Source: Candidatus Versatilivorator sp. (GTDB lineage: Bacteria; Acidobacteriota; Terriglobia; Versatilivoradales; Versatilivoraceae). From it: a stretch of DNA of 64,000 bases. The notes below the pieces were generated by a model. That model saw only the letters and a list, made by a program, of their open reading frames with translations. It was not told where the DNA came from and did not search any database. Within the stretch, counting starts at the first letter, position 1. Every line of letters starts with the position of its first letter. This document shows positions 1-64,000 of the stretch, one piece after another. The stretch covers positions 3,744,001 to 3,808,000 of the forward strand of contig OZ242296.1 in the NCBI GenBank assembly GCA_965207735.1, given 5' to 3'. The translations under genes and the position numbers were made by a program.

Positions 1-186
1 CGACCAGCCAACACGCTCCAACGCCAACGCCAGCCGGGGGTTGATTCTTCCGGTTCCGGCCAAGAGCCGATGCAGGGTGTTTCTCGAAACACCGAGCCGC
101 TTTGCAGCCGTGGTGACGCTCCAGCCGGTTTCCTCAATAGCCATTCGGATGGTTTCACCGGGATGCGCCGGGTTCAACATCGCCAT
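1..186 (-). CDS. higA: HigA-family antitoxin (HTH XRE), truncated by window edge
   Basis: Not in ORF track. Translates MAMLNPAHPGETIRMAIEETGWSVTTAAKRLGVSRNTLHRLLAGTGRINPRLALALERVGWS (HPGE motif + HTH); GAGGAG RBS; directly after higB. Confidence 0.9.
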   Translation of the reverse strand, partial: MAMLNPAHPGETIRMAIEETGWSVTTAAKRLGVSRNTLHRLLAGTGRINPRLALALERVGWS

Positions 187-196
187 TGCTGTCTCC

Positions 197-469
197 TCAG
201 TGGTAATCGACCAAGTCGACATCTACCGCTTCACCATCCTTGAACCCAAAGACAATCCGCCAGTTATGGGACACCTGGACACTCCAGAAACCACGCCAGG
301 AGCCTTTCAACGGGTGCAGTCGATAACCGGGGATGTCCATTTGCCGGGGTGTGCGGGCGTTTTCCAGGTCGGTCAAGATTTGTCGAATGCGAGTCGTCAT
401 GGCTGGGCTGATGCCGCGAACGTCGTCGCGTTCGTAGAACTGCCTCAAGCCTTTGTGTCTCAACTTCAC
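197..469 (-). CDS. higB: HigB/RelE-family toxin (plasmid maintenance killer type)
   Basis: RHKGLRQF...PGYRLHPLKG...WSVQVSHNWRIVF...VDLVDYH; GTG at 469 preferred over track start 547. Confidence 0.9.
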   Translation of the reverse strand: MKLRHKGLRQFYERDDVRGISPAMTTRIRQILTDLENARTPRQMDIPGYRLHPLKGSWRGFWSVQVSHNWRIVFGFKDGEAVDVDLVDYH

Positions 470-499
470 GTGAAGAATTGTCTCATAAGTTGAGACACA
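454..499. promoter_or_regulatory. Probable higBA operator inverted repeats
   Basis: 13-bp perfect IR TGTGTCTCAACTT (454-466) / AAGTTGAGACACA (487-499), plus TGTCTCA-N5-TGAGACA (479-497), spanning the higB start. Confidence 0.55.
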
Positions 500-558
500 T
501 ATGAAAGAGTCTTGTTGGCAGACACCCGCCGGGCTCAACGAAGCCACCGAAGGAGTGA

Positions 559-1072
559 GATGAGAACCCGGCCCATACGTTCGGAGCCGTTCATCCTGAT
601 GAAGAAGACCCCCCAGTTACAAGCTGTTATCAGGGGGCTGGCGCGGTCGAGTTTTCTGGCAACGCCCCTTTCACCGAATCGGCTGAGGTCTACACCACGT
701 CTTCCGGAGGCAAGTACACGACGGTCGTTCACAACGGGCCGGCACCGCTGACGCCCTACTCGTCATGGGCCGCGAGCGTGGGAGTGGTCGCGGTAGATGG
801 GGCCACTCCCACCAATGCCAGAGTCTTCAACAACTCTAATCGGAGTCAAACTGTTACTGCCGAAGTGTACTATCCCGACAGCGACAGCGAAGACCCCGAC
901 CCGCCCCTTTCCTTCTCCCTGCCGCCGAAGGGATGGATGCAAAAGACTGTAACGGCAAGGGGGAACGTGGCTATATCTTTTGGAAAATTCCCCGAGAAGC
1001 CTACTTGTGGGTAGTGAGTGTAGACAATCGCTCTAACGATGGCACGCTGGCGGCACCTACTCCTTTGGAGTG
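559..1072 (+). pseudogene. 3' remnant of a beta-rich secreted-type protein, frameshifted
   Basis: Frame open from 559 without a good start; near 1000 the alternative frame gives AYLWVVSVDNRSNDGT, resembling the YAVIND..SDG motif of 53581..55446. Confidence 0.45.
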
Positions 1073-1221
1073 ATGCCTGATTCGTAAGCTCTAAACTTCG
1101 TACGGAGTTCGCGCTTAATTTCTTCCAGTTCTTTGATCAGCATGTCGATCTGGCACTCAATTGTATTCGGATCAAACGCTTGTGGAGTTAAAGCCAACCG
1201 TTCATTCTTATCGCTCTTCAT
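1057..1221 (-). CDS. Small hypothetical protein (54 aa, helical)
   Basis: MKSDKNERLALTPQAFDPNTIECQIDMLIKELEEIKRELRTKFRAYESGITPKE; below track cut-off. Confidence 0.3.
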   Translation of the reverse strand: MKSDKNERLALTPQAFDPNTIECQIDMLIKELEEIKRELRTKFRAYESGITPKE

Positions 1222-1462
1222 TTGAAGAGCCCCCCGTTTTTCACGTATACGCTAAAAACGGTACTGGCGGAAAATCGTCGTAGTTCTAGCTAAAAAACAG
1301 ACCGAAACGAAACCCCGTATCATTGTTCCTTTCTGCTTACAGTTTCACCCCAAGGGCAATTCCGGCTGTGCCGCAGACCGCCAAGCATGTAGAGCGATGG
1401 ATATCCACTCGCTGCTTGAACTTGACTCATTTCTCAATATCGCCTTGGCTCAAGGAATCTAT

Positions 1463-2124
1463 TCAGTCAGAAGGTGATTTCGATTCCGTAGCATACTCCG
1501 CGTCTATTTCAAGCGCCATTTCCCGCAGTTTTGAGAGTTCACTCCGAACGAACGACGTGAAAATCTCGGCATCTTTTGCGTTGAGCCGCCACTCCCCCTG
1601 TGGGCAAAATACTCAGCAATCTGGTTCAACGGATACTCAAGTAATTCAAGCTGATAATCGACACCCGGGTACGCCCCGGCAATCCTACGATTCTCAAGGG
1701 CCGCATTGAACTTCACAACGATCTCACGGATCTGCGAAACGTGAATAGCCCCATACTCCCAGCCGTGATTGCCTCGAATCGACTCGTACACCTTTTCGAA
1801 GTAGTAGTGCAGTGTTTCGGGAAACAGTGCTTCCAACTTCTCTTTCTCAAACAGTTGTCGATGTTCCATATCTTCCTTTCTCAATTCCTGAAGCAACGCT
1901 GTCAAGGCCTTTTCCAACTGATTGTGTTGAGTGTCCAGGAGTTCCTTGAGACTCACCTGACGGAACATAGGGTTTCCCTGATTTTGCGCGATTGTCATCA
2001 AGTTGAACCCGGATTTGGTGATCGACATACGTGAAATGAAGTTGAAGCTTTTTTTGCCCTTACCTCTACGACGCTCCGTTGGATGTCCGATGGAGTCGTT
2101 ACGAATCTTGCGAATATCAGCCAA
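1463..2124 (-). pseudogene. Truncated, frameshifted helical protein with HEPN-like RNDSIGH motif
   Basis: In-frame TGA just upstream of LADIRKIRNDSIGHPT; C-terminus continues in another frame (RLNAKDAEIFTSFVRSELSKLREMALEIDAEY..., stop 1463); AT-richer than flanks. Confidence 0.55.
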
Positions 2125-2383
2125 TCACGGATCGGCTTCATAGGGAATCTCGAGTGTGTAAGGAAGTCTTTCGAGAAACTCACCGAGGGTGAGTCCTGTG
2201 TCTCTTACGATCCGACACAACAGTATTGGATAGATGTCTCGACCCGAGTGGAAGGGGACAGTGGCACTTCTTCCTTCAGGATGAAAAAACTGCTTGCGAA
2301 ATCCGCGCTGCCGGACCTCGGCAAAGCCGAGAGCTTAAGATCGCGACGGCCTCGCGCGGCTTGAGAGTCGGCGCCTTTGCCAT
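2125..2383 (-). pseudogene. hicA: HicA-family toxin pseudogene
   Basis: MAKAPTLKPREAVAIL / frameshift / LGFAEVRQRGFRKQFFHPEGRSATVPFHSGRDIYPILL...TGLTLGEFL; canonical GSH reads GFR. Confidence 0.8.
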
Positions 2384-2386
2384 GAT

Positions 2387-2596
2387 TCAGGGGAGTGAAA
2401 TTCGTTGAGTGCCGACAAACTCTCCTTCAAGCATCGGTTCTCCATCTTCCAGAAGCATTTCCACCACTTCGCGAAGGTTCGTGTTGAGCTCGTCTAGCGT
2501 GTCGGCTTGGGAGTGGGCTCCAGGGAATCCGGGAATGTAGCCCACGTAGAGACCGGTCTCAGGATCTTGTTCGACAACCGTCGTGTATTCTCTCAT
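2387..2596 (-). CDS. hicB: HicB-family antitoxin (short form)
   Basis: YVGYIPGFPGAHSQADTLDELNTNLREVVEMLLE motif; adjacent to hicA remnant. Confidence 0.9.
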   Translation of the reverse strand: MREYTTVVEQDPETGLYVGYIPGFPGAHSQADTLDELNTNLREVVEMLLEDGEPMLEGEFVGTQRISLP

Positions 2597-2901
2597 GGTA
2601 CGGAGACCTTCTCTCTTGGATTCGGCCCAGACTGAGAGGTTAACTCGGACCGAGCCACAGGATGGGGCAGGCGGCCAGGGACTGGATCAAGGAGTGCCCC
2701 TTGCCAGAACAGGGTCATATTCTATCTGTCCGAATCAAAATAATAGAGTACACCACTCAACAACTTGCTGGTGGCGAGAAGCCGTCTTTTTCCGTTGCTC
2801 GTGATAGAGAGGCTGACTGCATCGAGGGAATCATCCCAGCCCAAATTGCCGCTGAGCAACTGGGAGGGGTTGCTTTTGCGCGCGATTAGACTGAGGAAGA
2901 C

Positions 2902-3945
2902 TCAGGCCTCAATCTCCACCGAGGATGCCGCCTTTGCGATGGATGCCCAGATGTCGTCGGCGATGGGAATGCCGTCGCGCTGGCGGACCTGTTGGGCTCG
3001 GTCCTCGGGCACTCCTGGCAGCAGGACTTCCTTGAAGCCGGGGGCGGGTGGAATGGCCAGGGCTCGGCGGGCCAGTTCGTCGGCGCGCCGGCTGTATTGG
3101 GACAGGGGCTGGAACAGGTCGGCCCGAAAGGCGATCAAGGTGGCGCCGTGGCGTCGAAAGAGAGGGTCGGAATAGTCAAGCTGGGCCCCGTCGTCGGCCC
3201 CACTGAAAGTTCTGCCCAGCATCTCGGTGGCCAGCATCAAGGCATAGCCCTTGTGGCCGCCGAAAGGCAGGTGAGAACCACCGTCCATGAACTTCCGGGG
3301 GTCGGTGGTGGGATTTCCATCCTTGTCCACAACGGAATTGGGGGGAAGCTGCTGATTCCGGTTGAAGGCGTTGACCACTTTGACACCGGCGGTGGCGGAG
3401 GTGGCGAAATCGATGATGATCGGGGCCTGGCTTCCCGTGGGCAGGCCCATGGCGATGGGGTTGGTATGGAAAAGAGCCTTGCGCCCCCCATAAGGTGCCG
3501 CGGCCGGTTTCTCGGCACCCTGGCCTCCGGCCCAGACCATGGAGACCATGCCTTCGGCCGCGGCCATTTCCGCGTAGTGGCCCAGTCGGCCGATGTGGTG
3601 GGTTTGAACCAGGGAGACGACCGACAGACCCTGGCCCCGGGCCTTTTCAATGGCCGTCTGCATGGCGAAGCGACCCACCACGTGTCCGAAGGCCCAATCC
3701 CCCTGGACCAGCGCGCTGGCCGGGGTTTCTCGGGCGATCATCGGCTCTGCCGCCACGCGGATGTGTCCGTCCCGGATGGCCTGGACATAGCCCTCGATAT
3801 GCCATACGCCATGGGAATCCACCCCACGCAGGTTGGCCAGGACCAGGTGCTCCGCAACGATCTCGGCCTGGTCCGGGACGGCGCCGGCCGCTTCCAGAAT
3901 CTGCCGGGTCAACCGGCGAAGCTCGTCGGCTGTCTTGGTCACCAT
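2902..3945 (-). CDS. Ldh_2 family (malate/L-lactate/ureidoglycolate-type) dehydrogenase
   Basis: LRGVDSHG, HHIGRLGHY, TNPIA, DFATS, GGHKGYAL motifs. Confidence 0.92.
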   Translation of the reverse strand: MVTKTADELRRLTRQILEAAGAVPDQAEIVAEHLVLANLRGVDSHGVWHIEGYVQAIRDGHIRVAAEPMIARETPASALVQGDWAFGHVVGRFAMQTAIEKARGQGLSVVSLVQTHHIGRLGHYAEMAAAEGMVSMVWAGGQGAEKPAAAPYGGRKALFHTNPIAMGLPTGSQAPIIIDFATSATAGVKVVNAFNRNQQLPPNSVVDKDGNPTTDPRKFMDGGSHLPFGGHKGYALMLATEMLGRTFSGADDGAQLDYSDPLFRRHGATLIAFRADLFQPLSQYSRRADELARRALAIPPAPGFKEVLLPGVPEDRAQQVRQRDGIPIADDIWASIAKAASSVEIEA

Positions 3946-4024
3946 GAGCGGTCATTCCTGGATCGGTAGTTGACAGGATTCCTGAAGATCATCATTGAAC
4001 GAGCTTGTGCGGAATGAGGGCTAG

Positions 4025-5604
4025 GAGTCTGCGCCGCAGGACGATTTCGGAAAGTTCAAGAGCGAGAGGCTACTGCGCAAGGCCGGTTCCAAGGAGTGCT
4101 TGGGAGCCACTTGGGCGTTGATAGAGTCTCAAGCGTCCTGTGGGCTCCCACAATGGGCGGTTGAGGACCTCCGTGGCCCTGGGTATTGGGTGGAAATCCC
4201 TTGCTTCAGGCCGCCATCAACGCACTCATCCTCTTGATGTTGAGGGCCAGACACACCAAGTCCCACTCCCCCTGCACTGATTGCAAGCCCCGCAGACTGA
4301 ACCGTCGGAATCCCAGCCCCTCCTTGATCCACCCATGAGGGGCTTCGGCAATCCACTTCCTCCGCCGATACTCCACCTGACCGGCTAGGCTGGCCAGCTT
4401 CTTCCTCATACGACTCTTGGCCGGATGCTTCCTGGGATCGATCTCTACCGCCCGCTTCCCCTCGCGCCCCAGCGCAACATAACCGTCCACTCCTCTCTCT
4501 TCCAGGGCCTGCAAGTCCTCCTCATTGCAGTAGCCCGCATCCGCCAGCACCTGTTTCGGTATCTCCTGGAAGCTCTCCTCCACCTCCTCCAGCAACTCCA
4601 TCATCTGCCCCTGATCGCTCGCCTGCGCCGTTACCTCGGTGGCCACAATGATCTGGTGCTCTCCGTCCACCGCCACCTGCGCGTTGTAGCATTGCTGGAA
4701 CCCCTCGGTGGAAGTCTTCATGATCCGGCTTTCCGGATCGGTGAAATTACTCTGCGCCTTCTCCTCCGGTTCTCCGTAGGCCCGCTTGTAGGGCCGTCGT
4801 GCTTTCGGGTTGCGGTCCTGTCCCGGTTTGCGCCCCCGCTCCTCATCGGCCTCCCGCTGGGCCGCCTCCAGCCGCTGCTTGGCCGCCTCGATCGCCGCCA
4901 GCCGGTCCTCCCGCCGCCGCAACTCCTCGGGCAACTCATCCCCACGCCGGTCTTCCCCGTACCGCTCATCTTCCTCCCGGTCCTCCCGCCGCGCCTTCTT
5001 CAACAACTCATGGATCTCTGCCTTCAGTTGCCGCTCCCGCTCCTTCATCCGACCATAGCTCATCGCCTTGCGCCGGCTCGCGTTCGCCCGCACCTTCGTC
5101 CCGTCGATCCCCAATCGCCCCAACCCCACCATCCCCATCTCCCGCGCCAAGCTCACCACCTGTACGAACAGCTGCTTGAAGTCCTTCAAATGCCGGCGGC
5201 GAAACTCGCACAACGTCCGATGCTGCGGAAAGTTCCCCGCCGCCAGCATCCGAAACGCCACGTCTTCCTCCAGCTTCCTCGCGATCTTGCGCGACGAGAA
5301 CACCCCTGTCGCATAGGCGTAAATCAACACCTTCACCATCATCCGCGGCTCGTAGGGCGAGTTGCGCCTCCCGTCCTCTTCATAGGGCCGGTAAAACGCT
5401 CTCAACTCCAGCCCATCCACCAACTCACTCACCTGATGGGCCAAGTGCCCTTCCGGTACCCACTCCCCCAGGTCCGGCGGCAACATCAACAGTTGCTTCG
5501 GCTGATACGGGCGAAACCTTGTCCCCATCCACCACCTCCTATGATGTCTCTAAGCCCGTTATTGTATCATTCAGCCCTGCCCGGGTTTTCTGCGGCGCAG
5601 ACTC
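4025..5604 (-). mobile_element. IS1182-family insertion sequence, complete
   Basis: 15-bp perfect TIRs GAGTCTGCGCCGCAG (4025-4039) / CTGCGGCGCAGACTC (5590-5604), CTAG on both sides (4021-4024, 5605-5608). Confidence 0.9.
4206..5528 (-). CDS. IS1182-family DDE transposase
   Basis: YEPRMMVKVLIYAYATGVFSSRKI, IDGTKVRANAS, TDPESRIM, YNAQ, ADAGY, E..HGWIK..LGFRRF. Confidence 0.95.
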   Translation of the reverse strand: MGTRFRPYQPKQLLMLPPDLGEWVPEGHLAHQVSELVDGLELRAFYRPYEEDGRRNSPYEPRMMVKVLIYAYATGVFSSRKIARKLEEDVAFRMLAAGNFPQHRTLCEFRRRHLKDFKQLFVQVVSLAREMGMVGLGRLGIDGTKVRANASRRKAMSYGRMKERERQLKAEIHELLKKARREDREEDERYGEDRRGDELPEELRRREDRLAAIEAAKQRLEAAQREADEERGRKPGQDRNPKARRPYKRAYGEPEEKAQSNFTDPESRIMKTSTEGFQQCYNAQVAVDGEHQIIVATEVTAQASDQGQMMELLEEVEESFQEIPKQVLADAGYCNEEDLQALEERGVDGYVALGREGKRAVEIDPRKHPAKSRMRKKLASLAGQVEYRRRKWIAEAPHGWIKEGLGFRRFSLRGLQSVQGEWDLVCLALNIKRMSALMAA

Positions 5605-6684
5605 CTAGGTAAAGTCCTCGATGACCATGCCGCGGGTCTCGGGATGCTTCCGCAGAATCTCGGCGATGCCTGCCCGATCTCCCGCATCCACCTGGGTGCC
5701 GGGTGGACGGACAGGTCCCCCGGCCCTTCCCAAGGCTTCCATGGCCACCTTGATGCCGCTGATGCCGTAGCCCGGCTTGTAGCCGCGGATCTTGAGAATG
5801 GGGTCCAACTCGGTTTGCAGAACTTCTTCCATTTTGGCGGCCTCTCCGGCCACTCCGTGCTTCCAGAAACGCCTGGAGGACTCCGGAACCAGCGCGACCA
5901 CCGCGGTGGAATAGGCGCGGCTTCCCCGGGAAAATGAATCGGAGGCGGCCGGTTCATTTTCCGCCATGAACAGCAGGGGCTTGGCGACGGCCTCCAGAAT
6001 CTCTCCCCCGGTTCTGGGATAGTAGTCCTCATCAGCGCCCAGGGAGGGGAAGAATCCGATCATGTTGGGGATCTCGGCCAATCGGATGAGCACCTCCGGC
6101 CAGAAATCGTCTTGGCCCTTGGGGAGGACGACAGCGCCGATGGAGACCGAAGTCAGGATGTCCTTGTAGAATTCGTAGTAGCTTTCCGCGGGCCAGTTTC
6201 CCCTGGGAGGGAAAATCACCAGAGCATCCGCGCCGGCCTTTTCAGCATTCCTGGCCATGTCAATGGATATCTTGTATCCGCCGATCACACCCGCCATCAC
6301 GGGCATCTGCCGCCGGGCTCCGGCCACGGTGGCGGCGACCACCTCACGGTGTTCCTCCAGGCTCAGCTTCCAGCCTTCGCCATAGCCGCCTCCGACCACA
6401 ACCGTCAGTCGATCCCTTTCGGCGTGGTAGGCCACGTTGCGGCGAAGGCCCTCCAGGTCTACCGAGTAGTCGGCGTGAAATGGAGTGGGCAGGTAGTTGT
6501 GGGGACCGTCCAGGGCCTTGATCAGTTCCTCCGTGGAACTCCAGTGTCGGCCATGCGAGGAGGGCTGGCGGCAACCCCAGGGAAGAGCCGTTCCCACGAG
6601 GGCCATTGCTCCCATTTTGCAGAGATCCCTTCTGGAAGCCCATCGCCCTGAAGCCAACTTCGACTCTGTCGGATGATTCTTCAA
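5605..6684 (-). CDS. DHDPS/KDG-dehydratase-fold protein with Tat and lipoprotein-like signal, catalytically divergent
   Basis: PTPF...DLEGL, GGGYGE, AEKAGAD, GPVRPP; N-terminal SRRDLCK...LPWGC; Schiff-base Lys position reads IGFFPS. Confidence 0.8.
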   Translation of the reverse strand: MKNHPTESKLASGRWASRRDLCKMGAMALVGTALPWGCRQPSSHGRHWSSTEELIKALDGPHNYLPTPFHADYSVDLEGLRRNVAYHAERDRLTVVVGGGYGEGWKLSLEEHREVVAATVAGARRQMPVMAGVIGGYKISIDMARNAEKAGADALVIFPPRGNWPAESYYEFYKDILTSVSIGAVVLPKGQDDFWPEVLIRLAEIPNMIGFFPSLGADEDYYPRTGGEILEAVAKPLLFMAENEPAASDSFSRGSRAYSTAVVALVPESSRRFWKHGVAGEAAKMEEVLQTELDPILKIRGYKPGYGISGIKVAMEALGRAGGPVRPPGTQVDAGDRAGIAEILRKHPETRGMVIEDFT

Positions 6685-6802
6685 GGCTTCCTCAATTCTG
6701 TTGCGAATGCTGGGAGCTGAATTGCGGCTGTGCTACGGAGCCGATTACACCGATTTACCGGTACCGGACGTGGCCAATCGGTCTGATATCCGTTTCAAAA
6801 GG

Positions 6803-8281
6803 CTAAGCCAGAATCGGTTTCACCACCTTGCCGTGCACGTCCGTCAGTCGGAAATGACGCCCCTGAAACTTGAAGGTCAGGCGGGTGTGGTCGATCCCCA
6901 GGCAGTGCAGGATGGTGGCATGGAGGTCGTGGATGTGGACGGGGTCGCGGACGATGTTGTAGCTGTAGTCGTCCGTTTCGCCGTAAGTGGTCCCCGGCTT
7001 GATGCCTCCTCCCGCCATCCAGATGGTAAAGCAGCGGGGATGGTGATCGCGGCCGTAGTCGTCGGCCGTGAGTTTTCCCTGGCAGTAGATGGTGCGACCG
7101 AACTCGCCGCCCCAGATCACCAGGGTGTCCTCAAGCAATCCTCTTTCCTTCAGATCCTGGATCAGGGCCGCCGAGGGCTGGTCGGTATCCATGGCCTGCC
7201 CCTTGATCTGCTCGGGGAGCTTGGAGTGCTGGTCCCAGCCGCGATGGAAAAGCTGAACGAAACGCACGCCGCGTTCCACCAGTCTCCTGGCCAGCAGGCA
7301 GTTGGCCGCGTAGGTCCCGGGCTTTCGGGACGCCGGGCCATAGAGCTCGAAGGTTCTCTCCGGTTCACTCGACAGATCCATCAGGTCCGGTACCGAGGTC
7401 TGCATTCTGTAGGCCATCTCATACTGGGCAATGCGGGTGGAGATTTCCGGATCTCCAAAATCCTTCAGCTTCAACTGGTTGAGGCGGGAGAGATCATCCA
7501 GGAAGCGGCGGCGTCCGGCGGACGAGAGTCCCGGAGGATTGGAAAGGTAGAGCACCGGGTCTCCCACCGAGCGAAACTTGACTCCCTGGTACTTGGTGGG
7601 AAGGAAGCCGCTGCCCCACAAGCGATCGTAGAGGGGCTGGCTGTCCGACTTGCCGGTCCCCTGCGAGATCATGGACACAAAGGTGGGCAGGTCCCGGTTC
7701 TGACTTCCCAGCCCATAGGAGAGCCAGGATCCGATGCTGGGACGGCCGGCCAACTGGGCGCCGGTCTGGAAAAAGGTTATGGCCGGGTCGTGGTTGATCG
7801 CCTCGGTGTGCATGGTCCGAATGAAGCACAGCTCGTCGGCGACCTTGGCGGTATGGGACATGATTTCGCTGACCCAGGCTCCCGATTGGCCGTTCCGATT
7901 GAACTTGAAGATCGAGGGGGCAATGGGCAGGCTTTCCTGGGTGGCGGTCATCCCGGTGAGCCGCTGGCCCTTGCGCACCGAATCGGGCAGTTGCTTTGCC
8001 CGGCGCTCCTGCAGTCCGGGTTTGTGGTCGAACAGGTCCATTTGAGCGGGAGCGCCCGACTGGAACAGGTAGATCACTCTCTTGGCCTTGGGGGCAAAGT
8101 GAGGAAGCCCCGTAAGCCCGCCATCTCCGGGCAGCGGTTGGAGGGTGGACCGGTCCGGTCCGGCTGCGTCCGCGTCTCCCTCCAGCAGCGACGCCAGTGC
8201 GGCTGTCCCCAGTCCCCAACTGGAGAGACCGAAAAAGTGGCGACGGGTGAGCATAAGCTGGCTTTCCAGGAAAGGATTCAT
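6803..8281 (-). CDS. DUF1501 family protein (Tat signal)
   Basis: [50 protein letters not shown]. Confidence 0.95.
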
Positions 8282-8284
8282 GGC

Positions 8285-11200
8285 TCACTCCTTGGTGATG
8301 GTTTCATCGAGGTTCAAAATCAGGCTGGCGACGGCCGTGTAGGCAGCTACCTCGCGGGGGTCCAATCCCTTGGGGGCCGGGGATTCTCCCGTGTCCACCA
8401 GCTCCCTGGCCGCCTTGCGGTCGGAACGATAGGAGGCGAGATGGGCTTCCAGGCTTTCCAGCAGGATCTCTCCTTCCTCGGCAGTCGGCCGGCGGGAGGT
8501 AGCCAGGCGAAAGGCCCGGGCGATCCGGTCCGAGTGGGATCGGCTCTCCGGCTCGGACAGCACCCGCTGAGCCAGCCCGCGCGCGGCCTCCACAAAGGTG
8601 ACGTCGTTCATCAGGTTGAGGGCCTGCAAGGGGGTGTTGGTCCGGCTGACCCGCACGGTGCACATCTCGCGGGCGGCGGCGTCGAAATTCAGCATGGAGG
8701 GTGGTGCGATGGTACGCTTCCAGAAGGTGTAGAGGCTCCGGCGGTAGAGATCTTCCCCGGTGCTCTGGTTGTAGGCAATATCCCCGGCCAGTTCCTCCCA
8801 GAGCCCCTCCGGCTGATAAGGCTTGACCGAGGGGCCGCCCAGCCTTTCCACCAGCAGTCCCCCCACGAACAGGGCCTGATCTCGAATCGCCTGGGCCGAA
8901 AGCCGCTGGCGGGGACCTCGCGCCAACAGGAGGTTTTCCGGGTCTCTGGCCAGCAGTTCCGGGATGGCTCGGGAGGACTGGCGATAGGTGGCGCTCATGA
9001 CCATGGTCTTCTGCAGGGACTTGAGATCCCAACCGGTTCTCACGAACTCGGTGGCCAGCCAGTCCAGCAGGGCGGGATGAGTCGGCCGTTCGCCCTGGGA
9101 GCCAAAGTCCTCGACGGTACGAACCAGTCCCTGGCCGAAGAGCCTTTGCCAGTATCGATTGACCACCACTCTGGGAGTCAGGGGGTTGCCGGGATTGACC
9201 AACCAGCGGGCAAGGTCCAGGCGATTCCGGAATTTTCCGTTGGAACCGCCGCTCAGGATTTCCGGAACGCCGGGACTGACCTTCTCACCGGGCTGGTCAT
9301 AGGCGCCTCGCAGCAGCATGAAGGTGTCCTTCGGTTCCTCCCGCTCCTGCATCACCATGGTGGTGGGAACCGTTTCCAAGAGAGCTGTTTTCTGCTTCTC
9401 GAGGTCCAGGATTCGGCGGTGGGCTTGGCGCACCGGCTTGGGCGCGTGCTTTTGCAGGAAGTAGGCGCGGAGCTTGTCGGTCTCGGCCATGCTTCTCCGA
9501 TCCGACGGTTTCCCAATGATGTCGTTGATTGCCGTCGATGTGGCCACCACCTTCACCTCGTGCGGCGGCAGGGCTCGATCATAGACTCTTACCTCGTCGA
9601 TCGACCCGTGGAAACGACTTCCGGCTCCTCCCCCCGAACCGATGCGAAAGGGTTCCTGGTTCTCGAAGGTGAGGTTCAAGTCATCCACCAGCACCTTGAA
9701 CTTCTCCGGCTTGCCGTCGACGTAAATCCTGATCGCCTTGGAGGTGCGGGACCCGTCGTAGGTCACCATCACGTGGTGCCACTGATTGGGGGCCAGAGTC
9801 CTCTCCGTCTCGACTCGGATGGAATCGTCCAGCCATCGCACCACCAGGTTGACGTGGATCTTGCCTTCCAGCAAAGCCACCCGATAGCCCTTTTCCTTTT
9901 CCAGTTCCAGGGTCCGCGAGACGATGGCGCCGCCATGCTCGCCCTCGGGGTAGATCCAGGCCCCCAGGGAGAAACGGTCGTAGAAGCCGAAGTTGCCGAG
10001 GTCTCCGGCATCGATGAAACGGCGGCCGTTGAAATTGCCGGCCTGACCGACCTTCCCCCGGGTGAATTCCGCCCGCCCGTCCTTGAAATCGGACTTCGAC
10101 TTTTTTCCTTTGGCGGATGCCGGGAGGGGACGCCGCCAACCGCGAGCCTTTCCATCCAGGGGAAAGTGTCCCAATAGGCCTTCCGCAATGGACCAGTGGA
10201 GCGGCCGGCGCTTCCTGAAGGAGGCTTCCCACTCCTGTTGGGCCCGGTCCAGCTCCGGTTCGAGAGCCTTGAAGTCCCGCTCGGCATGGTCCAGTTTCTC
10301 CTGCAACTCGGCAAGCTGTTTCTGTTGCGGGCGGGTGGGCGCCTTGATCATTGGAGGAGAATTGCCGTACTTGTAGACCTTGCCGCGCTCGGGGATGTTG
10401 TTGAAGAAGGCGTAGGTTCGATAAAACTCCTTCTGGCTGAAGGGGTCGTACTTGTGGTCGTGGCAGCGGGCGCAGCCCAGGGTCAGGCCCAGCCAGACAG
10501 TGGCGGTGGTCTCCACCCGGTCCACCACGTATTCGACGGCAAACTCGTCGGCGATGATGCCGCCCTCGCCGTTGCCGCGATGGTTGCGATTGAAGCCGGT
10601 GGCGATCCGCTGTTCCAGGGTGGCTTGGGGGAGCATGTCTCCGGCCAGTTGCTCCACGGTGAAGCGATCGAAGGGCATGTTGGCGTTAAAGGCCTCGATC
10701 ACCCAATCCCGCCAGCGCCACATGGTCCGCTCCCCATCGGTCTGATAGCCGTTGCTATCCGCATAACGGGCCGCGTCCAGCCAGCCCAGGGCCATGTGCT
10801 CGCCGTAGCGCGGGGACCGCAGCAGGCGGTCCACCACTTTCTCGTAGGCTCGGGGCGAATCGTCGGCCAGAAAGGCATCCACCTCTTCCGGCGTGGGGGG
10901 CAACCCGGTCAGGTCCAAGGTGACCCGGCGGATGAGAACCGTCTTGTCGGCCTGTCCGGAGGGGTCCAACTGCTCCTTCCGCAGTCGGTCCAGCACGAAG
11001 AAATCGATCGGGTTGCGGGTCCGGTTCTCATCGGCCACCTTGGGCAGCGGAGGACGTTCGGGGGGGATAAAGGACCAGTGCCGTTGCCAGCGGGCCCCCT
11101 GCTCGATCCACAAGCGGATGAGCTCCATCTCCTTTTTGTTCAGCTTGAGTCCCGAGTAAGCCGGAGGCATGCGGAGGGCCTCCTCCTCGGCGGTGATTCG

Positions 11201-11488
11201 CTTGAACATCTCGCTCCGCTCCGGGTCGCCGGGGACGATGGCGTGGTATCCGCCCAGGTCGGCGAAGGCTCCCTCCTCGGTGTCGAAGCGCAGTTCGGTG
11301 GTGCGGGCCGCCTCGTCGGGCCCGTGGCAGGCGTAGCAGCGGTCGGTCAGGAGGGGGCGAATGTCGCGGTCGAACTCAACCGCCGGCTGCTTGGGACTCT
11401 GCGCCCCGGCGGCTGTGCCCGCCCCCAGGACCAGGCCCGACACCATCGCAAGGAACCACTCCATCCTCCAGCCAGCCTTCCTTCTCAT
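8285..11488 (-). CDS. Planctomycete cytochrome c / DUF1549-DUF1553 (PSD1) protein with LamG insert
   Basis: FDRDIRPLLTDRCYACH, WLDAARYADS, CARCHDHKYDP, LamG WHHVMVTYDG, NTPLQAL; start MRRK with GAGG RBS. Confidence 0.93.
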   Translation of the reverse strand: MRRKAGWRMEWFLAMVSGLVLGAGTAAGAQSPKQPAVEFDRDIRPLLTDRCYACHGPDEAARTTELRFDTEEGAFADLGGYHAIVPGDPERSEMFKRITAEEEALRMPPAYSGLKLNKKEMELIRLWIEQGARWQRHWSFIPPERPPLPKVADENRTRNPIDFFVLDRLRKEQLDPSGQADKTVLIRRVTLDLTGLPPTPEEVDAFLADDSPRAYEKVVDRLLRSPRYGEHMALGWLDAARYADSNGYQTDGERTMWRWRDWVIEAFNANMPFDRFTVEQLAGDMLPQATLEQRIATGFNRNHRGNGEGGIIADEFAVEYVVDRVETTATVWLGLTLGCARCHDHKYDPFSQKEFYRTYAFFNNIPERGKVYKYGNSPPMIKAPTRPQQKQLAELQEKLDHAERDFKALEPELDRAQQEWEASFRKRRPLHWSIAEGLLGHFPLDGKARGWRRPLPASAKGKKSKSDFKDGRAEFTRGKVGQAGNFNGRRFIDAGDLGNFGFYDRFSLGAWIYPEGEHGGAIVSRTLELEKEKGYRVALLEGKIHVNLVVRWLDDSIRVETERTLAPNQWHHVMVTYDGSRTSKAIRIYVDGKPEKFKVLVDDLNLTFENQEPFRIGSGGGAGSRFHGSIDEVRVYDRALPPHEVKVVATSTAINDIIGKPSDRRSMAETDKLRAYFLQKHAPKPVRQAHRRILDLEKQKTALLETVPTTMVMQEREEPKDTFMLLRGAYDQPGEKVSPGVPEILSGGSNGKFRNRLDLARWLVNPGNPLTPRVVVNRYWQRLFGQGLVRTVEDFGSQGERPTHPALLDWLATEFVRTGWDLKSLQKTMVMSATYRQSSRAIPELLARDPENLLLARGPRQRLSAQAIRDQALFVGGLLVERLGGPSVKPYQPEGLWEELAGDIAYNQSTGEDLYRRSLYTFWKRTIAPPSMLNFDAAAREMCTVRVSRTNTPLQALNLMNDVTFVEAARGLAQRVLSEPESRSHSDRIARAFRLATSRRPTAEEGEILLESLEAHLASYRSDRKAARELVDTGESPAPKGLDPREVAAYTAVASLILNLDETITKE

Positions 11489-11793
11489 GGATTGACCTCT
11501 CCGCAAGTATTCCTTGCCGGCAGGGCTTTCGGTTCTTCCAGCCGCCCGGCTGTTGTGCTGCCACCGGTGCGGCCAATGGTTGCATCCTGGCGCTGGCAAG
11601 GTGAACAAGCCGGTGGCGTTGATCCTTAAGTCTAGCGCTCTCGCTGGGCTCCCTCAACCCCAAATTGGGCGCGGATGAGGCCGCATGGTCGCTGCGGTTG
11701 ACTCGCCCCGGCAAGCGTGCTAGGTTCACAGCGCCCTTCCGGAAGCTTCCTTGTGTCACCCCAAATAATGAAACAAGAGGAGAGTGCCAAGCC

Positions 11794-12576
11794 ATGGAAA
11801 ATGCCAACAAGCTGAAGCAGAAGCTGCAGCAGGGTCAGTTCTGCCTGGGGGCGGGGATCAGCTTCAACGACGGAGCGATCACCGAAGCCCTCTGTCAGGT
11901 CTACGATTTCGCCTGGATCGATACCGAGCACAACGGGATGACCCTGGAGAGGGTCGAGGGACACATCGTGGCCACCCGGGTCACCGGAGCCACCGCGCTG
12001 GTGCGGGTTCCCTGGAACGATCCCGTGCTGGTCAAGCCCGTGCTGGACCTCGGCGCCGACGGGATCATATTTCCCATGATTCGAACCGCCGAGGACGTAC
12101 GCAACGCGGTGGCGGCCTGCCGTTACCCGCCCGAAGGGATTCGAGGCTACGGTCCCCGCCGTCCCACCAACTACACTCGGAGCGGCGGATCCGACTATTG
12201 CAGGAGAGCCAATCAATCGGTGTTGACGGTGGTCCAGATCGAGACGGCCGAGGCCGTCGAAAACCTGGATGACATTGTGGCCGTCCCCGGTCTGACCAGT
12301 GTGGTGATCGGTCCCAATGACCTTTCGGGCTCACTGGGGCATATGGCCAATCCCGGCCACCCGGAGGTGGTGAAAGTGATCGAGTCCATCATCGACAGGG
12401 TTCGTCGCAGCTCCGTCTACGTAGGGATCGCCATCGGCTCGGATCCGGAGCAGGGCATCCGGTGGATGGAGAAGGGGGTCCATTGGCTGCAATTCGGCGT
12501 GGACTTCGGCTTGATGGTTGAGAGAGCCGACCTGGTTTGCGGCATGGTTCGGGATCACGCCAAGGCCAGACAATAA
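11794..12576 (+). CDS. HpcH/HpaI aldolase family
   Basis: IDTEH, VRVP, LDLGADGIIFP, YPPEGIRG, QIET, IGPNDLS. Confidence 0.92.
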   Translation: MENANKLKQKLQQGQFCLGAGISFNDGAITEALCQVYDFAWIDTEHNGMTLERVEGHIVATRVTGATALVRVPWNDPVLVKPVLDLGADGIIFPMIRTAEDVRNAVAACRYPPEGIRGYGPRRPTNYTRSGGSDYCRRANQSVLTVVQIETAEAVENLDDIVAVPGLTSVVIGPNDLSGSLGHMANPGHPEVVKVIESIIDRVRRSSVYVGIAIGSDPEQGIRWMEKGVHWLQFGVDFGLMVERADLVCGMVRDHAKARQ

Positions 12577-12602
12577 GGACAGCGCTGTTTGGGGCGGAAG
12601 TG

Positions 12603-13397
12603 ATGAGAGTCGATCTGAACGGTCAGGTCGCCCTGGTTACCGGGGGAGCTCAGGGCATCGGCCGGGCCATTGCGGAGTCGTTGGTGAACAACGGCGCCAG
12701 GGTGGCCAGCCTGGACGTTGACCGGGAAACCAATGAGCGCACGGCCCGGGAACTGAGCCATACGGGCGGGACCTGCCTGGCCCTGGAAGGGGACGTCTCG
12801 GATCGCAAGCAGATGGACCGGGCAATCGCGGATATCGAAGACCGGCTGGGCGGCCTGCAGATACTGGTCAACAACGCCGGCATCAACACCTTGAGCGACC
12901 GGGTTCCCATCCACCGTTTTTCCAGCCGGGACTGGGATCGGATCCTGAATATCGATCTGAACGGAGTCTTCGTGGCCAGCCAGGCCGCCATTCCGGTAAT
13001 GCTCAAGCATTCCGGAGGAAGGGTGGTCAACATCAGCTCGGTGGCGGGACTGGTTCCCCTGCGGCTGCAGAGCGCCTTCGTGGCCGCCAAGGCCGCAGTG
13101 ATCAATCTGACTCGCTCCATGGCCCTGGAACTGGGGCCGCAAGGCATCCTGGTCAATGCGGTGGCGCCCGGCTCCACCCTGACTCAAGGAACCGAAGCCC
13201 TCTTTTATGGGCCGGACGGGGCCTACTCGGAAAACGCCGCCAGCCTGATCTCTCACATTCCCCTGGGCCGCCCGGCCCGGGTCGAGGAGATCGCCCATGC
13301 CGTCCTCTTCCTGGTGGCCCCGGAAGCCAGCTACGTGAACGGTGCCGTGCTGGTGGTCGACGGCGGATGGACGGCCGGCTACCACCGGGAGTGGTGA
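12603..13397 (+). CDS. SDR family oxidoreductase
   Basis: TGGAQGIG, NNAG, NISS; FVAAK instead of YxxxK. Confidence 0.9.
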   Translation: MRVDLNGQVALVTGGAQGIGRAIAESLVNNGARVASLDVDRETNERTARELSHTGGTCLALEGDVSDRKQMDRAIADIEDRLGGLQILVNNAGINTLSDRVPIHRFSSRDWDRILNIDLNGVFVASQAAIPVMLKHSGGRVVNISSVAGLVPLRLQSAFVAAKAAVINLTRSMALELGPQGILVNAVAPGSTLTQGTEALFYGPDGAYSENAASLISHIPLGRPARVEEIAHAVLFLVAPEASYVNGAVLVVDGGWTAGYHREW

Positions 13398-13497
13398 TCC
13401 CTCTCGGTGTGTTGTTATGACTCACGGCATGCCCTCACTTCTAACAGGGGAGCCGTGGGCGTAGAGGCTGCGATCTTGACCTGCGGAGGTAACCGCC

Positions 13498-14265
13498 ATG
13501 GCCGCTGACTGGGTGCTGGGTCTGGAACAGAATGCCGATCGCGAGGTCGTCTCCGGGTCCCCGCCGGAACTAGCTGCTGCCGTCCGGCGGGGCGCCGACC
13601 TTCGCCTTTACCTCACCACCGATCACTATGAAGAGACCCTCTATTTTCAGCAGACCTATGCCGGGGAAGGCGACGCCTTTGCCGGACTCATGACCCATCA
13701 CCACTCCCTGGTGCATCGCGGGAAGCTCGCCGAGCAGCCCTACTTCTGCCTGTTCAAATATGACCTCTCCGGCCGTTTTTCCCTCCTCAAGTGGATGTTG
13801 GACAATCGGACTCTCGACGAGAGCGCCGACTATCCCTATGGCGTCTACCGTTGGTTTTTTTGCGACCGCTGGAGGCTGGTCTACGAGCACGATGCCGGCG
13901 GTCAGCCCCTGTTCGGCGATCTGGAAGAACTGAAGGAACTGGCCAGGCGGGGACGGACGCTGCAGGTGGGCATCCGGCAACTCTTCGGACTGGGGCGCGA
14001 TGACCTCCAGGGTCCCGAGCACATCTCTTTCGTGAGCACCATGCAACCGGTGATCCAGGATGGCCAGGTACTGTCCAACTGCGATCTGGTGGTGGCCGGA
14101 CCGCCCCGATGGCCGTTCACCTGGAAGGACGGCCTCCACCTCTGCGTCATGCGCCCTTCCACTTCAGGGGAGATCGAGTGCTATCTCACCGAGCCCGGCA
14201 GGGTCCCCTTTCGCTGGACGGCGCCCCGCCGGAGCATGCAATGGATGGTGGCCGAGCGGGTGTGA
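13498..14265 (+). CDS. Hypothetical protein with two-fold internal repeat
   Basis: GGAGG RBS; WVLGLEQNADREVVSGSPPELAAAVRRGADL vs WRLVYEHDAGGQPLFGDLEELKELARRGRTL. Confidence 0.75.
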   Translation: MAADWVLGLEQNADREVVSGSPPELAAAVRRGADLRLYLTTDHYEETLYFQQTYAGEGDAFAGLMTHHHSLVHRGKLAEQPYFCLFKYDLSGRFSLLKWMLDNRTLDESADYPYGVYRWFFCDRWRLVYEHDAGGQPLFGDLEELKELARRGRTLQVGIRQLFGLGRDDLQGPEHISFVSTMQPVIQDGQVLSNCDLVVAGPPRWPFTWKDGLHLCVMRPSTSGEIECYLTEPGRVPFRWTAPRRSMQWMVAERV

Positions 14266-14355
14266 CAATGAAAGATGCTCACTTGCCGGCTCGGGTGGGC
14301 GGCTTCGGGGATCAAACGCCCCGGGGCGCAAGCTCACTTCCCGCTCCGGGTCGGT

Positions 14356-15372
14356 TCAGGGCAGCCCCGTTTGCGCGGGCGGCAGATCCTCCATTGGGGC
14401 TTCCTCCCACTCCTCGGTCGCCTGAGCCTGCGACCGTGAGGAAACAAACAGGCGGGTCTGGCTTGCCAGGAACCAGAGCTTGAGTATCCACCGTCCCACC
14501 AGGTAGGTCTGACCGAGCGAGAAAGCCAGCAGGACCGTCGTCCAGGTGGACTGGTTGGGTCCCGGGGCCAGCCAGGCATAGGCCAGAAACCAGAGGAGGG
14601 AGGCGGCGAGCAGCAGCAGGTAGAGGCTCAGCACGGTGCGTCGCTGTTCCTTGACGAAACCCAGGGCTCGAAACAGCGCGGCCAGGACGCTGCGTCGCTC
14701 TTCCGCCACCAGAGAGATCCGGGCGTAGTCCAGCACCAGTTGGGTCATCAGGAACAACAGTCCCACCAAGGCGTAAGCCAGGATGGTGTAGATCAGAACC
14801 GTCCGCTCCACGGTGGTGTCCCGGGTGGCGGTTTCGATCCAGCCATGCAGGGGCTGCCCGATGCCCCGGAAGATTCCCCAGTAGAGCAGTCCCGAGATCA
14901 CCGAAAGGCGCAGGAACCTCCAGAAGAAGAGGCCTCCCCGGGCCAGAAACCTGGCGCGCGAGTGGGGCTCCCCCTCATCGGCGAATCGGCTGAGGATTCC
15001 CCCCAGCAGCAGGGACCAGGCCAGCACCATCAGAATAGCGGCCCCGACCACCATGGGGTCGACCTGGTGCAGCTTTCCGTCCAGCAGCCTCTCCAGGTTG
15101 CTTAGCACGGGGAGGATTCCCACCACCCAGGGCCCAAAGGTCTTTCCCAGTCCGGAACTGCCGGCGGCGAATTCCTCGTACCAGGCCAGGTCGAAGCCCT
15201 GGCGCAGGGCGTCTTCTACCAGACTGCCTTCAAAGGTGCCCTGCAGCAGGTGCTTCATGGCCAGGGTCAGGGGGAAAGCCACGACCAGAGTGGTCAGATA
15301 GACCCAGGCCAGCAGGGACGGCGTGCCCAGAACCAGCCTTAATCCGGAAAAAAAGTGCGTGCGCGCGTCCAT
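14356..15372 (-). CDS. Polytopic membrane protein of unknown function
   Basis: About six hydrophobic segments; 13 bp downstream of the M1 peptidase. Confidence 0.8.
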   Translation of the reverse strand: MDARTHFFSGLRLVLGTPSLLAWVYLTTLVVAFPLTLAMKHLLQGTFEGSLVEDALRQGFDLAWYEEFAAGSSGLGKTFGPWVVGILPVLSNLERLLDGKLHQVDPMVVGAAILMVLAWSLLLGGILSRFADEGEPHSRARFLARGGLFFWRFLRLSVISGLLYWGIFRGIGQPLHGWIETATRDTTVERTVLIYTILAYALVGLLFLMTQLVLDYARISLVAEERRSVLAALFRALGFVKEQRRTVLSLYLLLLAASLLWFLAYAWLAPGPNQSTWTTVLLAFSLGQTYLVGRWILKLWFLASQTRLFVSSRSQAQATEEWEEAPMEDLPPAQTGLP

Positions 15373-15385
15373 GTGCGGCTGTCTC

Positions 15386-17521
15386 CTACATTAGAGCCAA
15401 GACGGTCTGGAAGTAGTCCTGGAGCCAGATCAGCCACTTGAGGGCCCATTTGGTGGCCGGCAGGTTGGCCTGAGGCTGCAGGCGGCGGCTGTTGTTGGTG
15501 AAGTCGACATCCAGGGGATTGGTCAACTCGGGGTCCACGGCGGCGTAGTCGAGCTTTGAGGGCTTGACCAGCCGGTAGAGCTTCCAGGGACGCTCGCCGT
15601 CCCACCGCGTTCTGAACTCCTCGCCGTCCGCGAATCGCAACAGGACGTCTTGAGGAAGAATGCCATCCCCGAGTCGCCGCAGCAGAACGGTCGTTTCGTA
15701 AAGGACAGACGTTTCTTCAGAGTCCTGGGAATCGGGTGTTTCCGCCAGCAGAAGAAACTGCCCGTCCTTGTCGACGTAGCCCCTGGTTTCCACTTTCACG
15801 CTGGAAACGGACTCGACGCTGTAGTCGAAGACCCGGTCCCGGTGAAAGACCTGCTCGAAGAAGGGGGTCAGATCCCGCCCTGAAACCTGATTGGCCACCC
15901 GGAAGAAATCGTCCGGGCCGGGGTGGCGGAAGCGGGAGTTCTCGAAGAATGTGGAGAGGATCCGCTTCAGGACATCCCATCCCAGGCGCCGCTCCAGGGC
16001 CAGCAGCCAGAGAGCGGTCTTGGTGTAACTGGTGGCTCCCGCGGTGGAGGGATGATAGAGGTAGGTGGGCAGGGCCTGGATTTCCCCGCGGGCTGCAGCC
16101 AGGAATCGATGCCGCCGGCTGTTCTGGATGCGCCCAGCCTGAATTTCGGGGGTCATGACCGGGAAGAAGCGCCGAAAGAAGCGGGTCACGTGGCCCCTTT
16201 TGCCGTAGGTCGCCTCGTAGACCCGGGCCGTGGCAAAGGTGTTGATGCCTTCGTCCAGCCAGGCGTGTTCGAATTCGTTGTTTCCCACCAGGCCGTACCA
16301 GAACTGGTGACCGGCTTCGTGGATGGTGACGCCTTCCGGAGCCCCGCCGCCCAGCGGGCTGAGATAGCGGGTTCCGCAGGTATAGAGGGTGGGGTACTCC
16401 ATGCCCCGAGCCCCGCTTCTCCATGCCGGATCCACCACCGTCAGGTGACCGTAGGGATACTCCCCGAACCAGAGGCCGTAGAGCTTCAAGGCCGCCTCGG
16501 TGGCGTGAAAATGGCGGCCCACCTGTCCCTGGTGCTCGGGCTGATAGAGCAGGCGAATGTCGACCGATTTGAGGCCGGGATGGTCGAAACGGCGGCGAAC
16601 CTCTCGATAATCCGGGCTGGTGGTCCAGACGAAGTCATGGACATTGTCTTGCTGGTAGCGGTGTGTGGAGGTGTCGTCGGCGTTATCGGTCACCCCAAGC
16701 TGCACGCCGGTGGCCCCGACTTTCCATCCGGTGGGGACGGTCATGCGGACGTCGTAGTTCCCGTAGTCGGAAAAGAACTCGGTGGCGGCGTGGAACTGGT
16801 GGCAGTTCCAGGAACCATCGGCTTGAAAAACTCCCAGCTTGGGAAACCAGTGGGCAATGAAATAGAAATTGCCGCGGAAGCCGGTTCGAGCGAAGGTGCG
16901 AGGGATCTTGGCTTTCCAGTCGATGGAGACTCTGATGGTCTCTCCGGGTTGCACCGGCCGTTCCAGGGGAACCACCAGCACGGTTCGATCGTCCTTGTTG
17001 CCGTCGTCCGGGGAAGCGAAGTACATGGCCGAGGTGCGGTCCGATTCCTCGAACGGCCCGCCGGCCTCCACCCTCAGCGATTCTACTTGGCTGTAGCTCC
17101 AGTCTCCCGGACGTGGATTTCTCAGTGAGGAACGGGGCCGGGAGCGCAGGGAATCCTCCCGCAGCCAGGTGCTGCGGTTGTTCAGCCAGGCGTTCCAGTA
17201 GAGATGGAACCACAGCTCGTTGGCCGGCCTCCCGGTGGCGTTGCGCCATTCCACGACCTGGCTTGCCTCAAGCAGGCGTTTCTCGGGCAGGAGCTTGACC
17301 TGGATGGTGTAGCTGGAGGTCCTGGTTTCGGGCGGGGCCGGCTGGGCCTGGGCGCTCGAAAGGGAAAGGGCGGCCAGGGTGAACCAGGCCGCCAGCCGGG
17401 AGATTGGGAGGAGCCTCCGGAACCCGGGGGCGGAGGAGCCGGCTCTCAACCCTTCTGAATCCAGAGGGACGGGAACCGATTCCAGGGAACCGGTCGGTCG
17501 AGGGTCATTCATGTTCTTCAT
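15386..17521 (-). CDS. M1 family zinc metallopeptidase, secreted
   Basis: GMEYP, HEAGHQFWYGLVGNNE...WLDEG, Y.K motif; signal-like segment; start uncertain. Confidence 0.92.
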   Translation of the reverse strand: MKNMNDPRPTGSLESVPVPLDSEGLRAGSSAPGFRRLLPISRLAAWFTLAALSLSSAQAQPAPPETRTSSYTIQVKLLPEKRLLEASQVVEWRNATGRPANELWFHLYWNAWLNNRSTWLREDSLRSRPRSSLRNPRPGDWSYSQVESLRVEAGGPFEESDRTSAMYFASPDDGNKDDRTVLVVPLERPVQPGETIRVSIDWKAKIPRTFARTGFRGNFYFIAHWFPKLGVFQADGSWNCHQFHAATEFFSDYGNYDVRMTVPTGWKVGATGVQLGVTDNADDTSTHRYQQDNVHDFVWTTSPDYREVRRRFDHPGLKSVDIRLLYQPEHQGQVGRHFHATEAALKLYGLWFGEYPYGHLTVVDPAWRSGARGMEYPTLYTCGTRYLSPLGGGAPEGVTIHEAGHQFWYGLVGNNEFEHAWLDEGINTFATARVYEATYGKRGHVTRFFRRFFPVMTPEIQAGRIQNSRRHRFLAAARGEIQALPTYLYHPSTAGATSYTKTALWLLALERRLGWDVLKRILSTFFENSRFRHPGPDDFFRVANQVSGRDLTPFFEQVFHRDRVFDYSVESVSSVKVETRGYVDKDGQFLLLAETPDSQDSEETSVLYETTVLLRRLGDGILPQDVLLRFADGEEFRTRWDGERPWKLYRLVKPSKLDYAAVDPELTNPLDVDFTNNSRRLQPQANLPATKWALKWLIWLQDYFQTVLALM

Positions 17522-18437
17522 AAAACCGAGGGAAGACTCTCAGGCAGATTTGCCGGAACCGGTCCACGTCACTCTGGGTGGCCGCACGGTAGGGAGGACG
17601 GCTGGAAAGCAGCTCCCCGGTCAGGAACCCGGTTGCCGCGGCGAAAGTGCGGTCGAAGGCGGTGTCGGTGAAGCCCTCCGGCAGGAGAGGCACCACGAAT
17701 TCCCGGGAGATGCGCTGCAGTCCCTGGCCGATCTCGACCGCCTCGGGATGGCCCTCTTCGCAGAGCTCAAAGTAGCGCAGCATCAGTTTGGGGCAGGCAT
17801 AGATCAGGGAGCTGTAGCAGCCGCGAACGCCGGCCTGCCACCAATCGGCCAGATTGTGTTCACCCACGAAGATCCTGAGCCGGGGAGCCAACTCCAGGAA
17901 GGCGGCAGCCTCTTCCGGACTATCGACTCCCTTGCACCCGATCAAGGGGAGGTCCTGATCCAGCAGGCGCTTCAGCAGGTCCGGGGTCAAGGGCTTCTTG
18001 GAACGGCCGGTATTGTAGAGAATCAATGGCATCCCGGGCGCCTGGCGGGTGACCTCCTTGAGAAATGCCGCAGCCTCGGCGTCGGACAGAGCCAGCCAGA
18101 AGGGAAAAGCCACCTGTATTCCGCCGGCTCCGATCTCTTGAGCAAACCGGGCCCGGCGAACGACCTCTGCCGTCCAGAGAGCGGTGCATCCGACCTGGGT
18201 GGGGGTTCCGAACGGGCGGCACTCCCCCACCGTGAGCCGCGCCACCTGTCGCCACTCCTCCGGCGTCTGGGCATAGAACTCTCCGGTGGTTCCGTGGGTG
18301 TATACCCCATGGGCGCCGGCCCGGCACGTCCGCCGGACGTTCTCCCGCAAGGCCTTCTCGTCCACCTGGTCCTGGGCGGTCCAGGGAACCGGCATGCCGG
18401 CCCACATTCCTTTCAAGGTGTCACTGGTCAATGGCAT
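17505..18437 (-). CDS. Dihydrodipicolinate synthase family aldolase/lyase
   Basis: GTTGEF, ILYN, IGCK (Lys retained); start MPLT with GGAGG RBS. Confidence 0.88.
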   Translation of the reverse strand: MPLTSDTLKGMWAGMPVPWTAQDQVDEKALRENVRRTCRAGAHGVYTHGTTGEFYAQTPEEWRQVARLTVGECRPFGTPTQVGCTALWTAEVVRRARFAQEIGAGGIQVAFPFWLALSDAEAAAFLKEVTRQAPGMPLILYNTGRSKKPLTPDLLKRLLDQDLPLIGCKGVDSPEEAAAFLELAPRLRIFVGEHNLADWWQAGVRGCYSSLIYACPKLMLRYFELCEEGHPEAVEIGQGLQRISREFVVPLLPEGFTDTAFDRTFAAATGFLTGELLSSRPPYRAATQSDVDRFRQICLRVFPRFYEEHE

Positions 18438-18597
18438 CGGCAACCTCCTAATTCCTGACGGGGCAAACAAAGGCTCCATTTTAAGGAGATCGGAATCGGT
18501 ACACCAGCGGGAAGTCAATCGGCCCCTCCAAATTGAGTTTCCCGAGGGCACTCTGGTACAATTTCTCGCCTTTGGACTGGAGGAGTCAACTTCGCTC

Positions 18598-18972
18598 ATG
18601 TTCTTCAAGGAAAACGATTCGACCGGGGTCCGACGAGTGGATGGTATCCACGAGGGCCGGGGCGCCATTCAAGTGCGGTCCTTTTTTGACGGCAAGAGCC
18701 GACTGGGGACGCGCTTCCACGTTTGGGAACTCGATCCGGGGACCAGCGAAGGCACCCACACCCACGAGGAAGCGGGGGCTTTGGAGGAGATCTACTATTT
18801 TACCCAGGGCCGGGGAAGGATGTGGATTGGAGACGACCATGTGGACGTCTCTGCCGGGGATGCCATCCTGGTGCCTGCGGGAGTGCCTCACGGCTTCGAG
18901 AACAACGGGACTTCGCCACTAAGAGTCGTCCTCTTTTTCGGCAAGCCGCAACCGGACCAATCCCCTTCCTAG
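18598..18972 (+). CDS. Cupin domain protein
   Basis: HTH...EEIYY...G.G, VPAGVPHGFEN. Confidence 0.88.
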   Translation: MFFKENDSTGVRRVDGIHEGRGAIQVRSFFDGKSRLGTRFHVWELDPGTSEGTHTHEEAGALEEIYYFTQGRGRMWIGDDHVDVSAGDAILVPAGVPHGFENNGTSPLRVVLFFGKPQPDQSPS

Positions 18973-19015
18973 TAACGGCCCGGAGCGATGCCGGGACTTG
19001 AGACCGCGGCCAGCC

Positions 19016-19960
19016 ATGAGACTTCGCAAGTTGGGAAATACCGGGTTGACTGCCTCCGAGGTGTCCCTGGGGACGGCCGAGATCGGCCTGGATTACGGAT
19101 TCAAGGACTCGCCTCAATATTCCCGGCCTGCTATTCGGGACTCGATCCGTTTGATTCACCAGTGTGTGGATCGGGGGATCAGTTGGCTGGATACGGCTCG
19201 GGCCTACGGCAACAGCGAGGAGGTAATCGGACAGGCTCTGAAGGACCTGTCCCCCAGACCTCGGATTTCCAGCAAGGTGATCTTCGATGGTCCGGTCGGC
19301 GACATGAACCCCGGTAGGCAGCGGGACCATGTGTTCCATTCGATCGAATCCAGCCTGCGGGCCCTTCAGGCGGATGCCATCGACCTGCTCTACATCCACA
19401 ATGCCACCGAGAAGCTGCTGGGGCAGACCGCTATCCGCGATTCGCTGGAGGAAGCCCGGTCCCAGGGGAAAATCAGGCTGGCGGGAGCGACCTGCTATGG
19501 GGAGGAAGACGCCCTGGCCGTCCTGAAAGACCCGCTGTTTCAGGTGCTGCAGGTCCCTTTCAACCTCCTCAACCAGAAAATGAGACAGCGGGTCTTTCCG
19601 GAAGCAGCTCGCAAGGGAGTCGGTGTCTTTGTGCGGTCCGCTTTCTTGCGGGGAGTGCTCACGCCTCAGATCGATTTCCTGCCCGAAAAGCTGGCCCCGC
19701 TTCGGGAGCAGGCCTCCAGGATTCTCCAGGTTCTGGGTCCGGAGGTGGACGGTCTTGCCGAGGCCGCCCTGCGTTTCTGCCTTTCCCTGCCGGAAATCTC
19801 CTCGGTCCTGATGGGATTGAAGAATGAGGCCGAGTTGGAGTCCAATGTTTCCAGCCTTTCCCGAGGCCCGCTGCCGGAGGCGGTGATGCCGGCCATGGCG
19901 GGGATGTCTTTGTCCGATCGCACCCTGGTGGACCCTATCTACTGGCAGGACCTGATTTGA
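19016..19960 (+). CDS. Aldo/keto reductase
   Basis: LGT, DTARAYGNSE, SLRALQADAIDLLYIH, QVPFN. Confidence 0.92.
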   Translation: MRLRKLGNTGLTASEVSLGTAEIGLDYGFKDSPQYSRPAIRDSIRLIHQCVDRGISWLDTARAYGNSEEVIGQALKDLSPRPRISSKVIFDGPVGDMNPGRQRDHVFHSIESSLRALQADAIDLLYIHNATEKLLGQTAIRDSLEEARSQGKIRLAGATCYGEEDALAVLKDPLFQVLQVPFNLLNQKMRQRVFPEAARKGVGVFVRSAFLRGVLTPQIDFLPEKLAPLREQASRILQVLGPEVDGLAEAALRFCLSLPEISSVLMGLKNEAELESNVSSLSRGPLPEAVMPAMAGMSLSDRTLVDPIYWQDLI

Positions 19961-19990
19961 TCGAGGCCGCCCTACTGGAGGTGATGACGC

Positions 19991-20977
19991 ATGGTACCGA
20001 AATCCAAGTCCGAGGACCGCTTCCGGCAAGGCCGTGACAGAGGCTGCCGGTTTCTGATGCGGCAGTTGCGGCCGGATGGAGGCTTCGGATCGCCTGAACG
20101 CGGGCTGGCGGATTACTACAAGGTCCCATTGGCCTTGATGGTCAGCGGGGCCAGCGCCGAGGCCAATCGGCTCCTGGACTGGATTCGCCGGCACGGTCAA
20201 GGCCGGGACGGAGACTTCGGACCCCGCTTGCCGGAAACCAACGGGTACTACTACATTTACTACAACATCTGGGTCATTATCGCGGCCCACCGCCAGGGGC
20301 ACTTCGACTTGTCTCAACGGGGCATGGACTTTGTGATGCGCTTCTACGATGAGGAGAGCGGCGGATTCTATTCCAGCCCCCTCCAGAGGACCGCCAGAGT
20401 CTTGCAGGACCTCTGGGTGGTGAGCGGAGGGGGCCAGGCCGCCCTCTACACCGGCCGGATGCGGGAGAGCCTTGGGGTCGGCCGCTGGATGAAGCGGTTG
20501 ATGGGTTTGCAGCCCAACTACCCGGAGCAGCTCTATTCGGTCTACAGCCGTGCGGGCGGTCTCCAATCGAACTTCAGTCCGGAGGAAGAAATCCGTTTCG
20601 TGTTGAACGCCTCTGCCGAGCGGGACGAATACTTCTTTCATCCCGGGATCGCCGCAGGCTTCCTGGCGAATCTTTACAAGGCGACCGCGCAGAAGGAATG
20701 GCTCCGCCTGGCCCGGGACTATCTGAGGCTGGCCGAGATTGCCAGCGATTTCAACTACAGGAGCCTGCGAGCGGGAAAGGTGGCCTGGGCCGCCTCCAAC
20801 CTCTTCACCCTGACCGGTGAGCGGAAATATGCTGAAATGGCCGCACGGGTGGGCGACAATGTGCTGGCCGCTCAGGCCGAGGACGGTTGCTGGAAATTCG
20901 GCCAGATGAGCAGCAACGACGCCACCGCCGAGATGGTGGTGTGGCTGGACGAAGTGCATCAGGCCATCGGCGGCTGA
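19991..20977 (+). CDS. Hypothetical alpha/alpha-barrel-like protein
   Basis: QLRPDGGF, QGRDGDF, ESGGF and QAEDGCW repeats typical of prenyltransferase/(alpha/alpha)6 folds. Confidence 0.7.
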   Translation: MVPKSKSEDRFRQGRDRGCRFLMRQLRPDGGFGSPERGLADYYKVPLALMVSGASAEANRLLDWIRRHGQGRDGDFGPRLPETNGYYYIYYNIWVIIAAHRQGHFDLSQRGMDFVMRFYDEESGGFYSSPLQRTARVLQDLWVVSGGGQAALYTGRMRESLGVGRWMKRLMGLQPNYPEQLYSVYSRAGGLQSNFSPEEEIRFVLNASAERDEYFFHPGIAAGFLANLYKATAQKEWLRLARDYLRLAEIASDFNYRSLRAGKVAWAASNLFTLTGERKYAEMAARVGDNVLAAQAEDGCWKFGQMSSNDATAEMVVWLDEVHQAIGG

Positions 20978-21094
20978 GGAATGGCTGTCCGGGTATGGGC
21001 GCTGGTCGTGTCACAACCCCATGCGGAGGGTTCGGCCGTTCGCCCGTCCTTCCCCGGCCGCGGTCTCACAACCAAGGAAAGAGGAGAAGACGAT

Positions 21095-21463
21095 ATGCCT
21101 TTTATCAACATCCTGGAACTTCCGCCTCTCGAGCTTCAGCCCGGAGTCCGGCTTCGCACCCCCTACGGCAAGAACCTGATGCTCTCCTATCTGGAGATCG
21201 AGGAGGGCGCCGTGGTTCCTTTGCACAACCATCCCCATGAGCAGGGGGGAATCGTGCTGGAGGGAAAGCTCAAGATGACGATCGGAGACCAGACCCGTGT
21301 CTGCGAGGCGGGGTCGATGTTCCTGGTGCCCCCCAACGTCTACCACAAGGCCGTGGCAGTGGGTGGACCGGTGCGGGCGCTGGATATTTTCAGCCCTGTC
21401 CGCGAGGATTACGCCAAGCTGTCCAATACCTATGTCGGCGACGCCGACGCCGAGCCCGGCTAG
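21095..21463 (+). CDS. Cupin domain protein
   Basis: PLHNHPHEQ, PPNVYH, DIFSPVREDY; AGGAG RBS. Confidence 0.9.
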   Translation: MPFINILELPPLELQPGVRLRTPYGKNLMLSYLEIEEGAVVPLHNHPHEQGGIVLEGKLKMTIGDQTRVCEAGSMFLVPPNVYHKAVAVGGPVRALDIFSPVREDYAKLSNTYVGDADAEPG

Positions 21464-21533
21464 CCTGCATCTCTCACCAGGGTCGGGAAGCGTGGAATTT
21501 CGATCCGCGAAAGAGTAGGAAGGACAAGACATC

Positions 21534-23222
21534 ATGCTGAATCGCAGGCGGTTTCTGCAGAGCGTGGGTGCGGCCGCACCCCTATCCATGGTCTCAACCG
21601 CGGGCAGCCTGTCGCCCGCCCGCCCGGCCGACGATCCGGCGCCGGCCGAGCCACTCGTGTTTCTGCGGGAAGACTTTCACCACATGTCGGGGATCGCTCC
21701 GCCTCTGACCAGGGCGGATGTGACCAAGACGGTGGACCAGGTTGCCGGCACCTCGGTGAACACCCTCATATTCCAACTGGCTCCCCGGGGTGGCATGTGC
21801 ATTTACGACACCAAGGTCGGAGAGATGCATGGGAGCAACGTGCGCAAATGGAACCATGCGGTGAACTATCGGGACGGCCTGCATGTGCGCCAACTGGTGC
21901 GCGAGGGTTGGGATCGTCCCCAGTTGTTCTGCGACCGCTGCCATGAAAAGGGGATGCTGTTTCTTGCCAGTGCTCACCTCAACCTCGGGGCCGGGGCTGC
22001 CGAGCAGGCCCGGGGCACCGGTCGACTTTCCGACTTCGTGCTCGACAGCGATCACTTGCGGGTGGGCAAGGATGAAGATCCGCGAGCCCGCAACATTTCC
22101 CCGGTCCGGCTCAACTTCATCCATCCCGAAGTCAGGGAGGAGCGCCTCCGCATCTTCAAGGAATTGCTCACCCGTTACACGACCGACGGCGTGGAGGTAC
22201 ACTCCGAGGTGCTCCCCATCTGCCGCTTCAACCAGGTGAGCCAATGCGCGCCCCTGCTCACTCGGTGGCTACGGGACCTGAAGGCCATAGCCGAGAAGGC
22301 GGAGAAGGAGCAGGGCCGGCGCAAACGGGTCTACATGCGAATCCCGGCGAACCCCCAGGCCTGGGAGGCCGCGGGCCTCGAGGTGGCCGACTGGATTTCG
22401 GAGGGGTTGGTGGACGGACTGATCTGTGCCTCCACCGACCCGGAAGTTTTCGACCAGGACATCGATATATCCAAGGTGGTTTCGCTGGCCCGGGGGAGTT
22501 CCTGCCGCATTCTGGTCGAGTGTGGGACGACCCTGGGGAAGCGGCGGGACGACAAGCCGACCGCCAGGCTGGTGTGGGGGGCTGCCGCCAACGCTTACCA
22601 CCAGGGAGCGGCCGGCTTTGGAATCAACGACATGGTACGAAGCCAGCGACTGGCTTTCCTGGAGCCCATGGTGGACGCGCTGCGTCCGTTGGGGTCTCCG
22701 GAGATGTTGGAAACCGCCGACAAGATCTACCATGTGCGCGACCAGCCTCGCAATCCCGGGAATTTCGGGTCGGGCCTGCCTGGATTCGATCCCGTGCTTC
22801 CCAAGCCGCTTGAAGTTGGACAGCCTCAGGAAGTGCCGTTACGGGTTGCCGACGATCTCCGCCGCTGGCACTCCCTGGACCGGCTGAGGTCTGCCAGGTT
22901 GAGGGTCCGCATCAACAACCTGGAGCCCTCCCTCAACCGGCTCAGCATCGAGCTCAACGGCAAGCCGCTGCCCGACTCCATGCTGCAGATCACCGACTTG
23001 AACTACCGCTTCGTCAAGGAAGGAGTGGCCTACCAGGGAAGTCAGATCTATGAGTACCGGCTGTCCCCCGAGCATTACCCCAATCCCGGGGAAAACGTGG
23101 TCAAGGTGACCTTGCTTGAGAAGGACCCGGATGTGGATCTGCTGTTCGCCATCCAAGATGTGGACTGCTCCATCGAATACCGGCTGCACCGGCATTTCGA
23201 GCCGAGGCCCATCGAGTATTGA
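21534..23222 (+). CDS. Tat-exported TIM-barrel (GH-like, DUF187-like) protein
   Basis: NRRRFL signal; LNFIHPEVREER...DGVE; beta-sandwich-like C-terminus; paralog of next gene. Confidence 0.75.
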   Translation: MLNRRRFLQSVGAAAPLSMVSTAGSLSPARPADDPAPAEPLVFLREDFHHMSGIAPPLTRADVTKTVDQVAGTSVNTLIFQLAPRGGMCIYDTKVGEMHGSNVRKWNHAVNYRDGLHVRQLVREGWDRPQLFCDRCHEKGMLFLASAHLNLGAGAAEQARGTGRLSDFVLDSDHLRVGKDEDPRARNISPVRLNFIHPEVREERLRIFKELLTRYTTDGVEVHSEVLPICRFNQVSQCAPLLTRWLRDLKAIAEKAEKEQGRRKRVYMRIPANPQAWEAAGLEVADWISEGLVDGLICASTDPEVFDQDIDISKVVSLARGSSCRILVECGTTLGKRRDDKPTARLVWGAAANAYHQGAAGFGINDMVRSQRLAFLEPMVDALRPLGSPEMLETADKIYHVRDQPRNPGNFGSGLPGFDPVLPKPLEVGQPQEVPLRVADDLRRWHSLDRLRSARLRVRINNLEPSLNRLSIELNGKPLPDSMLQITDLNYRFVKEGVAYQGSQIYEYRLSPEHYPNPGENVVKVTLLEKDPDVDLLFAIQDVDCSIEYRLHRHFEPRPIEY

Positions 23223-23281
23223 CATGAGAAAGGAGGAGCAGCCTTGACGGTTCCATGGAGTCCGTCAGGCCGCGACCAACC

Positions 23282-25042
23282 ATGAAGCGCAGACATTTCT
23301 TGCAAGCTCTGGGCGTGGCGGCCCCCGGCGCCGCCCTGGCCTCGCCGGCCTCAGCCTCGGCCGCAAAGCGCCGCCAGGGAGCCTCCGGGGAGGGGAAGGC
23401 GGGCGACCCCAGGGTCTTCTTCTACGACGACGGGCGCCACTATTCCGGTCTCTATCAATTCGCCCCGCCGCTGGAGGCTGCCGATCTGACCTACGCCGTG
23501 GATCAACTGGTCGACAGCGGCGTCGACACCCTGCTCTATTCGGCCGGACTGGAAGGGGGCGCCGTCCAGTACGGCAGCCAGGTGGCTCCATTGTGGGGCG
23601 ACAACGTGGATGTCTGGGTGCACCCCATCTTCTACCGCGCCTCACGCAACCTCAAGCAACTGGTGGCCGACGGCAACGACCCCATGCGCATCCTGGCCGA
23701 GCGCTGTCACCGGAAGGGAATCTGGTTCATTCCCACCTGTCCGGTCTGCATCATCGGAGGAGGCGCGGAATCGGAGCGGGGTTACGGCAGGAAGTCCGAT
23801 TTCGTTTTCGACAACCCCCAGTTTTGCGTGGGGGAGGACGATCATCCGCAGGCGCAGCTCCTGGGACGCATGTTCGGCGCCGGGCGACTCAACTTTCTCC
23901 ACGCCGAGGTGCGCAGGGAGCGGTTCCGGATCTTCGAGGAATTGCTCACTCGTTACGAGTCCGACGGGGTGGAGTTGGACTTCTCGCTGGACAACGAATT
24001 CGGACCCTTCTGCCGTTTCGGCGAAGTGACTCGACTGGCCCCCGTCCTGACGCAGTGGATCCGGGACATCAGAGAGGTGGCCCGCAAGGCCGAGGAAGCG
24101 CAAGGCCGGCGCAAGCGGGTCTATGTGCGGATCCCCGCGGGTCCCCCCTCCATGTGGAGGATTCCCGGATTTGAAGTGGAGACCTGGGTGACGGAAAAAC
24201 TGGTGGACGGATTGGTCTGCATGAGTCCATACAAGAAGGAGACTCCCAGGAACAACATGCTCCTGTTCGATCAGGATCTGAACCTGTCTGCCGCCGTGAG
24301 GCTGACCCGGGGAACCGGTTGCCGGGTGCTGGCGGGGATCACCAGCCGCCTGGGGCGTCAACTGGAGAGCACGGCCACGGCTCCCATGCTCTGGGGGGCG
24401 GCGGCCCTGGCTTACGACAAGGGAGCCGACGGGTTCGGTCTGAGCTCGGGAGGATGGGCCCCGAACGGCTGGCCCTGGACGGCACCGGAGTACGAGACTT
24501 TGCGCTTGCTGGGGCAGCCTGAGCTGCTGGCCACCGCCGACAAGAACTATCGGGTCCGCTCGCTGGACCGCGCCGCAAGCGATCCCAAGCCCTTGTTCCC
24601 GATTCAGGACCCTGTCCTTCCCCAAAGATTGCCCGAGGGGAAACTCGTGACCCTGCCCCTGGCCGTGGCCGACGACCTGTCACCATGGCAGGCCTTGGGA
24701 CGCGTCAAGTCGGTGCGGCTACGGGTGCGGGTTACCTCCATCGAGCCCTCCCTCGACAAGCTGGCCGTCAGCCTCAATGGCCGGACTCTGCCGGACGCCA
24801 TCAGAAACGACATCGATCTGCATTTCAGAGTTCTGAAGAACATGGCTGTCGGGCCCTACGGCTACATTCTGGAATACCACCTGCCTCCCGAACACTACCC
24901 CAGGAAGGGAACCAACCAGGTCGGGGTGACCCTGGTCCAGCGTGATCCCAGGATCAATTCCCCGGTCGACGTGGTGGATGTGGACTGCCATATCGACTAT
25001 CGCCACCATAGGAACTTCGAGGACTCCCCCATCCAGTACTGA
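23282..25042 (+). CDS. Tat-exported TIM-barrel (GH-like, DUF187-like) protein
   Basis: KRRHFL signal; YDDG, LNFLHAEVRRER...DGVELDF. Confidence 0.75.
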   Translation: MKRRHFLQALGVAAPGAALASPASASAAKRRQGASGEGKAGDPRVFFYDDGRHYSGLYQFAPPLEAADLTYAVDQLVDSGVDTLLYSAGLEGGAVQYGSQVAPLWGDNVDVWVHPIFYRASRNLKQLVADGNDPMRILAERCHRKGIWFIPTCPVCIIGGGAESERGYGRKSDFVFDNPQFCVGEDDHPQAQLLGRMFGAGRLNFLHAEVRRERFRIFEELLTRYESDGVELDFSLDNEFGPFCRFGEVTRLAPVLTQWIRDIREVARKAEEAQGRRKRVYVRIPAGPPSMWRIPGFEVETWVTEKLVDGLVCMSPYKKETPRNNMLLFDQDLNLSAAVRLTRGTGCRVLAGITSRLGRQLESTATAPMLWGAAALAYDKGADGFGLSSGGWAPNGWPWTAPEYETLRLLGQPELLATADKNYRVRSLDRAASDPKPLFPIQDPVLPQRLPEGKLVTLPLAVADDLSPWQALGRVKSVRLRVRVTSIEPSLDKLAVSLNGRTLPDAIRNDIDLHFRVLKNMAVGPYGYILEYHLPPEHYPRKGTNQVGVTLVQRDPRINSPVDVVDVDCHIDYRHHRNFEDSPIQY

Positions 25043-25186
25043 GGGGAGGGTTGGACTTCAGAGCTCAGTTGCCCAGGAAGCGGACTGGCTCGATGATCGC
25101 CTCAAATCCGACATCTTCAATCATTTCGTGAGCTTGATGCGACTTCGTCCCCCCGGTGTCCCTTCGCGGATCGTCGCTCGGCTGTC

Positions 25187-26503
25187 TCAGGCAGGTTTGG
25201 CCGGTCTGATGATGGGCAGCCGGAACACCAGCCAGAGCGCCCCCAGGATGGTGGCGATGGCGAATCCGAAGCTGGCGGCGAATCCGAACCCGCCGGTCAA
25301 GGCTCCGTGGGTGGCGGGAGCCACGCTGGAAGCCAGCGGAGCCAGGGCCATGACCGACATGTTTCGGGCTCCCTCCGCCGCCGGCGAGATGCTGACTACG
25401 TAGTTGGGAAGGTAGGCTCCTCCCAGTTCTCCCGCTCCCAGCAACCCGAAGGAAAGCAGGTAGCCGAAGCCCGGCACCAGCCAGGCCCAGGCGATTCCCG
25501 CTCCCACCAGCAGGACCGTTGTGGTCACCGGCGACCGAATTCCCCTGCGGAGAGCCAAAGCCCCCAGCAGGAACCCGGCCACCGACTTGAATCCGAAGCG
25601 AAGGGCCATCACCAGTCCCGAAAACTCCTTGGGTTCCCTCCCCATGGCCTGCCGGGTATAGAGCGAGAGGTTGGGCATGGATGATAGCGAGAAGTACCAG
25701 AGCACATAGGCGATCCAGGTCAGGGCCAGGGGGCGGGAGGAAAAAAAGGCCCCGATGCTGCTCCGGAGATAAGGCAGCAAGGGCGGGCGCTGCTTCTGTT
25801 CCTTGACCGGAACCAGCTGGTAGCGGCTGCTGAGAAAGGCCACCGTGGCCATGCAGGGCACGCCGATGCCGTAGAGGAAGGCGAAGTCCAGGGGATAGGG
25901 CAAGAAGGGCAGTCCCCGGTTCAGAATGAACTGGGCTCCCAGGGAGCCGGCTACCGCGGCCAGGGGAGTGAACCCGAAAGCGATGCCGAAGATTCTGGCA
26001 CGCCCGGGCGTGGTGGTTCCGCGGCGCAGGCATTGGAAACCGAAAGCGTGGGCCACCGAATTGGAAACGCCCTGGATCAGGCCCTGGGCCAGGAGAGCGG
26101 CAATGCGGACCGCGTTGGAGAAGGGCAGCAGCAAGGTGGTCCCCACGGCAGCCAGCACGGTGGTGCTGATGCCGTAGGACCAGACCACGGTGGCCCTTTC
26201 CAGGCGGTAAGGGATGAGCCAGGAACAGATCAACGGCCCGAGCCCGCCCAGCAGGTGGAGGGATGCGGGCAGGCTGGCGACCGTGTAGCCGGCCCCGAGC
26301 TTGTCGCACAGGGCAGCCTGGACAATGCCGATGTAGGTGACCGGGGCGGCCAAGTAGATCAGCACGTAGGAGCAGAAGAAAAGGACCCCGTTCCGGCGTT
26401 CCATGGACGGCGTCAGGCCTTCCAGTTCCTGCTGCTCGGGAAGTGAGTCGGTGGTGTCAGGAGTCGTTCCCGGGGAACCGGAAGGGTCGCTATTTTGAAA
26501 CAC
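25187..26503 (-). CDS. MFS-type transporter
   Basis: About 12 hydrophobic helices in two bundles; start uncertain. Confidence 0.8.
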   Translation of the reverse strand: MFQNSDPSGSPGTTPDTTDSLPEQQELEGLTPSMERRNGVLFFCSYVLIYLAAPVTYIGIVQAALCDKLGAGYTVASLPASLHLLGGLGPLICSWLIPYRLERATVVWSYGISTTVLAAVGTTLLLPFSNAVRIAALLAQGLIQGVSNSVAHAFGFQCLRRGTTTPGRARIFGIAFGFTPLAAVAGSLGAQFILNRGLPFLPYPLDFAFLYGIGVPCMATVAFLSSRYQLVPVKEQKQRPPLLPYLRSSIGAFFSSRPLALTWIAYVLWYFSLSSMPNLSLYTRQAMGREPKEFSGLVMALRFGFKSVAGFLLGALALRRGIRSPVTTTVLLVGAGIAWAWLVPGFGYLLSFGLLGAGELGGAYLPNYVVSISPAAEGARNMSVMALAPLASSVAPATHGALTGGFGFAASFGFAIATILGALWLVFRLPIIRPAKPA

Positions 26504-26639
26504 CCCTGTTTCACCCCGTATCAGCCGCCCCGTCGAATGGGAGGTCGGCGCGGCCAGATGAATAGTGAAGAGCTTAAAGACAGTGGAGAGTAATTAGTGG
26601 TCAATTGTTTCGCAGTGTATGGTCCGCACGGCAGGGCGG
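26496..26639 (+). repeat. Degenerate copy of the TGAAACA...TGTTTCA modular repeat
   Basis: TGAAACA-CCCC-TGTTTCACCCCGTATCAGCCGCCC at 26496 and TTGTTTCGCAGTGTATGGTCCGCACGGCAGGGCGG at 26605 resemble tails at 51366 and 63142. Confidence 0.6.
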
Positions 26640-26650
26640 AGCCTGGCTAA

Positions 26651-27412
26651 TCAGGGCCGAGGCAGGACGAACCCTCCATCCACCCGAAGGAAGCTACCCG
26701 TCATGTAGGAGGAATCCTCTTCCGAGACCATGAACAGGATGGCCTTGGCCATCTCCTCGGAGGTCCCCAGACGGCCCATCAGCAGCTTGCTGCCCCGTTC
26801 CTTGATCTGCTGGTCAGAGGTATAGGCGCGTTCTCCGGGAGTGTCGATCCAGCCGGGCTCCAGGACGTTCACCCGGATCCTGTATTGGGCCAGTTCCGCC
26901 GCCCAGGTCGCCGCCATGTGGTTGATGGCGGCTTTGGCGCCGTTGTAGGCGGTGGATAGGGCATAGGGTCGAAAGGCGTGCACCGAGCTCACGATGGCGA
27001 TGCTGCCTCCATTCCCCTGCTTCACCATCTGGCGGGCGGCCAGTTGGCAGCAGTGGAAGACGCCCCACAGCGTCACGCCCCAGGTCTTCTCCACCTCCTC
27101 GACCTCCATTTCGAGGAAGGGCTTACGGATGCTGTAGGCCGCGTTGGCGACCATGATGTCCAGTCGGCCCAGTCTTTCCACCGTCTCTCGAACCATGGCT
27201 TCGTCCTGGGCTCTATCGGCCACGCTTCCCTGAAACAGGAAGGAACGGCGTCCCAGCCCCTGGATTTCCCGAACCACTTCGCGCCCTTCCTCCGGGTGGC
27301 TGTAGGCATTCACGGCGACGTCGGCGCCGTTTCTGGCCAGCTCGATGGCGGCGGCACGGCCGATCCCACGGGATGATCCGGTGACAATGGCGACTTTGTT
27401 CTTGAGTTTCAT
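26651..27412 (-). CDS. SDR family oxidoreductase
   Basis: TGSSRGIG, ANA, SSVH, YNGAK. Confidence 0.92.
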   Translation of the reverse strand: MKLKNKVAIVTGSSRGIGRAAAIELARNGADVAVNAYSHPEEGREVVREIQGLGRRSFLFQGSVADRAQDEAMVRETVERLGRLDIMVANAAYSIRKPFLEMEVEEVEKTWGVTLWGVFHCCQLAARQMVKQGNGGSIAIVSSVHAFRPYALSTAYNGAKAAINHMAATWAAELAQYRIRVNVLEPGWIDTPGERAYTSDQQIKERGSKLLMGRLGTSEEMAKAILFMVSEEDSSYMTGSFLRVDGGFVLPRP

Positions 27413-27515
27413 TGGCGCTCGACCTCGTTTGGCAAGTTCTTCCACCCCATGAAGGATCCCCATTCTGACACAAGCCCGGGCACCGGCCAACGCCAATTGA
27501 GCCTACCTCCGGTGG

Positions 27516-28421
27516 TCAGGGTACGGAGACCTCCGAGCTGCCCGATTCCTTGAGGGCCAGATAGGTGGAACTGAGGAATATCAGGGTTCCCCCCAGCCAC
27601 ACCCAGCGGTCGGGCACTTCCCCGAAGACCAGGAAACCCAACAGGGCGGCCCAGACGAGCTGCAGGAAGTCGAAGGGAAGCACCGCCGAGGCCTCGGCCA
27701 TCTTGAAAGCCTGGGCCAGGCAGATCTGTCCCGCTGTTCCAAGCAGACCCACCAGCAGCAGCCAGAAAAGTTGCTCCCCGCCGGGCCAATTCCAGACCGG
27801 CAGCGCCGCCAGCAGGGAAAAGGGAGTGGTAAAGAGCACCATGTAGGTGGCGATGGTCAGGCTGGAATCGGTGCGGGAGAGCGCCTTGATGAAGACCAGG
27901 CTTACCGCCCACATCACGGCTGACAGCAGAATGAGTGGCGGTCCCCAACCGAAGTCCTGAGTACCGGGTCGCAGGATGACGGCGGCGCCCGCCATTCCGG
28001 TGGCGATCACCCCCAGCCGGCGCAGCCGGAAGGGCTCCTTCAGGACCAGGATAGCCAGCAGGGACGCAAAGAGGGGAGAGGTGAAGTTGAGGGCCGCGAT
28101 GGAGGCAATGGGGGTGATGAGCACGGCCGAATAGAAAGCCAGCATGGCCAGCAGGTTGAAGACACCTCTGCCGAGATGAAGCCTGACCTTGCGGGTCTTC
28201 AGGAACTCCAGGCCTCGGTGCGACTGCCAGGCGACCAGCGCCGCCAGTCCGAAAAAGTTGCGGAAGAAAGCCAATTGAAAGGGGTGCAGTTGCCCCGGGA
28301 CCATGCGGATGCAGACCACCATGCAGGTCAACACCAGGGTAGCCAGCACCATCAGCAGGGCGCCGGAAATCCTGTGGGTGGAAGGGTGGATTCTCATTAT
28401 TGCCTGGTTGGTTGAATCCAT
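27516..28421 (-). CDS. DMT/EamA family transporter
   Basis: About 10 TM segments, FTSPLF...LKE, EASAVLPFDF, FGEVP. Confidence 0.92.
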   Translation of the reverse strand: MDSTNQAIMRIHPSTHRISGALLMVLATLVLTCMVVCIRMVPGQLHPFQLAFFRNFFGLAALVAWQSHRGLEFLKTRKVRLHLGRGVFNLLAMLAFYSAVLITPIASIAALNFTSPLFASLLAILVLKEPFRLRRLGVIATGMAGAAVILRPGTQDFGWGPPLILLSAVMWAVSLVFIKALSRTDSSLTIATYMVLFTTPFSLLAALPVWNWPGGEQLFWLLLVGLLGTAGQICLAQAFKMAEASAVLPFDFLQLVWAALLGFLVFGEVPDRWVWLGGTLIFLSSTYLALKESGSSEVSVP

Positions 28422-28559
28422 ATCTACAGGCAGTCACGCGCCGAGTGGCGAATCGGCTCCGACCCGTCTAAAATGGTGTTTCGCCTGTGGTGGCCAGGCG
28501 CGCCGGACGGTCCGGCCTGAAACTGCCGGCGAAGTTCCTCACGGGGGAGCGGGATTCTC

Positions 28560-29681
28560 ATGAAGTGGTCCTGGAAAATCGGGGAATATGCGGGCATCGG
28601 CGTCTACATCCATGCCACCTTTCTGCTGATCATCGGCTATTTCGCCATTACGCACTGGAAGGCCGGGGGCCCCGGCGCAGCCCTGTCGGGGGTCCTGTTC
28701 ATCCTGGCCCTGTTCGTCTGCATCGTGCTTCACGAGTTCGGTCACGCTCTGACGGCACGCAGGTACGGTATCGCCACCCGGGATATCACGCTCCTGCCCA
28801 TCGGGGGCGTGGCCCGTCTGGAGCGGATGCCGGAGGACCCCTGGCAGGAACTCTGGGTAGCCCTGGCCGGCCCCGCCGTCAACATCGTCATCTCCTTGAC
28901 GCTGGCGGCCTGGCTATTGGTAACCAACCAGTGGGGGGCTCTGGATCGAATTGCCTTCGATCAGCTCAGCTTCGGGACATTTCTGCCGATTCTGATGGCG
29001 GTCAACCTGATTCTGGCCGGTTTCAACATGTTGCCGGCCTTTCCCATGGACGGCGGCAGGGTGTTGCGGGCTCTGCTGGCCATGAGAATAGACTACCTGC
29101 GAGCCACCCGGGTCGCCTCCGGCCTCGGTCAAGGGATGGCCTTCCTGTTTGGATTCATCGGACTCTATTCGTGGAATCCTTTTCTGCTGTTTGTGGCCCT
29201 GTTCGTCTGGATGGGAGCCCAGCAGGAAGCGTCCCTGGTGGGCATGAGGTCGGCCCTGGGGGGGATTCCGGTCAGCCATTCCATGGTCACCAACTTTCGC
29301 ACGCTTTCTCCCTACGACTCCCTGGGCCAGGCGGTGGACGAGATTCTGGCCGGCTCTCAGCAGGATTTTCCAGTGGTCGAGGGCGACCGGGTGGTGGGGG
29401 TTCTGACCCGAGCCGACCTGCTGGTAGCGTTGGCCAAGCAGGGATTGAGCACCCCGGTGTCCTCGGTGATGCGGCGGGATTTTCAGATGGTGGAGGCCAC
29501 CGAAATGCTGGAAATGGCTTTTGTCCGGCTGCAGCAGTGCAAGTGCCGCACCATGCCCGTGGTCCGAAACGGCCGCCTTTCGGGTCTTCTGACCATGGAG
29601 AACGTGGGCGAGTTCCTCAGCATTCATTCCGCCCTGAACCAGTCCAAGCGGGGATTCAAGCACAGCGTCTTCGAATCCTGA
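28560..29681 (+). CDS. Site-2 protease (M50) with CBS pair, Rip3-like
   Basis: HEFGH, NMLPAFPMDGGR, two CBS domains. Confidence 0.95.
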   Translation: MKWSWKIGEYAGIGVYIHATFLLIIGYFAITHWKAGGPGAALSGVLFILALFVCIVLHEFGHALTARRYGIATRDITLLPIGGVARLERMPEDPWQELWVALAGPAVNIVISLTLAAWLLVTNQWGALDRIAFDQLSFGTFLPILMAVNLILAGFNMLPAFPMDGGRVLRALLAMRIDYLRATRVASGLGQGMAFLFGFIGLYSWNPFLLFVALFVWMGAQQEASLVGMRSALGGIPVSHSMVTNFRTLSPYDSLGQAVDEILAGSQQDFPVVEGDRVVGVLTRADLLVALAKQGLSTPVSSVMRRDFQMVEATEMLEMAFVRLQQCKCRTMPVVRNGRLSGLLTMENVGEFLSIHSALNQSKRGFKHSVFES

Positions 29682-29682
29682 T

Positions 29683-31053
29683 TCACGTGCCGGTCCTGGC
29701 GGGACTTGCCGGCATCCCTTCACCGGCTCCCTGCAGGACGGCCTGGAACAATTCGTTCACGTGGAAGCCGCCGCCCCTGACGGGCACACCCAGCCGTTCC
29801 TCCAGGTCTGCGCGCACCCAGTCATCCAGAAACAGGTCTTCTTCCCCGGTCATGGACTCCGAGGGGATGACGACGAAATCTCCGTGGACCCGCCCGCTCA
29901 GGCTCGCGAAAATATCCGAACCGGTCAGCAGCCCCGCCACCGTGATCCCGCCGCCGAAATAGCGGTTTTCGACCAACTCGCAACGCAGCTCGGTTCCCAG
30001 GGCCCTATTCATGCGTTCAACACAGTCCCGCAGGATCGGATGGAAGATCCTGCCGGTCGCGACCGTGCCGCGAATCGGCGCCGCGGCCGGCTCCCACTGG
30101 TTTTGCATCTCCCGGTGGAAGTCGTCCAGGAAGGTCCGAACCATGCCCACCCCGTTCTCTACCAGCGGAAAATCCCCGTAGTGGGTCCGGGGCGGAATGG
30201 GCTGCGAGGCCATGATGTAGAACTCGTCTCCCAGAAAACAGAAGGGGGTGGGGTGGGATTTTCGAATGCGTTCCTGGATGGTGGAGACGTGGGCAATGGT
30301 CTTGCGGGCGTAGTCGGCGTCGACCGGCGTCAATTGGGGCAGCCCCCGGCGGTGATTCGTCAGGCCGACCGGGACGATCGACAGGGTCATGACCTGGGGA
30401 TGAAACGCCAGCAGATCCCGGATGCTTCTCTCCAGGTGGGCTCCGTCGTTGATCCCCGGCATGAGCACGATCTGAGTGTGCAATCGGATACCACCGGCAA
30501 TGAGGCGGCGGATATTTCCCAGCAGGTCGTCGGGCCGGCGGTTTTGCAGCAGATATTGGCGCAGCCCGGGCTCGGTGGCGTGGACGGAAACGTAGAGGGG
30601 CGAGAGCCGCTGCTCGAAAATTCGTTGATAGTCTTTCTCGGAGAGGTTGGTAAGGGTCAGGTAGTGGCCGAACAGGAATGAGAGCCGGAAGTCTTCGTCC
30701 TTGACCCTCAAGGTGCGGCGAACCTGCTTGCCGCGCGGCAGTTGGTGGACGAAGCAGAAGATGCAGTTGTTCTTGCAGATCCGGGTCTGAATGGGCTCGA
30801 GTTCGAGGCCCAGGTCTTCGTCCTCCTCTTTTTCAATCTCGATATCCCACAGCTCTCCCGACTTCTTGGCCACCTTGAGGCTCAGCTCCCGATCGACCAG
30901 CGAGCTCAGGTAGCGGTAGTCCAGCGCATCTTCCACCTCACGCCGGTCGATGGAGAGCAGGCGGTCGCCGGGTTCGATGCCCACCTCCTGAGCAATGGAG
31001 CCGTCTTCCACGCTATCGACGGCGACTCCCGGGATCGAAGTGTTTTCGGGCAT
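29683..31053 (-). CDS. PDZ + radical SAM DUF512 protein
   Basis: N-terminal PDZ, CKNNCIFC, KDEDFRLSFL, ENGVG, VAGLLTG; start MPEN (track ORF over-extended). Confidence 0.92.
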   Translation of the reverse strand: MPENTSIPGVAVDSVEDGSIAQEVGIEPGDRLLSIDRREVEDALDYRYLSSLVDRELSLKVAKKSGELWDIEIEKEEDEDLGLELEPIQTRICKNNCIFCFVHQLPRGKQVRRTLRVKDEDFRLSFLFGHYLTLTNLSEKDYQRIFEQRLSPLYVSVHATEPGLRQYLLQNRRPDDLLGNIRRLIAGGIRLHTQIVLMPGINDGAHLERSIRDLLAFHPQVMTLSIVPVGLTNHRRGLPQLTPVDADYARKTIAHVSTIQERIRKSHPTPFCFLGDEFYIMASQPIPPRTHYGDFPLVENGVGMVRTFLDDFHREMQNQWEPAAAPIRGTVATGRIFHPILRDCVERMNRALGTELRCELVENRYFGGGITVAGLLTGSDIFASLSGRVHGDFVVIPSESMTGEEDLFLDDWVRADLEERLGVPVRGGGFHVNELFQAVLQGAGEGMPASPARTGT

Positions 31054-31082
31054 GGCGGCAGGGGGATGGCTCTTTGCGGCGC

Positions 31083-31655
31083 TCAGGCTGGCGCCGGTCC
31101 CTCGGAGACCATTCTCTTTCCCCGGTAAATGTAGTGCAGTCCCGAGAAGACCGTAATGGCTCCCGTGAGGGGGTATAGCACGAACAGCCATTGGGGAGAG
31201 GTCCCCAGGTAGTTGAAAAGCAGCACCAGGGTCAGGGTAACGATCTGCATGAGCGTGGCGGCCTTGCCGAAAATGGAGGGCGGAAAATTCCGATGACCGG
31301 TGATCAAAAGAATGATGAGAGTGCTCACGATCAGAAAGACATCCCGGCTGAGAATCAGGATGGTGAGCCAGAGCGGTATCAGGTTGGGCAGCTCCAGGTC
31401 CTTGATGGACAGCACGACGAAGGCGGTGGACAGCAGCAGCTTGTCGGCGATGGGATCCAGCAGGGCTCCCAGGGAGGTCTTCTGCTGCAGCCACCGGGCC
31501 ATCAGGCCGTCCAGGCCATCAGTGACACCGGCCAGCAGGAAGACGAAGAAGGCCCAGCCGAGCTGTTCGTAGAGCAACAGGTTGACGAACACCGGAATGA
31601 AGGCCATTCTCAGAATGGTGATCTGATTGGCAGGCGTGAGCAGTTGGGAGGTCAT
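31083..31655 (-). CDS. CDP-alcohol phosphatidyltransferase (PgsA-like)
   Basis: NQITILR, DGLDGLMAR...GALLDPIADK. Confidence 0.92.
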   Translation of the reverse strand: MTSQLLTPANQITILRMAFIPVFVNLLLYEQLGWAFFVFLLAGVTDGLDGLMARWLQQKTSLGALLDPIADKLLLSTAFVVLSIKDLELPNLIPLWLTILILSRDVFLIVSTLIILLITGHRNFPPSIFGKAATLMQIVTLTLVLLFNYLGTSPQWLFVLYPLTGAITVFSGLHYIYRGKRMVSEGPAPA

Positions 31656-31889
31656 CGCCAGGGGCCGGACAACCGGTCGAAAACGGCAAATGTTAACGGG
31701 CCGCGCGAAAGACTGTCAACGCAATTCCCGGCCATCAAACGGGCCGCGACAGACAAGAACGGGGCACCGGCGGAAGCAACAGGCGGACCCTGCTCCATTC
31801 GCCAATGGCCTCTACCGGCAAGGAGTCATGCCTTGCGGGCGCCTGAATGCGGGAGGCCTTTAGAATGAGGTGTTTCGGGAAGAAAGGGA

Positions 31890-31964
<75 letters not shown>

Positions 31965-32045
31965 CGACCCGGGTTGAAATCCTCGCCGGGGATTGTGGCA
32001 CGCCTCCTTCGGCCTTGACAAGCTCAAAATCCGAGGCCGACCCGG

Positions 32046-32216
32046 CTTGTCTGAAACAAACGAAAAAAGACAAAAGAAAAAGAGTGATCCACGAAGGGAC
32101 ACGAAGGACGACGAAGGGACACTAAGGCGCTGAGGTTAACCGCGACGGGGTACCAAGATCGCGAGAGGACTATCGATTTCCGATTGTTTCACCCTCGTAT
32201 GATCTGCCCGGCAGGG
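32046..32216 (+). repeat. Modular repeat unit A, copy 1
   Basis: CTTGTCTGAAACAA...CACGAAGG repeats...CACTAAGGCGCTGAGGTTAACCGCGACGGGGTACCAAG...TTGTTTCA-tail; closely similar at 51228, 63003, 63187. Confidence 0.9.
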
Positions 32217-32247
32217 AAGGGGCCGGACTTTTTAGGTATTGATAGTC

Positions 32248-32371
32248 CCCGGGCGAACGCCCGGGCGACCCATTGAGCCGCGGAGCGGCGCCAGCAGGTA
32301 GCCGTGGGCGTCAGCCCATGGGAAACGTCGCCTATGGGTGTCGAGCCGCGTAGGCGGCGGCAGCAAATGCC
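32248..32371. repeat. REP-like hairpin cluster
   Basis: GCCGCGGAGCGGC and TAGCCGTGGGCGTCAGCCCATGGGAAA hairpins, repeated at 38711-38911. Confidence 0.8.
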
Positions 32372-32411
32372 GGTGAGCCCAAGTGAAGCACAAGCCGACG
32401 CAAGGATGATT

Positions 32412-32790
32412 TGAAACAACGCCTTGTGCCGGGTGGCGGAACATCCGTTCAAAGTCAAGCATAGTCAGACGGCTAATTTACATGGATGCACAGGATGGAC
32501 AGGATTATTCGGCGAGAGTTTCCACCGTCGTGAGTTCAACCGTCGCCTCCGTTCCAACACGGATTTCCCAAAACCCGCTCCCAGGCTCTTGGATTACTTC
32601 CAGCACCCACCCGATCATCAAGCGGGTCTGCTTCTGTGGCACAGCCTCCCGTGCTGTTTATCCTGTATATCCTGTGCATCCATGTTCAATCAGTAGAAAA
32701 CCGGTTTGCCACGACAGGGTCCTTGTTCCCGGCAGGCCATGAAGATGCGTTGTTTCACGCTCGAATGATCCGTCCCGTCGTCGGGGACGG
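32412..32790 (+). repeat. Modular repeat unit B with nested palindromic element
   Basis: TGAAACAA (32412) to TTGTTTCA (32750) plus tail; internal arms ACATGGATGCACAGGATGGACAGGAT (32480) / ATCCTGTATATCCTGTGCATCCATGT (32660); homologous to 51416-51635. Confidence 0.85.
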
Positions 32791-32797
32791 AGCCTCG

Positions 32798-33178
32798 CTA
32801 CCTGGAGCTTCCAGCCGGCGGCGCGGAGGGACGGCTGAGAACGAACAGGGCCACCCCCAGGCTGATCAGTATCAGCACCACCTGAAGGTAGGGCGAGCGC
32901 ACCACGAACCACACGCTGTAGCCGACCAGGCCGAACATCAGCACCACCGAGGCGGCCTTGGCCCCCGGGCGGATCACTTGTCCGTTTTCCCAGTCGCGCA
33001 GAATGGGTCCGAAGCGCCGGTGGGCTCGCAGCCATTGGTGAATCCGAGGCGAGCTCCTGGAGAAAAAGTAGGCGGCCAGCAATACCAGCGGGGTGGTGGG
33101 AACCAGGGGAAGGAATATCCCTGCGAATCCAATCGACAGAGACACAAGTCCCAAGGCCAAGTAGAGTTTTCTGATCAT
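32798..33178 (-). CDS. ybaN: YbaN/DUF454 membrane protein
   Basis: LPLVPTTPLVLLAAYFFSRSSPRIHQWL..H..FG. Confidence 0.92.
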   Translation of the reverse strand: MIRKLYLALGLVSLSIGFAGIFLPLVPTTPLVLLAAYFFSRSSPRIHQWLRAHRRFGPILRDWENGQVIRPGAKAASVVLMFGLVGYSVWFVVRSPYLQVVLILISLGVALFVLSRPSAPPAGSSR

Positions 33179-33282
33179 GGATCCAAAAGCAAGAACCCGT
33201 CGTCAGTGGGGAGTTGAACGCGAGCCACCGGTGTCCTGCCTTGTTTCATTGGAGACGAGTGGACAGAAATCTGGCTAATATG

Positions 33283-33298
33283 ATACAGATATCTGTAT
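33283..33298. promoter_or_regulatory. Perfect palindrome over the vapB start, probable operator
   Basis: ATACAGATATCTGTAT, 16-bp perfect palindrome. Confidence 0.6.
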
Positions 33299-33539
33299 GA
33301 AAACGACTCTCAACTTTGATGACCACCTGATCCGCACCGCCAAGATCCGTGCCGCTCAGCAAGGGGAGACCCTGACGCGACTGATCGAACGCGCCCTGCG
33401 AGATTACCTTCAAGCCGGTCCACATGACTCGGCGCGCCAGTTTCGGGCCAAGTTGCTGACCAAGCGAGGCCGTGCGGTCGCCGGGGTCAATCTGGACGAC
33501 CGGGACGCCCTCTACGAGCGGATGGAGGCGCCCGATTGA
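33297..33539 (+). CDS. vapB: VapB-type RHH antitoxin
   Basis: MKTTLNFDDHL...LIERALR; overlaps the PIN gene. Confidence 0.88.
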   Translation: MKTTLNFDDHLIRTAKIRAAQQGETLTRLIERALRDYLQAGPHDSARQFRAKLLTKRGRAVAGVNLDDRDALYERMEAPD

Positions 33540-33967
33540 TTGCGGTCGACACGAACATTCTTGTTCATGCGCACCGCGAGGAGTCGCCCAAGCATCTCGC
33601 CGCTCACGCACGCGTCGTCGCCCTCGCCGAGTCCCCTGCCCGCTGGGGTATCCCGGTATTTTGCGTCGGCGAATTCGTTCGCGTCATCACCCACCCCAGG
33701 CTGTTCAATCCTCCTTACTCCGCCAACGAAGCGTGCCAGGCACTGACCAGGCTGCTTGCCTCACCGAGTGTGACCGTGGTCCGCCCCGGTTCCGCCTATC
33801 CGGAGCTCCTGTTGGAAGCGCTCCGCGAGGCAAACGCCATTGGGAACGTAGCGTTCGATGCTCAGATTGTGGCACTGTGCCGGGAGAACGGCATTTCCCG
33901 CCTCTTGACAGAGGATCGCGACTTCGACCGCTTCCGGGGCCTCGTCATCGAACGCCTCGAGGTGTGA
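33536..33967 (+). CDS. vapC: VapC PIN-domain toxin
   Basis: VDTNIL, E, DAQI, TEDRDF. Confidence 0.93.
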   Translation: MIAVDTNILVHAHREESPKHLAAHARVVALAESPARWGIPVFCVGEFVRVITHPRLFNPPYSANEACQALTRLLASPSVTVVRPGSAYPELLLEALREANAIGNVAFDAQIVALCRENGISRLLTEDRDFDRFRGLVIERLEV

Positions 33968-33998
33968 TCACGGTCAGAAGCCGATTCCCAATATCCGG

Positions 33999-35459
33999 TC
34001 AACCTCCCAGCCTTGCCCGGACGTGGCCCACCCCGACCGTGATCAGACAGCCTATCAAGGTGTGCCAGGTGTAGTCGATTCGGGTCAGTGTCAGGACGAG
34101 GGCCATGGTCAGAATGCCGGCCAGGAATCCGGCGAGGGCGTCGCCGGATCTGGGCCGCTTGGACAGAAGCCCCAGGAAGAAGATTCCCAACAGGCTGCCG
34201 TAGGTCACCGAGGCGATGCGCAGCCCCAACTCCACCACCGGGTTGCGGGTGTCGGTGAAGAGCATGGCGCCCCCGATGAGGGCCAGTCCCCAAAGCAGGG
34301 TGAAGGTTCTGGACCAGAACATCTCCTGCCGGGCATCGAAAGCCCGGGCTCGTTTGGAAATACGGAACAGGTCCAGGTAGGTGGAGGAGGCCAGGGAGCT
34401 GATGGCCGAGGAGAGGGTCCCCATGGCGGAGGCCAGCACGCCGGCGATGACCAGCCCGGCCAGTCCGCTGGGGAGCTGCTCCACGATGAACTTGGGAAAC
34501 ACCTGGTCGGAACTCTTCAGTCCGAGCTGAGTGAGGTCGGCGCCGCCGTAAAAGGCGAACAGGCACAGTCCCAGCATCAGGAAGAACGCGAACTGGAGCA
34601 CGATGACGGCAGCGTCCAGAAGCAGGGCCCGCTGGCTTTCCCGGGCGTTCCGGCAGGCCAGCAGGCGTTGGACCAGGAGTTGGTCGGTGCCGTGAGAGGC
34701 CATGGTCAGAAAGATTCCTCCCAGCAGGCTCCCGGTCAGGGTGTAGGGAGAGGTCAGCCACTCCATCAGGCCCGCTCCTCCGAAGGGGTTCAGCACCGAG
34801 AGCTTGTCTGCGCCGGCCGCGGTGCTGAAGCGGACCACGTCCTCCCACCCCTGGGGCAGGTGGTTCAATATGAGAGCCATGGCTACGGCGGCCCCGGCCA
34901 GGTAGATGAACGTCTGCACCACGTCCATGGCCACCACTGCCTTGAGTCCCCCCATGTAAGTGTAGATAAGGGTAAAGACGCCAATCAGGAGGATGCTTGC
35001 CGGGTAGCTCAGCCCGGTGATGAGGTGGAGGGGAATGGCCGAGGCGAACAGGCGAACCCCCGAGGCCAGCACTCGGGTGACGATGAAGACGGAGGAGGTC
35101 AATCGGCGCAGGGGCAGGCCGAACCGTTTGCCGATGAAGTCGTAGGCGGTCTCCAGTTCCCCACGATAGTAGGCCGGGATGAAGAAGAGAGCCACCAGGC
35201 AGCGTCCGACAAAGTAACCCAGGGCCAGTTGGAGGAAGTGCAGGTTTCCCTGGTAAGCCAGGCCGGGAACGCTGATGAAGGTCAGGGTGCTGGTCTCGCT
35301 GGCCACCACCGAGAGCCCCACCGCCCACCAGGGTAAGGCACGGCCGCCCAGGAAATAGTCTCGGGAAGACTGCTGGCGGCCGCCGATTCGGGTGCCGATC
35401 CAGGCCACGCCCACAAGGTAGACCGCGATGATGGCGTAGTCGAGGGGGTTGAGGCCCAT
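33999..35459 (-). CDS. Sodium:solute symporter
   Basis: DYFLGGR.LPWW, SETSTLTF, GG.KAV, DQLLVQR. Confidence 0.93.
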   Translation of the reverse strand: MGLNPLDYAIIAVYLVGVAWIGTRIGGRQQSSRDYFLGGRALPWWAVGLSVVASETSTLTFISVPGLAYQGNLHFLQLALGYFVGRCLVALFFIPAYYRGELETAYDFIGKRFGLPLRRLTSSVFIVTRVLASGVRLFASAIPLHLITGLSYPASILLIGVFTLIYTYMGGLKAVVAMDVVQTFIYLAGAAVAMALILNHLPQGWEDVVRFSTAAGADKLSVLNPFGGAGLMEWLTSPYTLTGSLLGGIFLTMASHGTDQLLVQRLLACRNARESQRALLLDAAVIVLQFAFFLMLGLCLFAFYGGADLTQLGLKSSDQVFPKFIVEQLPSGLAGLVIAGVLASAMGTLSSAISSLASSTYLDLFRISKRARAFDARQEMFWSRTFTLLWGLALIGGAMLFTDTRNPVVELGLRIASVTYGSLLGIFFLGLLSKRPRSGDALAGFLAGILTMALVLTLTRIDYTWHTLIGCLITVGVGHVRARLGG

Positions 35460-35600
35460 AAGCGAACGGTTCTCTAGCTCGCACTATGAATCCGCCGACC
35501 TGGTGAGAAATGCGGGCTCGGGTGCCCGTCCGAAAGGGGCGGGTCGACTCAACCCCCCAACCTCTCTACCACCCTCAAAAACAAGGCAGGCGTGGTCCTT

Positions 35601-36932
35601 TCAGCGGGACCACCCGGCAAAGACCTCGGCGGCCGCGGCCACGGTCTCTTCGATGTCGGCGGGGGTGTGGGCCGTAGAGAGGAAGGCGGCTTCGAACTGG
35701 CTGGGAGGCAGATAGATTCCCCGATGCAGCATGTCCCAGAAGAACCGCGAGAAGCGCTCCGGATCGGAGCGCTTGGCCGAGGGGAAGTCAGTGACGGGAG
35801 CGCCGGCGCCTTGGCCGGATTGGGCCTGTTCAGCGCCCGGATTTCCCGGCGTAAAGAAGAGCGTGAACATGCTGCCGACGTGATTTACGTGGACGGAGAC
35901 ACCGGCCTGGTTGGCCGCACGGGTCAGGCCGTCCTGGAGTTGTTCGGCCAGGCGCTCGAGCCCGTCGTAGGTCCCGGGCCGTTCGAGGATTTTCAGGGTG
36001 GCGATGCCAGCGGTTACCGCCAGAGGGTTTCCCGAGAGGGTGCCGGCCTGATAGACGGGACCGGTCGGAGCCAGCCGGCTCATGATCTCGTCTCGACCGC
36101 CGTAAGCCCCGACAGGGAGGCCACCGCCGATGACTTTGCCCAGGATGGTCAGATCCGGCTGAACTCCAAAGCGTTCCTGGGCTCCTCCGTAGGCGATGCG
36201 GAATCCGGTCATCACTTCGTCGAAAATCAGCAGCGCGCCGTGCTGCCGGGTGATGGCGCGCACCCCTTCCAGGAAGCCCGGCTGCGGGGGGACACAACCC
36301 ATGTTCCCGACCACCGGTTCCAGGATCACTGCTGCAATTTTGTCGTTGTGGCGGGCAAAGGCTTCCTCGACCGCGGGCAGTTGGTTGAAGGAGCAGGTCA
36401 GGGTCAGCCGGGCCAGCTCCGAGGGTACGCCGGGGCTGTCGGGCAGTCCCAGGGTCGCCACCCCGGACCCCGCCTTTACCAGCAGGCTGTCGCCGTGGCC
36501 GTGGTAGCACCCCTCGAACTTCAGGATCATGGGACGACCCGTAAAGGCGCGGGCCAGCCGCAGGGCGGCCATGCTGGCTTCGGTGCCGGAGCTGGTGAGG
36601 CGCACCTTCTCAACCGAAGGAAAGGCCTGGTGGATCTGCTCGGCCAATTCCACTTCCCGTTCGGTGGAAGCGCCGAAGCTGGTGCCGGTTTCCAGGACGC
36701 CTCGCAGGGCCGCCATCACCTCGGGGTGGCAGTGACCCAGAATGAGCGGACCCCAGGAGCCCACGTAGTCGAGGTAGCCGTTGCGGTCCACGTCGTAGAT
36801 GCGGGCCCCCTTGCCGTGATCCATGAACAGGGGGTTGCCTCCCACGGCCTGGAAGGCTCTGGCCGGTGAGTTGACGCCGCCCGGAATGAATTTCCGGGCT
36901 CTCTCGTAAAGTTGTTGGGACTTTCGGTACAA
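35601..36932 (-). CDS. hemL: Glutamate-1-semialdehyde 2,1-aminomutase
   Basis: [44 protein letters not shown]. Confidence 0.97.
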
Positions 36933-36946
36933 GATCCCTCCCTGGG

Positions 36947-37939
36947 CTAGGATCCGGCGGCGGCCTGACCCTGAAGGAGCTTCACCGCCGCCTTGGCGAA
37001 ATAGGTAATGATCCAGTCGGCCCCGGCCCGCCGGATGCAGGTGAGCGATTCCAGGATGGTCTGTGCTTCATCCAGCCAGCCGTTTCTGTGGGCGGCCACG
37101 AGAGCGGAATACTCGCCGCTGACCTGGTAGGCCGCCACCGGCAGATTGAATTCCGTCCTGACCCGGTAGATGACGTCCAGGTAAGGCATGGCCGGTTTGA
37201 CCATCACGATGTCGGTTCCCTCCTCGATGTCCAGAGCGACCTCGCGCAGGGCCTCCCGCTGATTGGCAGGGTCCATCTGATAGGAGCGCCGGTCTCCGAA
37301 TTGAGGGGCCGAGTCGGCCGCCTCCCGGAAGGGTCCATAGAACCCGGAGGCGTATTTGGCAGCGTAGGACAGTATGGGGGTCTTTTCGAATCCGTGATCG
37401 TCCAGCCTGTCCCGAATGGCCTCCACGCGGCCGTCCATCATGTCCGAGGGAGCAATCAGGTCGGCGCCGGCCCGGGCATAGACCAGGGCGGTTCGGGCCA
37501 ATAGTTCGAGGGTGGCGTCGTTGTCGACGTCCCCCTCGTGAACCCGGCCGCAGTGGCCGTGCGAGGTGTACTCGCAGAGACAGACGTCGGTGATGACCAG
37601 CAGATCGGGGACGGCCGCCTTCACGGCTCGCACCGCCGTAGGGATGATGCCCTCCTCGGCGTAGGCGCCGCTGCCCTCGGCATCTTTCGCCGGCGGGATT
37701 CCGAAAAGCAGCACGGCAGGGATTCCCAGCGACTGCACCTGGTGGCACTCCTCCACCAGTCGATCGATGGAAAAGTGGTAGTTCCCGGGCATGGAGGGGA
37801 TCTCCCGCTTCACACCCTCGCCCGGACAGGCGAAGAGGGGATAGATGAAGTCGAGCGGGGAGAGCCGGGTCTCACGCACCATGGCGCGCAGCAGGCGGCT
37901 GCTCCGCAGGCGGCGCGGTCGATAGAATGGCTTGGGCAC
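36947..37939 (-). CDS. hemB: Porphobilinogen synthase (Zn type)
   Basis: [38 protein letters not shown]; start uncertain. Confidence 0.97.
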
Positions 37940-38139
37940 GAATCCCCCCGGGGACCCAGGACGGCCCGATTGTAGCACAGGCGCCCGGCTGTCCATGGGC
38001 GGCGGAGTCGGAGTATGGCAGCCCGGCGTCCACCTCCCGCCGCATCAGCTTTCGTCTATAATTATCTCGCCGCAAGCCCGGCGGCGCTGCCTGGAAGTCA
38101 GGATTTTGGCCACCGCAGCCGCGGCAGGGGGGAAAGCGC

Positions 38140-38570
38140 ATGACCAGCCGTCACAACAAGGTAAGGAGTTGTCCAGAGGCGTCAAGCGGCCTTGTCGAGA
38201 TCAGCCGAAGGGGTTTCCTGCAGGCCGGCGCCCTGGCGAGTTCGGGGCGGCTCCGGCCTACAACTGGATGCTGCCCTACACCGATGTCCATCCTGGGACG
38301 GCTTTCACCGAGGTGCCGGTTGCCGATTGGGACAACCCCAGGATGGAGGCCCGGCTGGAGTGGCTGAAGCGTTGGCGCGCCTTCTATCGCGCCACGGCCT
38401 GGTCGGAGATGGTCTCCCACCGGTTCCTCAACGCCGAAAGATCCCTGCAGCAGGTGGCATACGCCAACGGGGTCAAGGCGGACTTCGACTTGGCGAACGG
38501 GCTGTGCCGGGTTCAAGGGGTGTCCGGGTTCAGCGGGGAATGGGAAAAGCCCCACCGGGGACAGCTCTGA
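38140..38570 (+). pseudogene. Internal-deletion remnant of a Tat-exported protein
   Basis: Signal ISRRGFLQAGALA joined out of frame near 38235 to a C-terminal piece EMVSHRFLNAERSLQQVAYANGV..DF. Confidence 0.6.
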
Positions 38571-38710
38571 AGGAGCAAATGGCCTCGGGGGCCGGTGGTT
38601 TCAGTGTAAGATAACCGGGAGCCGGAAGCCGGCGGACGACACTGCCGGGGCAAGGGATTTTCTGATTGACTATACCCGTGACGCCAGCCCGGAGAATGGG
38701 GGACATTCCT

Positions 38711-38911
38711 TAGCCGTGGGGGTCAGCCCATGGGAAACGTCCCGTACGGGAGTTGAGCCGCGAATGCGGCGGCAGCAAATGCCTTAAGCAGATGCCAAGC
38801 GCTGACTAACGAAATGGCGTTTCTCAGCTGCACATAGGCAGCGTGAGCCGGCTTCCTTGAGAGCCGCGAAGCGGCGCCAGCACATAGCCGTGGGCGTCAG
38901 CCCATGGGAAA
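38711..38911. repeat. Two REP-like hairpin units
   Basis: TAGCCGTGGGSGTCAGCCCATGGGAAA at 38711 and 38885 with GAGCCGCG..GCGGCG hairpins. Confidence 0.8.
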
Positions 38912-38956
38912 CCGGAGCGGCGGTCAGCCAACTCGCGTCTACCGTGAAATAGAGTA

Positions 38957-40663
38957 ATGAAACACAAACCGAATCTCACCATCCTGATCCCGTTGCTGCT
39001 GTTTCTGGCGGGGGCGTTTCCGGGACATGGAGCCGGCGGTCCTGCAGTCAATGGGAAGCCGATCGCGATGACCTTCGTCGATGTGGCCGAGCAGGCCGGT
39101 ATCGATTTTCAGCACTACAGCGGCAGCGCCGAGAAGACCTATATGCTGGAATCGATGAGCGGGGGAGTGGCCTGGATCGACTATGACCGGGACGGCTGGC
39201 AGGATCTCTACCTGGTGAACGGCGGCCACTGGGATGAGCTGCTGCAGGGGAAACGGAGCATCTCCAACGCGCTCTACCGCAACAACGGCGACGGCACCTT
39301 CACCGACGTCACCCGGAAGGCGGGTGTCGGGGGCAAGCGGTGGGGCATGGGTGTGGCAGCGGCCGACTACGACAACGACGGCTGGCCGGACCTCTACGTG
39401 TGCAACTTCGGGCCTAACAATCTCTATCGGAACAACGGCGACGGTACCTTCACCGACGTAGCCGATCGAACCGGAGTCGCGGACGGGCGCTGGGGGGTCA
39501 GCGCGGCCTTCGGGGACTATGACGCCGATGGCCACCTGGACCTCTATGTGGCCAACAACGTCACCTTTGACCCTATGAATCCGCCTCCCATGAATTGCAA
39601 GTATCGGGGCATCACCGTCCAGTGCGGTCCCACGGGCCTGCCCTGCGACGGCGACATCCTCTACCGCAACAACGGCGACGGCACCTTCACCGACGTCACT
39701 CGGAAGGCGGGAGTGGCGGGAGTCAAACCCTCCTTCGGACTCGGGGTGGTGTGGACCGACTACGACAACGACAAGGATCTGGACCTCTACGTGGCCAACG
39801 ATCAGATGGCCAACTTCATGTTCGAGAACCAGGGGGACGGGACCTTCAGCGAGATCGCCATGCTTGCCGGGGCCGGTTACTCCGATGACGGCGTCGCCCA
39901 GGGCAGCATGGGGGTCGATTTCGGCGACTACGACCACGACGGGCTGCTGGACATCTTCATCACCCACTTTTCCGACGACTACAACACGCTCTACCGCAAT
40001 CTGGGCGACGGGAACTTTCGGGATGTCAGCCATTTGGCCGAACTGGCCTTCCCCAGTTGGACCTATCTGGCCTGGGGGACCGGCTTCGCGGATTTCGACA
40101 ACGACGGCTGGGAGGATCTGTTCATCGCCAACGGGCACGTGTTTCCCCAAGTGGACCGCTACGAGATGGGCCAGAGCTTCTATCAGCGCAGCCAGCTCTT
40201 TCGCAACCTGGGCAACGGAAGGTTCCACGAGGTCACGGCCGGACTCGACCAGGTCAAGCTCTGGTCCAGCCGGGGAGCGGCCTTTGCCGACTTTGACAAC
40301 GATGGGGATGTCGACGTGGCCGTCAACAACCTGGACGGGAACCCCTGGCTGCTGAGAAACGATGGCGGCAGCCGGCAACGCTGGCTGAGCCTGCGCCTGG
40401 AAGGCACCCGCAGCAATCGCGGCGCCGTAGGGGCCCGGGTGACGGCCCTCACCCGGACGGGGGTCCAGATCCGGGAGGTGCGGGGAGGGTCCAGCTACCA
40501 ATCGACTCATGACCTGAGAGTGCACTTCGGCCTGGGAAAGGCCAACAAGGTCAAGTCGTTGGAGGTGCGCTGGCCGAACGGAACCGCGCAGAGGTTTACC
40601 GACGTCTCCGGCAACCGGAGATACCGGCTCAAGGAAGGAGGCCGTCTTGAGCGGGACAAGTAG
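38957..40663 (+). CDS. CRTAC1-like FG-GAP / ASPIC-UnbV protein
   Basis: Repeated DYDNDG..DL and LYRNNGDGTFTDV; C-terminal GARV...HFGLG...VRWP. Confidence 0.95.
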   Translation: MKHKPNLTILIPLLLFLAGAFPGHGAGGPAVNGKPIAMTFVDVAEQAGIDFQHYSGSAEKTYMLESMSGGVAWIDYDRDGWQDLYLVNGGHWDELLQGKRSISNALYRNNGDGTFTDVTRKAGVGGKRWGMGVAAADYDNDGWPDLYVCNFGPNNLYRNNGDGTFTDVADRTGVADGRWGVSAAFGDYDADGHLDLYVANNVTFDPMNPPPMNCKYRGITVQCGPTGLPCDGDILYRNNGDGTFTDVTRKAGVAGVKPSFGLGVVWTDYDNDKDLDLYVANDQMANFMFENQGDGTFSEIAMLAGAGYSDDGVAQGSMGVDFGDYDHDGLLDIFITHFSDDYNTLYRNLGDGNFRDVSHLAELAFPSWTYLAWGTGFADFDNDGWEDLFIANGHVFPQVDRYEMGQSFYQRSQLFRNLGNGRFHEVTAGLDQVKLWSSRGAAFADFDNDGDVDVAVNNLDGNPWLLRNDGGSRQRWLSLRLEGTRSNRGAVGARVTALTRTGVQIREVRGGSSYQSTHDLRVHFGLGKANKVKSLEVRWPNGTAQRFTDVSGNRRYRLKEGGRLERDK

Positions 40664-40692
40664 CGAGGTTGCGCCTCAGACCGAAAGGCTGA

Positions 40693-40786
40693 TGAATTGT
40701 TGATTGATGATTTCTGATCGTCGATTGGGGAGTTATGACGACTGATTTTGCCTCAAATCCACAATCCACAATCTGCAATCTGCAAT
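40693..40786. repeat. Inverted heptamer tandem arms
   Basis: GATTGAT-GATTTCT-GATCGTC-GATTGG facing CACAATC-CACAATC-TGCAATC-TGCAAT. Confidence 0.6.
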
Positions 40787-41841
40787 ACAAGCGGGGATCC
40801 TCGGGGGCTCTATTTGCGGGTCGCCGGTCGGCAAAGCCGGCTGTTTGGGCACTACCCCGGAATCCGGGAGGCTATTCCCGCAAGCCCCTGGCCCGTGTGC
40901 TGGGGTTTTCCGTGGTTCTCTGGGTCGTGTTTTTCAGTCCCTGGCTGCTGGGAGAGTCCCGGCACTACCGAGAGGCTCGGGACTTGCACGAGAAGCAGCA
41001 GACTCTGATGGCCATGCTGGCTGCCCAGAAGGCCGTGGAGGAAGATCCGGAGAACGCCGACCACGTTTTTCTCTACGGATTGATCCTGACCGACCTGAAT
41101 CAGTTCAGCGAAGCCGAGGTTCAGCTTCGCAAGGCCCTGAGCCTCCGGCCGGATGATGCCGAGTTCCACTATCGCCTGGCCGCCCTGCTCCTGCAGCAGA
41201 AAATAGAGTGGAAGGCCACCCTGGGGCTGGACCGGCGCGACACCAGCACCCCGGTCATTCTGGGAACCGAACAGGAAGCCCAGGAATCCCTGGAAAAGAC
41301 CGTCAAGCTCGACCCCAACCACCTCAAGGCCCGACTCCACCTGGGTCGCACCTATTACGACCACAACCACCACCTGAAGGCCCGGCGGCAGTTCGATGCG
41401 GTACTGGAAAGGGATCCCGACTACCCCTGGCTCCACTACCATCTGGCTCTGCTCCATTCCGCCCGGGGAGAGGTGCAAGCGGCTACCCGAGAGCTGGAAA
41501 AGGAAATCGAGCTCCATCCGACCCACTCCCAGGCCCGACTGGAGCTGGGTGAGTGGCTGGTCAAGACCGGCCGGTTCGAAAGAGGTTTGAGCCATCTTTC
41601 CCAGGTGAAGCAGGACGAGGTCCATCCGGTCGACCTGAACTACGCCATCGCCAAGGCCCACCGAGGGTTGGGGAATCCCGCCCAAGCCCTGGCCGCGGCT
41701 CGGAAATGCGTGGAGATGGACCCCGAGTTCTCCGATGCCCACTACCTGCTGGGCCAGCTCTACCGGGAAACCGGGGAACTGGAGCTGGCTCGACAGTCCT
41801 TGGAAACCTTCCAAAAAGTCAAGAAGAGCCCCAGCCGCTGA
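40735..41841 (+). CDS. TPR protein, probably exported
   Basis: Multiple TPR motifs (AHYLLG, ARLHLG); true start probably downstream (near 40897). Confidence 0.88.
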   Translation: MTTDFASNPQSTICNLQYKRGSSGALFAGRRSAKPAVWALPRNPGGYSRKPLARVLGFSVVLWVVFFSPWLLGESRHYREARDLHEKQQTLMAMLAAQKAVEEDPENADHVFLYGLILTDLNQFSEAEVQLRKALSLRPDDAEFHYRLAALLLQQKIEWKATLGLDRRDTSTPVILGTEQEAQESLEKTVKLDPNHLKARLHLGRTYYDHNHHLKARRQFDAVLERDPDYPWLHYHLALLHSARGEVQAATRELEKEIELHPTHSQARLELGEWLVKTGRFERGLSHLSQVKQDEVHPVDLNYAIAKAHRGLGNPAQALAAARKCVEMDPEFSDAHYLLGQLYRETGELELARQSLETFQKVKKSPSR

Positions 41842-41943
41842 GAGTTCCTCCTTATTGACTTTCGGCCGTTCCTTGGCCAACATGGACCAACATGGATTGG
41901 TTATCGAATTCGACCCTTTGAATCGGAATTGGGTGAGTGTCTC

Positions 41944-43548
41944 ATGAAACTGGCGAAATGGACGTGCTGGCTTGTTTGCGGAGTGCTGCTGTCACCGCTG
42001 GCGGTGATGGAGGCTCAGAAGAAGAAGGACAGGCAGCGGGAGCGGTCGCTGCGCCGGGAAACTCAGGACCGGTTCCTCAAGAAATGGCTCAAGCAGGACG
42101 TCTCCTTCATCATCACGCCTGAGGAGAGAGATGCGTTCGACAGTTTGAGCAGCGACGAGGAGCGCTACCAGTTCATCGAGCAGTTTTGGCTGAGACGGGA
42201 TCCCAACCCGGACACCATCGTCAACGAGTTCCGGGACGAGCACTACCGGCGCATCGCCTACGCCAATGAGCGTTTCACTTCAGGCAAGATGGGCTGGAAG
42301 ACCGATCGCGGGCGCATTTACATCATGTACGGCCCCCCGGATCAGATCGAGACCCACCACGGGGGAGGCACCTACTACCGGCCCTACTGGGAAGGGGGAG
42401 GAAAGACCAGCACCCATCCCTTCATCACCTGGCGTTACCGTTACCTGGACGGGATGGACCTGGGATCGGAGGTCATCATCGAGTTCGTGGATCGCACCTT
42501 TACCGGCGAGTACCGCATGGCGCTCGATCCTTTCGAGAAGGACGCCCTCAAGAATACTCCGGTGGCCGACCTGACCGAAAACCAGAGAATGGGGCTGGGC
42601 GACGATTCGAGCCGCCATACCCGTTACCCCTCGGGGTTGTTCTATTCGACCTTTCAGATCAGCCAGATGAACCGGTTGAGACAGGTGGCGGCTCTCAACC
42701 GGGCTCCCAAGATCCGGTTCAAGGACCTGGAAACGGTGGTGGACACCAAGCTCACCTACAACGCCTTTCCCTTCGACTACCGGACCGACTTCATCAAGAT
42801 CACCGAGGACACCATCCTGACCCCCATCACCGTGGTCATGAAGAACAGCGACATGACCTTCAAGGACGCGGAGGGCGTCAAGAAGGCCGAGGTGAACGTC
42901 TTTGGCAGGATCACCACCATCACCGGCCGCTCGGTTCAGGTATTCGAGGAGGTTGTCCGGCAGATAGCGCCCGAGGCCCTCTTCAAGAGCACCCTGGAGA
43001 AGCGTTCCCTCTACCAGACCCGCATTCCCCTGAGATCGGGCCTCTACAAGCTGGAACTGGTGCTCAAGGACCTCAACAGCGGCAACATCGGCACCGTCTA
43101 CCACAGCATCCGGGTGCCGAAGTTTCCCCAGGACCAGTTGGCCACCAGCAGCATCATCCTGGCCGACCAACTGGAGCGGCTGCCCAGAAAGCAGGTGGGT
43201 TCCGGCCAGTTCGTGATCGGAAGCTCCAAGGTGCTTCCCAGCGTCGAAGAATCTTTCGGCAGAGACCGGCCCATGGGGGTCTATTTTCAGGTGTACAACC
43301 TGGCCAGGGACGAGCAGACCCAAAAGCCCTCCGCCACCATCGAATACGTGCTGAAGAAGGGCGGGAGGGAAATCGGCAGAGCCCTCGAGTCCAACGACAA
43401 GCTGGCCGGAGCGGCTCAGCAGATGACCCTGCAGAAGCTGGTGGCCCTGGACGAACTCGACCCCGGTCAATACAGCCTGGTGGTTCAGGTCACCGACAAC
43501 GTGGCTGACCGGTCTATCGCCCCCGAGGCCAAGTTCGTGGTTCGCTAG
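41944..43548 (+). CDS. GWxTD domain protein
   Basis: FIEQFWLRRDP, EHYRRIAYAN, GWKTDRGRIYIMYGPPD; signal peptide. Confidence 0.95.
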   Translation: MKLAKWTCWLVCGVLLSPLAVMEAQKKKDRQRERSLRRETQDRFLKKWLKQDVSFIITPEERDAFDSLSSDEERYQFIEQFWLRRDPNPDTIVNEFRDEHYRRIAYANERFTSGKMGWKTDRGRIYIMYGPPDQIETHHGGGTYYRPYWEGGGKTSTHPFITWRYRYLDGMDLGSEVIIEFVDRTFTGEYRMALDPFEKDALKNTPVADLTENQRMGLGDDSSRHTRYPSGLFYSTFQISQMNRLRQVAALNRAPKIRFKDLETVVDTKLTYNAFPFDYRTDFIKITEDTILTPITVVMKNSDMTFKDAEGVKKAEVNVFGRITTITGRSVQVFEEVVRQIAPEALFKSTLEKRSLYQTRIPLRSGLYKLELVLKDLNSGNIGTVYHSIRVPKFPQDQLATSSIILADQLERLPRKQVGSGQFVIGSSKVLPSVEESFGRDRPMGVYFQVYNLARDEQTQKPSATIEYVLKKGGREIGRALESNDKLAGAAQQMTLQKLVALDELDPGQYSLVVQVTDNVADRSIAPEAKFVVR

Positions 43549-43874
43549 CCGGCCTGGGGAAATCAGCCCGACTCGGCCCTGCCGGGCGGCTGGACGGTTT
43601 CCGGATTCCTCAATGTCCTACGAGATACCGTATCGGGTATCAAAACTACGGCGCCGGAGGCCAAAAAGCTGACCGTTCATTATAATTTATTCATTCCATT
43701 GAGCTTACTTGGGTTGAGCCCCTTGGAAGCGGCGGACGGGCAGACGGATGCGGAGCCACTGACTTCAATATTTCGTAGAATGGCGGTAGCGAGTTTGGAT
43801 GAGCGCGAGCGGAGTTGGATTCTAAAGAACTGAATAATAAAGGTTTAAGTTTATTTTTTTCATCTTCCGGATTT

Positions 43875-43890
43875 TGGCAAGCTGATTGCT
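43875..43890 (+). promoter_or_regulatory. Sigma54-type -24/-12 promoter
   Basis: TGGCAA-GCTGA-TTGCT with canonical spacing, about 95 bp upstream of the receptor ATG. Confidence 0.7.
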
Positions 43891-43983
43891 CCTATAAAGC
43901 TGGTTAGGCATGATTTCTCGAAGTCGCTTCACAGAATCGACTTCATTTAAGTGGCAAACGTTAACTTGAGGAGGTATCCACTG

Positions 43984-46900
43984 ATGCAACGCTTTCTAAC
44001 AGTGGCGGGATTGGCCGTTGTCCTGGCCCTTACACTGTCCTACACGCCCCTGCTGGCCCAGGAGTACACCGGCATGCACGGAAACGTCGAGGACGAGACC
44101 GGCGCCAGGGTGACCCAGGTCGAGGTCACGGCGACCGAAGAAGCCACGGGAATTACCCGGTCCACCGTGAGCAACGAGGTAGGCATCTACGAGCTGCGCG
44201 GCCTGCCGCCCGGGACCTACACCCTGGCGGCCGAGCTGGCCGGCTTCAAGGCCTACACCAACAGCGGCGTGATCATCTTCGCCGGACGTCCCCGGCGCGT
44301 CAACATCGTGCTGCAGGTGGGCGATATCCAGGACACCATCACGGTTTCCGAGGAAGGCGCCGTCATCGAGACGGACAAGTCCAGCATCACCTACACCTTG
44401 CCCTACAAGGAGGTGGAGGCCTTCCGGATTGCCGCCAGCCTGATCTACACGGTGGGGAACAATCCCGGCGCCGAGTCCCGCAGTCAGGTGCACGGGGCCT
44501 TCGCCAACAACACCACCTCGCTGCAGGACGGCGTGGCCACCAATGCCTACGGCACCTTCCGGGCGCCTCAGGAACTGGTGCAGGAGATCAACCAGGTTTC
44601 GCTGAACGCCCCGGCCGAGTACAAGACCGCCACTACCATCAACGGGGTGGGCCGCGGCGGCACCAATCAGTACCACGGCGAGATTTGGATGCAGTTGGAC
44701 CATCCCCGCCTGCGGGCCTTGACCGTCGGCCAGACCCGGCATCCTCCCGCCAAGCCGGGTGTCCGCTGGAACTACACGGCCTCGGGTCCCATTTACATCC
44801 CCAAGATCTACGACGGCCGGGACAGGACCTTCTTCCACTTCTACGTTCAACCCAACAGGAGCGACCAGAAGGCTCCCATCCGGAACTATGTCTACCCCAC
44901 GGCGGCCATTCGCGGCGGGGACCTGACCGAGGTGGTGCAGCAGCAGTTGGGAGGGAATCCCGTCATCAATCCCTTTACGGGCGAGCCTTTCGCCAACAAC
45001 ATCATTCCCGCCGATATGATCAGCCCGGCGGCGATCGGGGCCCTGAGATACGCTCCCATGCCCAATGCTTTCAACCCCTTGGGCACCCTGGTCGACAACA
45101 CCCATGGGTTCCAGTTCGGGAGCAACGTGGAGAAGGACTGGCACGTGCGCTTCGACCACGCCATCACCGACTCCAACACCCTCTCCTTCAACCACTACGG
45201 CTACAACCGGGTCCTGGACGAAGGCAATACCATTTCGCTTTCGACTTGGTACGGCGACAACGCCACCCGCATGTGGAGTGTCCAGGATTCGCACATGTTC
45301 TCCCCCACGGTGATCAACGAGTTCACCTTCGGGACCAACGACCAGGGATACGACCAGCAGGGCGCCACCACCGACGGCAACACCCTGCTCAGGGAGTTCG
45401 GCATCGACCTGGGCGGGCGCACCTCGCCCGAGGGACCCGGATGCCCCCAGATCTACACGGGGCTGTGGGGATTCCAGCCGGGCGCCCTCTCCGGTTCCTT
45501 CTCGGCCACCGAGCTCACCTTCCCCTTCCTGGGACGCTGCGGCGCCGGCGGTGACAGCAGCAATCCCAAGGTCTGGGTGATGAAGGACAGCGTCTCCGTC
45601 AACAAGGGCACCCACCTCATCAAGTTCGGGATCGAGGCCAACTGGGAGCGGCCCTTCGGGTCGGCCAACAGTCCAGACGCCTGGGGTGTGTATCGCTTCA
45701 CCGGCCATTACAGCGGGAGCGACATTGGCGACTTCCTGCTCGGAGTCCCCCGAGAGACGTCAATCGCGACCTCCCGGGCCCCCGTTCACGCCCGCGGGTT
45801 CGACTTCGGGTTCTTCGCCCAGGACGACTGGAAGGTGACCCCGCGTCTGACCATGACCTACGGCGCCCGCATCCAGCACTTCGGGGCTCCTACGGACGCC
45901 AACGGACTCTTCTACAACTTCGACTTCGACAACCTGCGGGTGGTGGTTCCCGACCGGTCCTTCCACCACGTGGTGCCGGTGTGGCCGCAGGGAGCGATTC
46001 CGGTGGTGAAAGCCAGCGACGCCGGCTATCCCCAGAGCCTGGTCAACTTCACCACGGCCCACATCTCTCCGCGCTTCGGCTTGGCCTATCGCATCAACGA
46101 CTTCACCGTGATCCGGGCCGGCTACGGCATCTACCACGTGCCCTTCGCCATCGCCGGGGCAGGAACGAGCGGCCTCGGGCGGGCCGGCTGGCTGGGAGGC
46201 CGCGAGGCCGGACCCTTCGCCGGATCGGAGACGTTCGGGCCCAACGTGATCACCGACGGCGTGCCGCAGTTGACGTTCACGAATCCCTTCCTGCCCGCGG
46301 GCAGCGGCGCCACCTCCAAGCAGGGCGTGCGGGGGATTCCCCTCAACAGCCGCAAGGACGCCTGGGCTTACGACCAGCAGTGGAACCTGACCCTGGAGAA
46401 CGACCTGGGCGACGGTTGGGCCTCCCGGATTTCCTACGTGGCCTCCAAGGGAACCAGTTGGCCCTATCGGAGCAACCTGCAGACTCCCACCCCCAGCACC
46501 ATTCCCTTCGACGAGCGGACGGACAAGTTCCCCTGGGGCGAGAACTTCTCCTTCGTCGACCGGCACGACCTGGGAGGGACCGGAAGCTTCCACAGCATGG
46601 AAGTGGAAGCCACCCGCCAGTTCAGCCGGGGCATCTACCTGCGCGCCTGGTACGAGTGGAAGAAGAACCTGGCCGACGTCATCCCGGGGCTGTTTTCCTC
46701 CACCATCGGCTTCGAGGCCGAAGATCCGCTGGACCGCCAGCGCGACAAGGGCATCCAGAACGGAATCCGCCGGCAGCGCTGGCACGTGGGCGGGGTCTGG
46801 GATCTCCCCGTGGGCCAGGGGAGGCAGTACGCCGCCAACATCGGCGGCATTCTCAACACCCTGATCGGCGATTGGACGGCCGCCTTCAAGTTCACCGGCG

Positions 46901-47325
46901 GCTCCGGAACGGCCTTCACGCCCGGCTACTCCGGTTCGGATCCCTCCAACACCGGACGATCCAGCGGCCGTCCGGACCAGTTGTGCAATCCCAACGGCTT
47001 CGGCGAAACGCCAGGTTTCGGTTGGAACAAGTCCTGCTTTAAGATTCCTGACGCAGGAATCGGCCGCTACGGCAACGCCAGCCGCGGGATGCTGATTGCG
47101 CCTCGGGATTGGGGAACCGATCTCAACGTGTTCAAGCGGTTCAACCTGACCCAGTACGAGAACGGACCCTACTTCAACTTCGAGACCTACATCTCCAACC
47201 TCCTGAACCACCGCAACGCCTCGGGTCCCTCCTCGACCGATATCTCGGCTGCCAACTTCGGACTCTTCCAACCCAGCGGGTGGGAAGCGCGCCGCATCGT
47301 GTTCCGCTTGCGTCTCGGCTTCTAG
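43984..47325 (+). CDS. Oar-like TonB-dependent receptor with carboxypeptidase-regulatory-like N-domain
   Basis: G.VEDETGA, LPPGTY...GF, FAQDDWKVTPRLT, SPRFGLAY, C-terminal LRLGF; GGAGG RBS. Confidence 0.93.
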   Translation: MQRFLTVAGLAVVLALTLSYTPLLAQEYTGMHGNVEDETGARVTQVEVTATEEATGITRSTVSNEVGIYELRGLPPGTYTLAAELAGFKAYTNSGVIIFAGRPRRVNIVLQVGDIQDTITVSEEGAVIETDKSSITYTLPYKEVEAFRIAASLIYTVGNNPGAESRSQVHGAFANNTTSLQDGVATNAYGTFRAPQELVQEINQVSLNAPAEYKTATTINGVGRGGTNQYHGEIWMQLDHPRLRALTVGQTRHPPAKPGVRWNYTASGPIYIPKIYDGRDRTFFHFYVQPNRSDQKAPIRNYVYPTAAIRGGDLTEVVQQQLGGNPVINPFTGEPFANNIIPADMISPAAIGALRYAPMPNAFNPLGTLVDNTHGFQFGSNVEKDWHVRFDHAITDSNTLSFNHYGYNRVLDEGNTISLSTWYGDNATRMWSVQDSHMFSPTVINEFTFGTNDQGYDQQGATTDGNTLLREFGIDLGGRTSPEGPGCPQIYTGLWGFQPGALSGSFSATELTFPFLGRCGAGGDSSNPKVWVMKDSVSVNKGTHLIKFGIEANWERPFGSANSPDAWGVYRFTGHYSGSDIGDFLLGVPRETSIATSRAPVHARGFDFGFFAQDDWKVTPRLTMTYGARIQHFGAPTDANGLFYNFDFDNLRVVVPDRSFHHVVPVWPQGAIPVVKASDAGYPQSLVNFTTAHISPRFGLAYRINDFTVIRAGYGIYHVPFAIAGAGTSGLGRAGWLGGREAGPFAGSETFGPNVITDGVPQLTFTNPFLPAGSGATSKQGVRGIPLNSRKDAWAYDQQWNLTLENDLGDGWASRISYVASKGTSWPYRSNLQTPTPSTIPFDERTDKFPWGENFSFVDRHDLGGTGSFHSMEVEATRQFSRGIYLRAWYEWKKNLADVIPGLFSSTIGFEAEDPLDRQRDKGIQNGIRRQRWHVGGVWDLPVGQGRQYAANIGGILNTLIGDWTAAFKFTGGSGTAFTPGYSGSDPSNTGRSSGRPDQLCNPNGFGETPGFGWNKSCFKIPDAGIGRYGNASRGMLIAPRDWGTDLNVFKRFNLTQYENGPYFNFETYISNLLNHRNASGPSSTDISAANFGLFQPSGWEARRIVFRLRLGF

Positions 47326-47350
47326 CAGGACCGAGCGCCGGATCCTTTAC

Positions 47351-47385
47351 AAAAGCCCCGTGCAACCAGCACGGGGCTTTTTTTT
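47351..47385 (+). terminator. Rho-independent terminator
   Basis: AAAAGCCCCGTGC-AACCA-GCACGGGGC followed by T8. Confidence 0.92.
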
Positions 47386-47429
47386 GCCATCGCTCCCCCC
47401 TTGAGAAGAAAGTAAAGGAATGGCCCCCC

Positions 47430-47455
47430 CCGGGAGCGCGGGCGTCCCGCCCGCA
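47430..47455. repeat. REP-like hairpin, type 2
   Basis: CCGGGAGCGCGGGCGTCCCGCCCGCA; one-mismatch copy at 63531. Confidence 0.75.
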
Positions 47456-47592
47456 CAAGACTTGGCACGGCTTCGGCCTCTTATCGAAAGGGAATGCACC
47501 ATTGCTTCCATTCCGCTACAGTAACCATTTTTGACCAAGCTTGTTATTCCTGCTAGGATGGATGTCTGTGCTACCGCGTGGAGGTCTGGTCA

Positions 47593-47865
47593 ATGAATGT
47601 GTCTCTTACGTCGGAACTTGAAGCGTTTGTAGCAACCAAGGTGCGGAGTGGGCGCTACCATTCGGCCAGTGAGGTGATTCGTGAGGCATTGAGGCTGCTG
47701 GAGGAGCGTGAACAGTTGAGAGCCCTGAGAATTCGCGCACTACGGAAGAAAATTGGCGAAGGATTGGAGCAACTGGATCGCGGCGAAGGAATTGCCGGGG
47801 AGTTGATATTCTCCGAACTCGAGGCTGAGTTGGGCATCCTGGAACAAACCCGGCACGAAGATTGA
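47593..47865 (+). CDS. parD: ParD-family antitoxin
   Basis: MNVSLT.ELE.FV..KV.SGRY.SASEVIREALRLLEE. Confidence 0.93.
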   Translation: MNVSLTSELEAFVATKVRSGRYHSASEVIREALRLLEEREQLRALRIRALRKKIGEGLEQLDRGEGIAGELIFSELEAELGILEQTRHED

Positions 47866-48152
47866 GTCGATACCTTCTTTCCCCAGCCGCGGTTCAAGAC
47901 CTCAGAGAAATTCAAGCCTACATTGCACGGGACAGCACTGACGCAGCCCGGCGGGTGGTCACTCGACTTCGCACGGCTTGCGAGCGACTCGCACGGAATC
48001 CGTTTATGGGACATTGTCGCGAGGATTTGACAGATCAACCGGTATTATTCTGGCCCGTAGGAGTGTATTCAGTCATCTATCGCCGAGAGACCACGCCTCT
48101 GGAAATCGTGCGGGTGTTGCACGGATCTCGGGACATTCAGAATCTGGTGTAA
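47862..48152 (+). CDS. parE: ParE/RelE-family toxin
   Basis: A.QDLREI..YIA.DS..AA, P.MG..R, IVRVLHGSRD; overlaps parD. Confidence 0.92.
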   Translation: MSRYLLSPAAVQDLREIQAYIARDSTDAARRVVTRLRTACERLARNPFMGHCREDLTDQPVLFWPVGVYSVIYRRETTPLEIVRVLHGSRDIQNLV

Positions 48153-48195
48153 CGAAAGCACCGTCCCTGCCAGCTCATCCAAGAACACTCTCGGA

Positions 48196-49350
48196 TTGAC
48201 GCCGCCGACAGCCTTGAACGTCCCGTTCAACACAACTCGAATCCTGCCGTTACTTCTCATTTTGTTATTTGGAGTCCCGCTGTTCTCGCGGGCGGACGCC
48301 TATCGGGAGGCGTTGGCAAGATACCGGGCCGGAAGTTACCTGGAGGCGCTGGTGGCCGTGCAGAATGCCGTGAGCCAGGATGAAGGCAATGCCTCCTACC
48401 ACCTGCTGCATGCCAAGGTCTTGGCAGAGCTACGACAGTACGGCGACGCCGAGATGAGCCTGAAGCGGGCAAGCGAACTGCGTCCCCAGTGGGTAGAGCC
48501 TTTCTACGAGTTGGGAGTGCTCCTGTTCAGGCGCGGGAATATCCAGGAGGCCGTTACGACGCTTGCCAAGGGAGTCGAGCTTGCACCCGATTCGGTCAAG
48601 ACTCGCTTTCTACTGGGCGTCAGCTATATGCAGATCAACCGGGACCATGCGGCCCTGGACCAGTTCAAGGCCGTGGAGGCGGCCGATTCACGCTACCCCG
48701 CGGTTCACCACAGCATCGGACGGGTTTACTTTAGGCAGGGCAGGGACAGCGATGCCATTGAGCACTTCGGAACCGAGTTGGAGCACAACCCCGATCATCA
48801 CGCGGCCAGGTTTCTCTTGGGCAAGGCGCTGGTACGAATGGGAAGGGCGGAAGAGGCGGTGGTGCACTTGCTCGGGCTTCAGGGGAAAGAGGTGGGCCAG
48901 GGGCAACTGCATTACTATCTGGGTGCGGCCTACCGCCGCCAGGGGAAACGGGCAGAGGCTCTGGAAGCGCTTCAGAAGAGCATCGCGCTCAATCCCAACT
49001 CCTATGAATCTCGCTACCTGCTGGCTCGGCTCTACCTGGAAACCGGCCAGTCCGACCTGGCCCGGAAGCATATGGCCATGTTCGAGCAATTGCGCCAGAG
49101 AGAAGGTCGGGGGCGGTCGGTCGATGCTTTGAAGCAGAAGGGGCAGGACCCGGAATTCAGCGAAGCCGACATCGACGGCGATGGCCAGTTGACCCCAGCC
49201 GAATTCGAAGGCTTCGTCAATACGCGGGTGAAGGGATTTACAAGGCACGGCGAGTTCTTCCAGGGTTTGGATGGCAACGGCGACGGCCGCCTGGACCGCC
49301 AGGAGTTCGCCCGGCGATTCGAGCTTCTGCGACAACTTCAGAGTCAATAA
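48196..49350 (+). CDS. Exported TPR protein with C-terminal EF-hand pair
   Basis: Signal peptide, multiple TPRs, DIDGDGQLTPAEF and DGNGDGRLDRQEF. Confidence 0.88.
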   Translation: MTPPTALNVPFNTTRILPLLLILLFGVPLFSRADAYREALARYRAGSYLEALVAVQNAVSQDEGNASYHLLHAKVLAELRQYGDAEMSLKRASELRPQWVEPFYELGVLLFRRGNIQEAVTTLAKGVELAPDSVKTRFLLGVSYMQINRDHAALDQFKAVEAADSRYPAVHHSIGRVYFRQGRDSDAIEHFGTELEHNPDHHAARFLLGKALVRMGRAEEAVVHLLGLQGKEVGQGQLHYYLGAAYRRQGKRAEALEALQKSIALNPNSYESRYLLARLYLETGQSDLARKHMAMFEQLRQREGRGRSVDALKQKGQDPEFSEADIDGDGQLTPAEFEGFVNTRVKGFTRHGEFFQGLDGNGDGRLDRQEFARRFELLRQLQSQ

Positions 49351-49476
49351 GAAGCAGGTTGGCGTTGGTCCGAATAGAGACGGCTTGAGGCTCTTGAGGT
49401 CCCAACAGGGGGGTTGCAAGTGAAGCTTCACCAAGGCCCCGGTCAGTGGTCGGCGGCTGAAAGCCCGGAGCCTGTG

Positions 49477-51315
49477 ATGAAGGACCGGTCGCGAGGGGAG
49501 ACCGGTTCCGGTGTGCCCGCCAAACGTCCGGCTCGTGGCTCATTCGGGTTCGGAATGGCCTGGGCGGTTCTGCTGATGGCGCACCTCCTCCAGGTTTCGG
49601 CCCAACCGCAAGCGATTCCCCAATTCGTCGACATTACCCGCTCCAGCAACATCACCTTCCGGCACATGAACGGTGCCGAGCGGAACAAGCGCTACCTGTT
49701 CGAGCTCAAGGGCGGCGGCGCCGGTTTCTTCGATTTTGATAACGATGGCTGGCTGGACCTCTTCATGGTTCAGGGATCCACCCTGGAGAGATTCCGCAAG
49801 GGAGACAACCCCCACGGCACTCTCTATCGAAACCAGGGAGACGGCACCTTCAGGGACGTGACCCGGAAGTCGGGACTGACCCGCACGGCCTGGGGGATGG
49901 GAGTCAGCTTCGGAGACTACGACAACGACGGCTTGGCCGATATCTACCTCAACAACCTGGGCTCCAACTTCCTTTACAGGAACCTGGGCGACGGGACTTT
50001 CCGGGATGTCACGGCGCAGGCCGGCGTGGGAGGTTCCGGGTGGACCTCGTCCTCGGCCTTCGGCGACTACGACGGGGACGGGGACCTGGACCTGTTCGTC
50101 TGCAACTACATCCACTACGACTTCGAGAACCTGCAGCCACCCGATCCCAAGCTGGTCTGCCACTACCGGGGCATTACCATCCCCTGCGGACCGCTGGGGC
50201 TCCAGGCCGGGTCCAACCGGCTCTACCGCAACAACGGCGACGGCACATTTGCCGACGTCACCAAGCCTTCCGGATTGGACGTGAACAACCGTTTTTATTC
50301 TCTGGGCGTGGTTTGGGCCGATCTGGACGGCGACGGGGACCAGGACCTCTACCTGGCCAACGACAGCACCCCCAATCAGCTCTATGTCAACCAGGGCAAC
50401 GGCACCTTCAAGGAAATGGGACTCTTGAGTGGGCTGGCAACCAGTGCCGCCGGAGACTTCCAGGGCGGTATGGGAGTGGATGCCGCCGACTACGACAACG
50501 ACGGGCGGTTGGACGTCTTCGTGACAAACTTCGCTCACGACTACAGCACGCTCTACCGGAACCGGGGCGGCCTCAACTTCGAGGACGTGACCCAGCAGGC
50601 TGGGTTGATTCAGCCGGAATGGCTGTTGGTCGGTTGGGGTACGGGCTTCTATGACCTCGACCACGACGGCTGGAAGGACATCTTCCATTCCAACGGACAC
50701 GTCTATCCCTTCATCCTGGACGCCGAATGGTCGGAGACCTATTTCCAGCCCTCCTCCATCTATATCAACCAGCGGGACGGGACCTTCAGGGACGTGAGAA
50801 AGATGGCGGGAGGCGATCTCCGGAAGGAGCTCTTGGGACGGGGGATGGCTTTCGCGGACTTCGACAACGACGGCGACATGGACTTCCTCATCGGCAACCT
50901 CAACGGCACCCCTCGCCTCTACCGGCACCAGGGGGCGGCCCCCAACCATTGGGTGATGTTCCGGGCCAAAGGGGTCCGGAGCAATCGCGACGGAATCGGG
51001 GCCCGCATCACCGTGGTTACCGGCCGGCTGCGGCAGGTCTGGGAGATCAAACGAACCGTCGGGATCTACTCGGCCAGCGATCCCCGAGCCCATTTCGGGT
51101 TGGGGAAAGCCGGCCGGATCGATCGGGTGGAGGTGAGATGGCCCAGCGGAGCGGTGCAGGAATTCAAGGGCGTGCCGGTCGACCGGCACTACCGGATCGA
51201 CGAAGATAAGGGGTTGGAGAGAGAGTTCTTGTCTGAAACAAACGAAAAAAGACTAGAGAAAAAGAGGAATCCACGAAGACACACGAAGGACGACGAAGGG
51301 CCACTAAGGCGCTGA
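49477..51315 (+). CDS. CRTAC1-like FG-GAP / ASPIC-UnbV protein, second paralog
   Basis: Same motifs as 38957; last ~28 codons read through repeat unit A; start uncertain. Confidence 0.93.
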   Translation: MKDRSRGETGSGVPAKRPARGSFGFGMAWAVLLMAHLLQVSAQPQAIPQFVDITRSSNITFRHMNGAERNKRYLFELKGGGAGFFDFDNDGWLDLFMVQGSTLERFRKGDNPHGTLYRNQGDGTFRDVTRKSGLTRTAWGMGVSFGDYDNDGLADIYLNNLGSNFLYRNLGDGTFRDVTAQAGVGGSGWTSSSAFGDYDGDGDLDLFVCNYIHYDFENLQPPDPKLVCHYRGITIPCGPLGLQAGSNRLYRNNGDGTFADVTKPSGLDVNNRFYSLGVVWADLDGDGDQDLYLANDSTPNQLYVNQGNGTFKEMGLLSGLATSAAGDFQGGMGVDAADYDNDGRLDVFVTNFAHDYSTLYRNRGGLNFEDVTQQAGLIQPEWLLVGWGTGFYDLDHDGWKDIFHSNGHVYPFILDAEWSETYFQPSSIYINQRDGTFRDVRKMAGGDLRKELLGRGMAFADFDNDGDMDFLIGNLNGTPRLYRHQGAAPNHWVMFRAKGVRSNRDGIGARITVVTGRLRQVWEIKRTVGIYSASDPRAHFGLGKAGRIDRVEVRWPSGAVQEFKGVPVDRHYRIDEDKGLEREFLSETNEKRLEKKRNPRRHTKDDEGPLRR

Positions 51316-51940
51316 GGTTAACCGCGACGGGGTACCAAGATCGCGAAGGGATGGTCGATTTCTGATTGTTTCACTCTCGGATGATCCGCCCGGCAGGGCG
51401 GGGTCCTCGCTTGCCTGAAACAACCCCTTGCGCCGGGTGGCTGGAGACCGGCTCAAGGTCAAGCATGGGTAGTTGGTTTATTCACATGGATGCACAGGAT
51501 GCACAGGGTTTTTTCTGAAGACGGCTGGCTTGCAGTCCTGGACATCCGCAAATCCGCACCGGATCTTCGCCCGAGTTGGCTTCTGGTGCAGGAAGCTCTC
51601 GTCCTGTAAATCCTGTGTATCCTGTGCATCCATGTTAATTATGAGCCTTTTGCAAATATCGCAATCGGGAATGACGTTGAGGCGGCAAGGATGATGTGCT
51701 GCAGGCTCCAGCATTCACCACGATAAGCACAAGAGACAACAGAAACCACAAAAAGCACAAGAGGCACAAAACGGGTTTCTTGATTTCGAGACTTGCCGAT
51801 CGGATGGTTCTTTTTGTGCCTTTTGTGGCCATTCCCGGCAAAGGTCCCGCTGCCGAATTTTGCAAACGCCTCGACAAAAGAAAAAGAGTGATCCACGAAG
51901 AACGACGAAGGGCCACCAAGAGAAGACGGTGATCCGTGGG
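51228..51940 (+). repeat. Composite repeat cluster (unit A, unit B, MITE-like element, partial A)
   Basis: A 51228-51403; B from 51416 with arms 51484/51602-51635; TIR-bounded 51643-51872; partial A from 51873. Confidence 0.85.
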
Positions 51941-51949
51941 CAAGATCCA

Positions 51950-53446
51950 CTACCGTACCGAATTGGTTACTTTCATGGGCGGTTCGTACTGAGCCTGATC
52001 GGACTTGAGCATGTATGAGTTCGAGCGGCGCCCCGCTATCGTTATTCTGTCGCGCAAGTCCCGGCCGCGAACCCAGCGGATGGTCGAATAGTGGAACCCG
52101 TAAGGAGAGCGAGGTGCGGAATCGAAAGGAACATAGGTGAACCATTGGGACTTGGAGCTGAGAACCCAGCCGCCTCGGTTTTGATAGCCGAAGTCGGGGT
52201 AGGCGGAATTCCGGCTCGCCAAAGAGAGACCGGCGTTCACCTGGACTAGTTGGCGGGCCCGCCGCTTGCTCCACAGGTTGAGGGGGTCCTTTCGGTGGTT
52301 CTTGTCGAGGCCTGCCGATCTCGGCTTGAGCGAGGGAGATGAATTTGCGAGGAGCCAGCGCCTGCCGGATTTCAGTTGGGTTCTCCTTCCCCCCGCTCCT
52401 TTCCACAGAACTCTCCCGTTGTAAATGGAAAGAGCCGATTCCTGCCCGGGCACGACATCGAGCCGGTACAAGCCCCTGGTCTCCATTTGAAGCTCGCCCG
52501 ATGGAGTGGACAGGGTAAGGGAATGGATCTTGGGGTTCAAGCTGGCCGACTCGATGATGACGGTGCCCTGGACCACCCGGAACCGCATGCCCCTGTAGGT
52601 TGTGTCCATCACCTCGATCTCGCTGTCTTCGGTGACTCTCAGGTAGGTCCCCGGGCTCAACAGCAACTCCGCCCGGCTGTTGCCGTTTGTCCGCAAATCG
52701 CTTCCGGCCTTGATCCGATAGCCGGCATTGGCCCGTACCGGTTGGGTCGCCGCTGGAACAGAGACCAGCGGACGCCGTCCCCAGAAGCAGTTCACCAGGA
52801 AAGCGGAGCGTTCCTTTGCCCAGGAATCCAGTGTGGCCCACTCATACTTGTCCATGCGGCTGACGGAGGGAGTCTCCGCCAAGGGGTCCAGTGAATAGTG
52901 TCTGCTCTGGCTCAACTCGGATCGCTGCCCCCTGAGTCCCAGCCAGGACAATCGCCCGGAGAAGACCGTGACCCCGACCGGTCGTTTCCGATGGACCCGG
53001 ATCCGGTAGAAGCCGGGACGAACTACCCGAAGGCCTCCCACCGGGGTGGAAATGGTCGAGACCTGGTGCTTTTCCCTGGTTCTGGCGGAATCGACCACCA
53101 CCTCTCCCTCCACCAACTGGAAATCCATGGCGGGGTAGTCAGCGGTCAAGACTTCCAGTTGAGCCTGTCCGGAGACGCGCAGGTAGCTGTTGGCGGACAG
53201 GACGATCTCGACGCGGTCGCCCGGCCGAGTGTGCACCTGCTCCCCCCTCTTGAGCCGGCGCCCCGCCGGCAAGGGCTCGGGTTGCGGGCGTCCGGCCCCC
53301 AGGACAGTGGGACCTCCGCTGACGTGCCTGACAAACCCAGGCCGGGCGTCGGTCACCGCGGCCGAAGCACTTGGAGTCCTTGGAAATGCCGGGGAAGAGC
53401 CGTGGATCAACAGTCCAAGGACGCCAATCGCAAGGAGCACTCTCAT
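51950..53446 (-). CDS. Exported protein with two tandem FecR-like domains
   Basis: Twice ..T....R.E..LS...YLRV....EV......F....G.V...S...STP.G......G.YR; signal peptide MRVLLAIG. Confidence 0.8.
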   Translation of the reverse strand: MRVLLAIGVLGLLIHGSSPAFPRTPSASAAVTDARPGFVRHVSGGPTVLGAGRPQPEPLPAGRRLKRGEQVHTRPGDRVEIVLSANSYLRVSGQAQLEVLTADYPAMDFQLVEGEVVVDSARTREKHQVSTISTPVGGLRVVRPGFYRIRVHRKRPVGVTVFSGRLSWLGLRGQRSELSQSRHYSLDPLAETPSVSRMDKYEWATLDSWAKERSAFLVNCFWGRRPLVSVPAATQPVRANAGYRIKAGSDLRTNGNSRAELLLSPGTYLRVTEDSEIEVMDTTYRGMRFRVVQGTVIIESASLNPKIHSLTLSTPSGELQMETRGLYRLDVVPGQESALSIYNGRVLWKGAGGRRTQLKSGRRWLLANSSPSLKPRSAGLDKNHRKDPLNLWSKRRARQLVQVNAGLSLASRNSAYPDFGYQNRGGWVLSSKSQWFTYVPFDSAPRSPYGFHYSTIRWVRGRDLRDRITIAGRRSNSYMLKSDQAQYEPPMKVTNSVR

Positions 53447-53580
53447 GGGAGGACCTGCCGTCGAGACGAGACTTTTGGGGCGCAATCGATCTCCACAAAG
53501 CATACATTTTTCGTCTGGAGGTTGCGCTCAAAAAATGCTAGCATTCAATCGATATTTTGGCTTTTTCGGCAGGTTTCTTC

Positions 53581-55446
53581 ATGAAGGTTATCCGTTCCAA
53601 TTGGCTGCCTTTTCTGGTTGTCCCCACAACGGCCCTGGTCGTAGCGGGCGCTCTTTGGGCAGAATCAAGGCAACTGGACCGGACCGTCCATTGGGTGATC
53701 AAACCGGTTCCTGCTCTCTCCAACATCGCCCCCAATTCCTCCCCGTCACGCGACTCCACCCTCACTATAACCGTGAGCGGCGACGGGTTCGTGGACGGTG
53801 CCTCGCTGGTGCAGTGGAACGGGGAAGACCTGCCCACCACCTTCGAGAGCACCAGCGAACTCACGGCTCGCATCTCCCCGCAACACCTATCCACCCCGGG
53901 AGACGTCGCCATAACCGTTTTCAATCCCGAGCCGGGTGGCGGGACTTCTACCTCGATGACCTTCACCGTCACCGAAGGGCAACCCTCCCTGGATCTGTTC
54001 GTGCCGGTGGTGGTGTCCGTGTCGGGAGTCAATAATTCCTTCTTTACCTCGGAGTTGACCCTGACCAACAAGACCGAAACTGCGGTCACCCTGAGTCTCC
54101 GATACACCGCCACGCCCAGCAATGTAACCGGGCGGGTATCCGATGTTCAATTGTCCCCGGGCCAGCAAATCGAATCCAACGCTATTGAATACCTGAGAGG
54201 CCTGGGATTGCCCATTGCGTCCTCGGGCAATCGAGTGGGAACGCTGATGGTGCGGGCCGTGGGGACTTCTTCGCCCGCGGATGTCGCCGTGACGGTCAGA
54301 ACCAGTTCGCCCGTGCCCGAGGGACGAGCCGGGCTTTCCTATATGGCTGTGCCGGTGGCCACCGATGCTCTTACCGGGCCGTCCTACCTCTGCGGCCTGC
54401 GGCAGAATGAGACCGATCGGACCAACGTGGCCGTGCAGCACGCGGGGGCTTACGGAAACATCACCTTGCGTGTCAGCCTCTATTCGGGGGATGCCGCGTT
54501 GTCCGATCCCCAACTGGTTTCGGAGGTGGCATTGCCGCCGGGGGGATTCAAGCAGTTCAATGGTATTTTGCATTCGCAAGGTCTGAAGCTCGACCAGGGC
54601 TACGTGAAAATCGAAAGGGTGTCCGGGGAAGCGCCCTACTATGCCTATGCGGTGATCAACGACCAGGCCAATTCCGACGGTTCCTTTGTGGCTCCCGTTC
54701 GGGAAAACTGGATGGCCGGGCGTTCCGGCTTGACGCTTCCGGTTGTGGTGGAGGCCGGCGCCTACCTCAGCGAGGTGATCGTTTCCAATTGGTCCTCCGA
54801 GGACAAGGCGTTGACGTTTGATTTCGTCGATAGTGACATCGCCGGCGGGAAACTCTCCTTTTCGATGGACATCGAGTCGGGCTCGCAGCAGATCCTGGGA
54901 GAATTCATAGAGCAGCTCCGCCAGTCCGGTTTTGAAGCCGATTTGCCGCCGGGGAGGGCCTATGCCGGCCCCTTGATGGTTACGGTCGACGGAGACGGGG
55001 ACGGGATATTTCTGGGAGCCCGAACCATGTCACCGGGAGGAGGGGGCCATTACGGCGTTTTCTACCTGGGGGTTCCCACTGGAGCCGAGTTCAGCACCGG
55101 GGCCTGGTTGTATGGACTGCAGCAGGATAGCGAAGACCGCACCAATTTGGCCCTGCTGACGACTTCGAGCGCGAACGACGAGGCCAATGTCTATGACATC
55201 GATCTCTACGACGGAGCTACAGGCCTCATGGTGAAGACCCTCAGCCGGCAAGTTTCTGCCAATCAATGGGACCAGATCGGAATGATCTTGGCGCAGGCCC
55301 GAATATCCCAAGGCTACGCCCACGTCAAGCGAACGGCTGGAGCCAACGACTTCATTACCTACGCGGTGATCAACGACGGGGGAAAGCCGAATGAACGCAG
55401 TGACGATGGGGCCTTTGTCTTGGGAGTTGCGGACATTGCCCAATAG
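53581..55446 (+). CDS. Secreted IPT/TIG-domain protein with duplicated beta-rich C-terminal domain
   Basis: P.LS.I.P...TITV.G.GF...V.WNG..L.TTF.S.SELTA.I...NP.PGGG.S; two RTN.A...YAVIND...DG.FV repeats. Confidence 0.8.
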   Translation: MKVIRSNWLPFLVVPTTALVVAGALWAESRQLDRTVHWVIKPVPALSNIAPNSSPSRDSTLTITVSGDGFVDGASLVQWNGEDLPTTFESTSELTARISPQHLSTPGDVAITVFNPEPGGGTSTSMTFTVTEGQPSLDLFVPVVVSVSGVNNSFFTSELTLTNKTETAVTLSLRYTATPSNVTGRVSDVQLSPGQQIESNAIEYLRGLGLPIASSGNRVGTLMVRAVGTSSPADVAVTVRTSSPVPEGRAGLSYMAVPVATDALTGPSYLCGLRQNETDRTNVAVQHAGAYGNITLRVSLYSGDAALSDPQLVSEVALPPGGFKQFNGILHSQGLKLDQGYVKIERVSGEAPYYAYAVINDQANSDGSFVAPVRENWMAGRSGLTLPVVVEAGAYLSEVIVSNWSSEDKALTFDFVDSDIAGGKLSFSMDIESGSQQILGEFIEQLRQSGFEADLPPGRAYAGPLMVTVDGDGDGIFLGARTMSPGGGGHYGVFYLGVPTGAEFSTGAWLYGLQQDSEDRTNLALLTTSSANDEANVYDIDLYDGATGLMVKTLSRQVSANQWDQIGMILAQARISQGYAHVKRTAGANDFITYAVINDGGKPNERSDDGAFVLGVADIAQ

Positions 55447-55595
55447 AACCGTTGCTCATTCGTCCCTTGGATTCCCGCCATCTGCCAACCACCCCAACCC
55501 TGTTTTCAAACGCTCCGGTTGCGGAGCATCCCGACGAGGCTGATCGGATAGACCCGGACCGCCTTTCCTATCCCTACTCGTCCCGAAACCGCACG

Positions 55596-57776
55596 GTGAT
55601 TTTCGGCCGAATCGTCCCTCGAGCCCGGCGCCTTCTGCTTCTTTGGTTGCTCTGCGGTCTGCCCATCCAGGCGCAGAGGCCGGTCGGTAATCCTCACCAG
55701 CCCTCGCTACGGCCTCAGCCTTTCCAGCGGGCGGAAGCCTGCCTGCCCTGCCACCGGCGCCAGTACGACGAGCTACGCAGCTCGGTCAAGTCCGGCTACC
55801 GAAGCGTCAGCTCGGTGTTCAACGCCTTGGAGTTGTCCGGAAACTTTCTGAGCGGTGGGCGGCTGCGGCCGGTCTATGGAGACAGCAACAAGGTTACCGC
55901 CATTGACGTCACCGGCGTGGCCGGTCAGGGAAAGCCCCTGAACACCAACATGAACAGCGCCGACACCTTTAGTCACATCAACCAGGTGCAGGCCGCCTTC
56001 TGCATCGGATGCCACAACCCGCATATCGTGTTGATGGGGGAAGATCCCGAGCAAAGGGAAATCCCCGAGTTGGAGGAAGTGGGCGGAAAATTTCGGCCGG
56101 ATCTGATTCGTCCCTTGCGGGACTTCCATTTCGTGGACAACTCCAATCGACAGGTTTTGCCGGAGGAAATCGGTGGACCGGCTCCGCCGGGGGCCAGGCC
56201 TTCGCTGGGAGCCCAGGGAATCAACTGCGATGTCTGTCACGATATCACCGCCCCGGACTTGGATCGCAGCCCCAACCGCGACGGTCTTGCCAATTCCAGC
56301 TTCGAGCTGATCCCTTCCATCAGCAAGATCGGTCCCTTTCTGTTTCCGGCGCCGGTCAAGAACAATTTTCACTTTGCCAGCCGCGACCCCGATCAAATCG
56401 GCTATTTGCGGAGCAGCGACTTCTGTGGCAGTTGTCACGATGTCCGAGTTCCTGGAGACGGATCTGGGTCGTTGACCCACCGCGAGATCAGCCAGAACCC
56501 GGAAAGTCGAAGCGTCAGTCTTTTTCGTCTCGAAAACCTGAACACCGAGTGGATGACGGGCCCCTACAACAGCACCCAAAACCCCTTCGGCCGGGTCGTT
56601 CGTTGTCAGGACTGTCACATGTCCCTGTTCCCCTATGGCCAGGAAAGCACTTACGAGGTAGGGGAACTGGAAGTCACCAGTCCCACCCCGGGCCAATTCC
56701 CCTTGAACTTCGCGGCCGTACCTGGCATTTCGACGGACCTGAACTATCCCCTGCAACAGCGGCCGGTGGTGACGCACTACATGACCGGGGTGGATGTGCC
56801 CATTCTGAGGACGGATGAGTTGCGGGCCCGTCTGGGCCAGGACTACCCGGATGTCAATGAGCCGGGAGTGGATGAATACGGGATTCCGCTGTCTCTGGCC
56901 CAGCGGCGCGAGGATCTCTTGAAGGCTTCGGTTCGAATCAATCTGGACAAGTCCGACCGGACGGCACAACTCGGCCGGCCCCTGATGGTCAAGGTGACGG
57001 CAGTGGCTCTGACCGGCCACCGATTTCCGGCAGGGTTCTCGCAGGAACGAACGGCTTACATCCAGCTCTCCGTCCGGGACAACAAGGGATTTCTCATTTA
57101 CCAGTCCGGGTATGTGGTGGACAAGCCCCACCCGGAGGTGGGCGAGATGGCTCCCGATGGGAACCTGGACGATGAAGATCCCGAGCACCTTCACGCAGTG
57201 GTCGACCCCGGGCATCCCGCGGACGTCTACCGTGTGGGGCAATTCACCAATGGACATCGGAATCAGGTGTTTCAGTCGGGTCCGGACAACGGCCCCGACG
57301 CCCGAATCTTCTTCGGCAGACCCAGCGGCCTGGTGCTGTGGCGCAACGAGTTGACCCGGGTCTTCCTGCCCGGGGAAAGCCTGGGGCGTTTCAACGAGCA
57401 GGGCGATCCTATTCGTTTGACCCGACCTCACATGGAGGAAACCTTCAGTGCGGTTCTGGCGAACTCGGTCGACAACTATCGCTCGCTACCCCCACTGCAG
57501 CCCAGGACCTACGCCTATGAGGTGGTGCTTCCGACCCGGGAGGAACTGCAACTGCTTGGGGTTGGAGAGCTGGAGTCGCCTCTCCACGTCCAGGCCCAGG
57601 TCAACTTCCTTCACTTTCCGCCGTTGTTTCTGCGCTTCATGGCCAGAACCACCAGCACAGAGGGCCCGGGGGGACGGGATTACCACTTGATCGATGAGAA
57701 GCTCATCGACGATCTCCTGGTAAATGTGCGCGGCATCGCATCGGCGGACCGCACCATCGACTTGGTGGAGCCATGA
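55596..57776 (+). CDS. Pentaheme c-type cytochrome with large heme-free C-terminal domain
   Basis: CLPCH, CIGCH, CDVCH, CGSCH, CQDCH; GHRFPAG; signal peptide; start uncertain (track 55452). Confidence 0.88.
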   Translation: MIFGRIVPRARRLLLLWLLCGLPIQAQRPVGNPHQPSLRPQPFQRAEACLPCHRRQYDELRSSVKSGYRSVSSVFNALELSGNFLSGGRLRPVYGDSNKVTAIDVTGVAGQGKPLNTNMNSADTFSHINQVQAAFCIGCHNPHIVLMGEDPEQREIPELEEVGGKFRPDLIRPLRDFHFVDNSNRQVLPEEIGGPAPPGARPSLGAQGINCDVCHDITAPDLDRSPNRDGLANSSFELIPSISKIGPFLFPAPVKNNFHFASRDPDQIGYLRSSDFCGSCHDVRVPGDGSGSLTHREISQNPESRSVSLFRLENLNTEWMTGPYNSTQNPFGRVVRCQDCHMSLFPYGQESTYEVGELEVTSPTPGQFPLNFAAVPGISTDLNYPLQQRPVVTHYMTGVDVPILRTDELRARLGQDYPDVNEPGVDEYGIPLSLAQRREDLLKASVRINLDKSDRTAQLGRPLMVKVTAVALTGHRFPAGFSQERTAYIQLSVRDNKGFLIYQSGYVVDKPHPEVGEMAPDGNLDDEDPEHLHAVVDPGHPADVYRVGQFTNGHRNQVFQSGPDNGPDARIFFGRPSGLVLWRNELTRVFLPGESLGRFNEQGDPIRLTRPHMEETFSAVLANSVDNYRSLPPLQPRTYAYEVVLPTREELQLLGVGELESPLHVQAQVNFLHFPPLFLRFMARTTSTEGPGGRDYHLIDEKLIDDLLVNVRGIASADRTIDLVEP

Positions 57777-58621
57777 TCAGAAGGGAAATACATCTTTTGG
57801 CCACCCTGGGACTCCTGATCGCGGCCCTCTCCCTTTGGATCGGCTACGGGGAAGCCTGGTCGCAGAACGGTCAAGCCGGAGCCCCCAAGCGCAACCCCAA
57901 CTACCTGGATCGAAACCCCTTTTACTTTGAGGGAAAGGTTGACTACGAGCTGTTGGGTATCGATCAGCCGGTGGATGCCTGGGAGTTCATGCAACGAGGG
58001 ATCCACCGCCAGGACGATCTGGAGGATCGAGAAGGAGCCATTCAGGACTACCGCGCCGCCATCGAACGCAACAACCCGGACAACGGCACCTGTCAGATTG
58101 TGAAGGCCTTGCCTTCAACCACCCTCGAGTTCCAGCAGCTCACCCCGCCGCCCTGCCTCTTCACTCCGCGGCTCAGGCTGGGCTATCTCCTGCTCCATGA
58201 GGACCCGGTGCAGGCCATCGAGCTCTTCCGCCAGGTGACCGACATCGATCCCCAGCGGTTGGAGGTCAATGCGCTCATTGGCGAAGCCTACGAACTGCTG
58301 GGAGACCAGACCTCGGATTCCGAGGACAAGAAAGCCCATTACCTGGAAGCGGTCCGTGCGCTCAATGCCGAGATGGTGCTGTCACCGGTCACTGAGCTGA
58401 CCCGGCGTCTTACGGGTGACGAGGCCAACAATGCCCACGCCCACTGGATGTTGGCAAGGATTCAGGAGAAGTTGAACAACCATGGAGAGGCGCTGTTTGA
58501 GCTCGATCAATATCTAAAGGCCACCCGGTGGCACAGCGACGTCTACCCCTGGCGGATTCCCCTGGCCCAACGACGCATGGAGCAATTGAGAGCGCGCCTG
58601 GGGCCATCTTCGGGAAAATGA
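57773..58621 (+). CDS. Exported TPR-like protein
   Basis: Signal peptide; helical repeats; ATGA overlap with the cytochrome gene. Confidence 0.75.
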   Translation: MIRREIHLLATLGLLIAALSLWIGYGEAWSQNGQAGAPKRNPNYLDRNPFYFEGKVDYELLGIDQPVDAWEFMQRGIHRQDDLEDREGAIQDYRAAIERNNPDNGTCQIVKALPSTTLEFQQLTPPPCLFTPRLRLGYLLLHEDPVQAIELFRQVTDIDPQRLEVNALIGEAYELLGDQTSDSEDKKAHYLEAVRALNAEMVLSPVTELTRRLTGDEANNAHAHWMLARIQEKLNNHGEALFELDQYLKATRWHSDVYPWRIPLAQRRMEQLRARLGPSSGK

Positions 58622-58827
58622 AGGAGAGTCATCGATGAAAGAATTCTCCTTTAGGGGAACGCAAGGGTTGCCTTTTGAGTAATCTTGGCCGGCTTGAGAT
58701 ACTGCCTTCCGACAGCCGTCCTGTCCCGGTCGGCTGGGCAACCAACGGGTCATCGATCAGGCTGTTGCACCGGATGCATGATTTGCCGCCGGGCGGGGTT
58801 TGGTCCACAAAGGTTTGGTGAGCAAGC

Positions 58828-60408
58828 ATGGCGTCCCGCACTGTCACATTGCCTGCCGCCGTGGTTGGCTTGTGCCTTTTCGCCTACTCCCAATCGTCCC
58901 AGCCTACTATCGAAGAAGCCTGGAATGACCTGTTGGGCAGTCCCGCTCACGGTAGCACCAAGAGCCTTCTGGTCTCCCCGGAACCTTCCGCCCCCAAGAG
59001 TTCCGGGCAGGATCTTTCCGACCATTTTTTCTACAACACCCGTTCCGAGTATGTTCACCAGCACGCCACCTTCAGCGGCCTGCCCACCCTGACCGGCGTC
59101 GTCGACCGCGAGCCGGGACCGGTGGCCGATCCCGAGGCCATTCCTTTTCCGGGTGCTTTTCAGCCTCACTCGGGCCATTTCTACTCGTCAATGAACTGGG
59201 GAACCCGGGGATGGCTTTCGCCGCGAATCAATACCAATTTTTCCCTCCGCTATCGCCAGGACCTGTGGGACCTGGACATCGGCTCTCCCGCCCGGTCGGT
59301 GGCGAATACGTTTTCAGGGAATCGGCTCTTCGAGCTGACCACCGGCGTGGTCGAGTTGAACGGGTTGACCGGGCAGGGGACTCTTGGCGATTCGACCCTG
59401 CGCCTGGGCCGGCAGAACATCTACGGCGCCGAGATGGCGACGGTGGACGGATTTTCGTTCGCCCTGGATCGGCCGAAGTACCGGGTAAATCTTTTCGGAG
59501 GCCGGCGCTTTACCTATTACTCCAACCCACGGCAGCGGGCCATCGGTGGCGGAAGCCTCGGTTTCCGGCTGCCGGGAGGCGGCAGCTTCGAGTACCAGGG
59601 CCTGTTCTATGTCAAAGGGATCCACCGGTTGGTTTTTCGCCAGCCATTGGAGCCCTCCTGGAGGGTGGGGGCTCACTACAAATCGGTCGGTTCCAGGCCC
59701 GTAGACCTTGGCGCCTACCTCGGTTACCTGCCTGAAGACGGGCGTACGGGAGCACGGTTCACCTTTGCCCAGAAGCTGTCCCAACACGACTTCATCTATG
59801 ATTACACCGTTTGGATTAGAGACCGGGATTCCTTCAATCGCCTGAGGCGACTGAACTTCGGCATTATTTCGCCCCACCGTCAGTTTTCCGTCGAGGCCCA
59901 TAGGCAGATTTTCGAGGCGGCCACGGTGGGGGGAGCCGTTTGGGTGCGTCGCTTGAATCGGGATAGCGATGCCGGTCCCTTCGACACCTCGTTTGAGGAC
60001 TATCGAACCCATCTCAAGCTGTTCCCTCTGCGACGAACAACCGTGCTGTTGGAGTTTCACCGCCGGCGCACCGACCGCCCCAGCCCTCTTGGGATCCAGG
60101 GCTTCGACGATGTGCGCAACGCCGGTGAGACCCGCGTGCGGGACGTCGGCCTTGAAGTCAGCCGCTCCTTCGGCGACGACCGACTGGGGCTTACCCTCGG
60201 GGGCTACCACCGAGAGATCGACTTGCAGAATCGATTCTTTTTCATAGACAGAGCCCATGTTTTGGGCGCCACCGGCGGGGCCTGGTTTCGGCTGGATCGC
60301 CGCACCCGCCTCTACTTCCGTTACGGGCTGGATGAGGACTTCAACATCTTCAGACCCAGCCTGCAACGATTTCGAACCTATCGCATGGGATTGGACTGGA
60401 AGCTCTGA
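58828..60408 (+). CDS. Putative outer-membrane beta-barrel protein
   Basis: Signal peptide, alternating aromatic/Gly/Arg-rich strands, LRLGRQ, terminal strand YRMGLDWKL. Confidence 0.7.
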   Translation: MASRTVTLPAAVVGLCLFAYSQSSQPTIEEAWNDLLGSPAHGSTKSLLVSPEPSAPKSSGQDLSDHFFYNTRSEYVHQHATFSGLPTLTGVVDREPGPVADPEAIPFPGAFQPHSGHFYSSMNWGTRGWLSPRINTNFSLRYRQDLWDLDIGSPARSVANTFSGNRLFELTTGVVELNGLTGQGTLGDSTLRLGRQNIYGAEMATVDGFSFALDRPKYRVNLFGGRRFTYYSNPRQRAIGGGSLGFRLPGGGSFEYQGLFYVKGIHRLVFRQPLEPSWRVGAHYKSVGSRPVDLGAYLGYLPEDGRTGARFTFAQKLSQHDFIYDYTVWIRDRDSFNRLRRLNFGIISPHRQFSVEAHRQIFEAATVGGAVWVRRLNRDSDAGPFDTSFEDYRTHLKLFPLRRTTVLLEFHRRRTDRPSPLGIQGFDDVRNAGETRVRDVGLEVSRSFGDDRLGLTLGGYHREIDLQNRFFFIDRAHVLGATGGAWFRLDRRTRLYFRYGLDEDFNIFRPSLQRFRTYRMGLDWKL

Positions 60409-60481
60409 TTCGAACCTGTAGCAAGATTCCACTCTCTGTTGTTTCATGAAGATGCTCGATTCCGGATATTGCAAAAGGCTC

Positions 60482-61780
60482 ATGAGAAAGCGCGTGTCCC
60501 GACTGGTCGGCCTGATGCTGCTAACTGCCTCCGGGGTGGCGTTGACCTTTAACCACGGTGGCGCCGAGGAAACCCGCGCCGGTTCCACCGACTACCACTT
60601 GCATGATCGCCACGTGGGGCAACTTGGCCTGGAATGCAATGACTGCCATGTGCCGAAGCAACCGGAATCGGTGGTCCTGGCCCGGCCGGGCCACGCTCAA
60701 TGCCTCTCCTGTCACCCGGAGGACTTTCAGGGCCTACCGGGTGTTGACCTCTGCCAGGCGTGCCATGCCGCCTTGCAACCCACGGGCTCCGACGACCTGC
60801 GTCCCTATCCCGAATTCAGCAAGCCCCAGGCGCTCCTGTTCCGCTTCTCTCATGCACAGCACCTGGACAAGACGGAGCGCCTGGATCCGGCTACCGGGTT
60901 TCGCGCCGACTGCACCTTTTGCCACAAATTTGAGGGAGAGGGGGATTTCGCAGGATTTCCCGGTCATGCTGAATGCGCCGCTTGTCACTCCAAGCCCAAC
61001 ATCCTTCCCGACCTCACGGCCAAGTCCACCAGCGCCGATTGCAGGCAGTGCCATGGTGCGGTTGAGCGAGAAAACCCGGGCTTCAGCAAGGAGCGGCGCC
61101 TGGCAGGGACTCACCAGGAATCAGGGGCGGCGGTAAACCTGAAATTCGCCCATCTGCCCCATCTCCAATCAGACGGGGCGGAGCGTATCTCGTGCATCAC
61201 CTGCCACTACGAAATCCCACAGAGTGAGCGCCTCGCCGATCTTAGCCATCCGGATGTTCTGGACTGCGTGGCTTGTCACGACGGGCAGCAGGAGTTGGTG
61301 TCCCATTTCAGGATGGAAGACTGCCAGGCCTGCCACCTCGACGCTCGGGAGGGAGTCCTGCCTGCCAGCCACAGCCGCAGCCTGAAGCCCCTGTCCCACA
61401 CCGCAGGTTTCCGAAGGCACCACCAGGAAGAAGCCTCGGCGGGGAATAGCAAGTGCTTCGTTTGCCACACCCATGTGTCGCCTGCTGTTCGCACGGGGGG
61501 AGATTGCGCCGCTTGCCACCAGGTCATGCGACCCCTTTCCCACACGGCGCGCTGGCGCGATGCCATCCATGGGAAGCAGGCGGCCCTGGACCGCCAGGCG
61601 TGCGCCGTTTGCCACACGGCCGACACCTGTTCCCGATGTCACAACCAACTTCCCAGAAGCCACTTTCCGCTTGCCTTGTTCAAGGCCGGAGCTCACGCCG
61701 ATATGGCCACCTTGCAGTTGCGTTCCTGCTTTACCTGCCACACCTTCGAGGACACCTGTGCAGCCTGCCACTTGCCGTAG
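60482..61780 (+). CDS. 15-heme c-type cytochrome (c3/c7-like plus diheme repeats)
   Basis: 15 CxxCH counted; FSHAQH and FAHLPH c3/c7-type His motifs; N-terminal hydrophobic signal; alternative start 60446. Confidence 0.93.
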   Translation: MRKRVSRLVGLMLLTASGVALTFNHGGAEETRAGSTDYHLHDRHVGQLGLECNDCHVPKQPESVVLARPGHAQCLSCHPEDFQGLPGVDLCQACHAALQPTGSDDLRPYPEFSKPQALLFRFSHAQHLDKTERLDPATGFRADCTFCHKFEGEGDFAGFPGHAECAACHSKPNILPDLTAKSTSADCRQCHGAVERENPGFSKERRLAGTHQESGAAVNLKFAHLPHLQSDGAERISCITCHYEIPQSERLADLSHPDVLDCVACHDGQQELVSHFRMEDCQACHLDAREGVLPASHSRSLKPLSHTAGFRRHHQEEASAGNSKCFVCHTHVSPAVRTGGDCAACHQVMRPLSHTARWRDAIHGKQAALDRQACAVCHTADTCSRCHNQLPRSHFPLALFKAGAHADMATLQLRSCFTCHTFEDTCAACHLP

Positions 61781-61799
61781 GGACCATCGGAAGGTTCCC

Positions 61800-63011
61800 A
61801 TGAAACGCAGAGAGTTCCTGGCTGCCGCGACCGCCACTCCGGCAATGCTGCTTGCCCGCACCGGGGCCGGTGGAACGCCGACCGAGTCAGGGAAGAATTT
61901 CTTGATGGAGCACGGTTTTTGGGACTATACCACCCCGGGCGCCGGAGGAATGGAGTCTTACGGGCAGGACGACTATCTCTCCCTGCTCGACGACATGGCC
62001 GGGGCGGGCATGAACTCCCTGATGATCTACGTGAAGTGGCTGACTACGGGTTACCGGTCCCGACTCCCGTTCCAGGATCAGTCTCCCGAAAACCCGGTCA
62101 TCGCCTCCGACAATTCCCTGCTGCAGCGGACCATCGAGGAGGCGGGTCAACGGGGGATCAAGGTCTGGCTGGGAGGCGCGGTGACCTATTTCGACACCTC
62201 CAGGTTTCGAGCCGATCCCTACCGAACTTACACTCGGTTGAGCGGATTCGATCTGCCGGTGGAGGTGGGGTTGTTCGATACCGACACCCCAGGGCTCAGC
62301 GAGCGCATCGTTCAGATCTACGAGGAACTGGTGGAGCTGTTTCCGGGCGCCGGGGGCCTGGAGGTGGAGCTTGAAGGGGCCGGAGTCGAGAGCGCCCGCC
62401 GAATCCCGCTCTATGATCGATGGGCCCGGGAAAACGGGCGTCCGCCGTTTGTGGAGCTGGGCCACCCGTTCAACCCCCGATCGTTCGATGTTCCCGACTG
62501 GCGGGACTACACCACCGATTCCCGCCTGAGGGTGCTCCGGGCCGTAGAAGATGCCGTGCGGGCCAAGGGGTTTCGGGGGGACCTGGCGACGATCTGCGAA
62601 ACGGGCTCCAGGCCCTACGCCCTGGGTCAGGCCGTCAACCTGAGGGAATTCCACAGGCGCTTTCCCGATTGGACCGCCACCACCTACGAGTACGACAAGT
62701 GGAACCACCGCTATGGGATGATGGATCTCTGCATCGACCATCCCAAGCGGGAAGGGGTCCAGGTGTTTTATCTCCCCCGAGGAGTCATGACCTGGGGAAG
62801 CCGGTGGCCCCTGCCGATCGCCCTGGAGCAAAGTTGGCGGATGGACCTGGAAGACATTCGAAGATTCAAGCCCCGGGGAGTCTGGTGGTTCGGAAGCGGG
62901 GGACGCAGCGAGGGCGCTCACGTGAGTCTTGCCAGGCTGAAGCAGTCCGGCTTCAGCAGCGGCAAGGAGGCGCGGCGGGCCTTGCTGAGGGCGGCTTCGG
63001 AACTTGTCTGA
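61800..63011 (+). CDS. Tat-exported TIM-barrel-like hypothetical protein
   Basis: MKRREFL signal; LDDMAGAGMN, A.QRGIKVWLG pattern. Confidence 0.72.
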   Translation: MKRREFLAAATATPAMLLARTGAGGTPTESGKNFLMEHGFWDYTTPGAGGMESYGQDDYLSLLDDMAGAGMNSLMIYVKWLTTGYRSRLPFQDQSPENPVIASDNSLLQRTIEEAGQRGIKVWLGGAVTYFDTSRFRADPYRTYTRLSGFDLPVEVGLFDTDTPGLSERIVQIYEELVELFPGAGGLEVELEGAGVESARRIPLYDRWARENGRPPFVELGHPFNPRSFDVPDWRDYTTDSRLRVLRAVEDAVRAKGFRGDLATICETGSRPYALGQAVNLREFHRRFPDWTATTYEYDKWNHRYGMMDLCIDHPKREGVQVFYLPRGVMTWGSRWPLPIALEQSWRMDLEDIRRFKPRGVWWFGSGGRSEGAHVSLARLKQSGFSSGKEARRALLRAASELV

Positions 63012-63378
63012 AACAAACGACAAACGACAAAAGACAAACGACTTATCCACGAAGGGGCACGAAGGACCACGAAGGGGCACTAAGGCGCTGAGGTTAACCG
63101 CGACGGGGTACCAAGTTCGTGAAGGGTTGATCGATTTCTGATTGTTTCACTCTATGTATGATCCGCACACCAGGGCGGGGGCCCGGCTTGTCTGAAACAA
63201 ACGACAAAAGACAAAAGAAAAAGACATTTTCACGAAGGGGCACGAAGGAACGACAAAGGACCACTAAGGCGTTGGGGTTAACCGTGACGGGATACCAAGG
63301 TTAGGAAGGGATGATCAATTTCTGATTGTTTCATTCTCGTATGATCTGCTTATCCTGTCCATCCTGTGCATCCATGTT
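63003..63378 (+). repeat. Two tandem copies of unit A plus an orphan palindrome arm
   Basis: CTTGTCTGAAACAA at 63003 and 63187; TTGTTTCA at 63142 and 63326; ATCCTGTCCATCCTGTGCATCCATGTT at 63352. Confidence 0.9.
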
Positions 63379-63530
63379 GAATGAATGGTCCTTCTCGATG
63401 GATCTACCCCGTCGCGGCGGTGAGGGGGCAGGGTTCGCGAGCAAACCGGGAGTTTCCCAAAGGGCGCAGGCCGGCTTTCAGCGAAGTCACCCTCCGGAAA
63501 CTTTCAACCGTACTATTGGGACGACACCAC

Positions 63531-63556
63531 CCGGGAGCGCGGGCGTTCCGCCCGCA
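63531..63556. repeat. REP-like hairpin, type 2
   Basis: CCGGGAGCGCGGGCGTTCCGCCCGCA. Confidence 0.75.
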
Positions 63557-63770
63557 TCCTCTCCCATGGGTTGCCGCTCAGTTTCCCAGCGATCTTATCA
63601 AGAGTGCAGCCCTGCTGAGCCACCAAGTCTCCCCACGGCTTCTGTTGGGTCCGGCCGGGACAGTGTGCCATAATCGCCATAGTGGAAGTTCGGCAAATGC
63701 CTGTCGCAGTTCACCTCGGCGGACGACCCCGATGCCGGATTGCGGGAGTCCCCATAAACCTTATCGACCC

Positions 63771-64000
63771 ATGGGAATGATTCTTCCAGTGTTGGTGGTG
63801 ATTTCCCTGCTGTGGCCAGGCACGGCCCTGGGCGGGGAGGAGCCGGCTCAGGAGCAGGGCCGGCCGGTGCAGGTCCTGGACTACGGCTACGTCTCGTCGG
63901 AGGAGTGCCGAAGCTGCCATCCTCAGAACCATGCCAGTTGGCACGCCTCCTACCACAGGACCATGACCCAGGTCGCAACCCCCGAAGCGCTGGCTATTCC
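63771..64000 (+). CDS. N-terminus of a c-type (probably multiheme) cytochrome, truncated by window edge
   Basis: Not in track. MGMILPVLVVISLLWPGTALG...GYVSSEECRSCHPQNHASWHASYHRTMTQVATP. Confidence 0.85.
   Translation, partial: MGMILPVLVVISLLWPGTALGGEEPAQEQGRPVQVLDYGYVSSEECRSCHPQNHASWHASYHRTMTQVATPEALAI

Follow-up and report, generated by a model that had tools for sequence, protein, structure and literature searches.

What sets in motion a family of short repeated units that carry no gene, and that share their ends while exchanging what lies between them, is the question raised by a 64,000-nucleotide stretch of the genome of Candidatus Versatilivorator sp. (the window; positions given below are counted within it). 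An earlier, sequence-only reading of the window had considered either a non-autonomous cassette mobilized in trans or a structured RNA family. From the comparisons described in the following, the gene-less units are likely to be moved in trans by an IS110 recombinase together with a bridge RNA that, by prediction, recognizes the joined ends in the form of a folded single strand.

Layout of the units in the window

On the + strand, to which all positions below refer, a unit consists, in order, of a CT core, TGYC, TGAAACA, cargo, TGTTTCA, 4 nt, a distal site, a GC hairpin, 9 nt and a second CT core. The motifs and copies first noticed in the window are all found there, with TGAAACAA at 32052, 32412, 51234, 51416, 63009 and 63193, TTGTTTCA at 32184, 32750, 51366, 63142 and 63326, and CTTGTCTGAAACAA at 32046, 51228, 63003 and 63187. 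In a grouping of the repeats into families, the four cargo-A copies (32046, 51228, 63003 and 63187) are recovered as family D1 and two cargo-B starts as family D12.

The complete cargo-A unit at 32046..32229, delimited by flank comparison and empty sites, extends from the CT core at 32046-47 to that at 32228-29. Its left end (32046..32059), the equivalent of the B box of ISPpu9, is formed by the core CT, the 4-nt right-donor half TGTC and the inverted repeat TGAAACAA, and matches the right donor guide and, nearly, also the right target guide of the bridge RNA. Cargo A (32060..32183) carries a CCACGAAG-type terminal repeat of GxxExxY (PF13366) cassettes, as judged from matches beside GxxExxY genes (L184, L186 and L187). 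The right end (32184..32229), the equivalent of the ISPpu9 A box, is made of TTGTTTCA, a 4-nt spacer, the distal guide site (32196-32204), the GC hairpin (32205-32218), 9 nt and the core CT. An intervening recurrent module (32230..32411), with an Acido-Lenti-1 match at 32276-32321, belongs to a different repeat family and is followed by a cargo-B unit (32412..32799), which starts with TGAAACAA without CTTGYC and contains a GxxExxY cassette relic, TTGTTTCA (32750-57), the hairpin and the core CT at 32798-99. The distal site of this unit (32762-70) is a perfect match to the left donor guide, and its downstream flank is identical to that of empty sites in relatives. The A + B region as a whole (32046..32799) is flanked by tRNA-Val and a DUF454 gene.

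A second complete cargo-A unit, from CT to CT, is found at 51228..51411, in tandem with a cargo-B unit (51410..51640) with an intact left end, broken by another repeat and without a right end. The third complete cargo-A unit (63003..63188) is a variant with a spacer longer by 1 nt, adjoined by a cargo-A unit truncated past the distal site (63187..63351), which is cut off after its ATGATC motif. Cargo B is present at both positions proposed for it, 32412 and 51416, but neither copy has complete ends, the former lacking CTTGYC and the latter the right end, while the near-empty form noticed at 26496 is real in a decayed state, being a degenerate mini unit (TGAAACA-CCCC-TGTTTCA, 26497..26550) with a decayed tail and without CTTGYC. 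The palindromic tandem junctions at 51366-51423 and 63142-63200 are both there. The gene-less repeat that breaks cargo B at 51640-51870 has GAGCCTTTTGCAAA-type inverted ends, like those of the IS1182-like element mentioned below.

Element boundaries and empty sites

The units reach past their inverted repeats to a CT dinucleotide on each side. In ten IS copies of the same genome (see below) the flanks diverge at CT on both sides, the 4 nt past the left CT tracking the IS variant and the 4 nt past the right CT being variable. The locus of the 32046 units was compared in 13 relatives, nine of which have both anchors. Four of these nine are empty, with a single CT; of the others, one carries two other A units, three a different, mini or remnant unit, and one a REP-like repeat only. 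At the 51228 locus one relative (L171) has the empty target CT-TGCC, and no clean empty site could be read at the 63003 locus, the relatives being too scrambled there. Presence and absence at orthologous sites with the core as boundary, as in IS110-derived MITEs, are therefore found, along with the features of IS110 itself, namely the core dinucleotide on both sides, a single core at the empty site and no target duplication. By these comparisons, the true ends of the element are the duplicated CT core.

Genome-wide distribution and cargo

The genome is a single contig of 5.26 Mb. At up to three mismatches it holds 221 copies of the 24-nt right-end motif, and at up to four 249, the corresponding figures for 2 Mb of shuffled DNA, both strands included, being 0 and 2. 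A left repeat could be paired with 179 of the 249 right ends. The interiors of the paired units comprise 90 short A, 18 empty minis (TGAAACA-ACCC-TGTTTCA, 18 bp), 8 B, 8 A-left/B-right mosaics and further mixed types, and 10 of the 179 measure 1627 or 1639 bp. Ends and cargo vary independently, as had been supposed, across mini, A, B, mosaic and IS110 forms. The exact ATGATC is carried by 159 of 193 units located by cargo alone, the CT follows the stem after 9 nt in 134 of the genome's 221 units and after 8 nt in 53, and all but one of the 44 multi-unit loci (43/44) have a single orientation. Within the genus, 12 of 13 genomes have cargo A; none of 17 more distant genomes does.

With respect to the origin of the cargo, seven of ten GxxExxY loci fetched align with cargo B, over the gene as well as its inverted flanks, and the remaining three with cargo A, over the flanks. 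BLAST gave no significant match of cargoes A and B to the IS110 interior, so that a deleted IS interior or a relic of the bridge RNA can be discarded as their source; the alignments identify both cargoes as relics of GxxExxY nuclease cassettes. The GxxExxY genes themselves (L179-L188) have inverted short tandem repeats at their flanks, of at least two sequence types, with gene-less relics genome-wide. Other mobile elements are nested in the units, namely, in genome coordinates, three group II introns (G000:C1:409280, 4519448 and 1408387), six copies of an IS1182/IS5-like element (at 105763 and five more places), which enters cargo A at one fixed spot, two of IS1380 (3001704 and 5248650) and one of IS1634 (3305329).

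The exchangeability of the cargo, down to 4 bp, and the differences among relatives, in which a site may be filled, empty or occupied by something else, bear on the second of the initial proposals, by which the units would form a structured non-coding RNA family kept for its function. Contigs from RNA libraries (two runs of one study) do cover the repeats and leave the flanking genes uncovered, but these contigs are without strand, derive from relatives and sum over hundreds of copies. Furthermore, the Rfam scan of the window returned tRNA and two Acido-Lenti-1 matches alone, and none on unit ends or cargo, while the conserved parts of the units are those of DNA recombination ends. A functional RNA family is, in the light of this, the least probable of the explanations considered, and its probability is very small indeed.

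The IS110 partner element

The ten units of 1627 or 1639 bp encode, on the opposite strand, an IS110 transposase, which matches PF01548 (DEDD RuvC) and PF02371 (Transposase_20) above cut-off and NF033542 with 217 bits (cut-off 140). They are the sole PF01548 matches in the genome, and copies of equal length are 97.4-100% identical. The protein has 455-464 residues, and its only solved relatives are IS621 and ISCro4. All ten copies sit at a unit end, with a cargo-A left end directly next. Since the same ends are found around an IS110 transposase in ten copies, the units of the window can be regarded as gene-less derivatives of IS110, comparable to MITEPpu9 of ISPpu9; indeed, they have both IS ends, without the transposase gene, and are found in tandem with the IS as well as alone. 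It is, therefore, very probable that they are IS110 mini-elements. The initial statement that no enzyme is encoded holds for the units of the window and fails genome-wide, where the ten copies elsewhere are the ORF-enclosing forms that had been sought, and the idea of a non-autonomous cassette moved in trans is supported by a partner with identical ends in ten copies.

That all ten IS copies lie at unit ends would also be expected if the units were a host REP/BIME-like family, spread by a RAYT or a rolling-circle transposase, which IS110 merely targets and resembles. ISPpu9, ISPpu10 and IS621 do target REPs, according to the portions of the literature consulted, and the arrays look BIME-like. 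However, the same end layout surrounds IS110 genes in unrelated soil, water and sediment contigs, so that it belongs to the IS clade; the units have no GTAG/GTGG starts and are in direct rather than alternating orientation; and the genome has a single Y1-transposase locus, with no unit ends within 1.5 kb. No match to a Y2 transposase (PF04986) was obtained either, in a search whose control rang nowhere and which thus weighs little, and no Y2 transposase gene is found among the paired long units. This explanation is largely refuted and retains only a slim probability. As for the corresponding family assignments, that to REP/REPIN/BIME with RAYT was rejected because there are no GTAG-type starts and no inverted doublets and the one Y1 locus is without unit ends, and that to IS91/Helitron, suggested by the CTTG end, is improbable because the enclosed gene is that of an IS110, in addition to the lack of a Y2 match (with the weak control). 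The IS1111 group was also considered and set aside, the repeats being of 8 bp at 4 nt and about 36 nt from the cores, not 7 and 3 bp, and the RNA being upstream, not downstream.

Outside this genome, cargo-A matches without any match to the transposase of the window genome are found in four members of the genus with fragmented assemblies and likewise in two complete ones (G009 and G011). In a number of Bryobacterales and metagenome relatives (L040, L052, L053, L110, L121, L122 and L133) a second left end directly follows the IS, which indicates that mini-element partners recur across the clade. Downstream of the match in L012, two full IS copies form a head-to-tail dimer, that is, a natural donor junction. 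Among contigs from sequencing runs no circle joint on the IS was found; one 182-nt joint on the repeats that 'goes back' is indistinguishable from tandem copies. In L061, L095 and L130 the element is inserted in an apparent tRNA 3' end, seemingly restored by the element's own start, and in L061 a mini unit adjoins the IS. The IS110 relatives of L025-L033, at 78-79% identity, have the donor end in common and a heptamer repeat ending in GTGGTCAG as target; their left donor guide agrees with the most frequent distal variant of the window genome's units. A 44%-identical IS110 is common on plasmids of Citrobacter and Enterobacter.

Bridge RNA and predicted guide pairing

Bridge-RNA loci were collected from genomes (50) and metagenomes (79), and 78, including the own element, were picked from 130 for the region upstream of the transposase gene. 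Of these, 71 could be parsed, seven having no anchor; removal of 12 near-duplicates left 59 non-redundant loci and that of six without a parsable left end left 53 scorable per test. L019, which was mis-parsed, was also dropped from the right-end tests, and two proteins with stops from the tree. The upstream region aligns well in 30 loci and has a donor loop with a covarying inner stem; RNAalifold recovers the donor loop well and, of the target loop, the inner hairpin only. As in IS110 elements, the RNA encoded by the non-coding end thus has two loops, and its guides covary with target and donor.

The right (3') donor guide agrees with the element's own end at 210 of 212 positions, and in the window genome, where it could be parsed in six of the ten copies, it equals the own end in all six. 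For the right (3') target guide, agreement with the flank reaches 202 of 212 positions, a figure biased upward by the choice of the flank as the best AG within 14-40 nt. The two 3' guides of the window genome, GGCAAG for the donor and GACAAG for the target, read nearly the same hexamer, which accounts for the formation of arrays. The left target guide is nearly unconstrained (33% against 24% when shuffled, mainly owing to the base beside the core).

The left (5') donor guide behaves differently from its IS621 counterpart. Canonical pairing with the bases beside the core, as in IS621-type donor recognition, was rejected, the match being at the shuffled level (44/318, 14%), shifts of 1-3 nt included. 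Instead, the guide matches the distal site at 292 of 318 positions (92%), against a shuffled mean of 69%, and none of 5000 shuffles reaches 292. This site lies about 21 nt (mostly 20-24) from the core, beyond the GC hairpin and in the same sense as the right guide, and its position was fixed by the inverted repeat together with an invariant C, independently of the guide; 15 distinct left donor guides enter the test. In 25 branch-disjoint pairs from a tree of 51 proteins, guide and distal site change jointly in ten (eight concordantly), the guide alone in seven and the distal site alone in seven, so that their changes coincide (Fisher p 2e-7), as opposed to those at the canonical site (p 0.12). 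Mismatches between guide and distal site lean towards G-T wobble with the CT-core strand (14 versus 5, p 0.03), and the matching RNA stretch is at the exact position of the left donor guide of IS621. Taken together, these comparisons make it highly probable that the left donor guide would pair with the distal site.

Within the genome, the distal base beside the invariant C mismatches the own genome's guide in 96 of 221 units and agrees instead with that of a relative at 79% identity (L025, L031), so that other IS110 variants have probably spread many of the units. The match of guide and distal site is only partial, as judged by eye, in five plasmid relatives at 44-47% identity. An RNA contig of a relative covers 64 nt of the bridge-RNA region at a depth of 278, which is too weak to be used.

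Predicted fold of the donor junction

If both donor guides pair with one strand, the CT strand must fold back on itself. The sequences at the junction of two units are consistent with such a fold. Directly past the distal site lies a 4-bp stem, which in 44 of 53 loci is separated from the core by exactly 9 nt, the offsets 7, 8, 10 and 11 being represented by 0-4 loci; its pairs include CG, GC, AT and TA. The inverted-repeat arms covary (101/200 against 64 when shuffled), and the facing 4-nt strands of the bubble between them and the stem are not complementary (26/168). In the window, the tandem junction at 51366..51423, which represents a donor junction, has a centroid fold in which two stems enclose a bubble of 12 x 14 nt, with both guide sites exposed; folded as DNA, it gives z values of -2.2 on the + and -3.0 on the - strand, and the junction at 63142-63200 folds only weakly (-1.1 and -1.8, respectively). 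Since the left donor guide matches the distal site on the strand of the right guide, the 58-nt junction likely folds into a pre-opened bubble, with exchange of one strand.

A mechanism can be outlined on this basis. The inverted repeats and the GC hairpin would close a bubble resembling the IS621 donor in its opened state. The lower strand of the folded junction would not be complementary to the core, making a second strand exchange unavailable, so that only the CT-bearing strand would be exchangeable. Excision would peel out a single-stranded circle, and insertion of one strand would then be completed by replication or repair. With the left target guide nearly free, the target would measure about 6-7 nt, being little more than CT-TGYC, and, as every unit end recreates CT-TGYC, units and IS copies would pile up head to tail. 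The cargo, lying outside all contacts, would never be read and could be exchanged for anything from 4 bp to kilobases. The complete folded-donor, one-strand mechanism is an inferred scheme, for which the balance of probability is moderately favourable.

Where the single-stranded DNA would come from is a further aspect. The replication-strand bias known for IS608 and attC is, unlike in those systems, not seen for the units of this genome: orientation with respect to replication is even (75 versus 75 loci), origin and terminus being placed from an uneven GC skew. A lagging-strand source is, therefore, unsupported, and supercoil-driven extrusion or circles made by the enzyme would remain. The cumulative GC skew also gives unequal replichores of about 1.5 and 3.8 Mb, which suggests a large rearrangement.

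The near freedom of the left target guide and the lack of strand bias among loci would also be accommodated by mini-elements mobilized by IS110 from an ordinary duplex donor, read by a half-match with the right guide only. Half-match recombination is reported for IS621 in the parts of the literature consulted, and a mutant of the ISPpu9 A-box palindrome still circularized, giving minicircles, in the available text of PMC12288879. The identity of guide and distal site would then stem from an antisense RNA of the element's end (like Asr9 of ISPpu9), which would yield the same wobble direction, or from a transient excision loop. However, no third complementary segment was found in the sense RNA (0/53), and a duplex donor leaves unexplained why the spacing past the hairpin is fixed at 9 nt, why a 4-nt spacer faces the 4-nt donor half, why the inverted-repeat arms covary and why the guide stretch lies exactly at the IS621 left-donor-guide position. 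Both the duplex donor and this origin of the identity are considered unlikely, and reading of a folded single strand is preferred.

Relation to known systems

Integron attC sites and the ends of IS200/IS605 elements act as folded single strands, an imperfect palindrome of about 59 bp allowing for one-strand exchange and, in the former, for cassette arrays. The junction of the window genome is also an imperfect palindrome of about 59 bp, proposed to act as a folded single strand, and the units form arrays; they differ in the enzyme class, in the would-be RNA-guided recognition and in the lack of replication-strand bias. They are not integron attC cassettes, as the junction reads GTT...AAC, the reverse of RYYYAAC...GTTRRRY. 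A slight preference can be given to the view that a widespread IS110 clade, probably including ISPpu9, is an integron-like RNA-guided system with a folded single-stranded donor and with the 60-bp mini unit as the smallest mobile donor. In such a system the donor would be built from two short ends, a single strand would be inserted at a 6-7 nt site, and any cargo could be carried in cassette arrays.

The closest parallel by end layout is ISPpu9 of Pseudomonas putida KT2440, for which the text of PMC12288879 describes an AG core on the gene strand, an A box of 43 nt with a GCCC-N4-GGGC hairpin, a 14-nt spacer and AAACA, and a short B box with TGTTT. The gene-less MITEPpu9 (the ssr9 module) has the same boxes, is found in tandem with ISPpu9, alone or duplicated, and was shown to form its own circles (PMC12288879, text). 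A and B boxes match the ends of the window genome part for part, in the available description, so that the units appear as a much larger family of the MITEPpu9 kind. As far as that description goes, there are eight copies there versus over 200 right ends in the window genome, whose units have several unrelated cargoes and an 18-bp empty form, and where the mini-element, located upstream of the transposase gene, also serves as the target. In the same text (PMC12288879) the palindrome is left unexplained and called intriguing, and donor guides are not mapped. A motif search for the ISPpu9 bridge RNA in the text and supplement of PMC8450116 was negative, and the A-box motif was found in no viral contig.

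With IS621, as described in the portion of PMC11208160 consulted, the window clade shares an RNA upstream of the gene with two internal loops, 3' guides that pair with the CT strand including the core, and a 5' guide that ends in the core C. However, the left donor guide of IS621 reads the bottom strand beside the core (PMC11208160) and that of the window clade a top-strand site beyond the hairpin; furthermore, the gene of the latter runs opposite to the CT strand, its left target guide is nearly unconstrained, and its protein is longer (455-464 versus 328 residues). In ISPpu10, in the text available for bioRxiv 10.64898/2026.03.19.712850, a DNA stem-loop also aids IS110 recognition and the left guide is permissive, but the hairpin is in the target and is added to normal pairing, whereas in the window clade it is in the donor and would re-route guide pairing. 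For both IS621 and CazIS110, there are reports of excision and insertion by one strand (bioRxiv 10.64898/2026.08.31.748434 and 10.1101/2025.10.25.684509, in part), and tandem non-coding units beside IS110 in the accessible part of bioRxiv 10.64898/2026.08.14.744561. The half-match, one-strand and tandem reports share with the present scheme single-stranded circles, top-strand insertion and head-to-tail growth at element ends; they differ, in the sections consulted, by duplex-type guides and circles thought to be made double-stranded before insertion, and no folded donor is described there.

Thus, IS110 mini-elements and their tandem growth are already known, and what would be new with respect to the literature found is a donor guide that is predicted to pair across a hairpin on the same strand. 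No folded or discontinuous donor was found in searches of the IS110 literature at the level of its text; the cluster figures of 10.64898/2026.10.21.760802 could hold this RNA type. Models, searches and designs for bridge recombinases assume that every guide pairs with an uninterrupted duplex site, and such pipelines would mis-score a clade in which the donor guide jumps over a hairpin and pairs on the same strand. A folded donor would also account for the palindrome of ISPpu9, bears on whether IS110 moves one strand or two, and points to RNA-guided insertion from single-stranded donors in which the end sequence takes up about 60 nt. At the level of the genome, over 200 intergenic repeats would be explained as IS110 parasites carrying other repeats and mobile elements.

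Finally, the two Acido-Lenti-1 matches of the window (32276-32321 and 38862-38907) read GTAG followed by a palindrome and are REP-like, and the genome's single Y1-transposase match (L001) is preceded, at a distance of about 490 bp, by a similar motif. In the light of this REP-like content and of the motif near the Y1-transposase match, the Acido-Lenti-1 family may be a DNA repeat.

Follow-up and report, generated by a model that had tools for sequence, protein, structure and literature searches.

A four-gene module of uncultured Acidobacteriota, with a predicted outer-membrane barrel, a 15-heme cytochrome and a pentaheme protein, as a candidate porin-cytochrome conduit

What might be the role of a locus in which a predicted outer-membrane barrel is encoded beside two multiheme cytochromes, and which of its genes belong together? 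This question was raised by six genes in the window, the whole 64,000-nt stretch of Candidatus Versatilivorator sp. DNA analyzed here (Table 1). A sequence-only reading had described five co-oriented genes carrying 20 CxxCH motifs, with the barrel directly 5′ of the 15-heme gene, and the open reading frame calls and motif counts agree with this description (five motifs in H5 and 15 in H15). The domain content was likewise recovered by Pfam, down to the TPR and c7-type heme repeats. The true starts of the TIG and H5 genes are likely ATG 53581 and GTG 55596, respectively, and the TPR reading frame overlaps the H5 stop codon by 4 bases. A scan for promoters and terminators returned fewer sites than were found in shuffled sequence.

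Table 1. Genes of the locus, with positions in the window.
Gene	Product	Position	Strand	Remarks
FecR	Tandem FecR-domain protein	51950-53503	-	Divergent; two FecR stretches by Pfam; non-core
TIG	IPT/TIG (choice-of-anchor Z repeat) protein	53557-55446	+	One TIG domain by Pfam; non-core
H5	Pentaheme cytochrome c with C-terminal Ig-like domain	55452-57776	+	5 CxxCH; core
TPR	Exported TPR protein	57773-58621	+	Pfam TPR_19, E 4.7e-9; core
Barrel	Predicted 22-strand outer-membrane beta-barrel	58828-60408	+	AlphaFold2; unnamed family; core
H15	15-heme cytochrome c	60446-61780	+	15 CxxCH; PF14522; core

We observed that H5, TPR, barrel and H15 travel as a group across uncultured Acidobacteriota, and that the conserved unit is these four genes, not six. 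The co-conservation of barrel and 15-heme gene, on which the first proposal depended, was borne out: H15 directly follows the barrel in 36 of 38 related loci (10/10 in its own genus and 26 of the 28 others), and this order persists through several rearrangements of the remaining genes. The same arrangement is found at locus L049, whose distant barrel is approximately 30% identical; alignments of distant barrels diverged too far to serve in scanning for loci, and a single distant protein, used as the query, yielded one locus. The exceptions are L045 and L048, in two genomes of another class, where TPR and H5 are kept with a barrel that is broken or truncated and no H15 is nearby; these modules look decayed. 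The TPR gene directly precedes the barrel in nearly all loci, whereas H5 is placed before or after the barrel–H15 pair and is not seen in the 3.9 kb visible around the barrel at L049. At the level of genomes, the barrel and H5 are both present in 13 and both absent in 28 of 41, a count in which kin are not independent, and the module occurs in 11 of 13 relatives, that is, in most species of the genus. One further genome (G489) has a weak match to the barrel profile (E 3e-6) with no module around it, and a plasmid collection contained no match to H5.

Is the barrel gene product a barrel, and of which kind? AlphaFold2 does model it as one, with 22 strands, a mean pLDDT of 83 and a pTM of 0.73, and the suggestion that it is shorter than MtrB and lies outside the MtrB/PioB family is upheld by this model, by family searches and by the fold search. 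First, no Pfam or NCBIfam family matched at E 0.05, and its distant homologues matched none either (48 in Pfam and 38 in NCBIfam), a single weak match among them being unrelated. Second, PF11854 (MtrB_PioB) has no match anywhere in the genome, and no MtrB_PioB, NCBIfam MtrB/PioB or DmsE decaheme model matches within the module. Third, the fold matches are general barrels only; FimD and PapC, which are usher pores, are among the best but rank equally with TonB receptors and porins. MtrB ranks 25th and is the only electron-conduit porin among the matches listed, which excludes nothing. No OmbB or ExtB/E family or chain is among the matches, although the presence of those porins in the libraries is uncertain. 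Barrels of 22 strands normally carry a plug. In this protein, approximately 40 residues separate the signal peptide from the barrel domain, and the alignments with TonB-receptor barrels begin at residue 134 of the receptor or later; therefore, no plug domain is encoded. The barrel also has long conserved outer loops. A complex prediction of the barrel (residues 55-526) with H15 (44-444) gave a median of 0.21 against a mark of 0.32 (runs of 0.21, 0.54 and 0.01), which is evidence neither for nor against an interaction. Searches of PDB sequences with the barrel or H5, and with their profiles, returned nothing useful, and the search with H15 returned weak heme-motif matches only.

In H15, three c7-type triheme repeats (PF14522, three stretches, E 5.6e-18) precede a compact C-terminal part with six hemes. 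These repeats, its 15 hemes and the lack of a DmsE decaheme match are in keeping with the earlier statement that it is not a decaheme MtrA. Because its motif count is the highest among the 24 open frames with at least three CxxCH motifs in the 5.26-Mb genome, and because all 15 motifs are kept in 28 homologues, the motifs are not a matter of chance. Alignment of 29 H15 sequences revealed 16 conserved histidines outside the motifs, which would suffice for the bis-His ligation of all 15 hemes, as in wire-type cytochromes. H15 has a signal peptide, and neither it nor its homologues contain a lipobox.

Conservation among the four proteins is highest in H5, whose median identity is 56% as against 42-50% for the other three. 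The H5 model (pLDDT 84) has a single clear fold match, the Thermochromatium tepidum cytochrome c552 (PDB 5ZE8; Foldseek E 2.4e-10; VIA Z 17.2; rmsd 3.4 over 355 residues; identity 20%), and it aligns over its full length with MccSep-type proteins at an hhalign probability of 99.6-99.9%, while scoring 14 bits against NF040886, for which the cut-off is 250. H5, of approximately 700 aa, has large insertions and an invariant pocket. In comparison with MccSep, it is approximately 280 residues longer; Phe529, invariant in the alignment, occupies the position of Sec325; the invariant Lys113 replaces the heme-ligating His of the S-x-H motif; and there is no Cys for Cys239, the distal ligand of heme 2, since the stretch between hemes 4 and 5 contains no Cys and instead has Leu360/Glu361, invariant in 117 sequences. 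The c552 of T. tepidum has both the Cys and the S-x-H His that H5 has lost. In addition, GH.FP.G followed by FSQER is found in all 114 of the 117 sequences in which the motif was read. The signal peptide of H5 is of the Sec type without a lipobox, and a lipobox-like motif occurs in just 7 of 117 homologues; because there is no lipoprotein signal, H5 is more likely to be periplasmic than to be a terminal reductase on the outer surface. The proposal that the pentaheme protein is the terminal catalyst therefore survives in part: its fold, its homology to MccSep and its pocket are enzyme-like, but an outer-surface position is not indicated. We predict that H5 acts in the periplasm as an enzyme whose active site is unusual.

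The TPR protein has a conserved WHSD.YPWR motif and two cysteines, C107 and C128, each present in 32 of 33 homologues and likely to form a disulfide; it is likely an adaptor or chaperone. Among the 28 loci outside the genus, 21 add inner-membrane or cytoplasmic redox cassettes: 14 carry a NapC/NirT tetraheme and a cNMP-domain membrane protein with a monoheme cytochrome c and often NDH-2, and seven carry cNMP-[4Fe-4S], membrane and multiheme genes, four of these with a NuoEF-like gene. No such cassette adjoins the loci of the genus itself, and in this genome the genes beside the module include no link to the inner membrane. A NapC-type tetraheme with an octaheme neighbor, located 370 kb away (G000:3433008-3435146), was considered as an obligatory partner and rejected for lack of co-variation, the NapC-type gene having no match in two module-bearing relatives and being present in two that lack the module. 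The genome also encodes a CcmF/NrfE-type heme lyase. No outer-surface lipoprotein cytochrome of the MtrC/OmcB type is encoded in the module.

Barrels of the MtrCAB/PioAB type have 26 strands. The available part of the literature on MtrCAB and PioAB/MtoAB also describes a barrel that lacks a plug, encoded next to a bis-His multiheme cytochrome that has no lipid anchor (PMC7096707; PDB 6R2Q), as here, but gives a prediction of 28 strands (PMC7096707) against our 22; the surface lipoprotein cytochrome of MtrCAB is a further difference. Geobacter MccSep (ExtKL) is a polysulfide reductase with five hemes and an Ig-like domain, encoded in the extHIJKLMNOPQS cluster with larger multiheme cytochromes and adjoining a porin that, in the accessible text, is proposed to pass substrate and not electrons (PMC5877670, PMC13510729). 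The module is neither MtrAB nor MccSep, and the nearest described layout is Ptd, the putative porin-cytochrome operon ptdABCDEFG of marine bacteria (bioRxiv 10.1101/2023.11.21.568154). As outlined there, a c552-related pentaheme whose C-terminal part is a beta-sandwich, like H5, lies near a porin (PtdA and PtdB were compared by description only), and the genes of the seven cNMP-[4Fe-4S] loci (these, membrane, and multiheme or FAD-oxidoreductase genes) fit the descriptions of PtdC to PtdG; in contrast, that outline includes no TPR protein and no 15-heme cytochrome. No PtdC-G-like gene is found in the window, or in the genome with queries from the soil loci. Finally, the sequence-divergent porin-cytochrome clusters EET1 and EET2 of peat Terriglobia (Fiorito et al., bioRxiv 10.64898/2026.05.27.727921) include Bryobacterales whose peat data sets (SPRUCE) are also the source of some of our loci. 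Going by the main text alone, their representatives appear to differ in having 8-13 hemes (OmcE-, MtrC-, MtrA- and OcwA-like) as against 5 and 15, and that text names neither a TPR gene nor a protein with 5 or 15 hemes. We found no description of the module in the literature, the preprint being covered without its supplements.

What, then, does the module do? We consider it on balance probable that the four core genes constitute a new porin-cytochrome conduit that feeds a periplasmic pentaheme enzyme, the passing of electrons across the outer membrane being suggested by anatomy and gene context. The compact hemes at the C terminus of H15 would sit in the barrel, and the c7-type hemes at the N terminus of H15 would extend into the periplasm. 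At that end, H15 may exchange electrons with H5, presumably acting as an enzyme at heme 2 with the TPR protein as a predicted adaptor, and with the quinone pool; in loci that also encode them, a NapC/NirT-type tetraheme and a small cytochrome c would mediate the latter exchange. In favor of this proposal, we count the fixed barrel–H15 adjacency, the co-occurrence of barrel and H5, the missing plug, the 16 free histidines of H15, the partner cassettes in relatives, the high conservation of H5 and the heme lyase. Against it, we count the lack of a surface lipoprotein cytochrome, L045 and L048, the lack of a cassette in the genus, the non-co-variation of the NapC-type gene, the substrate porin beside MccSep, and the fact that no fold match singles out a conduit porin. 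The conduit of different composition that was first envisaged thus stands as regards a non-MtrB barrel kept with a 15-heme gene, but not as regards TIG and FecR as parts. A more specific version, which we offer tentatively as a possibility, is that an independently evolved conduit (a new 22-strand barrel family and a 15-heme wire) is hard-wired to a new multiheme enzyme, in which the MccSep fold is retained while the place of the Cys/Sec chemistry has been taken by a heme 2 that is open or ligated by Glu, a loop with invariant FSQER and a heme ligated by Lys.

The strongest alternative, which follows the proposal made for Geobacter ExtI and MccSep and which we judge rather unlikely, is that no electrons cross the outer membrane: the barrel would admit a substrate or release a product, H5 would carry out the conversion in the periplasm, and H15 would wire the inner membrane to H5. 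The homology of H5 to a periplasmic enzyme encoded beside a porin fits this arrangement, as do the lack of lipoprotein signals in H5 and H15, the inner-membrane or cytoplasmic nature of the partner cassettes, and the long outer loops, which could narrow the pore. However, the porin ExtI is predicted, in the part of its description available, to have 12 strands (PMC5877670) and not 22. Moreover, the constant neighbor of the barrel is H15, not the mobile H5, and with 22 strands and no plug, the pore would be very wide if its solute were a small anion.

Translocons that combine a TPR protein with a barrel are known (Slam). They lend something to a second alternative, that the TPR protein and barrel move H5 or H15 to the surface, as a surface cytochrome or filament, and so do the place of the TPR gene directly before the barrel and the usher pores among the best fold matches, although those matches, being tied with TonB receptors and porins, reflect barrel size only. 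The hemes of small pentahemes with the H5 fold are also arranged similarly to those of the archaeal nanowire AvECN, in the accessible part of that report (PMC11976967), but the length, large insertions and invariant pocket of H5 suit an enzyme better than a filament subunit, and a folded 70-kDa cytochrome would be large for a 22-strand pore. We regard such export as improbable. A six-gene system, in which the TIG protein would serve as a dedicated scaffold at the surface and the FecR pair would take part in signaling, is highly improbable and, as a general architecture, largely refuted: TIG precedes H5 (150 bases upstream, same strand) in 8/8 loci of the genus long enough to show it, but both genes are absent from all 28 outside loci, the C-terminal (main) domain of the TIG protein has 37 copies in the genome, and FecR, with two paralogues in the genome, is missing from 3 of those 8, so that TIG is a genus-specific neighbor, FecR a genus-specific and dispensable one, and neither is core.

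Previous surveys of extracellular electron transfer have relied on profiles of MtrB, OmbB and ExtB/E/I (PMC7399161). Because the barrel described here matches none of the curated families searched, such surveys would miss the module, which is found in abundant uncultured Acidobacteriota of soil and peat. H5, which is strongly conserved, is related to MccSep, a newly described enzyme of sulfur respiration, but differs from it in the active site; it is therefore a direct, expressible target for finding a new heme-catalyzed reaction. If the tentative version of the conduit proposal is true, Acidobacteriota of soil, of peat and of the Versatilivorator type would directly link a periplasmic redox reaction, as yet undescribed, to an electron donor or acceptor outside the cell.

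The six open reading frames lie where the sequence-only reading had placed them, and motif counting bore out its 5 and 15 CxxCH motifs for the pentaheme cytochrome c (H5) and the 15-heme cytochrome c (H15). Among the 24 open frames with at least three motifs in the 5.26-Mb genome, H15 contains the most. In barrel sequence, the closest relatives carry the labels Candidatus Versatilivorator, a sponge-dwelling genus, or Terriglobia.

How widely is this arrangement conserved? With the predicted barrel as the query against GTDB genomes, 29 loci were recovered, 10 of them close (72–88% identity) and 19 at 38–45% identity from Bryobacterales, Acidiferrales and unnamed Acidobacteriota. Sampled genomes yielded a further 12 regions and, once two duplicate loci and one weak match without the module had been dropped, 28 loci outside the genus were available. 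First, the gene directly after the barrel is H15 in all 10 own-genus loci, one of them frameshifted, and in 26 of the 28 outside loci, one of which is cut where its contig stops. The remaining two, L045 (genome G190) and L048 (G385), both come from another class and look like decayed copies, with the barrel truncated or interrupted and, in L045, H5 and the exported TPR protein broken too. Neither has an H15 nearby; an NDH-2-cNMP gene is divergent, and a transposase-like ORF adjoins one copy. At a further locus (L049), a barrel only about 30% identical again precedes a 15-heme homologue. Second, H5 and TPR occur at every locus whose contig extends far enough, H5 lying either upstream or downstream of the barrel–H15 pair. 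Third, of 41 genomes around that of the window, 13 contain barrel and H5 together and 28 lack the two. Both occur in 11 of the 13 other species of the genus and in none of 11 other genomes of the family. The occurrence is patchy: beyond the genus the module turned up in 9 of 387 genomes of the class, across five families, and a phylum sample had it in 3 of 400 genomes.

The IPT/TIG and FecR proteins, which had been counted as parts of the system, are not core parts: no outside locus (0/28) carries either, and of the eight own-genus loci that extend far enough to judge, three lack FecR. The C-terminal part of the TIG protein (about 460 residues) is present in 37 copies in the genome (37–48% identity between copies), lacks a Pfam match, and may be a surface-protein or sorting domain that has expanded in the genus. 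The unit is therefore four genes (H5, TPR, barrel and H15), not six.

Coordinates of the features discussed (window positions unless prefixed; G000, the genome of the window)
Feature	Position	Strand	CxxCH	Remarks
FecR protein	51950-53503	-	0	Divergent; two FecR stretches (Pfam)
TIG protein	53557-55446	+	0	One TIG domain (Pfam); the ~460-residue domain ends this and proteins at 36 other places in G000
H5	55452-57776	+	5	
TPR protein	57773-58621	+	0	TPR repeats (Pfam)
TPR–barrel spacer	58622-58827			206 bases; 71-80% conservation across five relatives; L001 has a shorter version, L006 a divergent one, and L002, L003 and L009 have lost nearly all of it; no conserved ORF seen
Barrel	58828-60408	+	0	No match in Pfam or NCBIfam
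H15	60446-61780	+	15	Three c7-type stretches (Pfam)
Twin-arginine-like leader protein	61800-63011	+		20 bases past H15; weak GHL6 match; kept in 9/10 own-genus loci, 0 outside
Intergenic dispersed repeats	51316-51949; 63011-63400			REP- or MITE-like; 750 and 680 blastn matches genome-wide
8-heme protein	63381 onward (G000 3807381-3809609)			About ten similar frames; TPR and FG-GAP/ASPIC-UnbV genes come next in relatives; numerous such proteins with 7-8 hemes in G000
Two short overlapping ORFs	47578-48152	+		Presumably a ParD/ParE-like antitoxin-toxin pair, read from sequence
Sec-type MccSep/ExtKL gene	L050:1486-2835 (G059)	-		In-frame TGA; acidobacterial genome
Tandem H5 paralogues	L016:12950-17543			46% and 58% identical to H5
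NapC/NirT-type tetraheme	G000:C1:3433008-3435146 (L044:7009-9078)			Beside HAO-like octaheme (PF13447), near molybdopterin oxidoreductase; in 11/13 other species of the genus

An AlphaFold2 model of the barrel, built from 116 homologues (120 listed, four partial rows left out), has a mean pLDDT of 83 and 22 strands over residues 67–525; one face carries long loops, the other short turns. Its fold matches are general outer-membrane barrels (ushers, TonB receptors and porins, Z 15–17.5), with MtrB at rank 25 (Z 14.1). Because TonB receptors align only from the onset of their own barrel part, the protein has no plug domain. Searched against 1.84 billion representatives, the barrel profile retrieved 250 proteins at E ≤0.001. 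For the 48 full-length distant homologues scanned, Pfam gave no match, and 38 gave a single weak, unrelated match in NCBIfam. As a lead only, the Atlas holds unnamed look-alike clusters, commonest in Acidobacteriota, Myxococcota and Deferribacterota.

In 29 H15 sequences there is no lipobox, and 16 non-motif histidines are conserved in at least 85%, enough for bis-His ligation of all 15 hemes. Hemes 1–9 form three c7-type repeats, and the last six lie within about 135 residues. By likeness to MtrA, which the available text of PMC7096707 places similarly in MtrB, the compact six-heme part could sit inside the unplugged barrel and the c7-type part in the periplasm.

The H5 model (117 sequences, four partial rows left out; pLDDT 84) has one clear structural match, penta-heme c552 of Thermochromatium tepidum (5ZE8, E 2.4e-10; Z 17.2, rmsd 3.4 over 355 residues), the next structures reaching Z 8.7–9.4. 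According to the accessible part of PMC13510729, this fold is common to the periplasmic polysulfide reductase MccSep/ExtKL, in which heme 2 is His/Cys-ligated and Sec325 is catalytic. We compared H5 with a Sec-type MccSep homologue (L050, 568 bits) and 23 further pentahemes; aligned to one another, these match H5 in hhalign at 99.6–99.9%. In well-aligned blocks, H5 has Lys113 in place of the S-x-H histidine and Phe529 in place of the Sec. It lacks the Cys between hemes 4 and 5, whose position, by register with MccSep and 5ZE8, is Leu360 or Glu361. All four residues are invariant in the 117 sequences, and H5 is therefore not MccSep. His307, His442 and His523, also invariant, could supply the three remaining distal ligands; the first two are assigned by motif position only. 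One heme may be His/Lys-ligated and heme 2 open or Glu-ligated, with the invariant segments RLENL and FSQER probably lining it. Median identity outside the genus is highest for H5 (56%, n=22; H15 50%, TPR 49%, barrel 42%), as expected of an enzyme. A lipobox-like motif occurs in just 7 of 117 homologues, which makes a periplasmic location the more likely one for H5. A second, more divergent pentaheme containing TGA occurs in L051 (G084), and pentaheme-like matches occur in 25 of 401 phylum genomes.

Two cassettes of redox genes accompany the module outside the genus. The first (14/28 loci, six of them near-identical kin) combines a tetraheme of NapC/NirT type with a cNMP-domain membrane protein and a monoheme cytochrome c; it occurs in several arrangements and often includes an NDH-2-cNMP fusion. 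The second (7/28) comprises a cNMP-[4Fe-4S] protein, a membrane protein and either a multiheme-FAD fusion or a decaheme with a NuoEF-like gene; compared by description, it fits PtdC to PtdG of the putative marine porin-cytochrome operon, as far as the available text gives them (bioRxiv 10.1101/2023.11.21.568154). Seven loci, three on short contigs, have neither. Own-genus loci carry neither cassette, and most cassette genes were not found in G000, nor was MtrB; a CcmF/NrfE-type heme lyase is encoded there. A NapC-type gene 370 kb away was rejected as the obligatory partner, as it does not co-vary with the module.

We lean, by a little, towards a conduit in which barrel and H15 would carry electrons through the outer membrane; on the periplasmic side it would connect with the quinone pool and with H5 as the enzyme, and TPR may act as an adaptor. 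Its main rival, which we think rather unlikely, is that the barrel would be a solute pore beside a periplasmic wire and enzyme, an arrangement proposed for ExtI and MccSep in the portion of PMC5877670 available. More doubtful still is a channel that would export a surface cytochrome or filament (PMC11976967, available part).

Our literature search, in which subscription papers were thinly covered, turned up no paper describing these four genes as a module. Two acidobacterial porin-cytochrome clusters appear in the accessible text of a peat preprint from 2026 (10.64898/2026.05.27.727921); their cytochromes, with 8–13 hemes, do not fit the 5 and 15 here, a comparison on which the preprint's supplements may bear. 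For Holophaga, the available text of PMC7399161 reports only MtrB- and ExtB/E-type clusters. The module is real and conserved, and our verdict is that the conduit-like set represents a new form of porin-cytochrome system, combining an unnamed barrel family with an MccSep-fold protein whose active site is altered.
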